A DNA stretch of 64,000 nt from Octopus sinensis (Eukaryota), in assembly GCF_006345805.1 (NCBI RefSeq), contig NC_042999.1:76446001-76510000 (forward strand). The letters run 5' to 3'. Positions 1 through 64,000 of the stretch are shown piece after piece (within the stretch, counting starts at the first letter, position 1; each line of letters starts with the position of its first letter). The notes beneath the pieces were generated by a model, which saw nothing but the letters and a program-made list of their open reading frames with translations, did no database searches and was not told the DNA's origin. The position numbers and the translations under genes are program-made.

Positions 1-329
1 GACGAAGGCTAACCAGGGAGCACGCGTCTACATATCTCCTACATTTGATAGGCGTCCGATATGAAAGGGTCTTTCAACCTTATATTTTCATGTTAAGGTT
101 TATAGCTTTATGCATATGCTTCGTGATATGCTATTTCAAAAACAAGAATTATTTCACGTTCTCTCGAAAGTTTCTAAAATGTTTGTGACGTCAACAAAAT
201 ATATACATACAACTTGTTAGTACCTTTATTTGCGATTTGTCTGGACTAGGTTCCCTACATTTTTAGTCCCACCCCCTCGCTCTCTCTCTCTTTCTAACTC
301 CCTGCCATCTTTCCGTGTCTTGTTTGGAA

Positions 330-930
330 ATTATCACAGAAGTGTTGAATGTGCATTTAACGATAAGTTAAAAATGTTCAGTACAAGGAGTTTGTTATAA
401 AGGATTTATTATGGATCAAAGTAAAATAACGAAAATTTAAAAAAAAAACAGAAATCTTGCAGAAATTGTGATATTGTCGCTTGGTTACAGAAATGCATTC
501 GATTCTATTCCTCGCGAAAGACTGCTGGAGTCACCTCAGCTGACAAAAGTACCAGAACCTGCTGTCTTTAATTATACGTGAAAATTGCATAGATGCAAGG
601 ACATGTTGCTGTTCAAGCCGAATGCATTTACCAATATCAGTGGGAAACCGACAGATCATATTTCACACGCAATTAGAACCGTGTCCTTAAATCTGAGTAA
701 ACATGCTCCAAGACCCGGGTGTTAAGACTAAATCAATATATCCAGCAGAGAATATATATCAACAATACTTTCGCCGAAGTGTATGAGTATGAAAATAAAA
801 TTTTCATTTGGATAGCTAAAGATCTTGAGAAGAGACAAGAGATAATAACTGATCCAGATCTCTTTGCAATGGAAGTTGAAGCATAATTTTTGTTACAGCA
901 AGGATACACAGTACGAATATAGTTCACTGA
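330..930 (+). mobile_element. Decayed non-LTR retrotransposon RT fragment, R4/NeSL-like (copy 1)
   Basis: Frameshifted manual translation gives KDLL..., AW..., RNAFDSIPRERLLES (about 400-530), matching the RT motif W-I/L-DYxKAFDSVPH of RLE-type non-LTR elements. Many stops. Clade assignment is from motif memory. Confidence 0.6.
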
Positions 931-934
931 GTAA

Positions 935-1331
935 ATTTTTATATATAAAAGTAAGATTGTGTGCTGTCTGTCTCCTACGATTTAGATTCCTAACTACTCT
1001 CACATTTTGCGGTGCAGTTTAACCAAAACCGGGTATCTTATAGTCGTGATTCATATCGAGCCCTTCTGGGTATTAGCGCGCGTCTACGATGAGTCTACGA
1101 TTTTAAAAAAAATTACCATCAATTTTTCCCATTTTTTATGCATTTTTGGCATATATAAGGGAAGTAACTCTCTAAAAATTTATTATTAAATCTCAGAACG
1201 TAAAAAGCTACAGTAACACCTCCCCTTTGTGGTTAGCCATATTGAGATGGCTATTATACTTTACATATCTAAAAATGCTTATATAGTTATTTCCCTTACA
1301 AACCCGAGCAACGCCGGGCGATACTGCTAGT
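935..1331 (-). mobile_element. Non-autonomous Helentron/HINE (DINE-1/Lep1-like) element
   Basis: Minus 5' end ACTAGCAGTATCGCCCGGCGTTGCTCGGGTTTG with a short hairpin; GACA-like microsatellite remnant before a 3' end CTTTTATATATAAAA. Shares its 5' end with the element at 60592. Confidence 0.65.
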
Positions 1332-1479
1332 TGTACATAAAATAAAAGCAAAAAGACAGTGGGAACAAGCAACTTGGATGGCCAGACTGATATGCCAAAT
1401 TGGGCTACCATAGTACGGACAAATCTTACAGTAAGTGATAGAAATATTGCCTAAGCAGAAAATTTTAAGCCCATTCCTT

Positions 1480-2480
1480 ACCTAAGTATTGTTTACAAAC
1501 TTTGCAAAAGCTGTTTCAGCTAAAATCATCGTCTAACAAATTAGGAAGTACTGAGCAAACAGGGGAAAAGGAGAGTGGGAGCTTGTGCACTTAACTTTCC
1601 ATAAATAAGGTTGTATTGCCTGAGAAAGTAAATGTTGTAGAAATCTTGTGACACTGTCGGTTGATTACAGGAAAGCATTCGATTCCGTTCTTCAATGATG
1701 CCTGCTGAAACCACCGAATCTGACAAAAGTGCCAGCTGTCTTAAATGGTGACAGTGAAAGGCTTAACAGGCATACATAACCAAAAAGGTTCAGAATTATA
1801 ATTAAAGGAATATGATTGTTTAAATGTTATAAATGTTTCAAAGGGAATATTCCAAGGAGTCCCTCTATGTGTGAATCTGTTTATTATACCGCATTCAACA
1901 AAGAACTTGAAGAAAAATACTCTGCATTTTGGAAAATAATTATACATGATTATATTTTCTACAAATTTCAGGATGCTGATACTATTAACATGAAGTGTAG
2001 CCTCTGCTGGACTCATGACTATTAACATCCTACACATTTCTGACGTTATGCATTTGCAATTCAAAAGCAGAAGATAGTTATAGAATGCCTAATAAGCAAC
2101 AGAAAGAGTAGAACCCTTAAACCGCGAAGATGTGAACCGCAAAACTTCGATTATATCACACTTCTTTTGAAAATATTACATACGGGATAAGTATCTACCC
2201 AAAAATGTCATTTAGTACTACTTTGCCTGGCGACAGGATATTGCTGAAGCAATATATAATGCCATCTCTAGGAAAGACCAGCTTTGTTATTGAATACATA
2301 AATACAAACGGAACATATAAATTCAAGGATTATCGGTGTAATATTTTCTTTAAAACCTCTGCCTAACGCAACCATAACAGGACTGACATAAATTATTCGT
2401 GACAAGGAATGGGAATCATGTACAGTCACCTGCTCTGCAGATCTGAACATTTCTTTAAAAATCATTACGAAGAAGAATAT
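1480..2480 (+). mobile_element. Decayed non-LTR retrotransposon RT fragment, R4/NeSL-like (copy 2)
   Basis: VDYRKAFDSV at about 1660-1690, GIFQG-like motif at about 1843-1860 and an INILHISDV relic of the YxDD region near 2020-2050. Interrupted by stops and frameshifts. Confidence 0.65.
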
Positions 2481-2984
2481 TCACTGACAACTGCTTTTAA
2501 ACCTGCAGCTGCTCCGCTCTGATTATGAATTCATATTTGCACCACTGGTTATTGATGCACTTTACTATGTTACGAAATATTTACGCCAAAATTTTGAAGA
2601 GCTAGAATTTTCGGCTGGAGAAAGTGACCGGCTAATGCGCACTTAAGAAATATATTTGGTATGTAAAGGGTAAAAATATATCCCGTACTTTTCTAATATT
2701 CATTGTGTAAACACTTATCTTGTAGTTACTCAAATTCTAGCAATGGACCTTTGTTTCTTCATTAGAAAAAAAAACTGCTACCTTTTCGTAGAATAATCAA
2801 ATAATAACAGAAACACAGAAATTTGAATCCCTGTACAGTATACATAGAGAGATAAATATGCACACACAAACACACACACATTATTCACAGACAAGTATTG
2901 TGTATACGAGTCTCAACAAAATGTCATGCACTTTTGATAACATGAAATGCTAAACAGCATAATATTTCTACAATTATTATGTAG

Positions 2985-4020
2985 TTAGTGGAGCATTTTG
3001 ATGAAATGCGTGTATATCATATCTTTGAATTATCCATGCTAGAAAACGATACCTTCTACGAAAAAAGTTGTGAAATATAAACAACAAAAAAAGACTGTAA
3101 AATCTTTCATCCCTAATACTTCTACATGGAAAAGGCTTGACAGAAAAAGAAATAGATTATATCACGAACTTTAAATGTAAACCTAGTCATTTTTACGGCC
3201 TACATAAAATACGCAAGAACAAGATAGTTAATGAAGCCTGCAAACAGTCACCAGGCAAATGCATAAATATCCAAGCATCAGACGACTTAAAGTTAAAACC
3301 CACCACCTAAGCAATTTTCTAGACATGCTACTGAAACACTTGCTGAAATACATCAAAAGTCTCATTAGAGACGACCTAGACATGCTAGAGCACCTACCAA
3401 ATGCAACTAATGAAGAGGCATTATTGGTTTCTTTCGATGTTATTAATCTTTACACCAACATCCAACATGACTATGGAATAGAAGCAATAAATTCTGGTTG
3501 GAAAAGTACCCGGAATTACTTCCGGAACGCATAAGCCAGGTCTTTATTATTGAATCATTAAAATCTATACTTCAGAACAATTATTTCTTATTTGATGACA
3601 CCCACTATCGTCCAAAATGCGAACTTGCGATGAGAACGAAAGCAGCCCTTGTTCTTGCGAGCTTAATAATGGGTTATTTTGAATTCACCATATATGAAGT
3701 GTCATTGAAATATATGGAGAACTGGAAAAGATACCTGGATAACTGATTTATCATTTGGAAGGAGACCATTGAGAAACTTTCGGAATTCAAATCAATACAA
3801 AATAATATAAACCCTAACATTCAATTCCTCCCTTCGATATTATGATAAAAGAATTCAACAACCAAATTATAACTGACATTTATTATAAACAAACGGACTC
3901 GAAGCAATATCTTCTGCTTAGCTCAGGTCACCAGAAACACATCAAAAGAAATATACCCCTTAATTTAGCAAAAAGGATTTGCACAATAGTGTTTGATAGA
4001 AATCCTCGGGACCAACGAAG
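2985..4020 (+). mobile_element. Penelope-like element (PLE) reverse transcriptase, pseudogenised
   Basis: FYGLHKIRK (3192-3218), LVSFDVINLYTNIQH (ORF 3259), QNNYFLF..AM..KRYLD (ORF 3498) and TDIYYKQTDSKQYL..H.KHIKRNIPLNLAKRI (ORF 3842) occur in PLE RT order across three frames. Confidence 0.9.
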
Positions 4021-4502
4021 GAGAGGAGGTATGAGATGAGTATATTTATTTTACCAGTTGATATCCATATGATTACGATCATTTCACAATTATAATCATA
4101 AGATATAATTAAAAATTTATAGATATATATATATACATGAAATAGATGAAATTTTAGATTCCAGTAAGGTAAATGTCCTGGATTAACTTCATACACTTCA
4201 ATATCAAATATACAGTTAGTCGAATCAGAAGTCATAGGCCTTGTAATCTTCCAACGCCCCCATTCCACGGCCATTTCACTTAATATTTATTTACATTCAT
4301 CTATTACGTAATAATTACTTCATTTCATTTGAAATAATAAATATTATCCAATGAAAATGTCGAATAATAATTGCAAATATTGAACTGTCAAAATCTCCTC
4401 AAAATGGTAATTTCTTTCACTCTATATTTTGCGGTAAATACATTTCCTTCTTCCTCTCCCTATTGTTCTGCTTCTCTTCCTCCATTCTTTCTAGCATTCC
4501 AT

Positions 4503-4733
4503 ATACAAACATACGTACATATATACATACATACATAAATATATATACATGCGCAGATGCCTACATATATAAGCATGCATAGACACACGAAGTAACTCAC
4601 ACATTTACATATAACATAATTGTAGGCAATACATACATATGTACATGCAGGTATGTATTTATGTATGTATTATGTATGCGTAAACATATATATGTATATA
4701 TACATATATATATACATACATGTGTATATATAA

Positions 4734-4769
<36 letters not shown>

Positions 4770-5046
4770 CATACATACATGTATATATATATACATATAT
4801 ATACATATATATATATATATACATATGTGTATATATATACATATATATATACAGATATATGCATACATGTATATATATATACATACATACATAAGCATAT
4901 ATATATATATACATAGATATAAATACATATATATATATAAACATACATATATATATATATACATACATATATATATACAGAAATATATATATATACATAT
5001 ATATACATATATATATATATATAGAAATATATATATATATATATAT
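4503..5046. repeat. Complex (TA)n/(TACA)n microsatellite
   Basis: Directly visible; explains ORFs 4597-5163. Confidence 0.95.
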
Positions 5047-5436
5047 GGATGGATGGATGGAAGCACTCCGTCGGTTGCGACGACGAGGGTTCCGGTTGAT
5101 CCGATCAACGGAACAGCCTGCTCGTGAAATTAACGTGTAAGTGGCTGAGCACTCCACAGACACGTGTACCCTTAACGTAGTTCTCGGGGATAATCAGCGT
5201 GACACAGAGAGTGACAAGGCTGACCCTTTGAAATACAGGTACAACAGAAACAGGAAGTAAGATTGAGAGAAAGTTGTGGTGAAAGAGTACAGCAGGGATC
5301 ACCACCATCCCCTGCCGGAGCCTCGTGGAGCTTTAGGTGTTTTCGCTCAATAAACACTCACAACGCCTGGTCTGGGAATCGAAACCGCGATCCTACGACC
5401 GCGAGTCCGCTGCCCTAACCACTGGGCCATTGCGCC
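5047..5436 (-). mobile_element. tRNA-derived SINE, family B (full length, ATCC tail)
   Basis: Minus head GGCGCAATGGCCCAGTGGTTAGGGCAGCGGACTCG with B-box-like GGTTTCGATTCC; colinear with the copy at 52735-53098. Confidence 0.9.
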
Positions 5437-5440
5437 CCCA

Positions 5441-5745
5441 ATATATATATATATATATACATATATATACACATATATATATACACACATATATATATAT
5501 ATACACATACATAAATATATATACATACATATATATACAAATATACATACATAGATTTATATATATATATATATACATAGATATATATACATACATACAT
5601 ATATATACATTTGTATATTTACATAAATATATACATACATATATATACATATATACATATATACATAATATACATACAAATATATATATATACTTATATA
5701 TATATATATATATATACATGTACATATTCATATACATATATATAT

Positions 5746-5821
<76 letters not shown>

Positions 5822-6165
5822 TTTCATTTCATTTCATTTCATTTAGTTTCAGCTCACGATCTGTGGCCATGCTGGGGTACCGCCATTGTATATATATGTA
5901 TGTATATATATGTATATATATATATATATATGTATATATATGTATGTATATATATTATATATATATATATATATATAGTATATATATATATATAATACAT
6001 ACATATACGTATATATGTATATTATGTATATATGAATGTATATATATGTGAGTATATATATATATATATATTATATATATAAATGCATATGTATACGTAC
6101 CTATATATACGTATGCATGTATATATATTTATTTATATATGTATATATACATACTTATATATATA
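5441..6165. repeat. (TA)n-rich compound microsatellite block with a short SINE tail remnant near 5841-5888
   Basis: Directly visible. Confidence 0.9.
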
Positions 6166-6184
6166 TCATGTCACGTTAACTTAC

Positions 6185-6244
6185 TTGCAGTGCCGTATCG
6201 AGAACCCAGTTGTGTCAAGATTCGTTAGTAAATCCTGTACTCAC
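6185..6244 (-). other. Candidate 60-nt exon (non-coding, poison or recursive-splicing exon)
   Basis: Minus strand: TTTCTTTTTCTTTCTATTTTTCATAG acceptor, exon beginning GTGAGT, 60 nt, then donor GTAAGT at 6184. Stop codons in all three frames. Confidence 0.5.
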
Positions 6245-6676
6245 CTATGAAAAATAGAAAGAAAAAGAAACCATATAGTGTTCGATAGAGAATTTTTGTT
6301 AAATGGAAATTAAATGGGAATTTTGTATCATATATGAATAGATACATTTGACAAAGAAATTTTATATTGCATTCAGACGTAATATAAAAATTAAAAATAC
6401 ACAATATTAGGTGTTATGAATGATCACATTTCAAAAATCATAATAAAATATTAATAAAAATAAATTATTAATTCTTGTTAAATGAATGTATCTGCTTCAA
6501 GTGATGGGAAATTCTATGAAGGAATATTTAATGACTTATGTGTTTAATATCTTTATTATGCTGCTCTTTATTCTTTATTTTGTTCTTTTTTGTTTAGTTT
6601 ACATTTACTGAAAAATCTATATCTTATTAAAATTATATTTCTGTGTTCTGTTCAATATTTTATGCACATTCATATG

Positions 6677-6677
<1 letters not shown>

Positions 6678-6715
<38 letters not shown>

Positions 6716-6830
6716 ATATATATATATATATATATATATATAGGTTGTATGTGTCGTATATATGTATGCATATATGAGTGTGTGTGTGTGTGGTGTGTGT
6801 GTGTGTGTGTGTGTGTACATGGACATACAC
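6678..6830. repeat. (TA)n/(TG)n microsatellite
   Basis: Directly visible. Confidence 0.95.
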
Positions 6831-6989
6831 TCACATACTCACACAAGTATATGTGTGAGAGTATGTGTAGGTGACGTCAAGTCTGTTATAAAAATATGCT
6901 AGTTTATGTCTGTCTTTCGGGGGGGGGTGTATGTCTTTGTGTTGTATTCATGTATCATGGTTTCACTACTTGTTTTACGTACCTATATA

Positions 6990-7215
6990 GTTGCGAGCAG
7001 GTACAAAACTCTCTGTCCGTTCCCACTCAAAATGTTATAGCTGAACGAGTAAAAGCTCCACTAGATCAAGGCTGACAAACGTTACTCCTGATTAGATTCG
7101 AATAATTTGAAATGAAGTTCTTTGCTCAAAGCGAGAACCCTCAGCGTAGACATCGAACCAATAATCTTAAGTTCATTAGACAAACGCTATAACCAATACG
7201 CCATGAGTTTTCGCT
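6990..7215 (-). mobile_element. Degenerate tRNA-derived SINE, family D
   Basis: Minus TGGCGTATTGGTTATAGCG...GGTTCGATG...TTTGAGCAAAGAACTTCATTTC resembles the copies at 12450 and 37575. Confidence 0.5.
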
Positions 7216-7297
7216 ATATCTGTGTGTATATATGTGTATGTCTACATCAGAGTTTATACTCTTTTACTAAGTTCAGCTCGGGCACTGCCACCATGAA

Positions 7298-7339
<42 letters not shown>

Positions 7340-7344
7340 ATATA

Positions 7345-7391
<47 letters not shown>

Positions 7392-7534
7392 GGGGGAGAG
7401 TTCACGGAAAAAGCAAAAGACGAAAACAGGTGGTGTACAAAACACACAGATGTATTAGTATAACACAAAGGAACACAGAAAAAAGGAGAGAAGAAAAATG
7501 CGTGAAGTGGCTACCAATCTATCATGGCGACTGA

Positions 7535-7610
7535 TATATATATATTCATACGTGTATATATATATATATATTCATACGTGTATATATATTATATATATAT
7601 ATATTCATAC

Positions 7611-7649
<39 letters not shown>

Positions 7650-7652
7650 TAC

Positions 7653-7695
<43 letters not shown>

Positions 7696-7844
7696 AATAT
7701 ATATACATATGCATATATATATATATTATATATATATATATATATATAATATATATACATATGCATATATATATATATATAAATATATATACATATGCAT
7801 ATATATATATATATATATGTATATATAAATATATATACATATGC

Positions 7845-7876
<32 letters not shown>

Positions 7877-7892
7877 TATATATATAATATAT

Positions 7893-7950
<58 letters not shown>

Positions 7951-7975
7951 GTGCATATATGTATATATATATATA
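7535..7975. repeat. Higher-order (TA)n minisatellite
   Basis: TTCATACGTG(TA)n four times, then ATAAATATATATACATATGCAT(AT)n three times. Confidence 0.9.
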
Positions 7976-9499
7976 CGTCACATAATATTTAACATAATAT
8001 TTACACATTATGTGTGCGCTCACGTATGTGTAAATACACACACTCACATATACATCATGTGTAATATGTACTGAAAAGTTTCACCTGAAAATAATGTTAC
8101 AGTAGCGATAAAAATTCTCCTATGATAAAGACTACTAATGGAAAGAAAGTGTTAGCCAATGTCACCTTACTTATACTTGGAGAAACTAATGCAATCTCTT
8201 TTCTTAAAATAACAACAAAGCTGTAATAGAAACCAGCCGGACTTAAACTGGATAGCAATCTGTCAATCATCTATTTACTTATTTATTTTTAGTAAACATG
8301 CGTTAACGATGAGCCTCATGTCAATTATTGTATTACTCATCAAGTACATGCTGTAAAACTCCCTTTGGACTAATCCTTTCTGATCTTCGATTACTTAGAA
8401 TTACCGAGTGTTAAAACTCCTTCAAACTCTTCAACGCAACAAGCCGACCGATTTTGATGGTGGTTTTCTTTCTCCCTCCCTCCCTCTCTTTCTCTCTCTC
8501 ACCCTCCTTCTATCTTTATTACCAGTGAGCAGCGTGAAACACAGACAGCTACTATCCTTATAAGACTGTTAAACAATATTGCATATACAGGCATAGAAAG
8601 CAGTATATTCGTTCGCTTCCCTACAACTGCAACATTTTTACCGCTACTAATTACTCAGTTATCACCTCGAGATTCAGTATTCCAAAGATAACAACTTCTC
8701 CTCTTATGTCAATATCAGTGAACACTAGTGTTCTTTCTTCAATGGAGCCATTCCCTCCTTATTTCTCTCTTCAGCAGCTCACTGTCTTTGACATCTTCAA
8801 TAATTATTTTATCCCAGTCTAGCACAAATACTTCTTTACTACATAAAAGAAAACTTAGGAAGGCTGGTTTTCAAATTTTGTAGACTTCCCACACATATCA
8901 TACCCTCGGGATGGGAAGTGATGCCAATCTCTCCGACGTCCGAAATATAAGAATATCTCCCACGCACTTCCTTTATTGGAATTTCTTACTATATATGTCT
9001 ATCGCTCTTAGCATCCTTCTTACGTGTAAAATAGGCCTCTTTTATTATAAACAGTATCCAATGCGATCATCTTAATTAAATCTCTTGGAACAGAACTAAG
9101 ACACAATTACAACACATATCAACGAAACTGCTTTGTAATACAATCTCACAACACACGAACAATACATACCTGAATCCCTTTAAGTCCTTTCAAATTGTAA
9201 GCTCAATAACCTTGTCAGCTCATACGAAGAACTCAAATATACAATGTTCGCAAGGATCTCCTATATGGTCGTGCAAAACGCCAAATCTCTATAAAATTTC
9301 AGTTTGCTGTCAAGGAATTTGAGGAACTCATTTGATATGAATTGCAAAATACCGAAATGTCCTTGGGAACGACAGAATAGACATGGCTAATAATTTCAAA
9401 ACTTTTATCTTAATTTATAGTATTACTCTCATATAATAGCTTACAGGAGCTTTTTTATTGTTCATTTTTTTTTCTACAACTGATAAAATGACATGTCCG

Positions 9500-9625
9500 C
9501 TAAACTAGCAAAGCGCTTACTACTTCCATACTTAGCGGCATTTCGTTTGGCCTTAATGCTCTGCGTTCAAATTCCTCTGAGATCGACTTTGCTTTTCATT
9601 CTTTCGAACGATGTAATCGACTAGC
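9500..9625 (+). mobile_element. Degenerate SINE family C fragment
   Basis: CTTAGCGGCATTTCG...GTTCAAATTCC...GTCGACTTTGC-like core shared with the copies at 16083 and 59748. Confidence 0.65.
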
Positions 9626-9678
9626 ATCTCTTAAAGTTTCAGGTTTGTTTCTATAGTACTAATGATTATCTAGCGCTC

Positions 9679-9679
<1 letters not shown>

Positions 9680-9729
<50 letters not shown>
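9680..9729. repeat. (CA)n microsatellite
   Basis: Perfect run. Confidence 0.97.
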
Positions 9730-9731
<2 letters not shown>

Positions 9732-10439
9732 CATCTTCGATCAAAATACATATCTTCTAACAGACTAGTGTGTGCCTCATATTTAGTGCCACTGAGTGAC
9801 ACAGACGAATGCTGTAACTCTATACCTAACTAGTATGTTAGTCATACTAACTTTCACCACTCATATGTGAATTAAGAACGATGAATTTAATTTCTATTCG
9901 AAGGTAAAGTGATACCTTACACGCATATCTACATCAGAACTATTACTACGAAGCACTTGATTTCTATGACAGAAAATAAATTTGGCAGAAGTAAACCTGG
10001 AGGTCTATAAAATAATTGCAATCCATGCTGTTTCATTGCTTTAATTAATTAATTTGTTGCCAATGTACTAATATGCAAATGAGGGAAGTCAACACATTTT
10101 ACTCATAGAATATTTTAAAATTAAGTCATAGCTGTTTTAACTCTTTTAGAACGTAATGGCTCGCTACTCTTCATAAGCAAGCAGAAATCAAGCAAAATTG
10201 GCGAGTTGTACATGGTCACTTCTACAGAGAGGGACTTGTGATTTAGTGAGATGAAATTTTATTTTATTGAACGTATGCTTCTAAAATCTTTAATACACAA
10301 AACGCACGCACATATATACCACAATGACGTGAGGAGATAATCGTGAGTATCTGAACGTATGTTACCACATAGCACATTGTCAATCAGCACGTCGAATAAT
10401 CATATAATCAAAGCTAACTCAAACACGCATACACATATT

Positions 10440-10876
10440 CTTATGCACACACACACTTATACATACATATGATTATATATATATTTATTTGTATGCATAT
10501 ACATATATATAGACATACACAAATATACACACACATAGACACACATAGAGAAACACACACAAACACACACATATATATATCCACAAATATATAAATATAT
10601 ACAAATACATACATAGAATAATAAATGCACAGAGACATATGCAGAGCTATAAACACAAGTGCGTATGAAAATTGATATATCGATCTGTTATTTTTAGGAA
10701 TACTGAATGATAAATTATAATGATTGTGTGACGTGAGCTGTCATTACACCAGCCATTAGTTTCCTGTTTAGAAACTGTAGAGTGTTCATGTAACAGGAAA
10801 TCACTATTAAGGAACACATTATATATGTGTGAATGTGTGGGTGCACGGATACTCTTGGAGTATGCGTGTGTGTATA

Positions 10877-10953
<77 letters not shown>

Positions 10954-11240
10954 GCGTATATATATGCAAGTATTATATATATATAAATATGCATGTCTGT
11001 GTATACAGTCATATATATATTTATATATATATACACACACATCTCTGTATATTTACACCTACGTATAGATATATATACACATCAAGAGCAAGGTCTTTCT
11101 TCCCCCACCTTCTCTCACTTCTCTCAATTTCTATATTTGTAGGTTTCGTGCAGGAGTGTGTGTGTGTGTGTGTATGTGCATATATATATATATATATACA
11201 CACATACATACTTATATATACATGTGCGTGTGTGTGTGTG
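10440..11240. repeat. Compound (TA)n/(CA)n/(TG)n microsatellite region
   Basis: Directly visible; short unique interruption at about 10660-10820. Confidence 0.85.
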
Positions 11241-11754
11241 TTGTTCATATTTGCATGTATATCTGTTTTCCTTTCCTCTTTTCTCTCCGCCTTTTCTTAT
11301 ATCCTTCTATCTCTGTCACTATCTCTCTATAGTCTTAGTGCGTATGTGTGAGTGTGTGTGTGTGGTTTTGTATTTGGGCCCATGCGCATGAGTACCTGCA
11401 GTACTTCGTTACATAATATTGTTTCGTTTCTAATTAAATCTGATCAAAACCTCAGCTTCGATTACAATCGAAACATCAACAAAATACCTAGTCACTGTAC
11501 TTGTCGCATTAAGAAGTGTTTTATTTCGTTTCTTTTTCTCGCTTTTCACTGAATACTTCTTTCCCCACATCTGATGAACAACCTGCGTCCGAAACGTTGA
11601 CCCTCATTGTTTCCATTAAATCGTTAAGCCTATATGCGCACGTGTTTATCCCGTTTTGACCTATAAACATACGCGCTTGCACGCGCGCACACATGTAAAA
11701 AAACCGAGGCACACACACGCACTTATCTATCTTTCTATAAAAAAAAAAATAATA

Positions 11755-11820
<66 letters not shown>

Positions 11821-12120
11821 ATAATGGTTGAGAGCTATATAAGATCAATATAGAAAACACGTAGTAGTGCTCGATTGAATTTAAACATAACCCCCGAATC
11901 CTTCAACCAGGACCAGGTCCACGACGTCAAGAGTGGCTATAAGAGAAATCCAAGGCGAACTGATGTGGAGGTAGTTATGCAGATGAACACAGTAAGGTTT
12001 CACATATATAGACATATCTAAATATATACATATATCATTCTCCTTGAACCATTCTCCTTTTCTCAGCATATCTTCCTCTACTAATACCCTTTTACCCTTT
12101 TCGTCTCTACATATAGCCTA

Positions 12121-12331
12121 ATTGTGGTGAAAAGTTCTTGGCTTTAAGGGTGTCGCGAAAGGTCTGGTTGGAGAACCAACCTTCCGATGTCTTTTACAGG
12201 GCTTAGAAAAATTGAAGGACCGCTGCAATAAGTGTGTGAATCTGAGGGGGGAATATGATGAATAAAATCATATTAAATGACCGTCCTGTATTTTCTTTTA
12301 TCCAAAGCCAGAAACTTTTCAACACCCTCAC
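12121..12331 (+). mobile_element. Mariner deletion derivative (MITE-like)
   Basis: Imperfect TIRs GTGGTGAAAAGTTCTTGGCTTT (12124) and AAAGCCAGAAACTTTTCAACACCCTC (12304). Interior encodes LQGLEKLKDRCNKCVNLRGEYDE*, the typical mariner transposase C-terminus (GIxxLxxRWxKCIxxxGxY). Confidence 0.8.
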
Positions 12332-12449
12332 CTATATATAAGACGGAATTCTTTCAGTCTCCTTCAACCAAACTAGAGGCTAAAGTAGAATACACCTAGA
12401 CAGGATGTCACACACAGTGGGGTGGAACTTGAACGACGTGGTTGGGAAG

Positions 12450-12570
12450 CAAAGTGGCCGAGTGGTTAGGGCGTTGCAATTTCGATCGCTAAATCGCAGA
12501 TTCGATACCCGGACCGGGCGACGAGTTGTTCTTGAGCATAACACTTCATTTTACGTTGTGCTGCGGTAAG
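12450..12570 (+). mobile_element. SINE family D 5' part (tRNA-like head)
   Basis: GTGGCCGAGTGGTTAGGGCG...GATTCGATACCC followed by TTCTTGAGCATAACACTTCAT, also present at 37575. Confidence 0.6.
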
Positions 12571-13692
12571 GAGATTGGCACAATCGTTGGTGCTTCGGCA
12601 GAGATGTTTATTAGTTTCTTACCTTAGAAATACGTTAGTTGGACAAGGTCGTATAACATGCAGCGCATTTCTAAGTAATCACCAGACTCTAAAATACTCT
12701 AAAATGATGGCTGCTCTTTGATTATAAGAAATATAGAAGGACGAGACGGTGCGAGAAATGAAGCTGATAATGGAGAAGTGATGTTACAACATTTCTTCAT
12801 CTCTTCTTCCCGCGGTGCCTATCATCTTTGTTTTAACAACTTTGATATTGTCGTCATTTATATCATTTAAGTATTTCACTGAAAGTACTATAAGTTTTGA
12901 TTGCCACTCATGTCTTGGGCTCGAGAACTTCCCGTCAAATTGCACCGTTGTTATGTGCACACATGTCAATTTCTTTGATGTAAACTCTAGCTACTTTAGA
13001 GTCCATAATTTTCGGTTAGCCGCACGAGTCGAAAGCAAATCTACGATAAAAAAATATTGCAGTGATGAGAATCCCACTTTTTACTAAACATAGTCTACGA
13101 TTTTATTACACACAGTCTTACATTTTGCTTCTTCACTTAATTTGTTTGTTTGTTTTTTGGGGTTTTTTTAAGTTGGTAGGGTGTGATTTGAAATCGGTTT
13201 GTTAGCTATTTCATAATGATCAAGAGGCTAATTAGAGACTCCCACGCTGTCTCGCTGGAGGGAGAACGAATGGTCATGGAGCAGATGATACAAAAATGGA
13301 TGATAGTATTTTTAGAGATGCAAGTATTGTTGCTGCTGCTGCTACTGATGCTGCTCCTGATGCTGCTGCTGTTGATACTGTTGGTATTGACGGCCAATTG
13401 TGCTTTCGGCTGTTCTATTAATATTAGTGGTCAAAGTTTGTTGATGGTGGTGATGGTTTTGATAATGGAATGTTGTATGTATGTAAACGGTTGAATGAGG
13501 GCTAATGGAGATAGTAGTAATGGTATTGATTGAACCGGCGGGGACGTTACTGATGGAATATACTTGAGGTGATGTTACAGATGGTATTTGATATGAAATT
13601 GATACTAATGGTGAGTTGGATGATAATGTGATGGGGTTGCTTGCAACAGTCGCGCAACAGTGTTGTTTGCACCGTTTTGCGGCGGCGTGACT

Positions 13693-13743
<51 letters not shown>

Positions 13744-14035
13744 ACAACAAACAGGGTGTTTGTTTTCGATGAAATGTTGGTGTGAGCGGTGATGGTACCG
13801 ATGTTCATAATGATATTCGTGATTGTAATCGTGGGAATGATGATGGGGTGTTGTGATCTTCATGTCGGTGGCTGCAGCGATGGTGGTGGGCATCTGGTAG
13901 TAAGTGAAGAGGGTGGCGTAATGATGCTGATAAGGTTGATTGTCTTGTTTTGTTGGTGGTAATGTGTTAGATGTGTTGGTGATGGTTGTAGTAGCCGTGT
14001 TGCTTGTTATATTGATGGTGGTGGTGGTGGTGGTG

Positions 14036-14071
<36 letters not shown>

Positions 14072-14112
14072 GTATAGTAGTAGTAGTAGTGGTGGTGGTG
14101 GTGGTGGTGGTG
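13693..14112. repeat. (GTA)n and (GGT)n trinucleotide runs in a GAT/GGT low-complexity tract
   Basis: (GTA)n 13693-13743; (GGT)n/(AGT)n 14016-14112. Explains the poly-Y/L/T ORFs. Confidence 0.9.
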
Positions 14113-15194
14113 GAGATGAGGAGCACAAGGATTTGTTGGTATTGATAGTGGTAGTTGTTAGCCTAATGGTGACTGTGGTTCATGGCAGTAATGCTTAATG
14201 GCGGTGTCGGTTGATGGCGGTATTTGTGGGTAATGAGGGAGAAGGGCAACAAAAGAAGGAAAATGAAGTCATCTATTAAAACAAATTATACAAGATGCAA
14301 TCTGTAAAGCGCGCACGCGTACACACACACACGTTCTCAAAAACTCACTCACATAAAGGGTGAAACAGATATCTAGACAGACTAATGAGAAACACAGGAA
14401 AGATGGAGATGGAAAATGGCTAGACAAAAAAGAACAGACGACAAAAAGAAACAAACGAAACTCGGAGATGATAGATAAATAGAGAATAGATAAGAATAAA
14501 TTAAACTATACTGGTGCAGTTTGCACTGAAATCGATATAAGCAAGTAATAGGATATCGAGAATGATGATATAATTCGTTGGTTGAATGATGATCGAACCG
14601 TGCATACCATATATTAGTAAATAAATACATTTAAAAATAAATTACTGATTTATTGGTTGGTGTTGTGCGCAGAGCTGGGAGTGCAGCTGACCCAGTGGAC
14701 GGACATCCAAGCGAGAGGTCAATGAATTGTGTCCTCTCTTGGGTGCTGTGTCATGTGTAAGCCGACTAGACAGATGACAAGACGGGCGCTGAATTTTCAA
14801 ATGGCCTGTATCAAATGGCCGTAGTTGTAAATAGGCGCTTGAAGATATAAAATAACCCAAATTTGATTTATATGGGCGAGAGTAAACACTGTAAAATTGT
14901 GTGACCTTGCAGTGAGCTCACTCGATACCAAATGTTTCGTCTGTATTTTGATTATTTCACATCATTTACTCCAATTACCTTCGATTTCTGATCAGGCTCA
15001 CAAGTTAATGATAAGCTTCATAACTCCTATTTGCTAACTGTTATTTGCTAACGATATATTCCATGTTAAGCCAGCAACACAATTGAGAGCATGAGGTATT
15101 TTCCGTACATCTAAATTTGTCCTTCAACATTATGTTGAGAACCATAGAAAATATGGCCAAATTCTTAAAAAGATTTAATTCATAAAAAATGTTC

Positions 15195-15658
15195 CCAATA
15201 GAGACAGAAGGTTACAAATTCTAGGAGACGGTTATAGTCGATTCAATTGACATCATTATATGACTGCTACATATTATATCAACCTCGAAAGGATAAAAAG
15301 TGAAATGAAGCCGGTGGAATTTGCCCAACGACTGCTGTTGGTGCATTGGTGCAAGGTCTCATTATGGAAGACGGTTATGGTTAAGGAAGAAAATATGCAA
15401 TTAAGCCTAGCGTGAATTGAATTTGTAGCGAAAAGACACGTAAATACATATAAAATTCATTGCCCTTTATAAAAATTCTTTCTACTATAGGCAGAGAATC
15501 TGAAGTCTTGAGGTGGAGACGGGGTTAGTCAAATTACATCAACCCCAGTCCTCAACTGGTACTCATGTGCTCGTCTCGAATTTGAACTCAAGGTAAAAGT
15601 GGACGAAATGCATAACAGCATTTTGTCCAGCTAGCTAACTACTTTGCCAGCTCACCTA
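15195..15658 (-). mobile_element. Two to three degenerate SINE family C copies
   Basis: Segments ending TTTGCCAGCTCACC and containing GAATTTGAACTCA and TTCTACTATAGGC, as in the better copy at 16083. Confidence 0.65.
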
Positions 15659-15694
15659 ATAACAACATCAATAACAAAAAACAACAACAACAAC

Positions 15695-15748
<54 letters not shown>

Positions 15749-15804
15749 TTCGTTTTGGGATTTGGTTTGCAAGATTCTTTATGTGAGTTGGTGTGTTGAA
15801 GCAG

Positions 15805-16068
15805 ATTCTGTTGTGTCTGGGGAGAGTCATTTTTTTTTGTGCCTTATAATTTAATACACTCACCGGTAAAATTTCCACTTATTCCTTATTTCTATTTTCC
15901 TAAAATTTTCGTTGCGTCTTGCAACCTTTTCAGAGTCAAGACTATAGAAAAGGTTGCAAGACGCAACGAAAACTTTAGGAAAATAAGGAACATGTGGAAA
16001 TTTTACCGGTGAGTGTGTTTATTTATATGGCACAAAAATAAAATGACTCTCCCCAGATACAACAGAAT
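15805..16068. repeat. Foldback element: about 125-bp inverted arms around a 15-nt spacer
   Basis: ATTCTGTTGTGTCTGGGGAGAGTCAT...GCAACCTTTTC / GAAAAGGTTGC...ATGACTCTCCCCAGATACAACAGAAT; a few mismatches and one about 8-nt indel. Confidence 0.9.
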
Positions 16069-16082
16069 AATGATAATAATAA

Positions 16083-16293
16083 TCTTTTCTACTATAGGCA
16101 CAAGGCCTGAAATTTGTGGGAAGGGGACCAGTCGAGTAGATAGACGCAGTGCACAACCGGTACTTAATTTATCAACTTCAAGAGAATGGAAGGCAAAGCC
16201 GACCTCGGCAGAATTTGAACTCTGAAAGCAAAGACGAATTAAATGCAGCTAAGCATTTTACCCGGCATGCTAGCAATTCTACCAGCTCGCCGC
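16083..16293 (-). mobile_element. tRNA-derived SINE family C
   Basis: Minus head GGCGGCGAGCTGGTAGAATTGCTAGC, B-box GAGTTCAAATTC, tail GGCCTTGTGCCTATAGTAGAAAAG. Confidence 0.85.
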
Positions 16294-16302
16294 CTTGTTC
16301 TT

Positions 16303-16363
16303 GCTGTTGTTGTTGTTGTTGTTGTTGCTGTTGTTGTTGTTGTTGTTGTTGTTGTTGTGTTGC

Positions 16364-16397
<34 letters not shown>

Positions 16398-16416
16398 GAT
16401 GATGATGATGATGATG
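16303..16416. repeat. (GTT)n/(GAT)n microsatellite
   Basis: Directly visible. Confidence 0.95.
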
Positions 16417-16987
16417 GTTTGTTACATAATAACATAGCCACAGATTTGGAAAGAGGCATCGATTAAATAAATCCCAGTACTTTTCATTTAAGTATATCGT
16501 GCATTTTCTGAAGAGTAGTATCGTTGGCTATAAGTTTACCATGGGCCAACCATTTGTTCATTGGAAGTTCGATGACGATACTGACAAAGAAGTGTCACTT
16601 AATGCCGAAAGAAAATAGCCTAAACTACTGTTGTTCTAAGGACCGATTTATCAGTTTTCTCCCCAATGCTTACGTTCTTCGTTGATGTATATTCATAAAA
16701 ACCTATACAGATTTGTAGGAAAGGTTATAGACATGTATATAGACGACAAGCTTCCCAATTTCCATCCACAAATATTTTTCTTACAAAGTATTGGCTAACT
16801 TGAGATCAGATGAAAATATATTTGTTCAAGAAGCTAAGTGTTGAGATCGGACCCAGAATCAAGTGCCTGCGAACCAAATTTCTTAATCGTGCATCTATTA
16901 TAGTTTGACCAGTACTATGTTAACGATCCAGAAGCATAAAATGCTAAGTTGATTCCGATTAAACTTGAAATGTAAACGAACTCTAAT

Positions 16988-17192
16988 TCTTTTCTACTGT
17001 AGGCACAAGGCCCGAAATTTTGTGGGAGTGGGCCAGTCAGTTAAATCGACTCCAGTACGTAACTGGTACGTATTTTTATCGATCCCGAAAGGATGAAAGG
17101 CAAAGTCGACCTCGGCGGAAATTGAACGCAGAACATAATGACAGACGAAATACTGCTAAGCATTTCGCACAGTGTGCTAACGTTTCTGCCAG
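16988..17192 (-). mobile_element. SINE family C
   Basis: Colinear with 16083-16293. Confidence 0.8.
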
Positions 17193-17554
17193 CTTTAAAC
17201 GAACTCTAATTAATGTATTTAACGCTTCCGATTGAGAATTGACCATGTATTTCTACGTGGAAATTCCTCTCCAGCTCACAGCTAGTATTTTGTTTTTTAA
17301 CAGAAAGCTAGCAGTAAGTCATCCCTATCCATGTCACCGACAGTGTGAAATGGAGATATAAATAAATATGCAACTTCGAATTAGAATCTCTCAAACGACC
17401 TTAAAACGTAAAATGTTGAACAAATACAGATTCTAACAACCCTAAACTACATTATATTTAATACTTGTTCCTAGTTATAAATAGATTGCGCAATGTATTC
17501 TTGTTTTTCGCAGCTTTATGCTTTCTGCCTTCTACTACGCTTCCTCTACAAACC

Positions 17555-17735
17555 ATGATTTCTAACATTGGCACCAACTCAGACTGGTACAGTCGATTAC
17601 AAACCAATCAGTACGTAAGCATTTATTATTATATCGACGCCAGAAAGATGAAATGTAACGTCAGACCCGGCGGAATTTAAATGCAGAGCATAGAGGGAGA
17701 TAAATACCGCAAGGCACTCAAGTGATTCCACCATG
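17555..17735 (-). mobile_element. Degenerate SINE family C
   Basis: TTTATTATTATATCGACGCCAGAAAGATGAAA...CGGCGGAATTTAAA matches the family core. Confidence 0.55.
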
Positions 17736-17840
17736 CATCTCCTTCCTTCTAATGATTTATACAATCGCCAACAGTGACACACGTCATACTACTACTATTA
17801 CTACTATTATTAACAACAACAACAGCAACAACAACAATAT

Positions 17841-17880
<40 letters not shown>

Positions 17881-18667
17881 AATACAATAACAACTACTGA
17901 TTTAGTTATTAAATCATAGAGGAGACGTTTATAGCTTCATTAAACATTTAATTATCTAATATAATTATACTTCGAGATCTTTCTTTCGTCTTGAAAGAAA
18001 TCATTTGATTGATCAGAATAAGCAAGGAGATATAGCAAAAGATTTATCAATTTTTCCTATTCATTTACTCTTATAACTATTGATTTATTACACTGTCACA
18101 AAATTTGTTTTGTTTAGGTGTTTTTGTCTTGTTTTCTTCCTTTTTGCTTTTTTTTTATATAAGTAGAGAGTATAGTCGATAAATCGACGTCAGTATATCA
18201 CTGATACTGTATATACCGATTGGAGGTGACGATGACAACTGAAGACGACTCGTCAAAATTCGAATCTAGAACATAGATACTGTAAGAGTATTTTAGCTGG
18301 CGTTCTAATGTTGGTGGTGCTACTTCACCAAATTGACTGTTACAAAAAAATTGTTTTGTTTTCAATTTCGTCTTGATTCGGTACAAAACCCTATATTTTA
18401 GAGAAAGTGAAATGTAATACCAATGAAATGTAATGCCAGTACATGTCCGTGAATCAATGGCAGGGAAGCAAATCGGTATCAGATAGAAGCTGAAAATATT
18501 TCGCCAACTAAGATTATCTCATGCCCTCACACTTCGTTACAAATATTGGATTCTTATACTGTCAGGCAACCGCATACATTTTAGATCAGTGGTGTAGAAG
18601 ATTGAATCCTAACCAGTTCATGTATGGAACTTTTTTATCGATTTCCACCTCCAACTAGATTAACAGC

Positions 18668-18824
18668 AAAGCTAGCTTTGTGATAAGGAGCTTGCTTGCC
18701 AACCACATTTTTCCGGGTTCAGTCCCACTGTGTGGCACCTTGGGCAAGTATCTTCTATTACAGACTCGGGCCGATAAGAGCCTTCTGAGTGGATTTGGTA
18801 GATAGAAATTAAAGCAAGCCCATC

Positions 18825-18882
<58 letters not shown>

Positions 18883-19090
18883 GTTTGTGTGCCTATGTTT
18901 GTCCCCCAACATCCCTTGACAACCGAGGCTGGTGTGTTTACGTCCCCGTAACTTAGCTGTTCCACAAAAGAGACCGTAGAATAAGTACTAGGCTTACAAA
19001 GAATAAGTCCTGTGGTCGATTTACTCGACTAAAGGCGGTGTTCCAGCATGGCCGTAGTCAAATGACCGAAACAAATAAAAGAATAAAAGA
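18668..19090 (+). mobile_element. tRNA-derived SINE family A (CORE-like) with internal (TA)n
   Basis: GGGTTCAGTCCCACTG.GTGGCACCTTGGGCAAG head and core; tail GGCGGTGTTCCAGCATGGCC...TAAAAGAATAAAAG. Confidence 0.9.
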
Positions 19091-19320
19091 ATATATATAT
19101 ATACATATATATACACACATATATATGCATATATACATATACATATATATACACACACATACATATATATAGATATATATACACATACATAAATACATAT
19201 ATATATACACATACATATATACATATATATATATACACATATATACATATATATATATATACACATATACATATATACATGCATATATATATATGTACAT
19301 ATGCATATACATATATATAT

Positions 19321-19376
<56 letters not shown>

Positions 19377-19420
19377 ACACACACACATATATAAATATAT
19401 GTGTGTGTATGTATATATAT
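19091..19420. repeat. (TA)n/(TACA)n microsatellite
   Basis: Directly visible. Confidence 0.95.
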
Positions 19421-21296
19421 GACACTCTAAAGTCAGAATAGCTAAGTAAATAACGCACAATCATATTTCTGTCAAATTACTGATAAGGTTTGCTTCACGA
19501 CTCTTCTATAATTTTAAATATTAATATCTGACCTAGCCTAGAGGCAACAGATTTATAGATATATGATGTTGTCGAAAGCTTACAATTTGTTTTTTTAGAA
19601 AAGTACAGCCGACACGTAACACTGAATTTGAATGTTCTTTCCACTGATTAAGACGAAATGAGCTTGTTGGTAGTTTTGCTATTCTCTACATTTGCGTGAT
19701 CGATTAAATGAACCAAAGTGTACCGCTGTTAGTGAGTTTTATCGAACTCTGCTTTTGAATGAATGATTACATGAATATAGTCTCAACTGATAACTTTTAT
19801 GCATTTACCCCTGTCTTCTAACGTCTTGATAATTTCTACCTTCTTAACTAATTAACAAAAATGTTATATACTTCGAGATCTTTCTTTTAATTAGGTATCA
19901 AGGTTCAGTAATCTAGGGCAGTGTCGTCATGGATATACTTACACTCACGAAATACCGGTAGAGTTTAGCGATGTGTAAGAATTCAACAGCAAAGTGAAAC
20001 CAATTGTCGAAGATTCAATGGACGCAGCATTTAATTCTGGTTTACGTGTTACAGTTTTATTATAAAAAAAAAAAATTATTTAACAAACAAAATTAATAAC
20101 GTTACTCTTCGATGCCCATGCATTTCTTAATTGTTTAACGTCATTATTCATTATCTGAATATTAATTAATTATGTTATTTAATAACAAGGTCAGTAATTC
20201 TTGTGAAGATTACAGTTGAACAAATGGATCTAAGTAGATTCATGTTGCTATCGAAGCCTTAATTATGAAAGGCTGACTTAATGCAAGAGAGGCGTGATTG
20301 AAGATAAAACGAAGACAAACTAAAGAGTAAAAATATAAATTTTTCGTATTATTTGGTCACAAATATTCATTATCCGGGAAAATGGTAAATGATATGTATG
20401 GCACATTGAGTATATTTTCAAACAATTTTTGTAGCACAAGAGCAAAGAAATGATTTTCGAAAAACCTAGACAGAACTGAATTTATAAGGGTCTGCAGCTA
20501 AATACTAAAAATTATTTTTTCCATTTTTTTCTTTGCTTTCTTCCTTTCTTTTACTTTGTGTGCTTGACTATCTCTCAGTCGATCACCCATTGATCTTCAG
20601 CGCGTAAACAATAATTTTCTCTAATTCTGCAAAAATGAAATTAGGGGAGGGTAAGCATATTCGATACAGACAAGACTTGAACTCAGGAACCGTAATCGAT
20701 ACACCTGGTATTTAGTACTGCACCCTAACGGTCTCTGACAACTTATTCATAAACTCAGAATTGTTGGAAACGATTCACAAACGCACGCATGCCCACACAC
20801 GCGTGTGATTTCGCGTAAAACAGAGATTGCCAGTAAGAAAGACATTTATTTGAAATAAGAGTTATTAACTGTAAACACTGGAGAAGATAAAATGGCACTG
20901 AATGTTATTGTTCGAAGCTGATAATGAGATGTAATAATACATTACACTGCATTTGATAACTGTTGTTCTCCAAAACAAGCTGGCTATTATTGCACGATTC
21001 AGCAGGTTTAGTGTAACCTGTAGGTTTAATGTAATAAGCAAGTTTCTTTTTGTTTTTATTTCTTTTCATATCTGTATAATACAATGAATCTTCAACTGGA
21101 AACAGATCATTTAACAATAATAGGTGTTAAAATGAACTGACAAATTGTCGACAGGACTCACTAGAAACTCGGCTGCAGCTTCAATGCAATAGACTTTTGT
21201 GATTCTAATTTGTCATTCTACGTATCTAAATAACTATTCCTCTCTCTGTGTACAGATTGAGGGATTTATAATAATTAGAGTGTATATTTACAATCA

Positions 21297-21334
<38 letters not shown>

Positions 21335-21395
21335 AACACACACACACACACACCACACACACACACACATATATATATATAATATATATACACAA

Positions 21396-21546
21396 CAGGC
21401 TTCTTTCAGTTTCCGTCTACCAAATCTACTCACAAGGTTATAGTCGACCCGAGGCTATAGTAGGAGACACTTGCCCAAGGTACTACGCAGTGGGACTGAA
21501 CCCGGAAATATGAGGTTGGTATGCAAGCTACTTACCACACGGCCAC
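21396..21546 (-). mobile_element. SINE family A, 5' part
   Basis: Reverse complement of the head and core of the adjacent copy at 21616. Confidence 0.85.
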
Positions 21547-21615
21547 ACACACATGTATGTACACATTGACACACACACACACACATATATATAAACATAC
21601 ACATATATACATATA

Positions 21616-22023
21616 GGCGCAGAAATGGGTGTGTGGTAAGTAGCTTACTTACAAACCACATGGTTCAGGGTTCAGGCCTACTGCGTGGCACTTTGGGCAA
21701 GTGTCTTCTACTATAGCCTCGGGCCTCCCAAAGCCTGGTCAGTGGATTTGGTAGACGGAAACTGAAAAAAGCAATATATATATATGCAAGTGTGTGTGTG
21801 TGTATGTATGACTGTGTGTCTATGTTCGTCTCCACCAATATTACTTGACAACAGATGCTGGTGTGTTTACGTCCCCGTAACTTAGCAGTCCGGCAAAAGA
21901 GAACGAGAGAATAAGCACTAGGCTTACAAAGAATAAGCTCTGGAGTCGATTTGCTCGACTAAAGGCGGTGCTCCAGCATGGCTGCAAACAAATGTCTGAA
22001 ATAATCAGAAAAAGAAAAAGAAA
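21616..22023 (+). mobile_element. SINE family A, full length
   Basis: GGCGCAG...GTGTGGTAAGTAGCTT...GGGTTCAGG...CTTTGGGCAAGTGTCTT...GGCGGTGCTCCAGCATGGC. Confidence 0.9.
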
Positions 22024-22063
<40 letters not shown>

Positions 22064-22087
22064 ATATAGACACGCACACATATATTT

Positions 22088-22130
<43 letters not shown>

Positions 22131-22140
22131 TACTCTTGAA

Positions 22141-22320
22141 TGCTACTGGTAACATGTAATCTAGTACTACCTGTTGCATGATCGTGTCGTCGGCGACTAA
22201 ACTAGCAACCCCACCAAGCCCTGCTTGGTGATGAGGATGATTGTTGGACTCACTGTGGGACGAAGGGTAAGATCCGCCAAAGGGTGGAGGGACTCATGTT
22301 TAGTCAACTACCATCCAACA
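22141..22320 (+). repeat. Interspersed repeat, partial copy of 35780-36310 (probable RTE-type 5' UTR)
   Basis: Clear alignment with 35780-35960. The RTE assignment is from recollection of RTE leader motifs. Confidence 0.6.
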
Positions 22321-22387
22321 AATATGTGTAAATATGTATATATAGATTTTATATATTCTTATATGTATATATATGTATATTTTTACT

Positions 22388-22438
<51 letters not shown>

Positions 22439-22528
22439 CATACAAACAAACAACCTATACATACATACTCATGCACACACACAAATACACACAGACACAA
22501 ACATAAACACAGTCACAAACAAACACAC

Positions 22529-22559
<31 letters not shown>

Positions 22560-22564
<5 letters not shown>

Positions 22565-23051
22565 GATCGAGCTATGGTGCTTAGTAAAAGACAGCCTAAA
22601 AACTTGAAAACATTACTAACAAAGGCAAAATTTGACCTCAGCAACAAAGACCAAACATTCACGGTATCTAAATGCAATGATAGCCGATGTGGCACATGCC
22701 AATTCATACATACCGGTCAATATATAAACACAAAAACCGGGAAAATATTCACAAACGCGAATATGAACTGCAAAAGCAGAAATTTAATTTACTGCATCAA
22801 ATGCCCAAATTGTGAAGAAATATATGTAGGTCAGACGGGAAACGCACTATTAGAACGCTCACGTGTACACCGGCAACAGATTAGAGACCCAGAGGTCCGT
22901 CAGATACCTTTGAGTAACCACCTAGCAACATGTGGTCGGAAAATATATAATATTTCCATTCTACAAATTACACAGCCCAAGTGAAATCGAGAGGAAAATC
23001 AGAGAAAAGAATTTTATTGATAAATTCGAACCCAAGCTAAATAAGCAATAA
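22560..23051 (+). mobile_element. Penelope-like element C-terminus with GIY-YIG endonuclease (one frameshift)
   Basis: RQPKNLKTLL..CNDSRCGTC..NCKSRNLIYCIKCPNCEEIYVGQT..RVHRQQI..HL. A one-base shift near 22951-22956 restores IFPFYKL..EIERKIREKNFIDKFEPKLNKQ* (stop 23049-23051). Confidence 0.9.
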
Positions 23052-23368
23052 TAATAATACTTAGAGGTATTACTTCCACTGCTACGACCATGACCACTAA
23101 CAACAACAACAATACTAAAGGTGATCAAGATGAAGATAGCAGGAAAATTATCTTATTTAGGGTTAAAAATTCTATTGCCACCACCATCACCACTAGCAAC
23201 AATAATTAAGGTGCTGACAATGATGATGATGACAATTGAAATATAAAAATATAAAAATCTCTGACAAAGGATATTTACAACATTTCTAAAAATAACTCAA
23301 CAATTGCTGCTTCGGCCAGGGTCAAGGTACAGGACTCTTGACATGTCCAACAAAGCGTGATGCCTAAA

Positions 23369-23483
23369 CCAATCAGCTCAACCAACCAATCAGCTTAAGT
23401 AATTGAGTGATACTACACACTGATTGGTCAGAATACAGTTTGCAAAACCTAGCACTCTGGAGCCTCTCCCAGCTGTATTTATA
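23369..23483 (+). promoter_or_regulatory. Three CCAAT boxes plus a TATA-like motif in the PLE terminal repeat
   Basis: CCAATCAG at 23369 and 23386, reverse ATTGG at 23423, TATTTATA at 23476. Confidence 0.4.
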
Positions 23484-23546
23484 GCACAGAATCAATCATC
23501 TTGCTACAGTCAAAAATTGTGAAGCATGACTGTCAACACTACTACA

Positions 23547-23591
23547 TGAACCCGAAGATTGCAGAATTCAATGCATGAAAGTACTAGTTCA
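23547..23591 (+). ncRNA. Minimal type I hammerhead ribozyme (PLE-type), core variant U4C
   Basis: Stem I TGAAC/GTTCA; core CCGAAGA; stem II TGCA/TGCA; GAAA; palindromic stem III AGTACT; predicted CUA cut after 23586. Confidence 0.7.
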
Positions 23592-23739
23592 ATCAGAATG
23601 AATATTTAACATTCTACTATTTCATTTTATTTTATTCAATTATAATATATTATCTTATAATATATCATTATAAGATTGTAAATAAAACGTGAAAATCAGA
23701 CAAGGTTGGAATTCTTTTTATTAATATATATATATATAT

Positions 23740-24340
23740 ATGTAAACAGTAAAAATGATTACAGACATGGACAAGAACATGAAACACCAAAGAGACGACA
23801 CAAGAACCACAGGACGGGACATTCGAAGCCCTCAGTCATCAGTCAAGAACCAGATCATCTTAACAATTTCGGCTGATTAATCTTGAGATTGCTCCGATTT
23901 GGGCAGCCCGCCATGGGAAATCTAAGCCAAGCGCATTAGATCCCCTGGAAGAAAGCTTCGAATGTATACAACACGAGGACGGAAAACGAACGAAGTACAC
24001 GAACAAAAATACAGAATACGTGACACCAATAAGAATACAAAAACGTAAAAACAATAACGGTAAAACTAAAAAACAAAACAAAACCAGGACGTAGGACAAG
24101 GGTCTTTCGACAGGACGAGTTGAGTTTAGGGCTGGCTTATGAAGTTGTGCCTAATGGCCGCAGGGAGACGAACAAATACGTGTTGCTTCGGCGACTGCTG
24201 GAACGAAAAGGGCGCTCAGCAGTGGCTAGCGGTCACGTGAGAACAAAAGACAGGAGAAAGGGACAGATGAAAAGAGAGAGAAGGTGGACGAGGGAGGAGA
24301 AGAAAGAGACAGATCGAGGGGACTGGAGGTGAGAGAGATA
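23740..24340 (-). repeat. Unclassified repeat-like segment, possibly another PLE terminal region
   Basis: GC-richer, strand-skewed segment with a decayed CTGATGA...CGAATGTC motif on minus (23817-23843); no coding motif recognised. Confidence 0.3.
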
Positions 24341-24502
24341 GAGAAACGTAGAAGGGGGGGGGAAAGACGGATGGAGAGGGAAAGAAAGGAAGGGGAATAA
24401 GGGAGGAGAGAGAGAGAGAGAGAAAGAGACAGATCAAGAGTCGTATCAATGCTAGAGAAAAAATATACTTATCGTATAAGGACAATTGTGGATACGTAGC
24501 CG

Positions 24503-24543
<41 letters not shown>

Positions 24544-25117
24544 TGTATATATATATGTATGTATGTATGTATATATATATATTCGATTGAATAGAAAATA
24601 TTGCATATAATACCAGGCGATTTAGAAGCATTTCAATGTAATATATTATTATAAACATCGATGCACAGAATATGATTTAAAATGTTCGTGTGAGTGTGTT
24701 AGAGACAAGCAGAAGTCTTTTTTCGCTATATTATGTGATTCTTTCTTCTTGTCCTTCGGTTGCTTTTCTTTTTCTTTTTTTTTTATGCCAATCTGATTGC
24801 AATGCGTAAGGCTCTCAAAGTAACAATGAATTTTGTTAATAGGAAAGTGCACGGATGAAATTTCAACCGGAAATTGAACTAACCACTATTGAAAAAAACC
24901 TTTCGTGTATGCTACTGCATGATAAATTGAGGCTGAAGGCCAAAGTATCACAAATGATCAAACGTTTTTGCCAATGTTGGTCGTGAAGAGTGACAAATCT
25001 CTCTGCTGTGTTTGGCCATCCGTGAACAAAGGGAAATATTTTGTAAGGGCTGATGAAATGGGACGAAATAAATGCTGCTTTTTTTTTCCATCGCATACCA
25101 TTATAATCATTGTTTTT

Positions 25118-25119
25118 GC

Positions 25120-25164
<45 letters not shown>
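25118..25164. repeat. (GTA)n microsatellite
   Basis: Perfect run. Confidence 0.95.
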
Positions 25165-25165
<1 letters not shown>

Positions 25166-25696
25166 ACCGGCAACAACTTTACTACTATGGTTTTGTTTGG
25201 TTGAGTACTGGGTGGAGACTTCAAAAGAAATCTGACTGTACTTTATTGTTGTGTAGTTCGTGTTATGTGTTGTTCTAGTTGTCGTTTATGAGTGCCATTT
25301 AAATTTTTGTTGGAAAGAGAACGATATGATACACTTAGGGCGGAGTCGAATGCTTGTCTGTTCGGAAGAGCTGCTAGTAATGTTAGTGATTACTACAAGC
25401 ATACTGATAGCTCACTGGTATTATTGTAATTGCAGTGGTGATACTGATGATTTGATGTAGTAATTATTAGTATTTGGTACACACACACATGCTCACGCGC
25501 ACAAATATACAAAAGACTCAAAATCCAACACAAATGCATTTCTATAGATAGTCTGCCAATGAATTCCAGAAAACTATAGCCTAGAGCAATGCAAATATTT
25601 AGACATAACCGGATCAAGAACAACACAATAGATTTTAAAATTCTTCCATTTGTTTCAGTCATTTTACTGTGGCCATGCTGGAGCACTGCCTTATAT

Positions 25697-25954
<258 letters not shown>

Positions 25955-26074
25955 TAATTTACTCTGCTATGTATTGAGTGCCTTATTTACTGTGGTTAAC
26001 CCCGACTCAACCCGGGACCTACATATATATATATATATGTATGTATGTATGTATGTGTTTATGTATATGTATAT

Positions 26075-26624
26075 AATGTGGTTTTGGTTGTTTTGACTAC
26101 TTCTAGCGCGTAAAAACTGCCTGTTGAAGGCAGTTTTCTCTTATGTTTAAATGTACACTATTTTCTATTGAGAATATGTTGTTTGTTGATTTTTCGTACA
26201 TGCTAGGGCACTGATAGTGAAATTTTTTTTTAAAATCACTACTCTATATATATTTTACGTATATGTTTTAGCAATTTTTAAAAGATTAGTTCGGCAGTCA
26301 TTCATTCACTACCGATCGATACTGCGCTTCCGCGTTGAATTTGAAAAATTATAATGTATAACGATGAGACACGTGTTAATCGTCTCTTAATATGTTAGCG
26401 TTATGGCGCGGTCACTGATGAAAAATTTCGCCCAGCAAATTATTCTATTTGCTAAAAAAAATTTAGAAACCTAGGTCTGACCGGAATAAAATAACAAGGT
26501 AAAAGTTTTTATTTTTCATTCCTTTTGAAGATTCCTCTTAAATGTGGTTTTAGTCGTTTTGACTGCTTCTTCTAGTGTGTAAAAACTGCCTGTTGAAGGC
26601 AGTTTTCTCTTGTGTTTAAATGTA

Positions 26625-26630
<6 letters not shown>
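26075..26630 (+). repeat. Unit bounded by about 88-bp direct repeats, each with a 10-bp hairpin
   Basis: 26075-26161 and 26541-26630; hairpin AAAACTGCCT-GTTGA-AGGCAGTTTT; each repeat ends TGTACACTAT. Confidence 0.8.
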
Positions 26631-26694
<64 letters not shown>

Positions 26695-27242
26695 GTACCA
26701 AATAACATCTAGTATGAGATTTATAAATATTTAATGCATCGCTACGCGCGTTTCCACAAATCGCATGGCTTTTAAGATCACAGTCCGAATTTCCCGGATG
26801 ATTATAATGTAATCCGTAATATCCTTAGGCATTCGGTTGATCATCATCATTGAATCATTTCTTCAGGCGATATGGCATTGGTGGATGAACCACAGAGGGA
26901 TGTTTTTCTCTTCTTAACGGTCTGCGTGGGTGGGCTGCATGTGTGCGCGGATGTGTATAATTGGTACGTGTTACAAAGTAACCCAAGAACCAAGATTTCC
27001 GTACATGAGACTTTTCAAAGTATCATGCACGAAAAGCTCGATCATTGAGTCACTTTGTGGCATCTACCGAATAAAAACAATAAAGGAATATATACGTTCG
27101 CATGCTTTGAGTTCCATTTATCCTGGTTGCACTGCCAAATAGATGCACACACACATATATGCATATATGTACAAACACACACATTCCAAAAGATACTCTC
27201 AATTTATATATATACACAGTATATATATATAATGTATATCTA

Positions 27243-27343
27243 TAGATAGATAGATAGATAGATAGACACATACATACATACATACATACATACATACATA
27301 CATACATACATACATACATACATACATACATACATACATACAT
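27243..27343. repeat. (GATA)n/(CATA)n microsatellite
   Basis: Directly visible. Confidence 0.95.
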
Positions 27344-27349
27344 CTGTAT

Positions 27350-27560
27350 GTATGTCTTTGTGTTTGCGTTGTCCCCCAACACCACTTCACAACCGGGTAA
27401 AAATGTTTACGTCCCTGCAACCTAGCGTTTCGGCAAAAGACCCGATAAAATATTACGAGGCTTCAAAATAAAAAGTACTGTTGTTGATTTGCGCGATTAA
27501 ATTTCTTCAAGTGCCAACCAATCAGGGCCGAAATCTAATGACTGAACCAAGTATAAAAGA
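27350..27560 (+). mobile_element. SINE family A, degenerate 3' half
   Basis: GTCCCCC...TTTACGTCCC.GCAACCTAGCG.TTCGGCAAAAGA...GACTGAACCAAGTATAAAAG. Confidence 0.7.
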
Positions 27561-27619
27561 TACACACTCACACATATATATTTAATGTATATATACCTAT
27601 ATGTATATACCTATATGTG

Positions 27620-27651
<32 letters not shown>

Positions 27652-27697
27652 ATATATATAATATATATATATATATACACTCACACACATAGACACT

Positions 27698-27808
27698 TCG
27701 AAAGGTAAAGATGTCCTCGGCAGAATTTGAACTCAAAACATAAAGACGGATAAAATGCCGCTAAGCATTTTGCCCACCCTGCTAGCAATCGTGCCACCTC
27801 GCCGCCTT
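27698..27808 (-). mobile_element. SINE family C, 5' part
   Basis: Minus GGCGGCGAGGTGGC...GCTTAGCGGCATTT...GAGTTCAAATTCTGCCGAGG. Confidence 0.8.
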
Positions 27809-29439
27809 ATTGTAATATATATAATATTAAAATTCAAATGGTTAAATATACTGTGATACTGAGCAAAATGTTTGTCTTGTTCATCTGATACTATACTTGT
27901 AGGCAAAGTACCGGAAAAAAACAAAAGAAAATATTAAGGCCTAAAATATGAACTTCAGAGAATTTAGAATTGCCGTAAAGTTTTGATTATCTCGGTTCTA
28001 AAGTGAATCTTAGACAGTATTACAAGAAGTTTAAATGATTAGTAGATTTTGCATATCGAGGTAAATGTTTTCATTTTCTATAAACATGCTTTTTTGGCAG
28101 AGCAAGAACTAGAAGAAAGGTGCCAGGTGCATGGCGTTGATGATGCAGCTTGATATATAGCAATCCAATACCGACAGAGCAGCGTATAGGGTGTTTACAT
28201 CTGCATTGATGCTTGGCTCAGCAGTATGATTTTGCAGTGGACCAGAAATGATACCGGCATATTTTTGACATTCGTTCAGACATTGTTGTGATAGGAAATT
28301 GATATTGAAGTGTTACATTACATGTGTAACCATCCCAGACGACCACCAAATAGATAGCAAGCAGTCGGTAGAAATTTATAACTCTTCTCGAGAATAGTAA
28401 CTGGAGTCTCTAGTTCCATCACGAATAAGTTCGTAACACACACCAACGAGCTAGTATAACACCTAATATTACAGGATTTCAAAAACGACTACTACTGAAA
28501 CTGCCGATATCCGACGAAAATTAATCTCTACCTAAGATCATTTAATGTGGTAAAAAGTACCAAGTATGTATAAAGGAATAATTATACCAATAATAATAGT
28601 GACTGAAGCTCAAGTCCACCAATTTATAAGGAGAGCATATTATCCGATACCATCAACATCAATGCTTGACTGAGGTTTTATTTTGTAAGTCTTTGCGGAT
28701 TAAAAGGCAAAATTAGGATTTAAATTCAAAGTGTAAACAGCTGTAATGAAAGACACTTTGTCCGACGCTCTAACAATTCTGCCAATACGCAGCCTTAAAA
28801 AATAATGCAACAGAAAAAGAATACATAGCATATATTGTACGCAGGGAACAAATGATATAATTATATTGAATCACATATTTGCCAAGTTTAGCTGATACTA
28901 AAATGAATCTATATGTCATATTCAAGTTTCAAGTCATTTGGCTAAATTTCACAGGTAAATGAAACAACTATTTAATGTAGGAAGATATGAGAGGATAAAT
29001 GAAATTCCAAAAAATGCCATTTCGACAATTTTGGAGTACTTTTTAGAACATTTGTAACAGCAGACATATTTTTCTAGATATCCAGTAAAGAGGAATATTT
29101 CTTCACCCTAAAAACAAATTCATATCTATCTTCCATAACTCGCTTACTCTCATAAAACTAACTGTATTCGATGTTGTACAGCGAAGACTACACTTCTTTT
29201 GTTTTCTACAACGTCTCTATGTTTCTTTATCCTCCCCTTAATCTTATTTATTCTTTCCCCTCCTGTTTTATTAAAGCTCATTATCTATTACTCTATGAAT
29301 ATCGTGTTGTTTTATTACTCTTTTATTCCCAGTCTATTATCAAAATACGGTTAACTGTTTCATTTTAATATTCAATTTTGAGACTCGCAGTATATACAAG
29401 CTTCGTTTTAATAAAATATTTATCCTCAGTATAAACTTG

Positions 29440-29990
29440 TAATTTAAACAAAGTGATCAGTCTTGTGAAAAAACCGTAACGCTAAACTGAGTTTCAATTG
29501 CAAGTATGAAATCAGCCGGCACCTCAGATTTATACTACACAACATCCTTATTCTCTTCTCTGCTATATACGGCTCAGAAACATGGACGTTAAAATCCAAA
29601 TACACACGCGGACAGACTAGAAAGTTTTAAAATAGGGAGCTTGCAGTTTATATCAAGGATATTATTACGAAACACTTGTAGAAATACTTCCATAGAAAAA
29701 AGAAAAAATCTTTTCACGTGATACACACCATTACTGAGATAGTAAGATAGAAGAGACTGAGATCAGAAATAGAGCATACAGGTGTTCTGAAAAGATTTTA
29801 TAACCCCAGGCCACGTGATAGAATCCTCAGATCACAGCGGCACGCAGACCATCTAAACAAAAAGGGTGGCGATATTATAACTAATAAAAGAGACAGATGG
29901 ACCGGAGAGGACCAAGCAGCTAAGCCAACTGTTAAGTGCAACAAAGGTGTACTTGGGAAGTCTGGGAATGGGCATTTGCGCTACATGATC
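29440..29990 (+). mobile_element. Decayed RTE-type LINE, RT C-terminal region
   Basis: YGSETWTL (about 29567-29590) followed by an RLESF-like motif; many frameshifts. Confidence 0.65.
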
Positions 29991-29994
29991 ATTC

Positions 29995-31200
29995 CACAGT
30001 AACCAGAATTTATTCAGAAAGCATACATACTTGACATATTAGCTCTCTCGAGCATAGTCCTATTAAGAATTTCACCCTGCCACTTGATGTCAAGAATTTT
30101 TCGCAGGCATGTCAAGGGAAAACCATTAAATGTTTCTCGATGTCTTTGATAAACCGCCCAGTAGCATAGTCATGACGGCAGCTTTCTATCTCTCATCTGT
30201 TGTTTTTATGGTCAAACCAAGTTTTTTCTAAACATTTTCTAAGACGGTGAAAGGCAGAGCTAGCTTTTGATAAGTTTGCGTTCACATCATCATCAATGTG
30301 AACACATTGACAGTGTACTTCCAAGGTAGGTAAATCTCTTTACAGTTTCGGGAGGTTGATTGTTCACTATCAGGAATGTTAAACGTAATGTTTTCTGGGA
30401 GCGGGCTGATACAGAACTTCAATCTTTTTGACACTGATTGAGACCGCAGTTATCGCAAGCTGAATCAAAGCTGTCTAATCTCTGTCGAAGATCTACTTCA
30501 AGGTTCGCATTTAGGGCACACTCATCTGCAAAAAGAGCTCCTTTGTTGAAGTGATCATGATTTTAGTCTTTACTTTCAGGTGGGTGGTCTTAAAAAGAGA
30601 CCAGCGTCATATTTGTTCTGAGTTGGATATCAGATGTTAATGGGTGAATGGTATCGAGAAGCACTCCACTAAACATCAAACCGAAAAGCGAGGGTTACGG
30701 CAAAAGGTGCCCAGAATTCTCCATTATTGAAAACACGATATTATATGCCATCGTGAATCTGATACGCCAAGCAAATAAATTTTTGTGGGCAACCAAATTC
30801 CTATATTACTTTCTAGATACCATCTCTGCTTAAAGTATCAAAAGCTTTATTCAAGCCGATAGATATAGAGTAGAGGCTGTTGCACTATGGAATGTTTCCT
30901 TCTTTTGTTTTTATAGGGATGTACAATGCCGACATTTTTGCATTCTTGAGCATTTACTTCGTGCTCCTACACTGTAGTAAATAGGACAGGTATTTTCTGT
31001 CCGTCATGTTTGTAGATCTCGACAATTGCACTGGACCTAGAGTCGTTGCCGTTGGTTAGTACCTTGATAGCCAATTAAGTTTTGCCAAGTGTAGGTGGAT
31101 CACTTGCCTGCTAGTTAGCAGACACCTGAGACAGCCGGTTTATTGCTTCTACATTTATATGAGGGATGTAGTTAAGACAAAGTCAAGGTGTTCTGACCAT
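29995..31200 (-). mobile_element. Decayed RTE-clade (BovB-like) LINE reverse transcriptase
   Basis: Minus translation gives, in order, AIKVLTNG.., KAFDTLSRDG..EFGCP, PSLFGLMFSGVLLD, FADECAL, RFTYLGSTLS..IDDDVNANLSKASSAFHRL. Confidence 0.85.
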
Positions 31201-31289
31201 CGTTTTCGTATCCGTGATTTCTGCCAGTAAAGACAAACCACCAGAGCTGAGCAGGGTGGCAGTCTTCGATTTTGTTTATGGGAAGAGAG

Positions 31290-31438
31290 CATATAAAGCA
31301 TACACACACACAACACACAACACGCACACACACACACACACACACTCACACACATACACACGCAGAACCCACACATTCACAACATAAACACAACACATAC
31401 ACACACACAAACACACATATATGCATGCATGTAATTAC

Positions 31439-31515
<77 letters not shown>

Positions 31516-31590
31516 ATACACACTCGCGAACAACAAACATGAATACACACACACACACACACATTCACTCGCACACACACAGATACACGC
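31290..31590. repeat. (CA)n/(TA)n compound microsatellite
   Basis: Directly visible. Confidence 0.9.
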
Positions 31591-32384
31591 ACACTGAATG
31601 CTGCTTAACAGAAAGTATTTACTGTAAAAATAAGTTCGTCGAAAACTAGGCCATGTATTTTGACAGGTATTTCAACCCTGACAGAATACGTATTCCTTAC
31701 AGCAGCATCACCGGCAACAGTGACAGCAGTAGTAGTTCCTGTTGCCCTTGATGTTGTAGCAGCAACTGCAGCAGCAGCAATAGTGGCTGGCGTATTGATA
31801 AAAGTAACAGCAAGCATAGGAGCCACAACCGCAACAACAACAATCGCAAAAGTATTATCAACTGCACTGGCATCAAATAGTTATTCAACTGGAATTGAAC
31901 GTCTTTTTATCGTTTCATTTTTAATTCCCTCTTAGGTTTCATTTTCCTTCCTTTCTCCATGCTATAAGGAAGAATGATCCAACCTCCCTTTGATAATTTT
32001 CCTACTGGAAAAGTAAAATTCAAGTTAGTTTATGAATTATGAGTCTAATGATTATAATAAATAAAATCTCGCAACCATTTTCCTTTCAGATGTTCATGTT
32101 TGTTATTGTTGTGGCTGTCGTTGTTATTGCTTAGCATTAGTTCGGTTCAGACTGAGCAAACGTATGATTAGCATATAAAGATAGTTTACCTCAGTCTACA
32201 ATACTGATGTACAGCTAAATAAAACAATGCGATTCTTAACAATTCTTTCTTATCACAACACCTCAAACAACCACTACACCATTGCAGCATCCTTTTTCTT
32301 ATTTTATTTCATAATTTGCATTATATTTATTCCATTATCTTTTATTTTATCTATTTCTCACACTCCATCCCCATATACATACAT

Positions 32385-32718
32385 GTATATACGTATGTAT
32401 ATATGTATGTATGTACGTATGTATGTATGTATGTACGTACGTATGTACATATGTATGTACGTATCTACGTACGTATGTATGTAAGTATGTATGTACGTAC
32501 GTATGTATGTATGTATGTATGTATGTACTTACGTACGTACGTATGTATGTATGTATGTACTTACGTACGTATGTATGTATGTATGTACTTACGTACGTAT
32601 GTATGTATGTATGTACTTACGTACGTATGTATGTATGTATGTATGTATGTATGTATGTATGTATGTATGTATGTATGTATGCATGTATGTATGCATGTAT
32701 GTATGCATGTATGTATGT
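32385..32718. repeat. (ATGT)n microsatellite with CGTA/CTTA variants
   Basis: Includes a 28-bp higher-order unit ACTTACGTACGTATGTATGTATGTATGT about four times. Confidence 0.95.
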
Positions 32719-34294
32719 CTAAACATATACATATCTTTAGATAGATACAGAATATGAAGACAGAGTATCGTTATTCTATAGAAATTGTTTATTAGAAGAT
32801 AAGGCGATAGGGGGGGGGTAAGAGTTATAGATAACTGGTAAATATATGGTGCACGCTACAACTAGTATTTATCTGCGTTAATTAGAAGACGAAGACAAAC
32901 ATTTTGATTATCGTAACAAAAATTGATCCAATAATTAAAATAGATTATAGCTACCTTTTTGACAAGATTAATTCTATGGCAATATTTTCATTGCTATTTT
33001 GCTCTTGCCGTCAAAAATGATGGCTATTTCCGTTATATTCTTTAGATGGATTTTCATTATAGTCATAACATTTAGAATTTTTAACTGATTTAATTTTAAG
33101 TTACTTCTAGTCTGTTCAATCATGTTTATAGACTATATAGCAATTTTTCAAAAGTTTCTCTACGTTTCAACCGTTTAATTTATGCTCATAAACCATAACT
33201 ACCTTTTCCCTGCATCACCTTCATCACCTCGGCCACTTCTTAATGCTGGTTTCGAGGATCCTAGCAGAAAAGAGTTGGCATTTTCTTTTATATAGGATGT
33301 TGGTCTATATTAGATCATGTCTCCTACGTGATGAACTGAAGTTGGTAAGGCAAAATAATGTTTCGTGTTTTAGTTTTGTGATTCTAGTTTCTGGATGGGC
33401 TGATCAAACCTATTACACTTCTGGAAAATAATTATCCTCAGAATAGTCACTGCGTTAATCAACGAGTAGCTTCTATGTGGTTGCTTGGTTCGCTAGAGGC
33501 AGCAGCCACACCATCCTCAAATTACACCCTACTATCTTAAAAGTGAAAGGAGGATTCAATACAAAAGTATTAGACAGATACAACGTGTTTAATAAAATGT
33601 AGGGATGGTTATATCAGGAAGTGGAATAACATTAATTATATGTCAACTCGGTTAATACCTGGCCTAGGGTTAAATAATAAAATATCAACTGTAATCTACT
33701 CTCTAAAACACTTGGCCATGTGCCTAAGCAATATTCACCATTACAGCAATAGATGACCTGTTGATTAAATAAAAAAAGAACACCTAGTACATTCTTAACA
33801 ATAATTGCTTTCGTTCTTTTACGCTCCGAGTTCAAATCCTGTTGATTTTTATCATTCATCACACCATTATATTGTAAAAGGAATATATAAGATACTGACC
33901 AAGATATAAGATTCTTTAATTGTATGCATTCTTCAACTTGGCATCTTGTTTCACAAACATGAGCCAGAAGATAACATACATTTCACTTTACACTCTAGCC
34001 ATAAAACTTCTGATATTTCTTTCGCTATAGAGAATTAATCGATCGATTCAGCAGAGATTAGTTGCCGGGAAGTATTCCATAAATATCAGTTGCTCTTCGA
34101 TTGATTCTCTCTGTTATCTTAAGGTAAGCATAATGATGGATCATCGTTTTAAGGAGAGTGAACAGGAATTCCACCACACTCTACTGGTGTCGACAGAAGA
34201 TATATTACTATCAATAAGTTATTTACTGAAGTCTATCTTTATTCTCATGATAACACACTACATACCTATACACGCACACATGTACATACACAAT

Positions 34295-34327
<33 letters not shown>

Positions 34328-34906
34328 GTCAATATTTGTGTGTATGTAAGTGTAGTATATACATATATATATGTATATGTATGCATGTATGTATATATAT
34401 ATATGTGTGTGTGTGTATATATATATATGTATATATATGAAATATGAATATATAAATACACATATATAATGTACATATATATGTAGTAATTCCTTTTCTC
34501 CTCCTCTCTTTTTTTTTCTCTCTCTCTCTCCTTCTAGCTATTTATCTATTGAAAAGTCTACAATTCTCACTCATTCTCGCAGTTCTTCCTTGACACCCTC
34601 ACTTTCTCATCTGCATCAAACCTTCCCGTTTTTCTGCTTTAGGAACACACGGTCACACACAACGGATATGCTAATTTTGACGCATAAGCATATGTTATAT
34701 ATAGATACGAAACATAGAAGGATGTGCGTTACTGTCAGATTTCAACAATCCCATCTTTACACCAAGCACCTATAGCTTGGTATATATATATATATATATA
34801 TAATTTCAACAATTGAGGGTAAAATTAATTAATTATTAATCAATTTCACCAAGTATTTCTAATGAGTTCAGTATGCGGCAAAGTAATTTATTTTACTAAG
34901 CCCTTT

Positions 34907-34947
<41 letters not shown>

Positions 34948-35232
34948 TGAGTAATAGAACATCCACCCGTGAAAATATTGTGAAAATCTACCCGGTGATT
35001 TGCGAATGTGTCTAGAATTCTTTCTTTTTTTTAAGCTGTCCGAACAGCAATTCGCAGAGGCTACTTCAAAACCCACCTCCAGTTCCTTCATCCATTTAAC
35101 TAGTGATATAAAAATTACTGATTTTTTTACATACAGCGACATCACAGATGACATTGAAACATCAACTTCCACGCCATAACCTTGGTATAATGGTGACACC
35201 AAATAAATATGCATGCATATTGCCTCTTTGAA

Positions 35233-35400
35233 TGTATGTATGTATGTATGTATGTATGTATGTATGTATGTATGTATGTATGTATGTATGTATGTAGGCA
35301 TGTATGTAGGCATGTATGTATGTATGTAGGTAGTTACTAGGTAGGTAGGTAGGTAGGTAGGTAGGTAGGTGAGTACGTGTACGTACGTACGTACGCGTGT
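35233..35400. repeat. (ATGT)n/(GTAG)n microsatellite
   Basis: Directly visible. Confidence 0.95.
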
Positions 35401-35779
35401 GTATGTAAGCATACTTTTCTTTGAATTCAATTTAGGTTCTTGAAAGAGTTCAAACCAGTTGCTAACAAAGCCAACAAGACCCTTTGAGTTGAGAGAGTTC
35501 CTGGTGTTTGTAAATATGAGGTTCAGTTGGTATGTTGGTTGAACTGTCGATGCATACATCCAAGTGTATGCATCTTTTCACATAAGAATCCCACATGGAA
35601 AATTTCTAGAATGTCTTTTGCCACCAAGAGATTAGATTTGGAGAATTTGCTTCAGTTTCGTTTGCTCTTTTTCCATGGTATGTACGTATGTGTGTATGTA
35701 TAAGCGCATGTCTCTTTTTATCTGTGTCTGTCTGTATGTATGTATGTATGTATGTATGTATGTATGTATGTACATTTGT

Positions 35780-36310
35780 GCTACTGGTAATATGCAACCC
35801 AGTACAACCTGTTGCATGGTCGGGTCGTTGGCGACTAAACCGGCAACCCCAACAAGCTTGCTTGGGGAGAAGGGTGTTCATTGGACACCCTGCGGGATGA
35901 AAAACAAAACCCGTCAAAGGGCGGAGGAACACTTGAGAGTCAACGGCCATCCAATAAATGGCTTAAGGCTGTATCATGCGCGGGGACATAGAAATAATCG
36001 GACTGAATACCCGATCGCGCGGTTAAACCATTGGGAGTGAAGGACTCCTAGCCTTTGTTAGGGCATCCTTCTAGAAGAAGGTAACTCAGGAAACTGGGAT
36101 AACTCCGACATAAAACCTGCGGCTCAGTGGTTACCGATGATGTTGACTTGTTCTTCTTTTCAGATTATGGCTGCTGTTGCTTAGTGAGTGGGATTGACTC
36201 AGTGCACAGCCTTTCCTCACTTTAAAAAAAATCTTCTTGCACAGGCATTGCACGATAACAACACTGATTAAGCTTCGTGCAATGGCTATACTCGATGACG
36301 AGGGGGCAGC
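35780..36310 (+). mobile_element. Interspersed repeat, probable RTE-type LINE 5' UTR
   Basis: Second copy at 22141; GGGCATCCTTCTAGAAGAAGGTAACTC...AAACC resembles RTE leaders (from memory). No ORF follows. Confidence 0.5.
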
Positions 36311-36542
36311 CACCATGTACGTATGTATGTATGTAGGTAGTTCGGTAGTAGGTAGGTAGATAGGTAGGTAGGTAGCGATGGAGGGAGGAGGAAGATGGGT
36401 GGGTGGGTGGGTACGTAAGTAGATAGGTGGGTAGGTAGGTAGGCAGGTACGTAGGTAGGTGTCATTACAATTTAAAGAAGTCATCAGTCACAGGTAAAGG
36501 GAAACGCAAACGTGTTTACACAGCATTCATGAAAGGTTAGAA

Positions 36543-36670
36543 TGGCGGTGAACTGACCAAGTCACTTTACAATGTCGGATAGAATATTTCTGATAGTATC
36601 ATGTTCGCTAAGATCAGATCTCGCCCTTGTCAACTTTGCATTTTAACCTCTCGGGAGTGAACATATAAGA
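36543..36670 (+). mobile_element. Very degenerate SINE family C
   Basis: GGCGGTGAACTG head and GTCAACTTTGCATTTTAACCTCTCGGG core. Confidence 0.45.
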
Positions 36671-37233
36671 TAGATATGCAGAGTTGAAGATTAGCGGAAA
36701 TATTAGGGCGTCGGATATGATTTCATGCGGAATCTTCGTTCATGACGTTCAAACAGTCACTACTCCAACGACATCGGTATCAAGCAGCAGCAACTTTTAA
36801 TATTTCTTTTCTACGATAGAAATGGTTATGTGAAGAAGGACAACGAATGATCTTACATGAAAAGAAACTATTCCCCATTCTGTACAGAGAAAAGGAATTT
36901 CTCAGTTACGGACACGAACACGGTCTTATAAAATAGAAAAGGATTGTGATCTCAGAGTTTAGCGTCGTATTCTAGACATATCAAAGTAAGGACGTAATTC
37001 GTGCTTGCCTATACAACTCGAATATAAATGTATGGCTTTGCCAGGTATGTAATCTCGTCATACGCTTCAACTTAGACGTTATTCATGTACAAATTTTGCA
37101 TGACAATTAAGTGTTGCATTTAAACAGAGAATTACTAATTAGAATCTATTATAAATGCACGAATACATTCACTCACTCTCAAACACACACACACACAATA
37201 TATATATATGCACACACAATACTTGTATAATAA

Positions 37234-37277
<44 letters not shown>

Positions 37278-37304
37278 TATGCACACACAATACTTGTATA
37301 ATAA

Positions 37305-37343
<39 letters not shown>

Positions 37344-37344
37344 T

Positions 37345-37380
<36 letters not shown>

Positions 37381-37574
37381 AACAGTTAAACAGGCAGAGA
37401 TATGTATTTATAAGAACACGTATAGATGCTAATGTGTGTATGTGTGTGAGAATGTGTATGTGTGTGCATAATTCCAAACAAAAGGAAAAGAGTGCTCAAT
37501 ACTTAGAAGTTATAGTGGAGCGTTAACGTTCCCGCATATTACATGTTAAGTCTTTTACACGACATTTGATTTGA

Positions 37575-37859
37575 CCCAATGGCTCGGGTGTTGCACTTAC
37601 GATCTCGAAATCGCGGTCCCAATTTGTAGAGAGTAGTACGTTGCGTTCTTGAGCAAAACACTTCATCTCACGATGCTCTGCGATCAGTTAGAAACCTGAT
37701 GCGTTGTACACTGTGCACCTGTTCAGGCAACGTCGATTTGATGGAGGGAGTGAGCTAATGTACAGCCCAAACATTTGATCTCTTTAAACAAATCATTTGT
37801 GCAAGTCGTACGGCAAAAAGCTGAACGTTCATACACCGTCTTCGACAAGAGAGTCCATC

Positions 37860-37860
<1 letters not shown>
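37575..37860 (+). mobile_element. SINE family D, near full length, followed by (TG)n
   Basis: tRNA-like head relic, CGTTCTTGAGCAAAACACTTCATC core; (TG)n at 37862-37936. Confidence 0.6.
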
Positions 37861-37937
<77 letters not shown>

Positions 37938-38551
37938 TCATTGTTCTTAAACAAGATTATTATTGACAGAGACTTCGAAGTTTCGGTTAGTTAAGCCATT
38001 TTATATATTTACACACATAAATCCATACAGACATTCGCATGTTTATACGAGTGTATAGCTATGTTTTACAAACGAAAATAAATGTAAATTGTATCCCGAT
38101 AGTTACGTCGCAATATAACAAGTTTTTATTGAATCTTGAGAAAAATTTCAAAAATAATAAATCTCGTTATGCGTATTTGACAATCATCATTAAAATTTGT
38201 TCAGGTGAGTGGTAGGTAAACCGGGTGCTAGAATGTTTTCTGCAGGGCATATCGGCAATTAATGATTTCATTAGGTTACTCAAGGGATTATTTTTACATG
38301 CTTTCTTTTCCCTCTCTCCCCCTCCCTCTCTCTCTCTCTCTCTTTCTCACTCTCTCGTTTTCTCTTAACTTGCTCTACACTCCTCCCTTACTCCTATTTC
38401 CTTTCTAGATTTTAGCCTTTTAAATATGCTGCTGTTCTTCGTGTTTCAATATTATTTACTTCAATTTTAAGTAGAAATAGCCAACAGCTTTTCATGTCTT
38501 ACATTACATTCAGTATTCTTCTCAGCTCCTCTATATGTGCGTTTAGTACAT

Positions 38552-38609
<58 letters not shown>

Positions 38610-38700
38610 ATACATATCACCTTCTATCTACAGCTATTCGTGTCTTCACATCTTTCTATTTTGTTTAGGTTTTGTCAGCTTATCACTCTCTTTTCCCTTG

Positions 38701-38773
38701 TATGTATGTATGTATGTATGTATGTATGTATGTATGTATGTATGTATGTATGTATGTATGTATGTATGTATGT
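38701..38773. repeat. (TATG)n microsatellite
   Basis: Perfect run. Confidence 0.97.
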
Positions 38774-41339
38774 TCGCCATCATTGTCCTCCCCAGCATTC
38801 TTCTGCTGTCTTCATTTCCTTTTAAATAATTATCGGAACTGAGTTTGAATTAAATGTCACAGAGAAAGACGATAAATAAAGAGACCGAGAGAGTGATAGG
38901 GAAGGAAAGAAAGACAGAAAGGAAGGAGCAAGACTACTAAATGTTCTAATGCCTCACCACATGATGTGTACGAGTGTACCTTTATATTTGAACAGACATA
39001 CACATATATACGCTCAATGCATACATGCACATATATAAACACATGCATACGTACAAAAATACAAAAATACATACATACATACATACATACATACATACAT
39101 ACATACTCGCCTACACCATTGTGTGTTGAGCAATTAGTCACTTCCAGTCATTTTCCTCTGCAATATATGTATATATATATATGTATGTATATGTATTATT
39201 ACGTTGACTTATATATGTGGGTTTTTTTTTTACAATTCTTTAAATGACATGCGAGTGAGAGAGAATGGGTAGAGGGAGAGACGCTCAAGATTTGAAAGAG
39301 AGGAAGAAAGAAGAAAGTCTGAAATTCCATAGATGATTTCAAGTCAACGAAAGACATGATTCCTAGCCGTTGTTTCCTTATATTCAACATTTATCTTTCG
39401 TTAGGCGAAAAGTGATTACCGTGGTATTTCGAGCATATCCCGAAATGAAACGCGGAATCTGAAAGTAGCTTTAATTTGATTTACTGTAGAGTCTAACATA
39501 AGAGCAAATGAGAAGGCGTGATTGAAAACTAAGTATTTGGAGATTGAAGCCATCAGGAAGACAACACATTGCAGATTACAGCGTGGCCTGTCAGATTATT
39601 GAGTAAGAATCCAATTTTATGACGAGTTATGTAATACAACCTACCGTAAATTGCTGCTGTCTGTGAGTCTGTCAAAAATATGATTGCAATCCAGCTCATA
39701 ATATATTGAATTATATAATGTAACTAAGTACACAAGATAACCTATAAGGGAGCAGAGAGCAAAGCAACACGTTCGAAATGGAACTGGGGAATGCATATTC
39801 CGATCTTATACGATAAGAATGTGAAGAATTCAGGCCGCCTCCCTGACAACTATATGATATAGTGAATTGTAGATAACATGCATGGGTATTTAATACGATA
39901 GATTTCAGTTCACTATTTCAGAGGATACCGAGCAAGACAGAAATGTTGAAAGTGGCAGAGTTTTCTCTAAAATGCTACTTTAAAAATAATACCTACCAAT
40001 ACGTTACAAACAACTGAGTCAGGTGAAGTAAATGTTTGATACATTTTAAGTATATTGTGAAGAGACGAAAGATGAGTTTGATTCCTGTCATATTTGAAGC
40101 TTCGGAACTAAATGAACGAACGTTCTTTTTAGTGTCTGGATGAAATAATGTTAGGAATTGAATTCGGTACCTACTATGCCTGCACACGCAGGCATGCATA
40201 CATCCATACATACATATTCATAGGTGTGTGTGTGTGCGTGTGTGTGTGTGTGTGTATGTGTAGGACGTATAAAAGTAAATGTGGTAGCTTTATATAGCTT
40301 TGTAATTTTTAAGTACGTACCTACGTTTGGCAGAGCATGAAATATTTAATTTTGTGTGCTTAATCAATAATTTAATTTCTTAGTTCAAGATAGACTTTCT
40401 AGGCTTCAAAAACTGCCGATAGTATTTAGTCACGTATAAATTGACCCCTTATCTAAAAGTCACCAGTGATTGATATGGAGTTTATAGCTATATTTTTCTA
40501 AAACCTGATAAATGTTACTAGTTTCGTGTCAAATCGTGTTTTGAAATGTTCTAAATGTTCAATTATAACGGTAGATTTTCCTCTAAAGTTGCTCAGAATT
40601 CTATATAATCAACCCAGTTTTTGCTAACGTTACCAGTAAAAGTATCAGCATATATAACTCATTTTATTCCAGGCAGTTCTTCTGACTGAGTATACACTTT
40701 GTGACGTTAGATGAGAAATGTATGGACTATAATAATAATTAACGAAATTACAGAAACACAACCAAGTCAAAGAGGGAGTTCCATGAAGGCCACGTGACTT
40801 GTTAAAAAAGGACGCAAAAAGTATCTCAGTTACTGAACCATGTATTTCTAGACACATTGACTGAAAAGGGGACAAGTAAATCTTGTTGATCAAATGTATA
40901 ATTGATCAGGGCTGACCTGAGGCTAAACAACAACAAAAATAAATATATAGCACACAGATGATGGCTAAGTATATAAGGCACTAGACTACACATTAATATC
41001 TCAAGGATATTGTCTTTTCTCCTATTCTATAAAAAAAATTTGCGCCAGACATCAATTTCCAAAGCTGCAAGTTTTAGCTCTACTTCAATTCAGCCGCTGT
41101 CAATAGATTTAAGTTAGAAATATCAGAAATATTTTCTTTATTAAGCCCCAAAGACGAGTCTATGAATCAAAATAATGGCGTATATGAAAGGAAACTTCAT
41201 GTTTTATATATCAGTAAAGTTTTAAGTTGTTAAACATCTCAGGTGGACTAAATTATATTGTCACCTATAGACGTTTGCGACAAATTTCTATAATAAATAT
41301 CTAGATATTCTACACGTGTAGAAATCTGTGAAGTGCGAT

Positions 41340-41374
<35 letters not shown>

Positions 41375-42117
41375 TATGTGTGAATGTGTGAGAGCGTGTG
41401 TAGGGGAAATATGCATACATATACCCATTTACGAATGTCTACATATATAAATATGTATGTAGTTGGTTGTATTTTATTACAAACAATAGCATTAATACAG
41501 TAAAATCTTACTCATGCCAGCAAATGATACAGTAGAAAGTTTATTACTATTCATTCTGTGGTTGTCATAATGTCTGCTCCTACAAATTCTGTAAATTATC
41601 GAAAATATCAATAATAACTGTAGTAGTAGTAGTAGTAGTAGTAGTAGTGTCTAAGCACATATCTATAGGTAATTGGTAGAATTCATTGTATTTTTCCCTG
41701 TTTTATTACTGGTAATTTTATGAGTGAACGACGGAACTTTTAGAAGCAGGAATAACACCAAACCTTTCTTTATGTTATTACATCATACCAATTTTCAAAA
41801 ATAACATAATGAATGATGTAGTCCGGAGTGCATTACGCCCGACAAAAGATGGAGTGGTAACTTCTGTAATGCTTTTGGTAGAAGGTATTCTCAATCAAAT
41901 CTGATGTGTAGCTAAACAACTTCAAGACCATCAACAACAACTGATAAATCTTTTATCGATTTCTTGTGGCCAAAAAGGCAAAATCTACTTTGAGGAAATT
42001 TGAATAGAGAAACAACAACAGAAACTAAACGCTGACATATTTCCTATATCTTAGTTTCAGCTATCTCAATGATTTAAAATTTTTAACATTAGCCCTAGAA
42101 CGTAAAAAAGTTATGAG

Positions 42118-42181
<64 letters not shown>

Positions 42182-42264
42182 ATAAGATCGTTAATTTAAA
42201 AATAAAATAACGATTTTATCAAGTGGTCAGCATGGTAGAGATAGCCTTCAAAGGTAATGATTAT

Positions 42265-42463
42265 TAAAATTATAAATTAGGGTATCTAATTAGGGTATCT
42301 AAATCCAGAAATCCAGGATCTAGAATTATCCAGTAATTTTTTACTAGTTTCATCTCGTCTCTTTGTTTTATTTACGTGCTGGTATATGGACAATTAAGGT
42401 GGTTTTAGAGTCAAATCATGGCTGCTATTTTCAGCATGGTGGTATCTCGTAGATACCCTAATT

Positions 42464-42473
<10 letters not shown>
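42265..42473. mobile_element. Small MITE-like element with 24-bp perfect inverted repeats
   Basis: TAAAATTATAAATTAGGGTATCTA (42265-42288) and its reverse complement (42450-42473). Confidence 0.6.
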
Positions 42474-42501
<28 letters not shown>

Positions 42502-44599
42502 CTATCCCAGTCAACCACCAGAAGTATTTTTCTTCAATCTACACGAGTGAACGACAGAAAATTCGATCAGTTGAATTAAGAACGTAAAGAAGAGACGGAA
42601 CTATATATACAATTAGACATTTAAACTGATGTTTTACAAATTCAATGACAACGACAGCAATGGCTGTAACAACGACGATAGCAAAGAGGATGCTACAACG
42701 GGGGCGACGATGACGATTATGATGCGTCAAAAACTCGATCGACTGCTGGATGAAACTTCCGCATGCCGTTACAATCTCTTCTATGATAGATGTATGTCTA
42801 CCTCTCCACGTTGGCCAACTACCACTGGAACGGCTTGCCGCCAAGATCATGAGATTATCTTTGGGTATCAGTACCTTGGTAATTACTATGTCTCAAACAA
42901 AAATCACAAAATTCACTTGGCGAAACCAATTTCTCAATTAGTAGCGAAATGGTATAAATCGATGCCTAAGTCTGTCTTTGAATATGATTAACGCTGAGTG
43001 TATTGATATGACATAATGCTGTGGCGTACTGATATGATGCCTGACTGGTAATCAAAAGATTGATCGATAGTTCGCGCAATAATTGTCATTGTTGTGTACA
43101 TGCGAAGATTCTTAACTCATTCTATTGCCACACCTCCTAGTTGCAAGTTAGTCGACAATGATTGTCTCAATATATGATTAATGAGCTTGGGGTAGTGAAA
43201 TCAAATCCTTTTATATACTCTATGCAGGTGGATCCAAATCACTTGGTCGTACGATGTTGGGTCACAACAAAAACCGTTTCTCTTCATCTTAGGACAAAGT
43301 AGCCCGATGAATGTCACTGGTTTCCAGGACACTCCAAAATTCAGTCTGAATGCAAATGCCTGAGATCTAAGTATATTTTTTTGGAATGAATTAACTAAAT
43401 ATTTTAAATTTCTGGTGTTATTTTGAATCGGCTGAACATGTGTTTACCACTATAGAAGAGCACCCGTACTAAACTTAAAAAGTGACGTAACCCTAATTAG
43501 ATTAATGGTTCAGAAATCGATAAACTACTCCACTATGCTCGCGCAGCTTATTCTTTATGAACAGCTATCTTCGGTATTACTTGGATTACATTCCTAGTAA
43601 TAATATGTATTGACTTCCTACTAGACCTTCATTTAACAGCAATTGCATTTTCTCAGCAAAGAAACACTTCTTTGTGATTTATACAAAAAAGTGAAGAACA
43701 AAATGAAAATTAGAATACTTCAGTTGTCTCATCTATTCAGAGATCTGAAAAATCCACATACGACACTTAGAATTGGTAAATTTGATAGATTGTTGTTAGA
43801 AAAAAGACCAATTGTGCTTTACAGATGATGAATAAACAGAGAGAAATGAATGCATCAGGCAGCTGACAAAACAGAGCCTGTTGTCATTTACATAAACATT
43901 ATAAAAGAAAATAACGGAACTGACACACGCAGGTAATAGGAAGAAAGAAGCAAAAAAAAATTCTAGTGTATTATCTACAGTTTGGTGCAGAATTATATTA
44001 CCAATGTCCTTGAAATAAAACTTAATTTGTTACGTAAGGTGGTTGAACTTCAAAGACGTACATCGCTGTGAAAATGAAGCGAAATTAGCCACTACATTGA
44101 CTTAAGTGGATATCTAACACGTTATTTGCAACTCTTTCGCTCTCTATCTTTTACTTTTCTCTCCATCTAACAATCGAAACTTCTGTTACAGGACATTTTT
44201 CATAGTGTGAATATAAAATTAGATTGTCATTGAAATCTCACTGTAATCTATCATTATTTAAATTCTGTTTGGGTTAATTATAATTCTGATTAAGTTTCTG
44301 ATTGAAAGGTCTTTCCGGACAGCTTAGCAAAATGAATACAACTAATTAATAAAAATTCAAACAACAAAATCATTTCATTGCGTTTGTGTAACACATATAG
44401 ATATTGTTTCATTTTGAAGATTCAGAACATCAACTTAGCCGAGATCTGATTTGGGAGATTTATGATGGAACACGTTCCAACCGCAACCTTTTATTATCAT
44501 GCATAAGATTTTGAGATTATAAACCGATATATTCTTCCTACTTTTCAAGTTGGAAGAGTTTGATATGAGGAACATTTGGCTGCTATTAATAGCAAATTG

Positions 44600-44825
44600 A
44601 AGACGGCAATTTGGCAGAACCATTAGTACCCTAGACAAAGTGCTTAGCGGCAGTTTGACCGCCTTTACATTCTGAATTCAAATTCAACCGAGGTCGACTT
44701 AGTCTTTCATTCTTTGATGAAAGTGGTTGATAAAGTACCAGATGAGTACTGTGATAGATGTAAATGACTAGCTCCTCCACCAAAATTTCAGGCATCGTAT
44801 CCACAGTAAAAGGAATGACAAGCAA
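44600..44825 (+). mobile_element. SINE family C, degenerate
   Basis: GCTTAGCGGCAGTTTG...GAATTCAAATTCAACCGAGGTCGACTT...AAAATTTCAGGC. Confidence 0.75.
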
Positions 44826-46174
44826 GTCGAACAACTGCATAGAATTTCTTCTTGGCTCATTGCTTCGAACATATGACCGTACATGTGGCTAAGAAGGATA
44901 TTGATTGGTTAATGTTCAAGCAGAACTAGAAACTCTATCCATCAAACTCAATAACTATACATATTTGTATCTAGCCTGGCTATCACCATCATTGATCGAG
45001 TTAGTCAGTGAATACTACTGAATCTCACACCCCATTTCAAATCAAACCATGGACAACACATCACCGCGCTGCTCATGAATAGAAGTGTACATATCGCCAT
45101 CATTTCTGACATCCTTATACTTAAGCGATTGGTTCTTAGCAATATACAACCTTCTCCAGGCAGCTATAGCGCTTCAAAAAGAGGTCTGTGACATAATACT
45201 TTTAGACATTTGCTGCATTTCAAAACTACGACACATAACTGTTTTTACAATGATTTTGAAATGCCATATGTAGTTCTGGGAGCAGCCATAGCGTTTCAAA
45301 TTGGGGAGCTCTGGCATGCTATGTTTATGCATTTTCTGCATGGCAAAACTGCGATGCTTCTTTACGTGAATTAAAGATCATTGTTTCTGTTATAGGTTTT
45401 CCGGTTTTTTTTTAAGTCATCGGAGCTGTTAGTGAAGCATAAATGGTCCTTTTGAATCTATGTTAAAGAACCTGATGATGCTATTGTTTACATCGGCATT
45501 TAATGAAATAATAATAATAATAATAATAATCCCTTGTGGGTATTTATTGCATTCTGTATAATAACGCTTGTTATCTGGTATGTGGCAAACATTAAGCTGT
45601 AGAAGCATGCCATCCCGTAACAAAGAGTAATGTTAAATATTAATTGCTACGCAAAAAATGGAAAAAAGTCGCACGAACAAAAAAATATGAATAAATAAAA
45701 TTAACACATATTTTCCTATTTTATTTATTTTTTTCCAGTTGATCGTAGATTACATTATAAAATTCTAAATAGTTATTGCCTTAAACATAATATGATCGAC
45801 TAAAACATGAAAAGAAGTTTTTAAAAATTTCGAAACAATATTCTTTTATTGATAGTATTGTTGTTGTTATTGCTATTATTATCGCTATTGTTATTATTAA
45901 GATTTCAGAAATTAAATTACTCATTTCACTATTCACCCACCATTTTTCATCTTATTTTTCATTAAAAAAGTATATAACTAATTAGTAATTTAAGATATTC
46001 AATAATTTGAAATGAAATGACTAAAACAAAACAAAAAAAAAATTACTAGAGAAAAGAAAAAAAATTACAACAAAATACATTAGCTTATAATTTTTTTTTA
46101 ATGTAAAAAATACTTTAAGTTCTAAAATTAAAATAAGAATAATAATTATAATGCATTCTTTTTGCTACAAGGGC

Positions 46175-46210
<36 letters not shown>

Positions 46211-46930
46211 TAATAATAATAATAATAGCAACAACAACAACAACAGTAATGAAAAATCAGATGAACTACGAAAGTGTAACCATATCGATGAAGAAAGAGC
46301 AGGATAAAAACATTCGTACTTCAGTGCTTGACATTTCGACTAAAGATGGCTTCAAAGATATGGTAGGGGGATATCGATAATTGATAGTGAAACAAATGAA
46401 TCATACTTCAATTACAGTGAATATTCTAGAAATTAATTTTGACGCTAACCACTGACCTATGTAAAGAGGGTTGGCTGAAAATGAAAATAACGAAGTACTA
46501 TTGAACGGAGAACACATATACTATTACTTCTTACCGTCCCCCGTTTCCATCTTAGAATTAAACACTTAATTCCGCTTCTTGCTTGTCTTCTGTGCGTATT
46601 GATTTAGATCGACAAGTGTGTGTATCTATTAGTGATACATCTGAATAGCTCTATAAAAACTGCATACGGAGAGGGAGGTCTATCTCTATGCGTGCTTGCA
46701 ATTATGAAACAGAAGTAGAAATCTAGCAAATGAGAAAGATCCAGTATGGTCGCTCAATTGTTAGAAACAGTGACCGATTGTCCTTCAAATAAAGACTTAA
46801 CCTCTTAAAGAAGGGTGCATTTGAAATAATGTAGTCATACACACACAGAAATTGATGGAAGAATCAAGATTGAATACTATTGATCAAAGATCGTTTCACC
46901 TAGGAATGACTTGAATGCTAAACGAAAACA

Positions 46931-46989
46931 GGCGCAGGCGTGACCGTGTGGTAAGAAGCTTGCTTCTCAGAAGCCTGATTCCCACTGCG
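46931..46989 (+). mobile_element. SINE family A head fragment
   Basis: GGCGCAGGCGTGACCGTGTGGTAAGAAGCTTGCTT...CCCACTGCG. Confidence 0.75.
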
Positions 46990-48740
46990 CATGCGTTGTT
47001 GTCAGTGTGCGCATACGTTGTTGTCAGCGTTGTGCGTATCACCGAAAAAAGTGGCCAAGCTGTGTACAGCTGGTGAAAAAAGAAGCTCAACTGTAAGGTA
47101 AGACTTTTGTTTTTTGGGTCCAGTGGGGGTTTGTTGTTTGCGGTAATTATTTTTGTACAAGCTAGAGGTCCTCACTGGATTCTAGACTCTGGTCTACCTG
47201 CGGTTGAGCAAAAGTGGTTCACGTTAAGTGAATATTTTTTTCTCACTTTATTGCGTGAATTGTTGCTTGGGGACTTATTGCGCCTCCTAAAAATTTGTTC
47301 ACTTTTTATGAATTTTTGAAATAATTGAAAGAATTGCTGTTTTGGGGGAGTTTCTTTGCCTCCGAAGATTGAACGACTTGTATACCAGTTTTTGTGGCTG
47401 TTATGTTCCAGTTGTGGCGTTCCAGGTTCTACCTTGGCCGGGAGTACCTAGTGGCTGGCAAATTCTTTTGCTGTGTTTTTGAACTATTAACTTTCTGTCT
47501 TCTAAACTTTTTTCACTTTCATTTTTCGTGAACTGTTTTATTTTTCTTCCTTCTATTTTATTGTGACTTTATTTTGATTTCTTTCTTTTCTTCTTTCTTT
47601 TAAAGTTTTATTTTGAACTATTTTCGAACTGCTATTACAAAAAAAAACATGGCAATGAACAAAGACAATGTTTTGGAGTGGGAAATTAGACCATTCAAAC
47701 AGTGATTGAAAAACCTTGAAGTGAGGATGTGTGGTGTCGCTCGACACCATCGCCCTATTTCAAAAGACTGTAATTGAAATGCAGTTGGCAGTCCCTGTGG
47801 ACCCAATCAGCCAATCTGGTTTTTCCAGATTTTTTTAAATGGCCGGGTGTAGGTACCCGGTGATTCTTGAGGGTCGCCCCCACCCCTAGGTGTCATCGGT
47901 ACCTGGAGCCTGGCCATATAAAAAAACTTCCCCTGGAACAAAGTAAGATCCTGGAGGAGTTGGTTGAGACCTCTGTAGAAGAGGGAACGAAGGCGGAGGG
48001 CTCATCAAAGAAGGGCCCAAGAGGAAATAGGTGAGCAACAATGGGTGGTCACCGATGGATGCTAGGGGCGAAGGAGGGGAGGCGAATCTCCCGGTCACGG
48101 AGGAGACGCAGCCTCCCTCAGGTGAGAAGAAAAAAAAGGAAGAGGAATAGAAATGGGACATTGCCGACAGTACCGAAATGACCCGGAACCTCGTCGGTGG
48201 TGGTTGTGCCACTGGCAGGGGAAGATATACTGTCAGTGAGAATTGTGCCGACGACAGTAGAAGTGACTACCTCGTCCCCGGAGGAAGACGAATTATTGTT
48301 CTTCTTCTACAGAGGCGGAGAGGTGGAGGTGTTGGAAAAGCACCATAAGGGAGTACCTTTAGCCTGCACACGGAATCCCGAATGGCCTCCGCAGATAGCT
48401 GTGAAGGTCATAACGTTGCCCGTTTTGCGTAGGCTGCAGGTACTCAACGAGGAATATCACTTGTGGCCGGGCGACGACGACACGGCACCCGCCTTGTGCT
48501 TGAATGAGACGTGGGAGATGGTGGAGGATGGGGTCACAAGCAATGTTGGGGAGGAATATGGACAAGAGTTTGAAAAGCCTCAGTGTTATTGAAAGTTCCT
48601 AGTTTCGAAAAAGAGCGGTAAGAGGCTTAGTGTCTCATTTTGCTATTGAATTGTGAACAATGTAAGAGGTTTGTTGCCTCATGGATAATATAAGAGGTCA
48701 ATGTTCTCGGGAAGAACGATCGGCGGGCGTCTCCTTTTCC
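46990..48740 (+). mobile_element. Decayed L1/Tx1-like LINE 5' half (5' UTR, ORF1, start of ORF2)
   Basis: ATG at 47649; ILEGRP..CHRYLEPGHIKKLP zinc-knuckle relic (47891-47932); GC-richer ORF1 tail (ORF 48197-48592); NVRGL APE-start motif at 48659-48673. Confidence 0.5.
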
Positions 48741-48847
48741 CCCATTAATCATCATTTTCACTTTTCATTTCGTATAACATTACGTATGTGTCCAGCCTGC
48801 AGCTTCCTATCTCTATGTAAGGCCTTTATGGCCAATATAATGAAATA

Positions 48848-49204
48848 AAGAAGCTTGCTTCCTAACCACATGGTTTCGAGGTCAGTCCCAATGCGTGGTA
48901 CCTTGGGCAAACGATTTCTACTATAGTCTGAGGCCGACGAAAGCCTTGTAAGTGGATGTGGAAACCGAAAGAAGATTGTCGTATATGTGTTTCTGCCTGT
49001 TTGTGTGTCTGTGTTTGTTACCCCATCAACGCTTGACAACCGGTGCCCGTACATTGGTAGTTCAGCAATGAAGTATGAAAGAATAAGTACTAGACTTAAG
49101 AAACAAGTCCTGGGGTCGATTTGCTCGACTAAAATTGTTCAAGGCGGTGCTCCAGCATGGCTGCAGTCAAATGACCGAAGCAAGTAAAAGAATAAAAGAA
49201 AAGA
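48848..49204 (+). mobile_element. SINE family A (about 20 nt missing at 5' end)
   Basis: AAGAAGCTTGCTT...GTACCTTGGGCAA...GGCGGTGCTCCAGCATGGC...GTAAAAGAATAAAAG. Confidence 0.88.
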
Positions 49205-50323
49205 ACTATAAAAACAGCAAATAGATACATCTTTTTGTGTCGTTTGTGGAGTTAATATTAAATTGCCCGAACTACAATAGCGAAAGGAAGCCCAACTAGG
49301 TATAAAACATGGCAGGACAATTTCCTCATTTCTCTCGTCTGCAACGGGAACAGCTAGAAGTCTTTGCATTCGTTTACTTACTACAGCGTAGGCGTTGACA
49401 CATTGAATTTCTGATGAATTATATAATATATTCTGCTTTTGCACATTTTAAATACAGCTGAAACAAATGACACATTTACTACAAATGAATTACAAATATT
49501 ACAAATAAAATATCCCGTCATGCGACACGATATATAGATAGATACACATAAACACACACACATACATATACATACATACATGCATACATACATACACACA
49601 TGTTATGCGTATATGCGTTTATACACACTAGTACATGTATTCCGGCAAAAGTGATAGCAGTTTAAAGAAAAGAAAATCAACTATTCTTTAATAAATTCAT
49701 CGACATAACATATATTCCATATATTTGATATAGACTTGTATAGTAAGAATAATTAAACTTTTATTGAAAATATTTTGAAAGATTGGATCCAAAGAGAATT
49801 AAATATTATAGGAAGTTTCATGCAAATTGTTTTAATATATTATTGAGGCTAAAACAATAAATCTTCTTTATTAAATTGTTAAAGATTTCTCCAACTATTA
49901 TTTTAATAATCACTGGTGAGCCAATGCCACCAAAACTGTCAGTGATTCAAATGTTCAAATATACATTAAAAATTATACTCAGTCATGATTTATGCCAAGA
50001 AACGTGGAAAAAGTCAGCATGAGTTTATAGTTCACAGATTTAATTACTTTAGTTCTTACTGAATGATAATGCGCACGAGATTTCTTAACGATTTTCTTCC
50101 CTAAAAAGATGAAAATTGTAACAAACACCGTTGTTTCAAGTACTAAACTAATGATCAGAATTATGTAAACGATACATACAGAATGAATAATTTGGGCGGG
50201 ACAAAAATAGATACGCACGAACATCCACACCCACACACTACATACATACACACACACACACACACAAACGCACACACACACACACACACACACACAAATA
50301 TATATATATATATATATATATAT

Positions 50324-50620
50324 CACCGTGACCGACCAGGCTATCAGATGTTGCTAAACATCGCTGGTCACAATGCGCTTTGTATTGTTTTAGCATTCAA
50401 GCGACGCCATCCCGCTGGCTAGGCAAGCAGGCCAACAGAAGAAAGAGTGAGAGAAAGTTGTGGCGAAAGAGTAGAGCAGGGATCGTCACCAGCCCCTGCT
50501 GGAGCCTCGTGGAGCTTTAAGTGTTTTCGCTCAATAAACACTCACAACGCCCGGTCTGGGAATCGAAACCGCGATCCTACAACCGCGAGTCCGCTGCCCT
50601 AACCACTGGGCCATTGCACC
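50324..50620 (-). mobile_element. SINE with family B head and a different 3' half
   Basis: 50440-50620 matches the B head and body; 50324-50440 does not match the B tail seen at 5047 or 52735. Confidence 0.8.
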
Positions 50621-50989
50621 TCCTATATATATATATATATAGTTTTGTGGTTGGTGGATATATTGAATTAAATTTTAAGTTTTTCTGGTATGAGATACCC
50701 CTCGTTACTTTCAGTGTTTCATTATGTGTGCATTGGTGTGGTCGTTTGTGAATAAATGCGTCTGTGCCAGAATTTGTGTGCGAATGTTAGTGCGAATGTG
50801 TATTTCTCTGCCTGAGTATTTCATTGAGAATAGGATCTTCTCAAGATATGAAATATCAGTCAAACTTCAACAGGAGTTCGATGTTTTGCAGGGTAGATCC
50901 CGAATACACAAGAATTGAGTGAAGCTAATGTCAAATTTCATTCTGTAGTCATAATCACATAAGATGAAATGTGTGTCTATACACAAACA

Positions 50990-50993
50990 CACA

Positions 50994-51080
<87 letters not shown>

Positions 51081-51105
51081 TATGTGTGTGTGTGTGGATA
51101 GATAG

Positions 51106-51185
<80 letters not shown>
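50990..51185. repeat. (CA)n/(CATA)n/(GATA)n microsatellite
   Basis: Directly visible. Confidence 0.95.
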
Positions 51186-51186
<1 letters not shown>

Positions 51187-51750
51187 CTAGCAGCTAAGCC
51201 CGATTTCACCCGGTCGGTTTGTATGATGTGACTTTAAAACCTGCTCTGTGTAAGCATTCGACTTGAAAGACATTAAAAACCTCAAACTCAATGCGAAATA
51301 TTATACAAAATTTTAAATCCAAAAGAAAAAAATCTGAAACTGAAAAACAAATAACTTAAATACTACAAAGAAAGACTTCACAAAAAATCCCACTTCCATT
51401 GCGCGCGCACACGTACACACACACAGACGCACCCCCCACCTTTACATACTCACACATAGTCACACAGAGTTGAAACGCTGTTTGATTTATTTTTCAGCGT
51501 ACTGTTTTCATCATCTCACTACCAAGTATCACATCACCCCTTCCATCCTTAATCATCTATCACCCCTTCCTTTATCATACAGAAACACAAGAGAATTATT
51601 ATAGTAGATTATCTCGGTAACCATGGGAGCTATGAAAAAATATGACATCACCCCTTCCTACCTTATTCATCTATCACCCCTTCTTTTCTCATTCATAAAC
51701 ATGAGTATTATAGTAGATTATCTCAGTAACCATGGAAGCTATGACAAAAA
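51186..51750 (+). mobile_element. HINE/Helentron-like element with duplicated 3' region
   Basis: Starts ACTAGCAGCTAAGCCCGATTTCACCCGG; TATTATAGTAGAT end motif at 51609 and again at 51719 within an about 110-bp tandem duplication. Confidence 0.5.
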
Positions 51751-51789
51751 TACAAAGCGCAGCATCACCACTGGATCATTCTACACATC

Positions 51790-51991
51790 TCTTTTACTCT
51801 TTTACTTGTTTCAGTCATTTGACTGCGGCCATGCTGGAGCACCGCCTTTAATCGAGCAACTCGACCCCGGGATTTATTCTTTGTAAGCCCAGTACTTATT
51901 CTATCGGTTTCTTTTGCCGAACCGCTAAGTGACGAGGACATAAACACACCAGCATCGATTGTCAAGTAATGCTAGGGGGACAAACACAAAC

Positions 51992-52031
<40 letters not shown>

Positions 52032-52193
52032 GACGGGCTTCTTTCAGTTACCGTCTACCAAATCCATTCACAAGGCTTTGGTCGGCCCGAGGCTATAGTA
52101 GAAGACACTTGCCCAAGGTGCCACGCAGTGGGACTGAACCCGGTACCATGTGGTTGGTAAACAAGCTACTTACCACACAGCCACTCCTGCGCC
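51790..52193 (-). mobile_element. SINE family A, full length, least decayed copy
   Basis: Minus AGGCGCAGGAGTGGCTGTGTGGTAAGTAGCTTG...GGGTTCAGTCCCACTGCGTGGCACCTTGGGCAAGTG...TAAAAGAGTAAAAG. Confidence 0.93.
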
Positions 52194-52297
52194 TGTGTAA
52201 TTTTTCGCACAATTCCACCCAGTCGTTTGACCGTGAATCCCAAGACAAGAAAGAATCTCCAATGATACATTTACATACATATATATATATATATATA

Positions 52298-52672
52298 CAC
52301 TTGCGTCAGAAATTAATTAGCACTTCTCAAATTTCTACATTAAATAGGTTAAATCAATTAACCTATGAGCTGTTCAAAACGTCTTACGCGATGAGAAAAC
52401 TTAGTATGGTGTGATTTCGGTCCTTGCGAGGCGCTACCTATATCTATTAAACAAAGGAAGATTTGTCTGCATCCGCACTCCAAGTTGTTGCACTGCTATG
52501 TCAACATCATAAGGCTTGTAGACTCTCAAACTGCTCTGCAAACAAAGTTACGTCATCGTTCTGCGCAACAGTGAACTCGCAACAAAGCAATAGTTCGATA
52601 TATGGCCACTAGGTGACAGCATATACCTTGAGTGAAGAGCAAATCAAGGGTGCTAATTAATTTCTGACGGTA

Positions 52673-52675
<3 letters not shown>
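52298..52675. mobile_element. Tc1/mariner-type MITE
   Basis: 26-bp TIRs CACTTGCGTCAGAAATTAATTAGCAC and GTGCTAATTAATTTCTGACGGTAGTG (3 mismatches), TA on both flanks, 378 bp. Confidence 0.85.
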
Positions 52676-52706
<31 letters not shown>

Positions 52707-52734
52707 TTGTTCACACATATGTATAGAGAGTAGA

Positions 52735-53098
52735 GGCGCAATTGCCCAGTGGTTAGGGCAGCAGACTCGCGATCGTAGGATCACGGTTTCGATCCGCAGA
52801 CCGGGCGTTGTGAGTGTTTATTGAGCGAAAACACCTAAAGCTCCACAAGGCTCCGGTAGGGGGTGGGTGAACCCTGCTGTACTCTTTCGCCACAAGTTTC
52901 ACTCTTTCTTCCTGTTTCTGCTGTACATGTACTTCAAAGGACCAGCGTTGTCACACTCTGTGTTACGCTGAATCTCCCCGAGACCTACGTTAAGGGTATA
53001 CTTGTCTGTGGAGTGCTCAGATACGTGCACGTTAATTTCACGAGCAGGCTGTTCCGTTGATTGGATCAACGCTCGTCGTAGTAACCGACGGAGTGTCA
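52735..53098 (+). mobile_element. SINE family B, full length
   Basis: Colinear with the reverse complement of 5057-5436. Confidence 0.9.
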
Positions 53099-53240
53099 CG
53101 ATGTATAGACAATTATCTATGCATGCTTCAGTATTTTCTAGTCTGTCCTTAAATAGAAAATGAAAGCAAAATAAACATAAATATACTACGAAGTTCGTCC
53201 AAAAAATCTATGTATCTATACGCACGCAAACACACAAACA

Positions 53241-53251
53241 CACACACCCAT

Positions 53252-53310
<59 letters not shown>

Positions 53311-53345
53311 GGCAGGCAGACAGGCAGGCAGGCAGGCAGGCAGGC

Positions 53346-53443
<98 letters not shown>
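53241..53443. repeat. (ACAG)n/(GCAG)n/(ATAG)n compound microsatellite
   Basis: Directly visible. Confidence 0.97.
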
Positions 53444-53444
<1 letters not shown>

Positions 53445-53934
53445 AAAACAGATAGGTATGTCTCTATGTCGATCTCTATGAATGTATGCATGTATATATA
53501 AGCATGATATGAGTGTGTTACTATTGATCTTTTCGCCTGTAGTATTTTATTTTTAAATATTTATTTACATCTTATTTTGCATTTAACATTATTGCCATTA
53601 TCACCTTGTGTTTACAATTTCTAAAACTACTTTAAACAATAACATTTTTCTTTCTTAATATTACAAATATTTGTATCGTCATTAGCATCGCCTCCATCAT
53701 ATTGCTCTTTCAACCAAACCAATTTCGTATCTTCTAGTTTTCTCAGGGGATACGATAGTGTCTATATTGTGAGAAGAGAATAAGTAACACGACCTCTTAC
53801 AATGTTTCTATCCAAACACTGTATCATTGTGTATATTATTATTCCAAATTAATTCCACAACTTATCACCTGGTCGAAAACTATTTACCTTCATACACACA
53901 AAAGCACAGAAGTACACACACACACACACATATG

Positions 53935-53989
<55 letters not shown>

Positions 53990-54747
53990 GTATATGTATA
54001 TATATCGGCATATATATACCCATATATATATATATCCATATATATCTCTATATTTATATCCATATATATGTATATATATGTATGTATATATATATATATA
54101 TATGTGTGTGTACAATAATAATAATAATAATAATAATATTAATAATTAATGATAATCATAATCAAACTTAATACAATTCAAAAGTTAAATAATATATATA
54201 TATTTTGCTTTAAATATTTTCATTAATTGTACCTTATGTTTTAAACAAGAATATATTTGTTAAGATATTTCGTATTTTACAAGATTATTTACGTATATCT
54301 ATTAATTTATCTAATTAATTATTTTATTGTTGCTATCTTTAACCTGAAGAGTGACTATATTTATATTGAAGTGATTTTATTACTACTACTATTATTATTA
54401 CTATTATCATTTCTAAGATATAGCCAAGAAACACGTGTCGTTATTCTACCAAATATATACGTTTTATTTATTATTTTGCACATTACTTAATCATTATTAT
54501 ATGTTTTATCTTATATTTAATCTTTCTATAATATGTAATTTTTCTAAATTTAATTTTTCATTACTGAATTGATAAAAGATGTTTTTTTTCTAATTTATAT
54601 ATATATATATATATATAATATTTTGTGAAATTTCATTTAGTATTTATAAATTGAATTTTCCCCTGTAAATTTGGAATATTCCCTCATATTAGTATTATTA
54701 TATATAATTATATATATATAAATATAAATAAATCTATAAATCTATAA

Positions 54748-54810
<63 letters not shown>

Positions 54811-55956
54811 ATATCAATAAATATATATATAAATATATAAATGTACATATATATGTGTGCGTGTGTGTATATGTTTTTGAAACATATTCTCTAATTACTA
54901 AAAAAAAAACACAACCACAACTCATCATTATAAACAAAATTTAGCACCAGTGAGAATTTTGGGGTCGCTCAACCATTTTATTTAGAGTTTTCTCAGAGAT
55001 TCTTCTTGTGTTTCCAGCACCTTTCTCTTTCATTGTGAACAACTGACCAAATAACATTTTTTCATCGTTTTTATTTACGCATATATTCACATATTTCTTT
55101 TTTGTATTTACTTACTTATTCGTTGATTTATTTACTTCATATATTCATTTACCTCCTATTTATTTCTGTATTTATTCACTCACGAATTTATTTTATTTGA
55201 TTCATGTACATCCATATTCATTTATTATGTTTTTCTTTATATATTCATTTCAGTTACTTTCGTTTTGGTTAGATTTATTTCCACCCATCTCATTCTTTTA
55301 TATAGCTCATTAACTATTCATTTCGAACCCTACTCCTTTCATTATGATACCTATTTATTTTTATATATTTACCAACTTCCCAACAAGATAATATTATAGC
55401 TGTTCAAATGTATGCATCCTTTTCTGGCCAGTTGATCATGTCCACAAATCTCTTTCAACTAACCTTGACTCAACTCGAATACGATTATACATATTTTACA
55501 GACACTCAATGACTATTAAATTCTATGATGAATCCTTCAAGAATATGACAGTATTTGTTTTGTAAGAGCTTCCTAACAATAAAAAGATGAATATACTCGC
55601 TACTTGATGTACTGAGTATCTTAATATAGCTACGATTCCTTTCGTTTCTAACGGAATCACTAACTGAAAGTGTGTGTGTGTGTGCGCGCTGAAATATATG
55701 TGTACATATATACATATTTTATGCTGAAGAGATCAATAAAGAGAGCCAAACCCGAGTCTATAATTAATCCCTGGCCCCGCAAAATATTCTTTTGCCCTTT
55801 CAGTGGCATTTACCCCATCTCGTGAAGATAATTGAATTTCATGAGATTATCTCCCCTTCTTTATCCGAGACGATAAAATTTGCCGCAACGTTTTTGTTTT
55901 CGGTTGTTAATGTAGAGGGAAATTTCAATAAAGATTCTATTTTTTCACTTAATTAT

Positions 55957-55995
<39 letters not shown>

Positions 55996-58327
55996 CACAC
56001 AACCACATTTGAGTGTATACTTGTATACACATGTAAATATATGTACATATATCCGTATAAATGCGCTTGTACAAATATATAAGTGTATATGTACTAATAG
56101 ATATATCTGGGCGTGTGTGTGTGTGTGTGTGTGTGTGTGTTGATATGCTTTAATGTTTGTATGATATTTTATTACATTTTTGCCTCTGCTTTGTTTCAAT
56201 ATATGAGACAATATTGAATACTCTATATTTATTCGAGCAACAACTGATGTAACTTTATCGGCAAAACCTCTCGTAAATGTCAGTCACCTCCCCATTGACT
56301 GGCGACAATATACGAAAGATGTGTCACTGGTGACTTTTATCACGTATGCTTACAATTTCCATAGAAATAATAGCAATTTTGTCAATACAGGATGACATAA
56401 AAACAAACTATTAAAACCTGTAAGATTCCATGGATTTCATTTCCTTGTTGTTCGTTCTGTATTTGCTTTACTCGTAAAGAAATATTGCTGGACTGAATTA
56501 GATTTTGTGTATTTGTTACTGAAACTTATGAGTGGTGATGGAGATTCATGTAACTCCGTTGGGTTGTTGTATTATCATTCAAGACTGAGAATTAATTTAA
56601 TGTATATGTGCAGAGTGTCATCCTAGCGGAACGTAGCTTAATTTCTGAGCTGGAAACATATTTCATGTAGGATGAATTAGAATCATGAAAAATAATGACT
56701 CGGTGAGGAAAAAAAATCAATATTTGTCAATGATTAATTTTTTTTTTATTTTATGATTTCTGTAAAAGCGGGAGACAATTTCAGATTTTTTCAGCAGTCA
56801 AGTGTGGATGTCCAGTATCGTACATTTATCAAAGGAATTTTCAATGATAACATCACCAAGTAAGCTGAAGCTTATGCATTACTGATGAAATCAGAATAAT
56901 ATAGAATGAAGTCAGGAGTTGTTTACCGAAATAAGTGAAATAATATTAGTCATTGATTTCGTTTTTATCATCACATAATTTTTATTTAGTCTATTGCTTT
57001 CTCTGTCTATGGCAGAGCAAATTTTATATAATGCACACTAATGCAACTTTCATGAATATTGCAATGCTGTCACAGCGTAGAATAGTGAACTTTACTATTT
57101 CACTTTACCCATCCACATGCAATACAGTAATTTCTTTTGTGTCATTAGGAGTGAAATGTTTTGGTTCTGGAAACTATTGTCTTCGTAATAACGTTTAAAC
57201 GGATAATTCTCTACTTAGTAGTTTGATATCCAATGGAGTCACTATCAGCGATTAATGCACCTTGTATTAAATAAAACCCTAAAACTGTCTACTTTATCTG
57301 CCAATACAATTCTTCCTTGTTAGGAATTTGCCAATCCAAAAGTAAACGGATAACTAATGATCAGATATGTTACCATAACACTTAGGGTTGCTGAATATCA
57401 TCACTGAAAAATTAGTCTTCCAAACGGTATGGAAGAATTCAAAGCAAGTGATTTCATACTACTTAATTAAGCTATATAACCATGGCATAAATTAGAGTAT
57501 AAGGAAATCTGAGAAAAAAAAAACCTCTCAAATGAATGTGCTTTGTTGATTCAAACAAGTACTTAAAACGTTATGGCAATTATTTTGTGGCAAATTGTTA
57601 TTGCAGTGGTTGTTATAAATACACCTGTTATCGAAGAGCCATAAAATGAACGCTTTTCCAGATATGACTATCTCTGAATTTGCTGAGACAGTGTATTTAG
57701 GACAACCTAAGCCAGTGTATCTTTCCTTTCTAAAAATGAAACGCTGTGCCTTGACAGAAATTTAACTGCTACGTTGATAGGTTACTTGACTCGATAGAAT
57801 TTAAATGCTCGAGGTACACACAAAACGCAGTATGAATGAACACCTAGAATATCTAGACTCGGTTTTCTCTATTTGTGTATTATATTTAATTAATAGATTT
57901 TTGAATAAGGCCAGCACCAGTTAATATTAACCCAGTTTAGTCGTAGACTGCAGCTTGTAGTAGTAAGACAAAAAATCTTTCACTTTCACCGCATATTCTG
58001 TTTCTTCTTTCTCCTTCTGTCTATAACTATCCCTTGACCCCCATTCTCTCTCTTGTCTGTTTACCGAAGCTTAGCCAAACAAGCCTAAATTCAATGTAGA
58101 CAAGAAAACCTTATCCATGAAATCAAATAGTTTTTGGCTTTGTGTTTAGCACGTAACTTGAAAGATTGTCGCTATTTTCGCTTCAAAATTGTAAATTTTT
58201 TAACTTTTAATGTTTCAGTCGCCAAGCAAAAATATAACAGTAGTTAAAATTAAAAGAAAGATGTATTTGTAATTTGAATGAGAGAAAATAGAGTTATTTT
58301 GGAAAAACACGTTTAACTAAAAGTTTA

Positions 58328-59611
58328 ACTAAATCTAGTAACATTAAATGATAGGCTATTTAGAATAATTTTGAGCAAGGATCTCAATATTCAGTAATAC
58401 AAAGCAATACTTGGTCCCGTATTTTGTTACCGTATTTTATACAAAGATTCATTTTATAAACACGCAAAGTGTCGTCATCCATAAAAATATATAAACTGTT
58501 TTGCAGTTTGCTAGGATTGAATCTGTGCGAACTGCAAATTCAATTCCCTACAAAGCAATTATATACACCAAGAAAATACAAGATTTTAAAGATCCGTTAT
58601 GGAAAAAAGGGAGAACGCGAACAATTGCTGCAATTATTCGCAGTCAAACAAACACTAGCGAAAAGAGCTCGGCATCAGATGAAACAGCAGTTATTTACTA
58701 ATGGGTTAACTGTTAAATATATCTTGACAAAGGAAAAATAAATACTGATTCAATTCTAAATATACTCTTGAAAATTGACTCTGGGCCACTAATACAAAAA
58801 TCGAATAACTCAGTAATAGATTGAAAATTTGGTAAATAAATACTCGACGACGGTTATGAGCTGCCAACAGAAGAGGAATGGTTGAGTGCTAAGTAGAACT
58901 CTTACACTGACCTACCAAGACAAAATATGAATATGTTACGACTAAATACAACCTCGTTAAGTAAATACTTAAGACGGTACGTGACTCGCCAAAACAAAAA
59001 CGAAAGTCTTGGTTGTAAATAATACTTAAAACTTGGCTATGACTTGCCAAATGAGTTGTTTATATTTCTGAAATGTCTTCCTGCCTAATATGGCACTACT
59101 TAAATAATTAGTAAACACTTAAAACTGTCCATAGTCATTAATTGGATTTTAGTAATGGGGTTGACTATTTCGGTTTAAACTACATTTTGCGTATGGAAAT
59201 ACATTTAGTGCCAATAAAAGGTCAGTGAAAATATATTTTTGTAACAAGTTATGTAAGGAAATTGTTGGCTCGCTCGATTCTGAACAGAAGCCAAATTTAT
59301 CTCATGCAGCAATACTTGCTTTTATTATTTTTTCTTTGCATTTTCAGTTAAGTAACTTTTTATCAGCGAGCTGGAGATAATAACATCCACCATATTCTTT
59401 AAGTAGAAATATTAATCTATATATCCAGCAGATGATAAAACGAATAGATAAGTGAATGATGTTCTTTCTATTGGACTAAATCTAATAAAATTAAATGATA
59501 GGCTATTTATAATAATTTTGAGCAAGGCTCTCAATAGTCAGTAATACAAAGCAATACTTGGTCCCGTATTTTGTTACCGTATTTTATACAGAGATTCATT
59601 TTATAAACACG
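58328..59611 (+). repeat. 137-bp direct repeat pair (58328-58464 and 59475-59611)
   Basis: Ungapped alignment with 6 mismatches; offset 1147 bp. Confidence 0.92.
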
Positions 59612-59747
59612 AAAATGTTTATATTTTGGTGGTGCAAATGAGATTTTCGTGTTTTTCCAAACATTAAATGATTCACTTTATTATTTCTCAGTATTATCTC
59701 AGCTGTGGCGAAAACACTCCTCCAAATTTCAATCACACACTAAATTC

Positions 59748-60002
59748 TTGTCAGAATCGTTGGCACGCCGGGCGAAATGCTTAGCAACATTTCGTCCGTC
59801 TTTACGTTCTGAGTTCAAATTCCACCGAGGTCGACTGTACTTTTCATCTTTTCGAAGATCCATAAATTAAGTATCAATCAAGTACTGGGTCCATATGATC
59901 AGTTGCCCCGCTTCCCACAAAATTCCAGGCCTTGTGCCTATAGAAGTAAGGATTATTATTATTATTGTTATTATTATTATTATTGTTATTATTATTATTA
60001 TA
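59748..60002 (+). mobile_element. SINE family C with (TAT)n tail
   Basis: CAGAATCGTTGGCACGCCGGGCGAAATGCTTAGC...GAGTTCAAATTCCACCGAGGTCGAC...GGCCTTGTGCCTATAG. Confidence 0.88.
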
Positions 60003-60007
60003 AGTAT

Positions 60008-60538
60008 ATAAACAAGCGTTACTCTTGGTCGGTGCATTTTTTTAATAAAAATGCGAAGGCGGTTTATCAATTCAAAAATCGATCTAGACGAAATAATGAT
60101 ACTTTCTGGGGTTTTTTTATGCTAAAATCCTTCCTGACGACCGTCTTTGTAATCCACAAAAATATCGTTATCATTGGTAAAATGGGAACAGACAAATAGT
60201 CGGATAGATGGACATAACTCCCATTATAGTAAGATATCAAATCTGACCATCTACGATGGGAAATAAAAGGATAGTATCGCAAATCAAAACCCTCTAAATT
60301 CACGAATTATACGAGTTAAGACTCGTCGCCGGAATTTTAACAAAAAATCAAAGGTGGTTTATTAATATAAAACTCAATATTCACTAAATAATCATACTTT
60401 TCACAATTTTTTCTCGTTAAGAACCTTCTTGATAACCTCCTTCGTAATCCTGAAAAACATCGCGACCATTGATCCAGCTGTTGGACTGTGAAGAGGGAAC
60501 AGACAGACAGACGCACATAACGTCCATTATAGTAAGAT
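60008..60538 (+). mobile_element. Two tandem HINE-like units
   Basis: GGGAACAGACA...ACATAAC..CCATTATAGTAAGAT 3' ends at 60235 and 60538, each preceded by related AACCTTC/ATCCTTC segments. Confidence 0.5.
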
Positions 60539-60591
60539 ATATATATATATATATGTATAGAGAGAGAGAGAAAAAGAGGCTTTATACATAT

Positions 60592-60975
60592 ACTAGCAGT
60601 ATCGCCCGGCGTTGCTCAGGTTTGTAAGGGAAATATCTATAAAGCATTTTTAGAGAGTTATAGCCAAAATATAGCAAAAAAATGGAAAAAAATGATGGTA
60701 AATTTTTTTTGATAGTTAAAAAAGGTGGAGTTGCGTCCCCTACACAGTTTGTGGTTTGTATTTCTGATTCTCGACCCCATGTCGAATTTATCGATTTTTT
60801 TCAGAACTGGGGGAACTTTTCAAAATTTTCGCTGCATTAGTTTTGAATTATGACATTGGGCTATGTTTGTGTCAAGTTTCATCAGAATCGGTTGAAAGCC
60901 GTGGTCAGGGTGAGGGTACAAGCAAACAGACACACAGAAACACGCACAGACAAACTGCCGTTTATATAGAGAGAG
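60592..60975 (+). mobile_element. Helentron/HINE-like element
   Basis: 5' ACTAGCAGTATCGCCCGGCGTTGCTCAGGTTTGTAAGGGAAATA shared with 935-1331; ACAGAC microsatellite remnant and TTTATATAGAGAGAT-like end. Confidence 0.65.
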
Positions 60976-61018
60976 ATATATATAGATACAGAGATAGATA
61001 TTTATATATATCAAGAGA

Positions 61019-61066
<48 letters not shown>

Positions 61067-61686
61067 ATATATATATATATATCTATATATATATAAATGT
61101 GTGATCCAATGATCGAGGTGTAGGAAGAAAGTGAACTTCAAGCATTCCGTAGGTAATATACACAAATCACTTTCAGGTACAACAGTGGCTTATTGGTGCA
61201 GAGGTTTGTGAATTTTTCCCGTGTCGAAGTACGATGAGCTAAAAAAACAAAATTCTTTTTCACGGTTGGCAGCCAGAGTTGCTGGGTTTGCGAATAAAAA
61301 TTCTAAATTTAAGGTATGTAGTAGATAAAATCCGGGCTACAAATGTTTCATACCGAGCGGAACCTCGAATGTAGTAAATATTCAAGCGAAAGTGTATCTT
61401 ACGTATATGAAGTTTATTTTGTCGTGAGGGGACCGAAGTTAACACACGGAGGATTCGATCAGAATGTGTGTGTGTGCGTGTGTGTACACACACACACACA
61501 CACAAACAGATGTGGGCACGTAAGCCTCCAATTATACACTTCTTGATCCGCCATTCCTTAAACAAATGTAAACGAGCCCTCAGACTTGAGGTCATATAAG
61601 TGTTACGCACGAAAATCTCGGCCCTTGAGTGTCGCTTGAAATGTCTGCTAATTAAAATTGTAAATAATATACATATATAACTACCA

Positions 61687-61739
<53 letters not shown>

Positions 61740-61760
61740 GCACACATACATGTATGTAAT

Positions 61761-61823
<63 letters not shown>

Positions 61824-61910
61824 AGAATAAAGTCAAATGATGTGAGAAGTGAATATAGATATACTTTTGAATGTTGTTTGATTCACGAAATCTTGTTTTC
61901 TACTACTTTC

Positions 61911-61950
<40 letters not shown>

Positions 61951-62064
61951 GCGCACACGGACATATATGTACAGATTAATGTATACAAGTAAATATACGT
62001 GATGCACTTATATATATGTAATTACATACATCCCTGCATGCACATATATGTACTTGATACCAAA

Positions 62065-62112
<48 letters not shown>

Positions 62113-62307
62113 CATGGAGTAAAATTGATGGATGAATGCATTGATCAATCTATCTATGGATGAATGGATGGAGGGATTGATAAGTGGATAAGAAAATATG
62201 TCGATAGGCATCTATGTAGGCAGTCATTCAGCAACTACGTCAGTCAAAATGCCAAACCGACAGGTATACTTACAGGTAAGCAAGCAGTCATATAGGTCTT
62301 TATACAT

Positions 62308-62349
<42 letters not shown>

Positions 62350-62661
62350 GAGGTAAGTAGGCAGGCAGAGATGGAATAGATAAGCAGCTATGTAGAAGAG
62401 GGGATGAGATAGAGGGTAGACAGGTAGACAGCGTTGCAGAATTGTGGTAAAAGGCTGGTGGGTAAGTTTAATATGAAGTTAGATGGGTAGGTAGGGATAT
62501 TTCATATCGAAATGCATTCATATGTTACAAGGAACTTGCTCTATAACAATATATGTAGGTATGTCATAAATATTAATAGAGTTATAATATACATACACAC
62601 GTGCGTATTTGAACACAATATTCATATACATATATAGGTGTAATTTTATATAATTTTATGC

Positions 62662-62702
<41 letters not shown>

Positions 62703-62805
62703 TAGACATACACAAATATTTATATATATTCATGTGTGTGTGTGTGTGTATAAATATATATATACAGATACACACAGTTTCAGATAAACAGAGGGAGGTA
62801 TGTCC

Positions 62806-62846
<41 letters not shown>

Positions 62847-63446
62847 TGTAATGTGCGTGCTTATACATTACACAATCTAAACACACACATATTGTGACAA
62901 AGTAAATGAATGCTAAAGATAAGAGAGAGGGTAAGAGGGAGAGCGAGATAAAATGAGTCTAAAAGAGACACTGATAGTGTGCGAGAGAGGAATTTGGAGT
63001 GAGCAGGAGAGAGAGAAACACAGAAAGACAGAGTGAAAGACTTATAAATAGACATAACTGGTCTTTCTCTTGCATTATTTAGTATTTAGTGTATGAAAAA
63101 AAACAAAAGGAATCGGTTTTTTTTTCTTAAATCAATGCGCAAAGCACATGATTTGTTTGTGTTCACCAACTAACCTCGATTTATAGCTCATCTTTTCTTT
63201 CACCATTGTATATGAGTGAGATCAATATACAATCACAGAAACTAGATAGATGACCCAAAATACTGAGTTCAAACGGAATTATAAAAGGAACAATGAAAAT
63301 TGAGAAGGAAACAGTTTAAAAATCGATAATTTTCTGAACTGTGTTTTAGAGAAAGCCTTCAGCAGGAAAACGGGAAACATATATCAACATATGTCTATTT
63401 TTTTTTGGAATGTGTTTGTTTCATTATGTTTATATGTTTTTGTATA

Positions 63447-63484
<38 letters not shown>

Positions 63485-63859
63485 TGGGCGTTATTTTTAC
63501 ATTGTTTGCATTGCTTTAGAAAGAATAGAAATTTGAGGGGAAGGTGTTATTGAAATGTTGATTTCTAGTTTAGAAATCGATAAATTAAATACCAGTAAAA
63601 TATTGGGATCGATTTCAATTGACCAAAAACTTTCCTCAGAGCGAAAAATATTTTAGGTGCCCTAGGCTCGACGAAAAAATCGATGTTTCAAAAAAAAATC
63701 GAAATTATGGAAGTTAAATAAGCATTGTTAAAAAGAGATCAGAAGGCAACAGAATACTTTATTGCGTGTGCGGTATCAGAGGGGTTCATATATATATACA
63801 TACATACACACATATACAGCTGTATATTATTAAGGTAATGAACAGGTAATATCTTAAGA

Positions 63860-63985
63860 GCATCGGGAAAAAATGCTTTGCTGTATTTTTTCTGATTTCC
63901 AGTTCCGCCGAGGTCAACCTTGCAACTCATCCTTTTGAGAACGATAAAAGGATTACCAGTCAAGTATTAAGAATGATGTAATTGA
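63860..63985 (+). mobile_element. Degenerate SINE family C
   Basis: AAAATGCTTTGC...TTCCGCCGAGGTCAACCTTGC...CATCCTTTT. Confidence 0.6.
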
Positions 63986-64000
63986 TTTGTACTATTACCC

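What the first reader, a model, noticed from the sequence alone, without database searches (positions are those of the whole stretch)
6179..6270. Candidate recursive splice site (AG|GTGAGT) with a stop-filled 60-nt RS-exon
Seen on minus: a 24-nt pyrimidine tract plus AG (6245-6246), immediately a consensus donor GTGAGT (6244-6239), and 60 nt later a second consensus donor GTAAGT (6184). The exon has stops in all frames (TGA, TAA, TGA) and is a unique island between microsatellites. Known: Drosophila ratchet points and human RS-exons in very long introns have this acceptor/donor junction, a downstream exon-defining donor, and frequent premature stops. Inference: the window may lie inside a giant minus-strand intron that is removed stepwise. 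I am not aware of this being characterised in cephalopods.
Basis: partly seen in the sequence, partly recalled or inferred. Interest (0 to 1): 0.7.

Follow-up and report, generated by a model that had tools for sequence, protein, structure and literature searches.

The report
Candidate recursive splice site, unverified
On the minus strand a strong intron-end signal is fused to a perfect intron-start signal, with a second intron-start signal 60 bases later; this matches the known sites where very long introns are removed in steps and is rarer than chance predicts, but no RNA, annotation or cross-species data could be reached to show it is used.

Summary
On the minus strand there is a 22/24 pyrimidine tract (6270-6247), AG (6246-6245), GTGAGT (6244-6239), a 60-nt segment with stops in all three frames, and GTAAGT (6184-6179). 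The segment sits in a 512-bp unique island between (TA)n arrays.

The arrangement is rare. It is the only strong-tract AG|GTRAGT site in the window, and 0 of 100 shuffles reproduce it. I estimate about 2-8 x 10^-4 chance occurrences of the full composite per window. That is roughly 2-30 per genome if the genome is 2-3 Gb.

- GC contrast of the segment against its flanks is in the top 0.6% of the window.
- A 229-nt AG-free zone lies upstream of the acceptor.
- The regenerated donor is predicted to pair with U1 better than the downstream donor.

None of the defining functional features could be tested: sense orientation in a long intron, junction or lariat reads, and conservation. No coding exon, host gene or strand signal was found, and the source organism could not be identified.

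Verdict: a credible candidate (about 0.4) for a ratchet point with a cryptic recursive-splicing (RS) exon. Chance (about 0.35) and an ordinary non-coding exon (about 0.18) are live rivals. If real, it is a new member of a known kind.

The parts
6247..6474 (-). AG-free zone upstream of the acceptor. The previous AG is at 6475-6474, giving 229 nt from AG to AG, in AT-rich DNA that is not microsatellite.
   Evidence: 4.9 AG expected from composition, 0 observed. Only 0.2% of mononucleotide shuffles have no AG. It is one of the few long AG-free runs in the window that is not low-complexity.
6298..6302 (-). Nearest match to the branch-point consensus yUnAy (TTAAC, branch A at 6299), 54 nt upstream of the acceptor G. 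This is an inferred candidate only.
   Evidence: Read. No yUnAy match lies in the usual -18 to -40 interval, and no AG lies between this site and 6246.
6247..6270 (-). Pyrimidine tract, 22 of 24 pyrimidines (tttctttttctttctatttttcat).
   Evidence: It scores 18/20 in the window used for scoring. Only 12 of 6527 AG dinucleotides in the window (both strands) have a tract this good.
6245..6246 (-). Acceptor AG, in the context tAG|G.
6239..6244 (-). Consensus donor GTGAGT directly abutting the acceptor. This is the putative ratchet point or recursive 5' splice site.
   Evidence: Predicted U1 5'-end duplex is -12.1 to -13.6 kcal/mol if the upstream exon ends in AG.
6235..6237 (-). Second acceptor-like CAG, 10 nt downstream of the first AG. 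It is a possible competitor that would remove the GTGAGT and give a 50-nt exon with one open frame.
6185..6244 (-). Putative 60-nt RS-exon. GC is 0.44-0.45 against about 0.2 in the flanks, and there are stops in all three frames.
   Evidence: (GC contrast in the top 0.6% of all positions).
6224..6230 (-). TACTAAC inside the putative exon. It is a perfect yeast-type branch consensus and is probably coincidental.
   Evidence: By composition I estimate under 1% chance in 60 nt, but it was noticed post hoc.
6179..6184 (-). Second consensus donor GTAAGT (context CAA|GTAAGTTA), the putative exon-defining donor.
   Evidence: Predicted U1 duplex is -5.6 kcal/mol.
5441..6166 (.). Imperfect (AT)n microsatellite bounding the island. 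On the minus strand it starts 13 nt after the second donor.
6679..6742 (.). (TA)32 microsatellite bounding the island on the other side, followed by (GT)20 at 6778-6816.

Best explanation
The element is most likely a splice-competent cryptic exon on the minus strand whose acceptor is fused to a donor. In other words, it is a recursive splice site (ratchet point) with a 60-nt RS-exon inside a long intron.

Proposed mechanism (every RNA step is inferred; only the sequence is shown):
1. The segment is recognised by exon definition. U2AF and U2 bind the 24-nt pyrimidine tract and AG at 6246-6245, using a branch point somewhere in the long AG-free zone. U1 binds GTAAGT at 6184.
2. The upstream exon is spliced to position 6244, removing the 5' part of the intron.
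3. The junction regenerates a donor, ...AG|GTGAGTAC. It pairs with U1 better than CAA|GTAAGTTA does, so it is used for the next step.
4. The 60 nt are then removed together with the downstream intron and leave no trace in the mRNA.
5. If the downstream donor wins instead, a stop-filled 60-nt poison exon is included and the transcript should be degraded.
For: Anatomy:
- The anatomy is exact: a 22/24 pyrimidine tract, AG|GTGAGT, and GTAAGT 60 nt later.
- It matches published descriptions. The consensus is (Y)nNCAG|GTAAGT.
- Most fly RS sites have a further 5' splice site less than 100 nt downstream.
- Cryptic RS-exons are short (about 50 nt), generally out of frame, and skipped when the ratchet-point donor is the stronger one.

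Rarity:
- 0 of 100 shuffles give the tract plus AGGTRAGT.
- 5 of 100 shuffles give the double-donor spacing, even without the tract.
- The composite expectation is about 2 x 10^-4 per window from the window's own frequencies, and lower in the Markov simulation.
- It is the top site in the window on both tract and donor score, and the only strong acceptor with a GTRAGT 25-300 nt downstream.

- The exon interior has GC 0.44 against flanks of about 0.2, a contrast in the top 0.6% of positions.
- There is a 229-nt AG-free zone upstream (P about 0.002).
- Local RNA is less structured than shuffles, z = +2.0, so the sites should be accessible.
- U1 pairing is -12 to -13.6 kcal/mol for the regenerated donor against -5.6 for the downstream donor.

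Context:
- No coding exon was detected anywhere in the 64 kb. This fits a very long intron, though intergenic DNA fits equally well.
[quoted passage not shown] The background was about 0.1 per 100 kb.
Against: - There is no evidence of transcription, host gene or strand. SINE-like repeats are 3+/3-. AATAAA is 73+/99-, mostly from one cluster. Donor-like and acceptor-like motifs are balanced between strands.
- Conservation could not be tested.
- A few to a few dozen such composites are expected by chance in a 2-3 Gb genome. Strict pseudo-exons are common: about 5 acceptor/donor pairs are expected per window by chance.
- The fly hallmark TT at -6/-5 (99.5% of ratchet points) is T-C here.
- No branch-point consensus lies at the usual -18 to -40. 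The nearest yUnAy is at -54.
- A CAG 10 nt downstream could compete as acceptor and would delete the recursive donor.
- The comparison of donor strengths depends on the unknown last bases of the upstream exon.
- In repeat-rich vertebrate genomes, which this window resembles, ratchet-point motifs are not enriched and fully cryptic RS sites are few.
Confidence: 0.4

Rival explanations
1. Chance juxtaposition. The element is a pseudo-exon with a fortuitous AG|GTGAGT in non-functional intergenic or intronic DNA, never used by the spliceosome or used only as splicing noise.
For: - Strong acceptor-like sites (39) and GTRAGT hexamers (59) are frequent in the window. About 5 strict acceptor/donor pairs are expected per window.
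- Genome-wide, about 2-30 full composites are expected by chance for 2-3 Gb (the genome size is assumed).
- The first-stage reader could have flagged many kinds of pattern, so there is a look-elsewhere effect.
- A weaker AG|GTAAGC site exists on the other strand at 34122.
- There is no strand, gene or transcription evidence.
- Stops in all frames are what 27% of random 60-mers show.
Against: - The per-window probability is only about 2-8 x 10^-4.
- Chance does not predict the GC contrast (top 0.6%).
- Chance does not predict the 229-nt AG-free zone (P about 0.002).
- Chance does not predict the favourable order of donor strengths.
Confidence: 0.35
2. An ordinary expressed exon that happens to begin with a donor-like sequence. 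It could be a 60-nt non-coding, UTR, poison or lncRNA exon. Alternatively it is a 50-nt exon using the CAG at 6237-6235, or an upstream exon with two alternative donors at 6244 and 6184. Re-splicing would not be its main role.
For: - Both splice sites are consensus-grade and the body is GC-richer than the flanks, as in real exons of AT-rich introns.
- 1.7-4.9% of annotated human exons regenerate a usable donor at their start, and most are simply included.
- The 50-nt reading from the internal CAG is open in one frame.
Against: - The 60-nt version has stops in all three frames.
- Neither 60 nor 50 nt behaves like a coding cassette: the 60-nt version has no open frame and 50 is not a multiple of three.
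- No neighbouring exon or coding signal was found within 64 kb.
- A full GTGAGT at an exon start is uncommon. With a typical upstream exon end it is predicted to out-compete the exon's own donor, which favours skipping.
Confidence: 0.18
3. Part of an interspersed repeat or transposon-derived sequence whose consensus happens to carry these motifs. The arrangement would then recur many times in the genome without a splicing function.
For: The window is packed with repeats: a SINE-like family, Penelope-like pieces and microsatellites. The genome itself could not be searched.
Against: - The island 6167-6680 has no second copy in the 64 kb, whereas the real repeat families do.
- There are no terminal repeats other than microsatellite self-complementarity.
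- There is no match to an RNA family.
- The 26-mer across the junction is absent from the viral and JGI metagenome collections.
Confidence: 0.05

Closest known systems
Drosophila intronic ratchet points with cryptic RS-exons (Hatton 1998; Burnette 2005; Duff 2015; Joseph 2018; Joseph & Lai 2021)
   Same: - A fused (Y)n-N-Y-AG|GTRAGT with a prominent pyrimidine tract.
- A second donor less than 100 nt downstream that defines a short (about 50 nt), out-of-frame, stop-containing cryptic exon.
- A ratchet-point donor predicted to be stronger than the exon donor.
- At least 57 kb of exon-free sequence on the upstream side.
Sources.
   Different: - The hallmark TT at -6/-5 is T-C here.
- +3 of the donor is G rather than the fly-preferred A.
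- No conservation, saw-tooth coverage, junction or lariat evidence is available.
- The host intron and strand are unknown.
- The organism is a repeat-rich large genome, presumed cephalopod, not a compact insect genome.
Vertebrate RS-exons in long neuronal genes (Sibley 2015) and EJC-repressed annotated RS-exons (Blazquez 2018)
   Same: - An exon-definition mechanism.
- Competition between the regenerated donor and the RS-exon donor.
- A stop-containing RS-exon that acts as a poison exon when included.
- A repeat-rich, long-intron genomic setting.
Source: plus my own knowledge of Sibley 2015.
   Different: - Only about 10 fully cryptic intronic sites were defined in human. Most vertebrate RS-exons are annotated and included.
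- The vertebrate sites were found from RNA data and are conserved, and neither is available here.
Zero-length exon / pseudo-exon of rat alpha-tropomyosin (Grellscheid & Smith 2006, as summarised in PMC2773006)
   Same: An intronic pseudo-exon whose acceptor is immediately followed by a donor. It can behave either as an NMD-inducing alternative exon or as a zero-length exon.
   Different: In tropomyosin the arrangement is not thought to serve removal of a long intron. The context and regulation here are unknown.
Ordinary intronic pseudo-exons / decoy exons
   Same: A pair of good splice-site matches at exon-like spacing in non-coding DNA, which occurs often by chance.
   Different: Pseudo-exons do not require, and rarely have, a consensus donor abutting the acceptor. 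I estimate that feature at about 6 x 10^-4 per AG in this window (4 of 6526 other AGs).

Membership tests
Recursive splice site (ratchet point) with cryptic RS-exon | Juxtaposed acceptor and donor: (Y)n N Y AG | GTRAGT | tested here: met
   tttttcatAG|GTGAGT at 6254-6239 (-). This is the only match in the window, with none in 100 shuffles.
Recursive splice site (ratchet point) with cryptic RS-exon | Pyrimidine tract more prominent than at ordinary acceptors | tested here: met
   22/24 pyrimidines, or 18/20 in the scoring window. Only 12 of 6527 AGs in the window reach this.
Recursive splice site (ratchet point) with cryptic RS-exon | TT at positions -6/-5 (99.5% of Drosophila ratchet points) | tested here: not met
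   The candidate has T at -6 and C at -5 (criterion). This feature is documented only for Drosophila, and its relevance outside flies is unknown.
Recursive splice site (ratchet point) with cryptic RS-exon | Additional donor less than 100 nt downstream, defining a short RS-exon (about 50 nt) | tested here: met
   GTAAGT at 6184-6179, giving a 60-nt exon (criterion).
Recursive splice site (ratchet point) with cryptic RS-exon | Regenerated donor stronger than the RS-exon donor, so that the cryptic exon is skipped | tested here: inconclusive
   The U1 duplex is -12.1 to -13.6 kcal/mol if the upstream exon ends in AG, against -5.6 for CAA|GTAAGTTA. It drops to -6.9 if the exon ends poorly. The upstream exon is unknown. 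This is a simple thermodynamic proxy, not MaxEnt or NNSPLICE.
Recursive splice site (ratchet point) with cryptic RS-exon | RS-exon body out of frame or carrying premature stops | tested here: met
   Stops in all three frames. This does not discriminate: 27% of random 60-mers here do the same.
Recursive splice site (ratchet point) with cryptic RS-exon | Lies in sense orientation inside a long (more than about 10 kb) intron | not testable with these tools
   - No annotation or source genome was reachable.
- No coding exon was found in 64 kb, which fits an intron or intergenic DNA equally.
- Strand proxies are uninformative.
Recursive splice site (ratchet point) with cryptic RS-exon | Splicing intermediates: junction reads from the upstream donor to the site, saw-tooth nascent RNA coverage, lariats from the regenerated donor | not testable with these tools
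   No RNA-seq data are accessible. Exact look-ups of window ORFs in the assembly collection found nothing.
Recursive splice site (ratchet point) with cryptic RS-exon | AG|GT core (and downstream donor) conserved above the flanks across species | not testable with these tools
   - No related genome is in the collections.
- The junction 26-mer is absent from viral and JGI metagenome contigs.
- Transposon homologues of only 44-80% identity suggest the source genome is not represented in depth.
Ordinary coding cassette exon | An open reading frame through the exon, with length usually a multiple of three | tested here: not met
   The 60-nt version has stops in all frames. The 50-nt version from the internal CAG is open in one frame but is not a multiple of three.
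Interspersed repeat / transposon fragment | Multiple diverged copies | tested here: inconclusive
   No second copy exists in the 64-kb window, unlike the real repeat families. The whole genome could not be searched.

The most novel reading that the evidence does not exclude
This is a working ratchet point with a cryptic RS-exon in a cephalopod, more broadly a lophotrochozoan, gene with an intron of more than 60 kb. It would be the first recursive splice site described outside insects and vertebrates. It would suggest that stepwise removal of long introns through exon-defined RS-exons is an ancestral bilaterian mechanism, one that large-genome molluscs use in their long (probably neural) genes.
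Probability: 0.35. Interest if true: 0.55.

Novelty: new member of a known kind. Interest (0 to 1): 0.35.

Why it matters
Recursive splicing has been shown experimentally only in Drosophila and vertebrates. Motif enrichment hints at it in other insects and in sea urchin. The searched literature contains nothing on octopus and only incidental mentions for molluscs.

Cephalopods combine very large, repeat-rich genomes with long neural genes. They are therefore a natural place to ask two questions. Is stepwise intron removal a general bilaterian solution, or a lineage-specific one? Does the fly pattern (many cryptic sites) or the vertebrate pattern (few cryptic sites, many included RS-exons) apply?

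A single sequence-only candidate does not answer either question. It does give an exact, cheaply testable coordinate and a motif definition for a genome-wide sense/antisense test.

Tried and rejected
1. Known RNA families. Rfam at gathering thresholds found nothing. At permissive thresholds it gave only microsatellite artefacts (mir-297/466-like), none overlapping 6179-6270. There are no tRNAs.

2. Host gene or exons. Pfam on 10 plus 129 non-repetitive ORFs of at least 50 aa from all six frames gave only a weak GIY-YIG hit (transposon) and one spurious hit. The best-looking non-repeat ORF (48182-48589) has no homologue among 5.8 billion proteins.

3. Locating the window or its organism.
- Exact look-up of 10 window ORFs found none in the collection.
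- Homologues of the Penelope-like ORF are unnamed ENA, Logan and NCBI contigs at 44-80% identity, and their records do not name an organism.
- I ran no further search on the 59-aa ORF over the site. The lack of close transposon copies indicates the source genome is not represented. Short-read contigs would also break at the flanking microsatellites.

4. Exact 26-mer across the junction. It is absent from the viral and JGI metagenome contigs.

5. Strand of transcription from proxies. SINE orientation (3/3), AATAAA (73/99, driven by one cluster), donor counts (26/33) and acceptor counts (20/19) are uninformative.

6. Transposon boundaries. The only inverted repeats are (TA)n self-complementarity.

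7. Mini-intron reading (GTGAGT ... TACTAAC ... AAG, 61 nt). Rejected: there is no pyrimidine tract, and the would-be flanking exons are a T-tract and a microsatellite.

8. Plus-strand reading. Nothing exon-like is there: the tract is poor and there is no good donor.

9. RNA structure. The region is less structured than shuffles, so it is not a structured RNA element.

10. The first Markov simulation timed out and was rerun in faster form.

Full report
OBSERVATION

Reading the minus strand confirms every element at the stated coordinates:
- The tract tttctttttctttctatttttcat lies at 6270-6247. It is 22 of 24 pyrimidines, with A at 6255 and 6248.
- AG is at 6246-6245.
- GTGAGT is at 6244-6239.
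- A 60-nt segment runs from 6244 to 6185.
- GTAAGT is at 6184-6179.

The segment has stops in all three frames. The alternative 50-nt reading from the CAG at 6237-6235 is open and gives DLLTNLDTTGFSIRHC. Tandem Repeats Finder places an imperfect (AT)n at 5441-6166 and a (TA)32 at 6679-6742. The 512-bp island between them has no other copy in the window.

IS IT MORE THAN CHANCE?

AGGTRAGT occurs five times in the window. The four plus-strand cases follow microsatellites or purine-rich DNA, with 5-11 pyrimidines in 20. The single minus-strand case is the candidate, with 18 in 20.

The tool's own dinucleotide shuffles gave:
- no match to YYYYYYNYAGGTRAGT in 100 trials, against one observed;
- at least one match to AGGTRAGT-N40-70-GTRAGT in 5 of 100 trials, against one observed.

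The window's own frequencies give a similar picture:
- Eleven other AGs out of 6526 have a tract of at least 18/20.
- Four of 6526 other AGs are followed by GTRAGT.
- There are 59 GTRAGT hexamers in 128 kb of strand.
- The expected number of tract + AG|GTRAGT sites is therefore about 0.007 per window.
- Adding a second GTRAGT 30-100 nt downstream brings this to about 2 x 10^-4, or about 8 x 10^-4 with the looser 17/20 tract.

An order-5 Markov simulation of 200 Mb gave 10 tract(at least 18)+AGGTRAGT sites per Gb of strand, and 85 per Gb at 17/20. That is lower than the empirical product.

For a 2-3 Gb genome this means roughly 2-30 chance composites genome-wide. The genome size is my assumption for an octopus and is not verified. 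So the arrangement is unexpected in any one window, but a handful of accidental copies must exist.

Two cautions apply:
- Acceptor/donor pairs without the AG|GT fusion are common. About 5 are expected per window, and the candidate is the only one observed.
- The stop-filled property adds nothing against chance, because 27% of random 60-mers here have it.

- GC contrast. The exon interior (54 nt, excluding the first GTGAGT hexamer) has GC 0.44. The flanks are about 0.2. This contrast is reached at only 0.6% of positions in the window.
- AG-free zone. Upstream of the acceptor there is no AG for 229 nt (6475 to 6246) in DNA that is not microsatellite. 4.9 AGs are expected, and only 0.2% of shuffles are AG-free. 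This permits a distant branch point. The nearest yUnAy match is TTAAC with its A at 6299 (-54), and none lies at the usual -18 to -40.
- RNA structure. The local RNA is less structured than shuffles (z = +2.0).
- Donor strengths. Pairing to the U1 5' end is predicted at -12.1 to -13.6 kcal/mol for the regenerated donor if the upstream exon ends in AG. It is -5.6 for CAA|GTAAGTTA. That is the order that leads to skipping of cryptic RS-exons in flies and vertebrates.

All of these were looked for post hoc, so I give them only moderate weight.

CONTEXT

I found no gene.
- Ten long ORFs and then 129 compositionally normal stop-to-stop ORFs from all six frames gave no Pfam family. The exceptions were a weak GIY-YIG hit at 22373-22984 and one spurious hit.
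- The best non-repeat ORF (48182-48589) has no homologue.
- The GIY-YIG ORF has Penelope-like relatives at 44-80% identity in unnamed ENA, Logan and NCBI contigs.
- Ten window ORFs are not in the collection by exact look-up.

Strand proxies are uninformative:
- SINE-like copies are 3+/3-.
- AATAAA is 73+/99-, with one cluster responsible for most of the difference.
- GTRAGT is 26+/33-.
- Strong acceptors are 20+/19-.

The window is thus 64 kb of repeat-rich DNA with no detectable exon. That fits a giant intron and fits intergenic DNA equally well. If the reading is right, at least 57.7 kb of the intron lies upstream of the site.

COMPARISON WITH WHAT IS KNOWN

- The ratchet-point consensus is (Y)nNCAG|GTAAGT.
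- Fly ratchet points have an unusually prominent pyrimidine tract, and TT at -6/-5 in 99.5% of cases. They sit in introns of 11-133 kb and are conserved.
- They are recognised as short (about 50 nt), poorly conserved, out-of-frame cryptic exons. The ratchet donor normally beats the exon donor.
- Most have another 5' splice site within 100 nt.
- Recursive sites occur in most fly introns over 40 kb.

The candidate meets the motif, tract, second-donor, length and stop criteria. It meets the donor-strength order conditionally. It fails the fly-specific TT rule (T-C). The functional criteria were untestable: sense orientation in a long intron, splicing intermediates and conservation.

Base rates matter.
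- Shepard et al. found about 0.07-0.12 ratchet-like sites per 100 kb on control strands in all animals.
- Humans have about 10 fully cryptic intronic sites against 197 in flies. Meanwhile 1.7-4.9% of annotated human exons regenerate a donor and are mostly just included.

Whether a mollusc with a vertebrate-sized, repeat-rich genome follows the invertebrate or the vertebrate pattern is unknown. This is the main source of uncertainty in my estimate.

WEIGHING

- If the genome is 'invertebrate-like', genuine sites with these strict features should outnumber the 2-30 chance composites many-fold.
- If it is 'vertebrate-like', genuine cryptic sites, ordinary non-coding exons that start with GTRAGT, and chance composites are of similar number.

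The independent exon-like features raise the functional readings. The untested repeat possibility and the look-elsewhere effect lower them.

My estimates are:
- 0.40 for a ratchet point with a cryptic RS-exon;
- 0.35 for chance;
- 0.18 for an ordinary non-coding or poison exon, or the 50-nt variant;
- 0.05 for repeat-derived sequence.

NOVELTY

No paper in the searched library links recursive splicing with octopus. The single hit for 'cephalopod' is a pair of unrelated entries in a reference list, and the two hits for molluscs each mention both terms only once. If real, this would be a new member of a known kind in a new phylum. That is useful and testable, but not a new mechanism. As it stands it is a well-formed candidate that rests on sequence alone.

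Noticed in passing
window 6224-6230 (-): A perfect TACTAAC (yeast-type branch-point consensus) sits inside the 60-nt segment. Read with GTGAGT at 6244 and AAG at 6186-6184 it mimics a 61-nt mini-intron. There is no pyrimidine tract and the flanks make no sense as exons, so it is probably coincidence.
   Followed up: partly
window 6247-6474 (-): A 229-nt AG-free run in AT-rich DNA that is not microsatellite (4.9 AG expected, P about 0.002). Most other long AG-free runs in the window are microsatellite or low-complexity arrays.
   Followed up: yes
window 22373-22984 (+) and 3235-4036 (+): Penelope-like retroelement pieces. One is an intact 139-aa zinc-finger-like plus GIY-YIG ORF (Pfam E 2.3e-4; homologues down to 9e-49 at 44-80% identity in unnamed ENA, Logan and NCBI contigs). 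The others are RT-like ORFs recognised by eye only, with no Pfam hit.
   Followed up: partly
window 30017-30169 (-): A short ORF resembling the conserved C-terminal region of LINE reverse transcriptases (…CLRKILDIKWQ…). It was recognised by eye and not tested.
   Followed up: no
window 5064-5506, 18675-19214, 21615-22133, 48848-49202, 50434-50641, 51790-52194, 52673-53095: A SINE-like repeat family, 67-93% identical between copies, with the core GGCCATGCTGGrGyACCGCC. There are three core matches on each strand, so there is no orientation bias that could reveal a transcription unit.
   Followed up: partly
window 34122-34130 (+): A weaker fused site on the opposite strand: 16/20 pyrimidines, then AAG|GTAAGC, with no good second donor within about 100 nt. 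It is a useful reminder that relaxed versions of the motif arise on either strand.
   Followed up: yes
window 13216-13893 and 16149-16466: Triplet and low-complexity arrays that translate as long poly-L, poly-Y, poly-Q, poly-C and poly-T runs on both strands. They give long spurious ORFs.
   Followed up: no
window 47800-49500: A GC-richer stretch (about 0.40) with several 60-136-aa ORFs on both strands. There was no Pfam hit among the ORFs scanned and no homologue for the longest ORF (48182-48589). Its nature is unexplained.
   Followed up: partly
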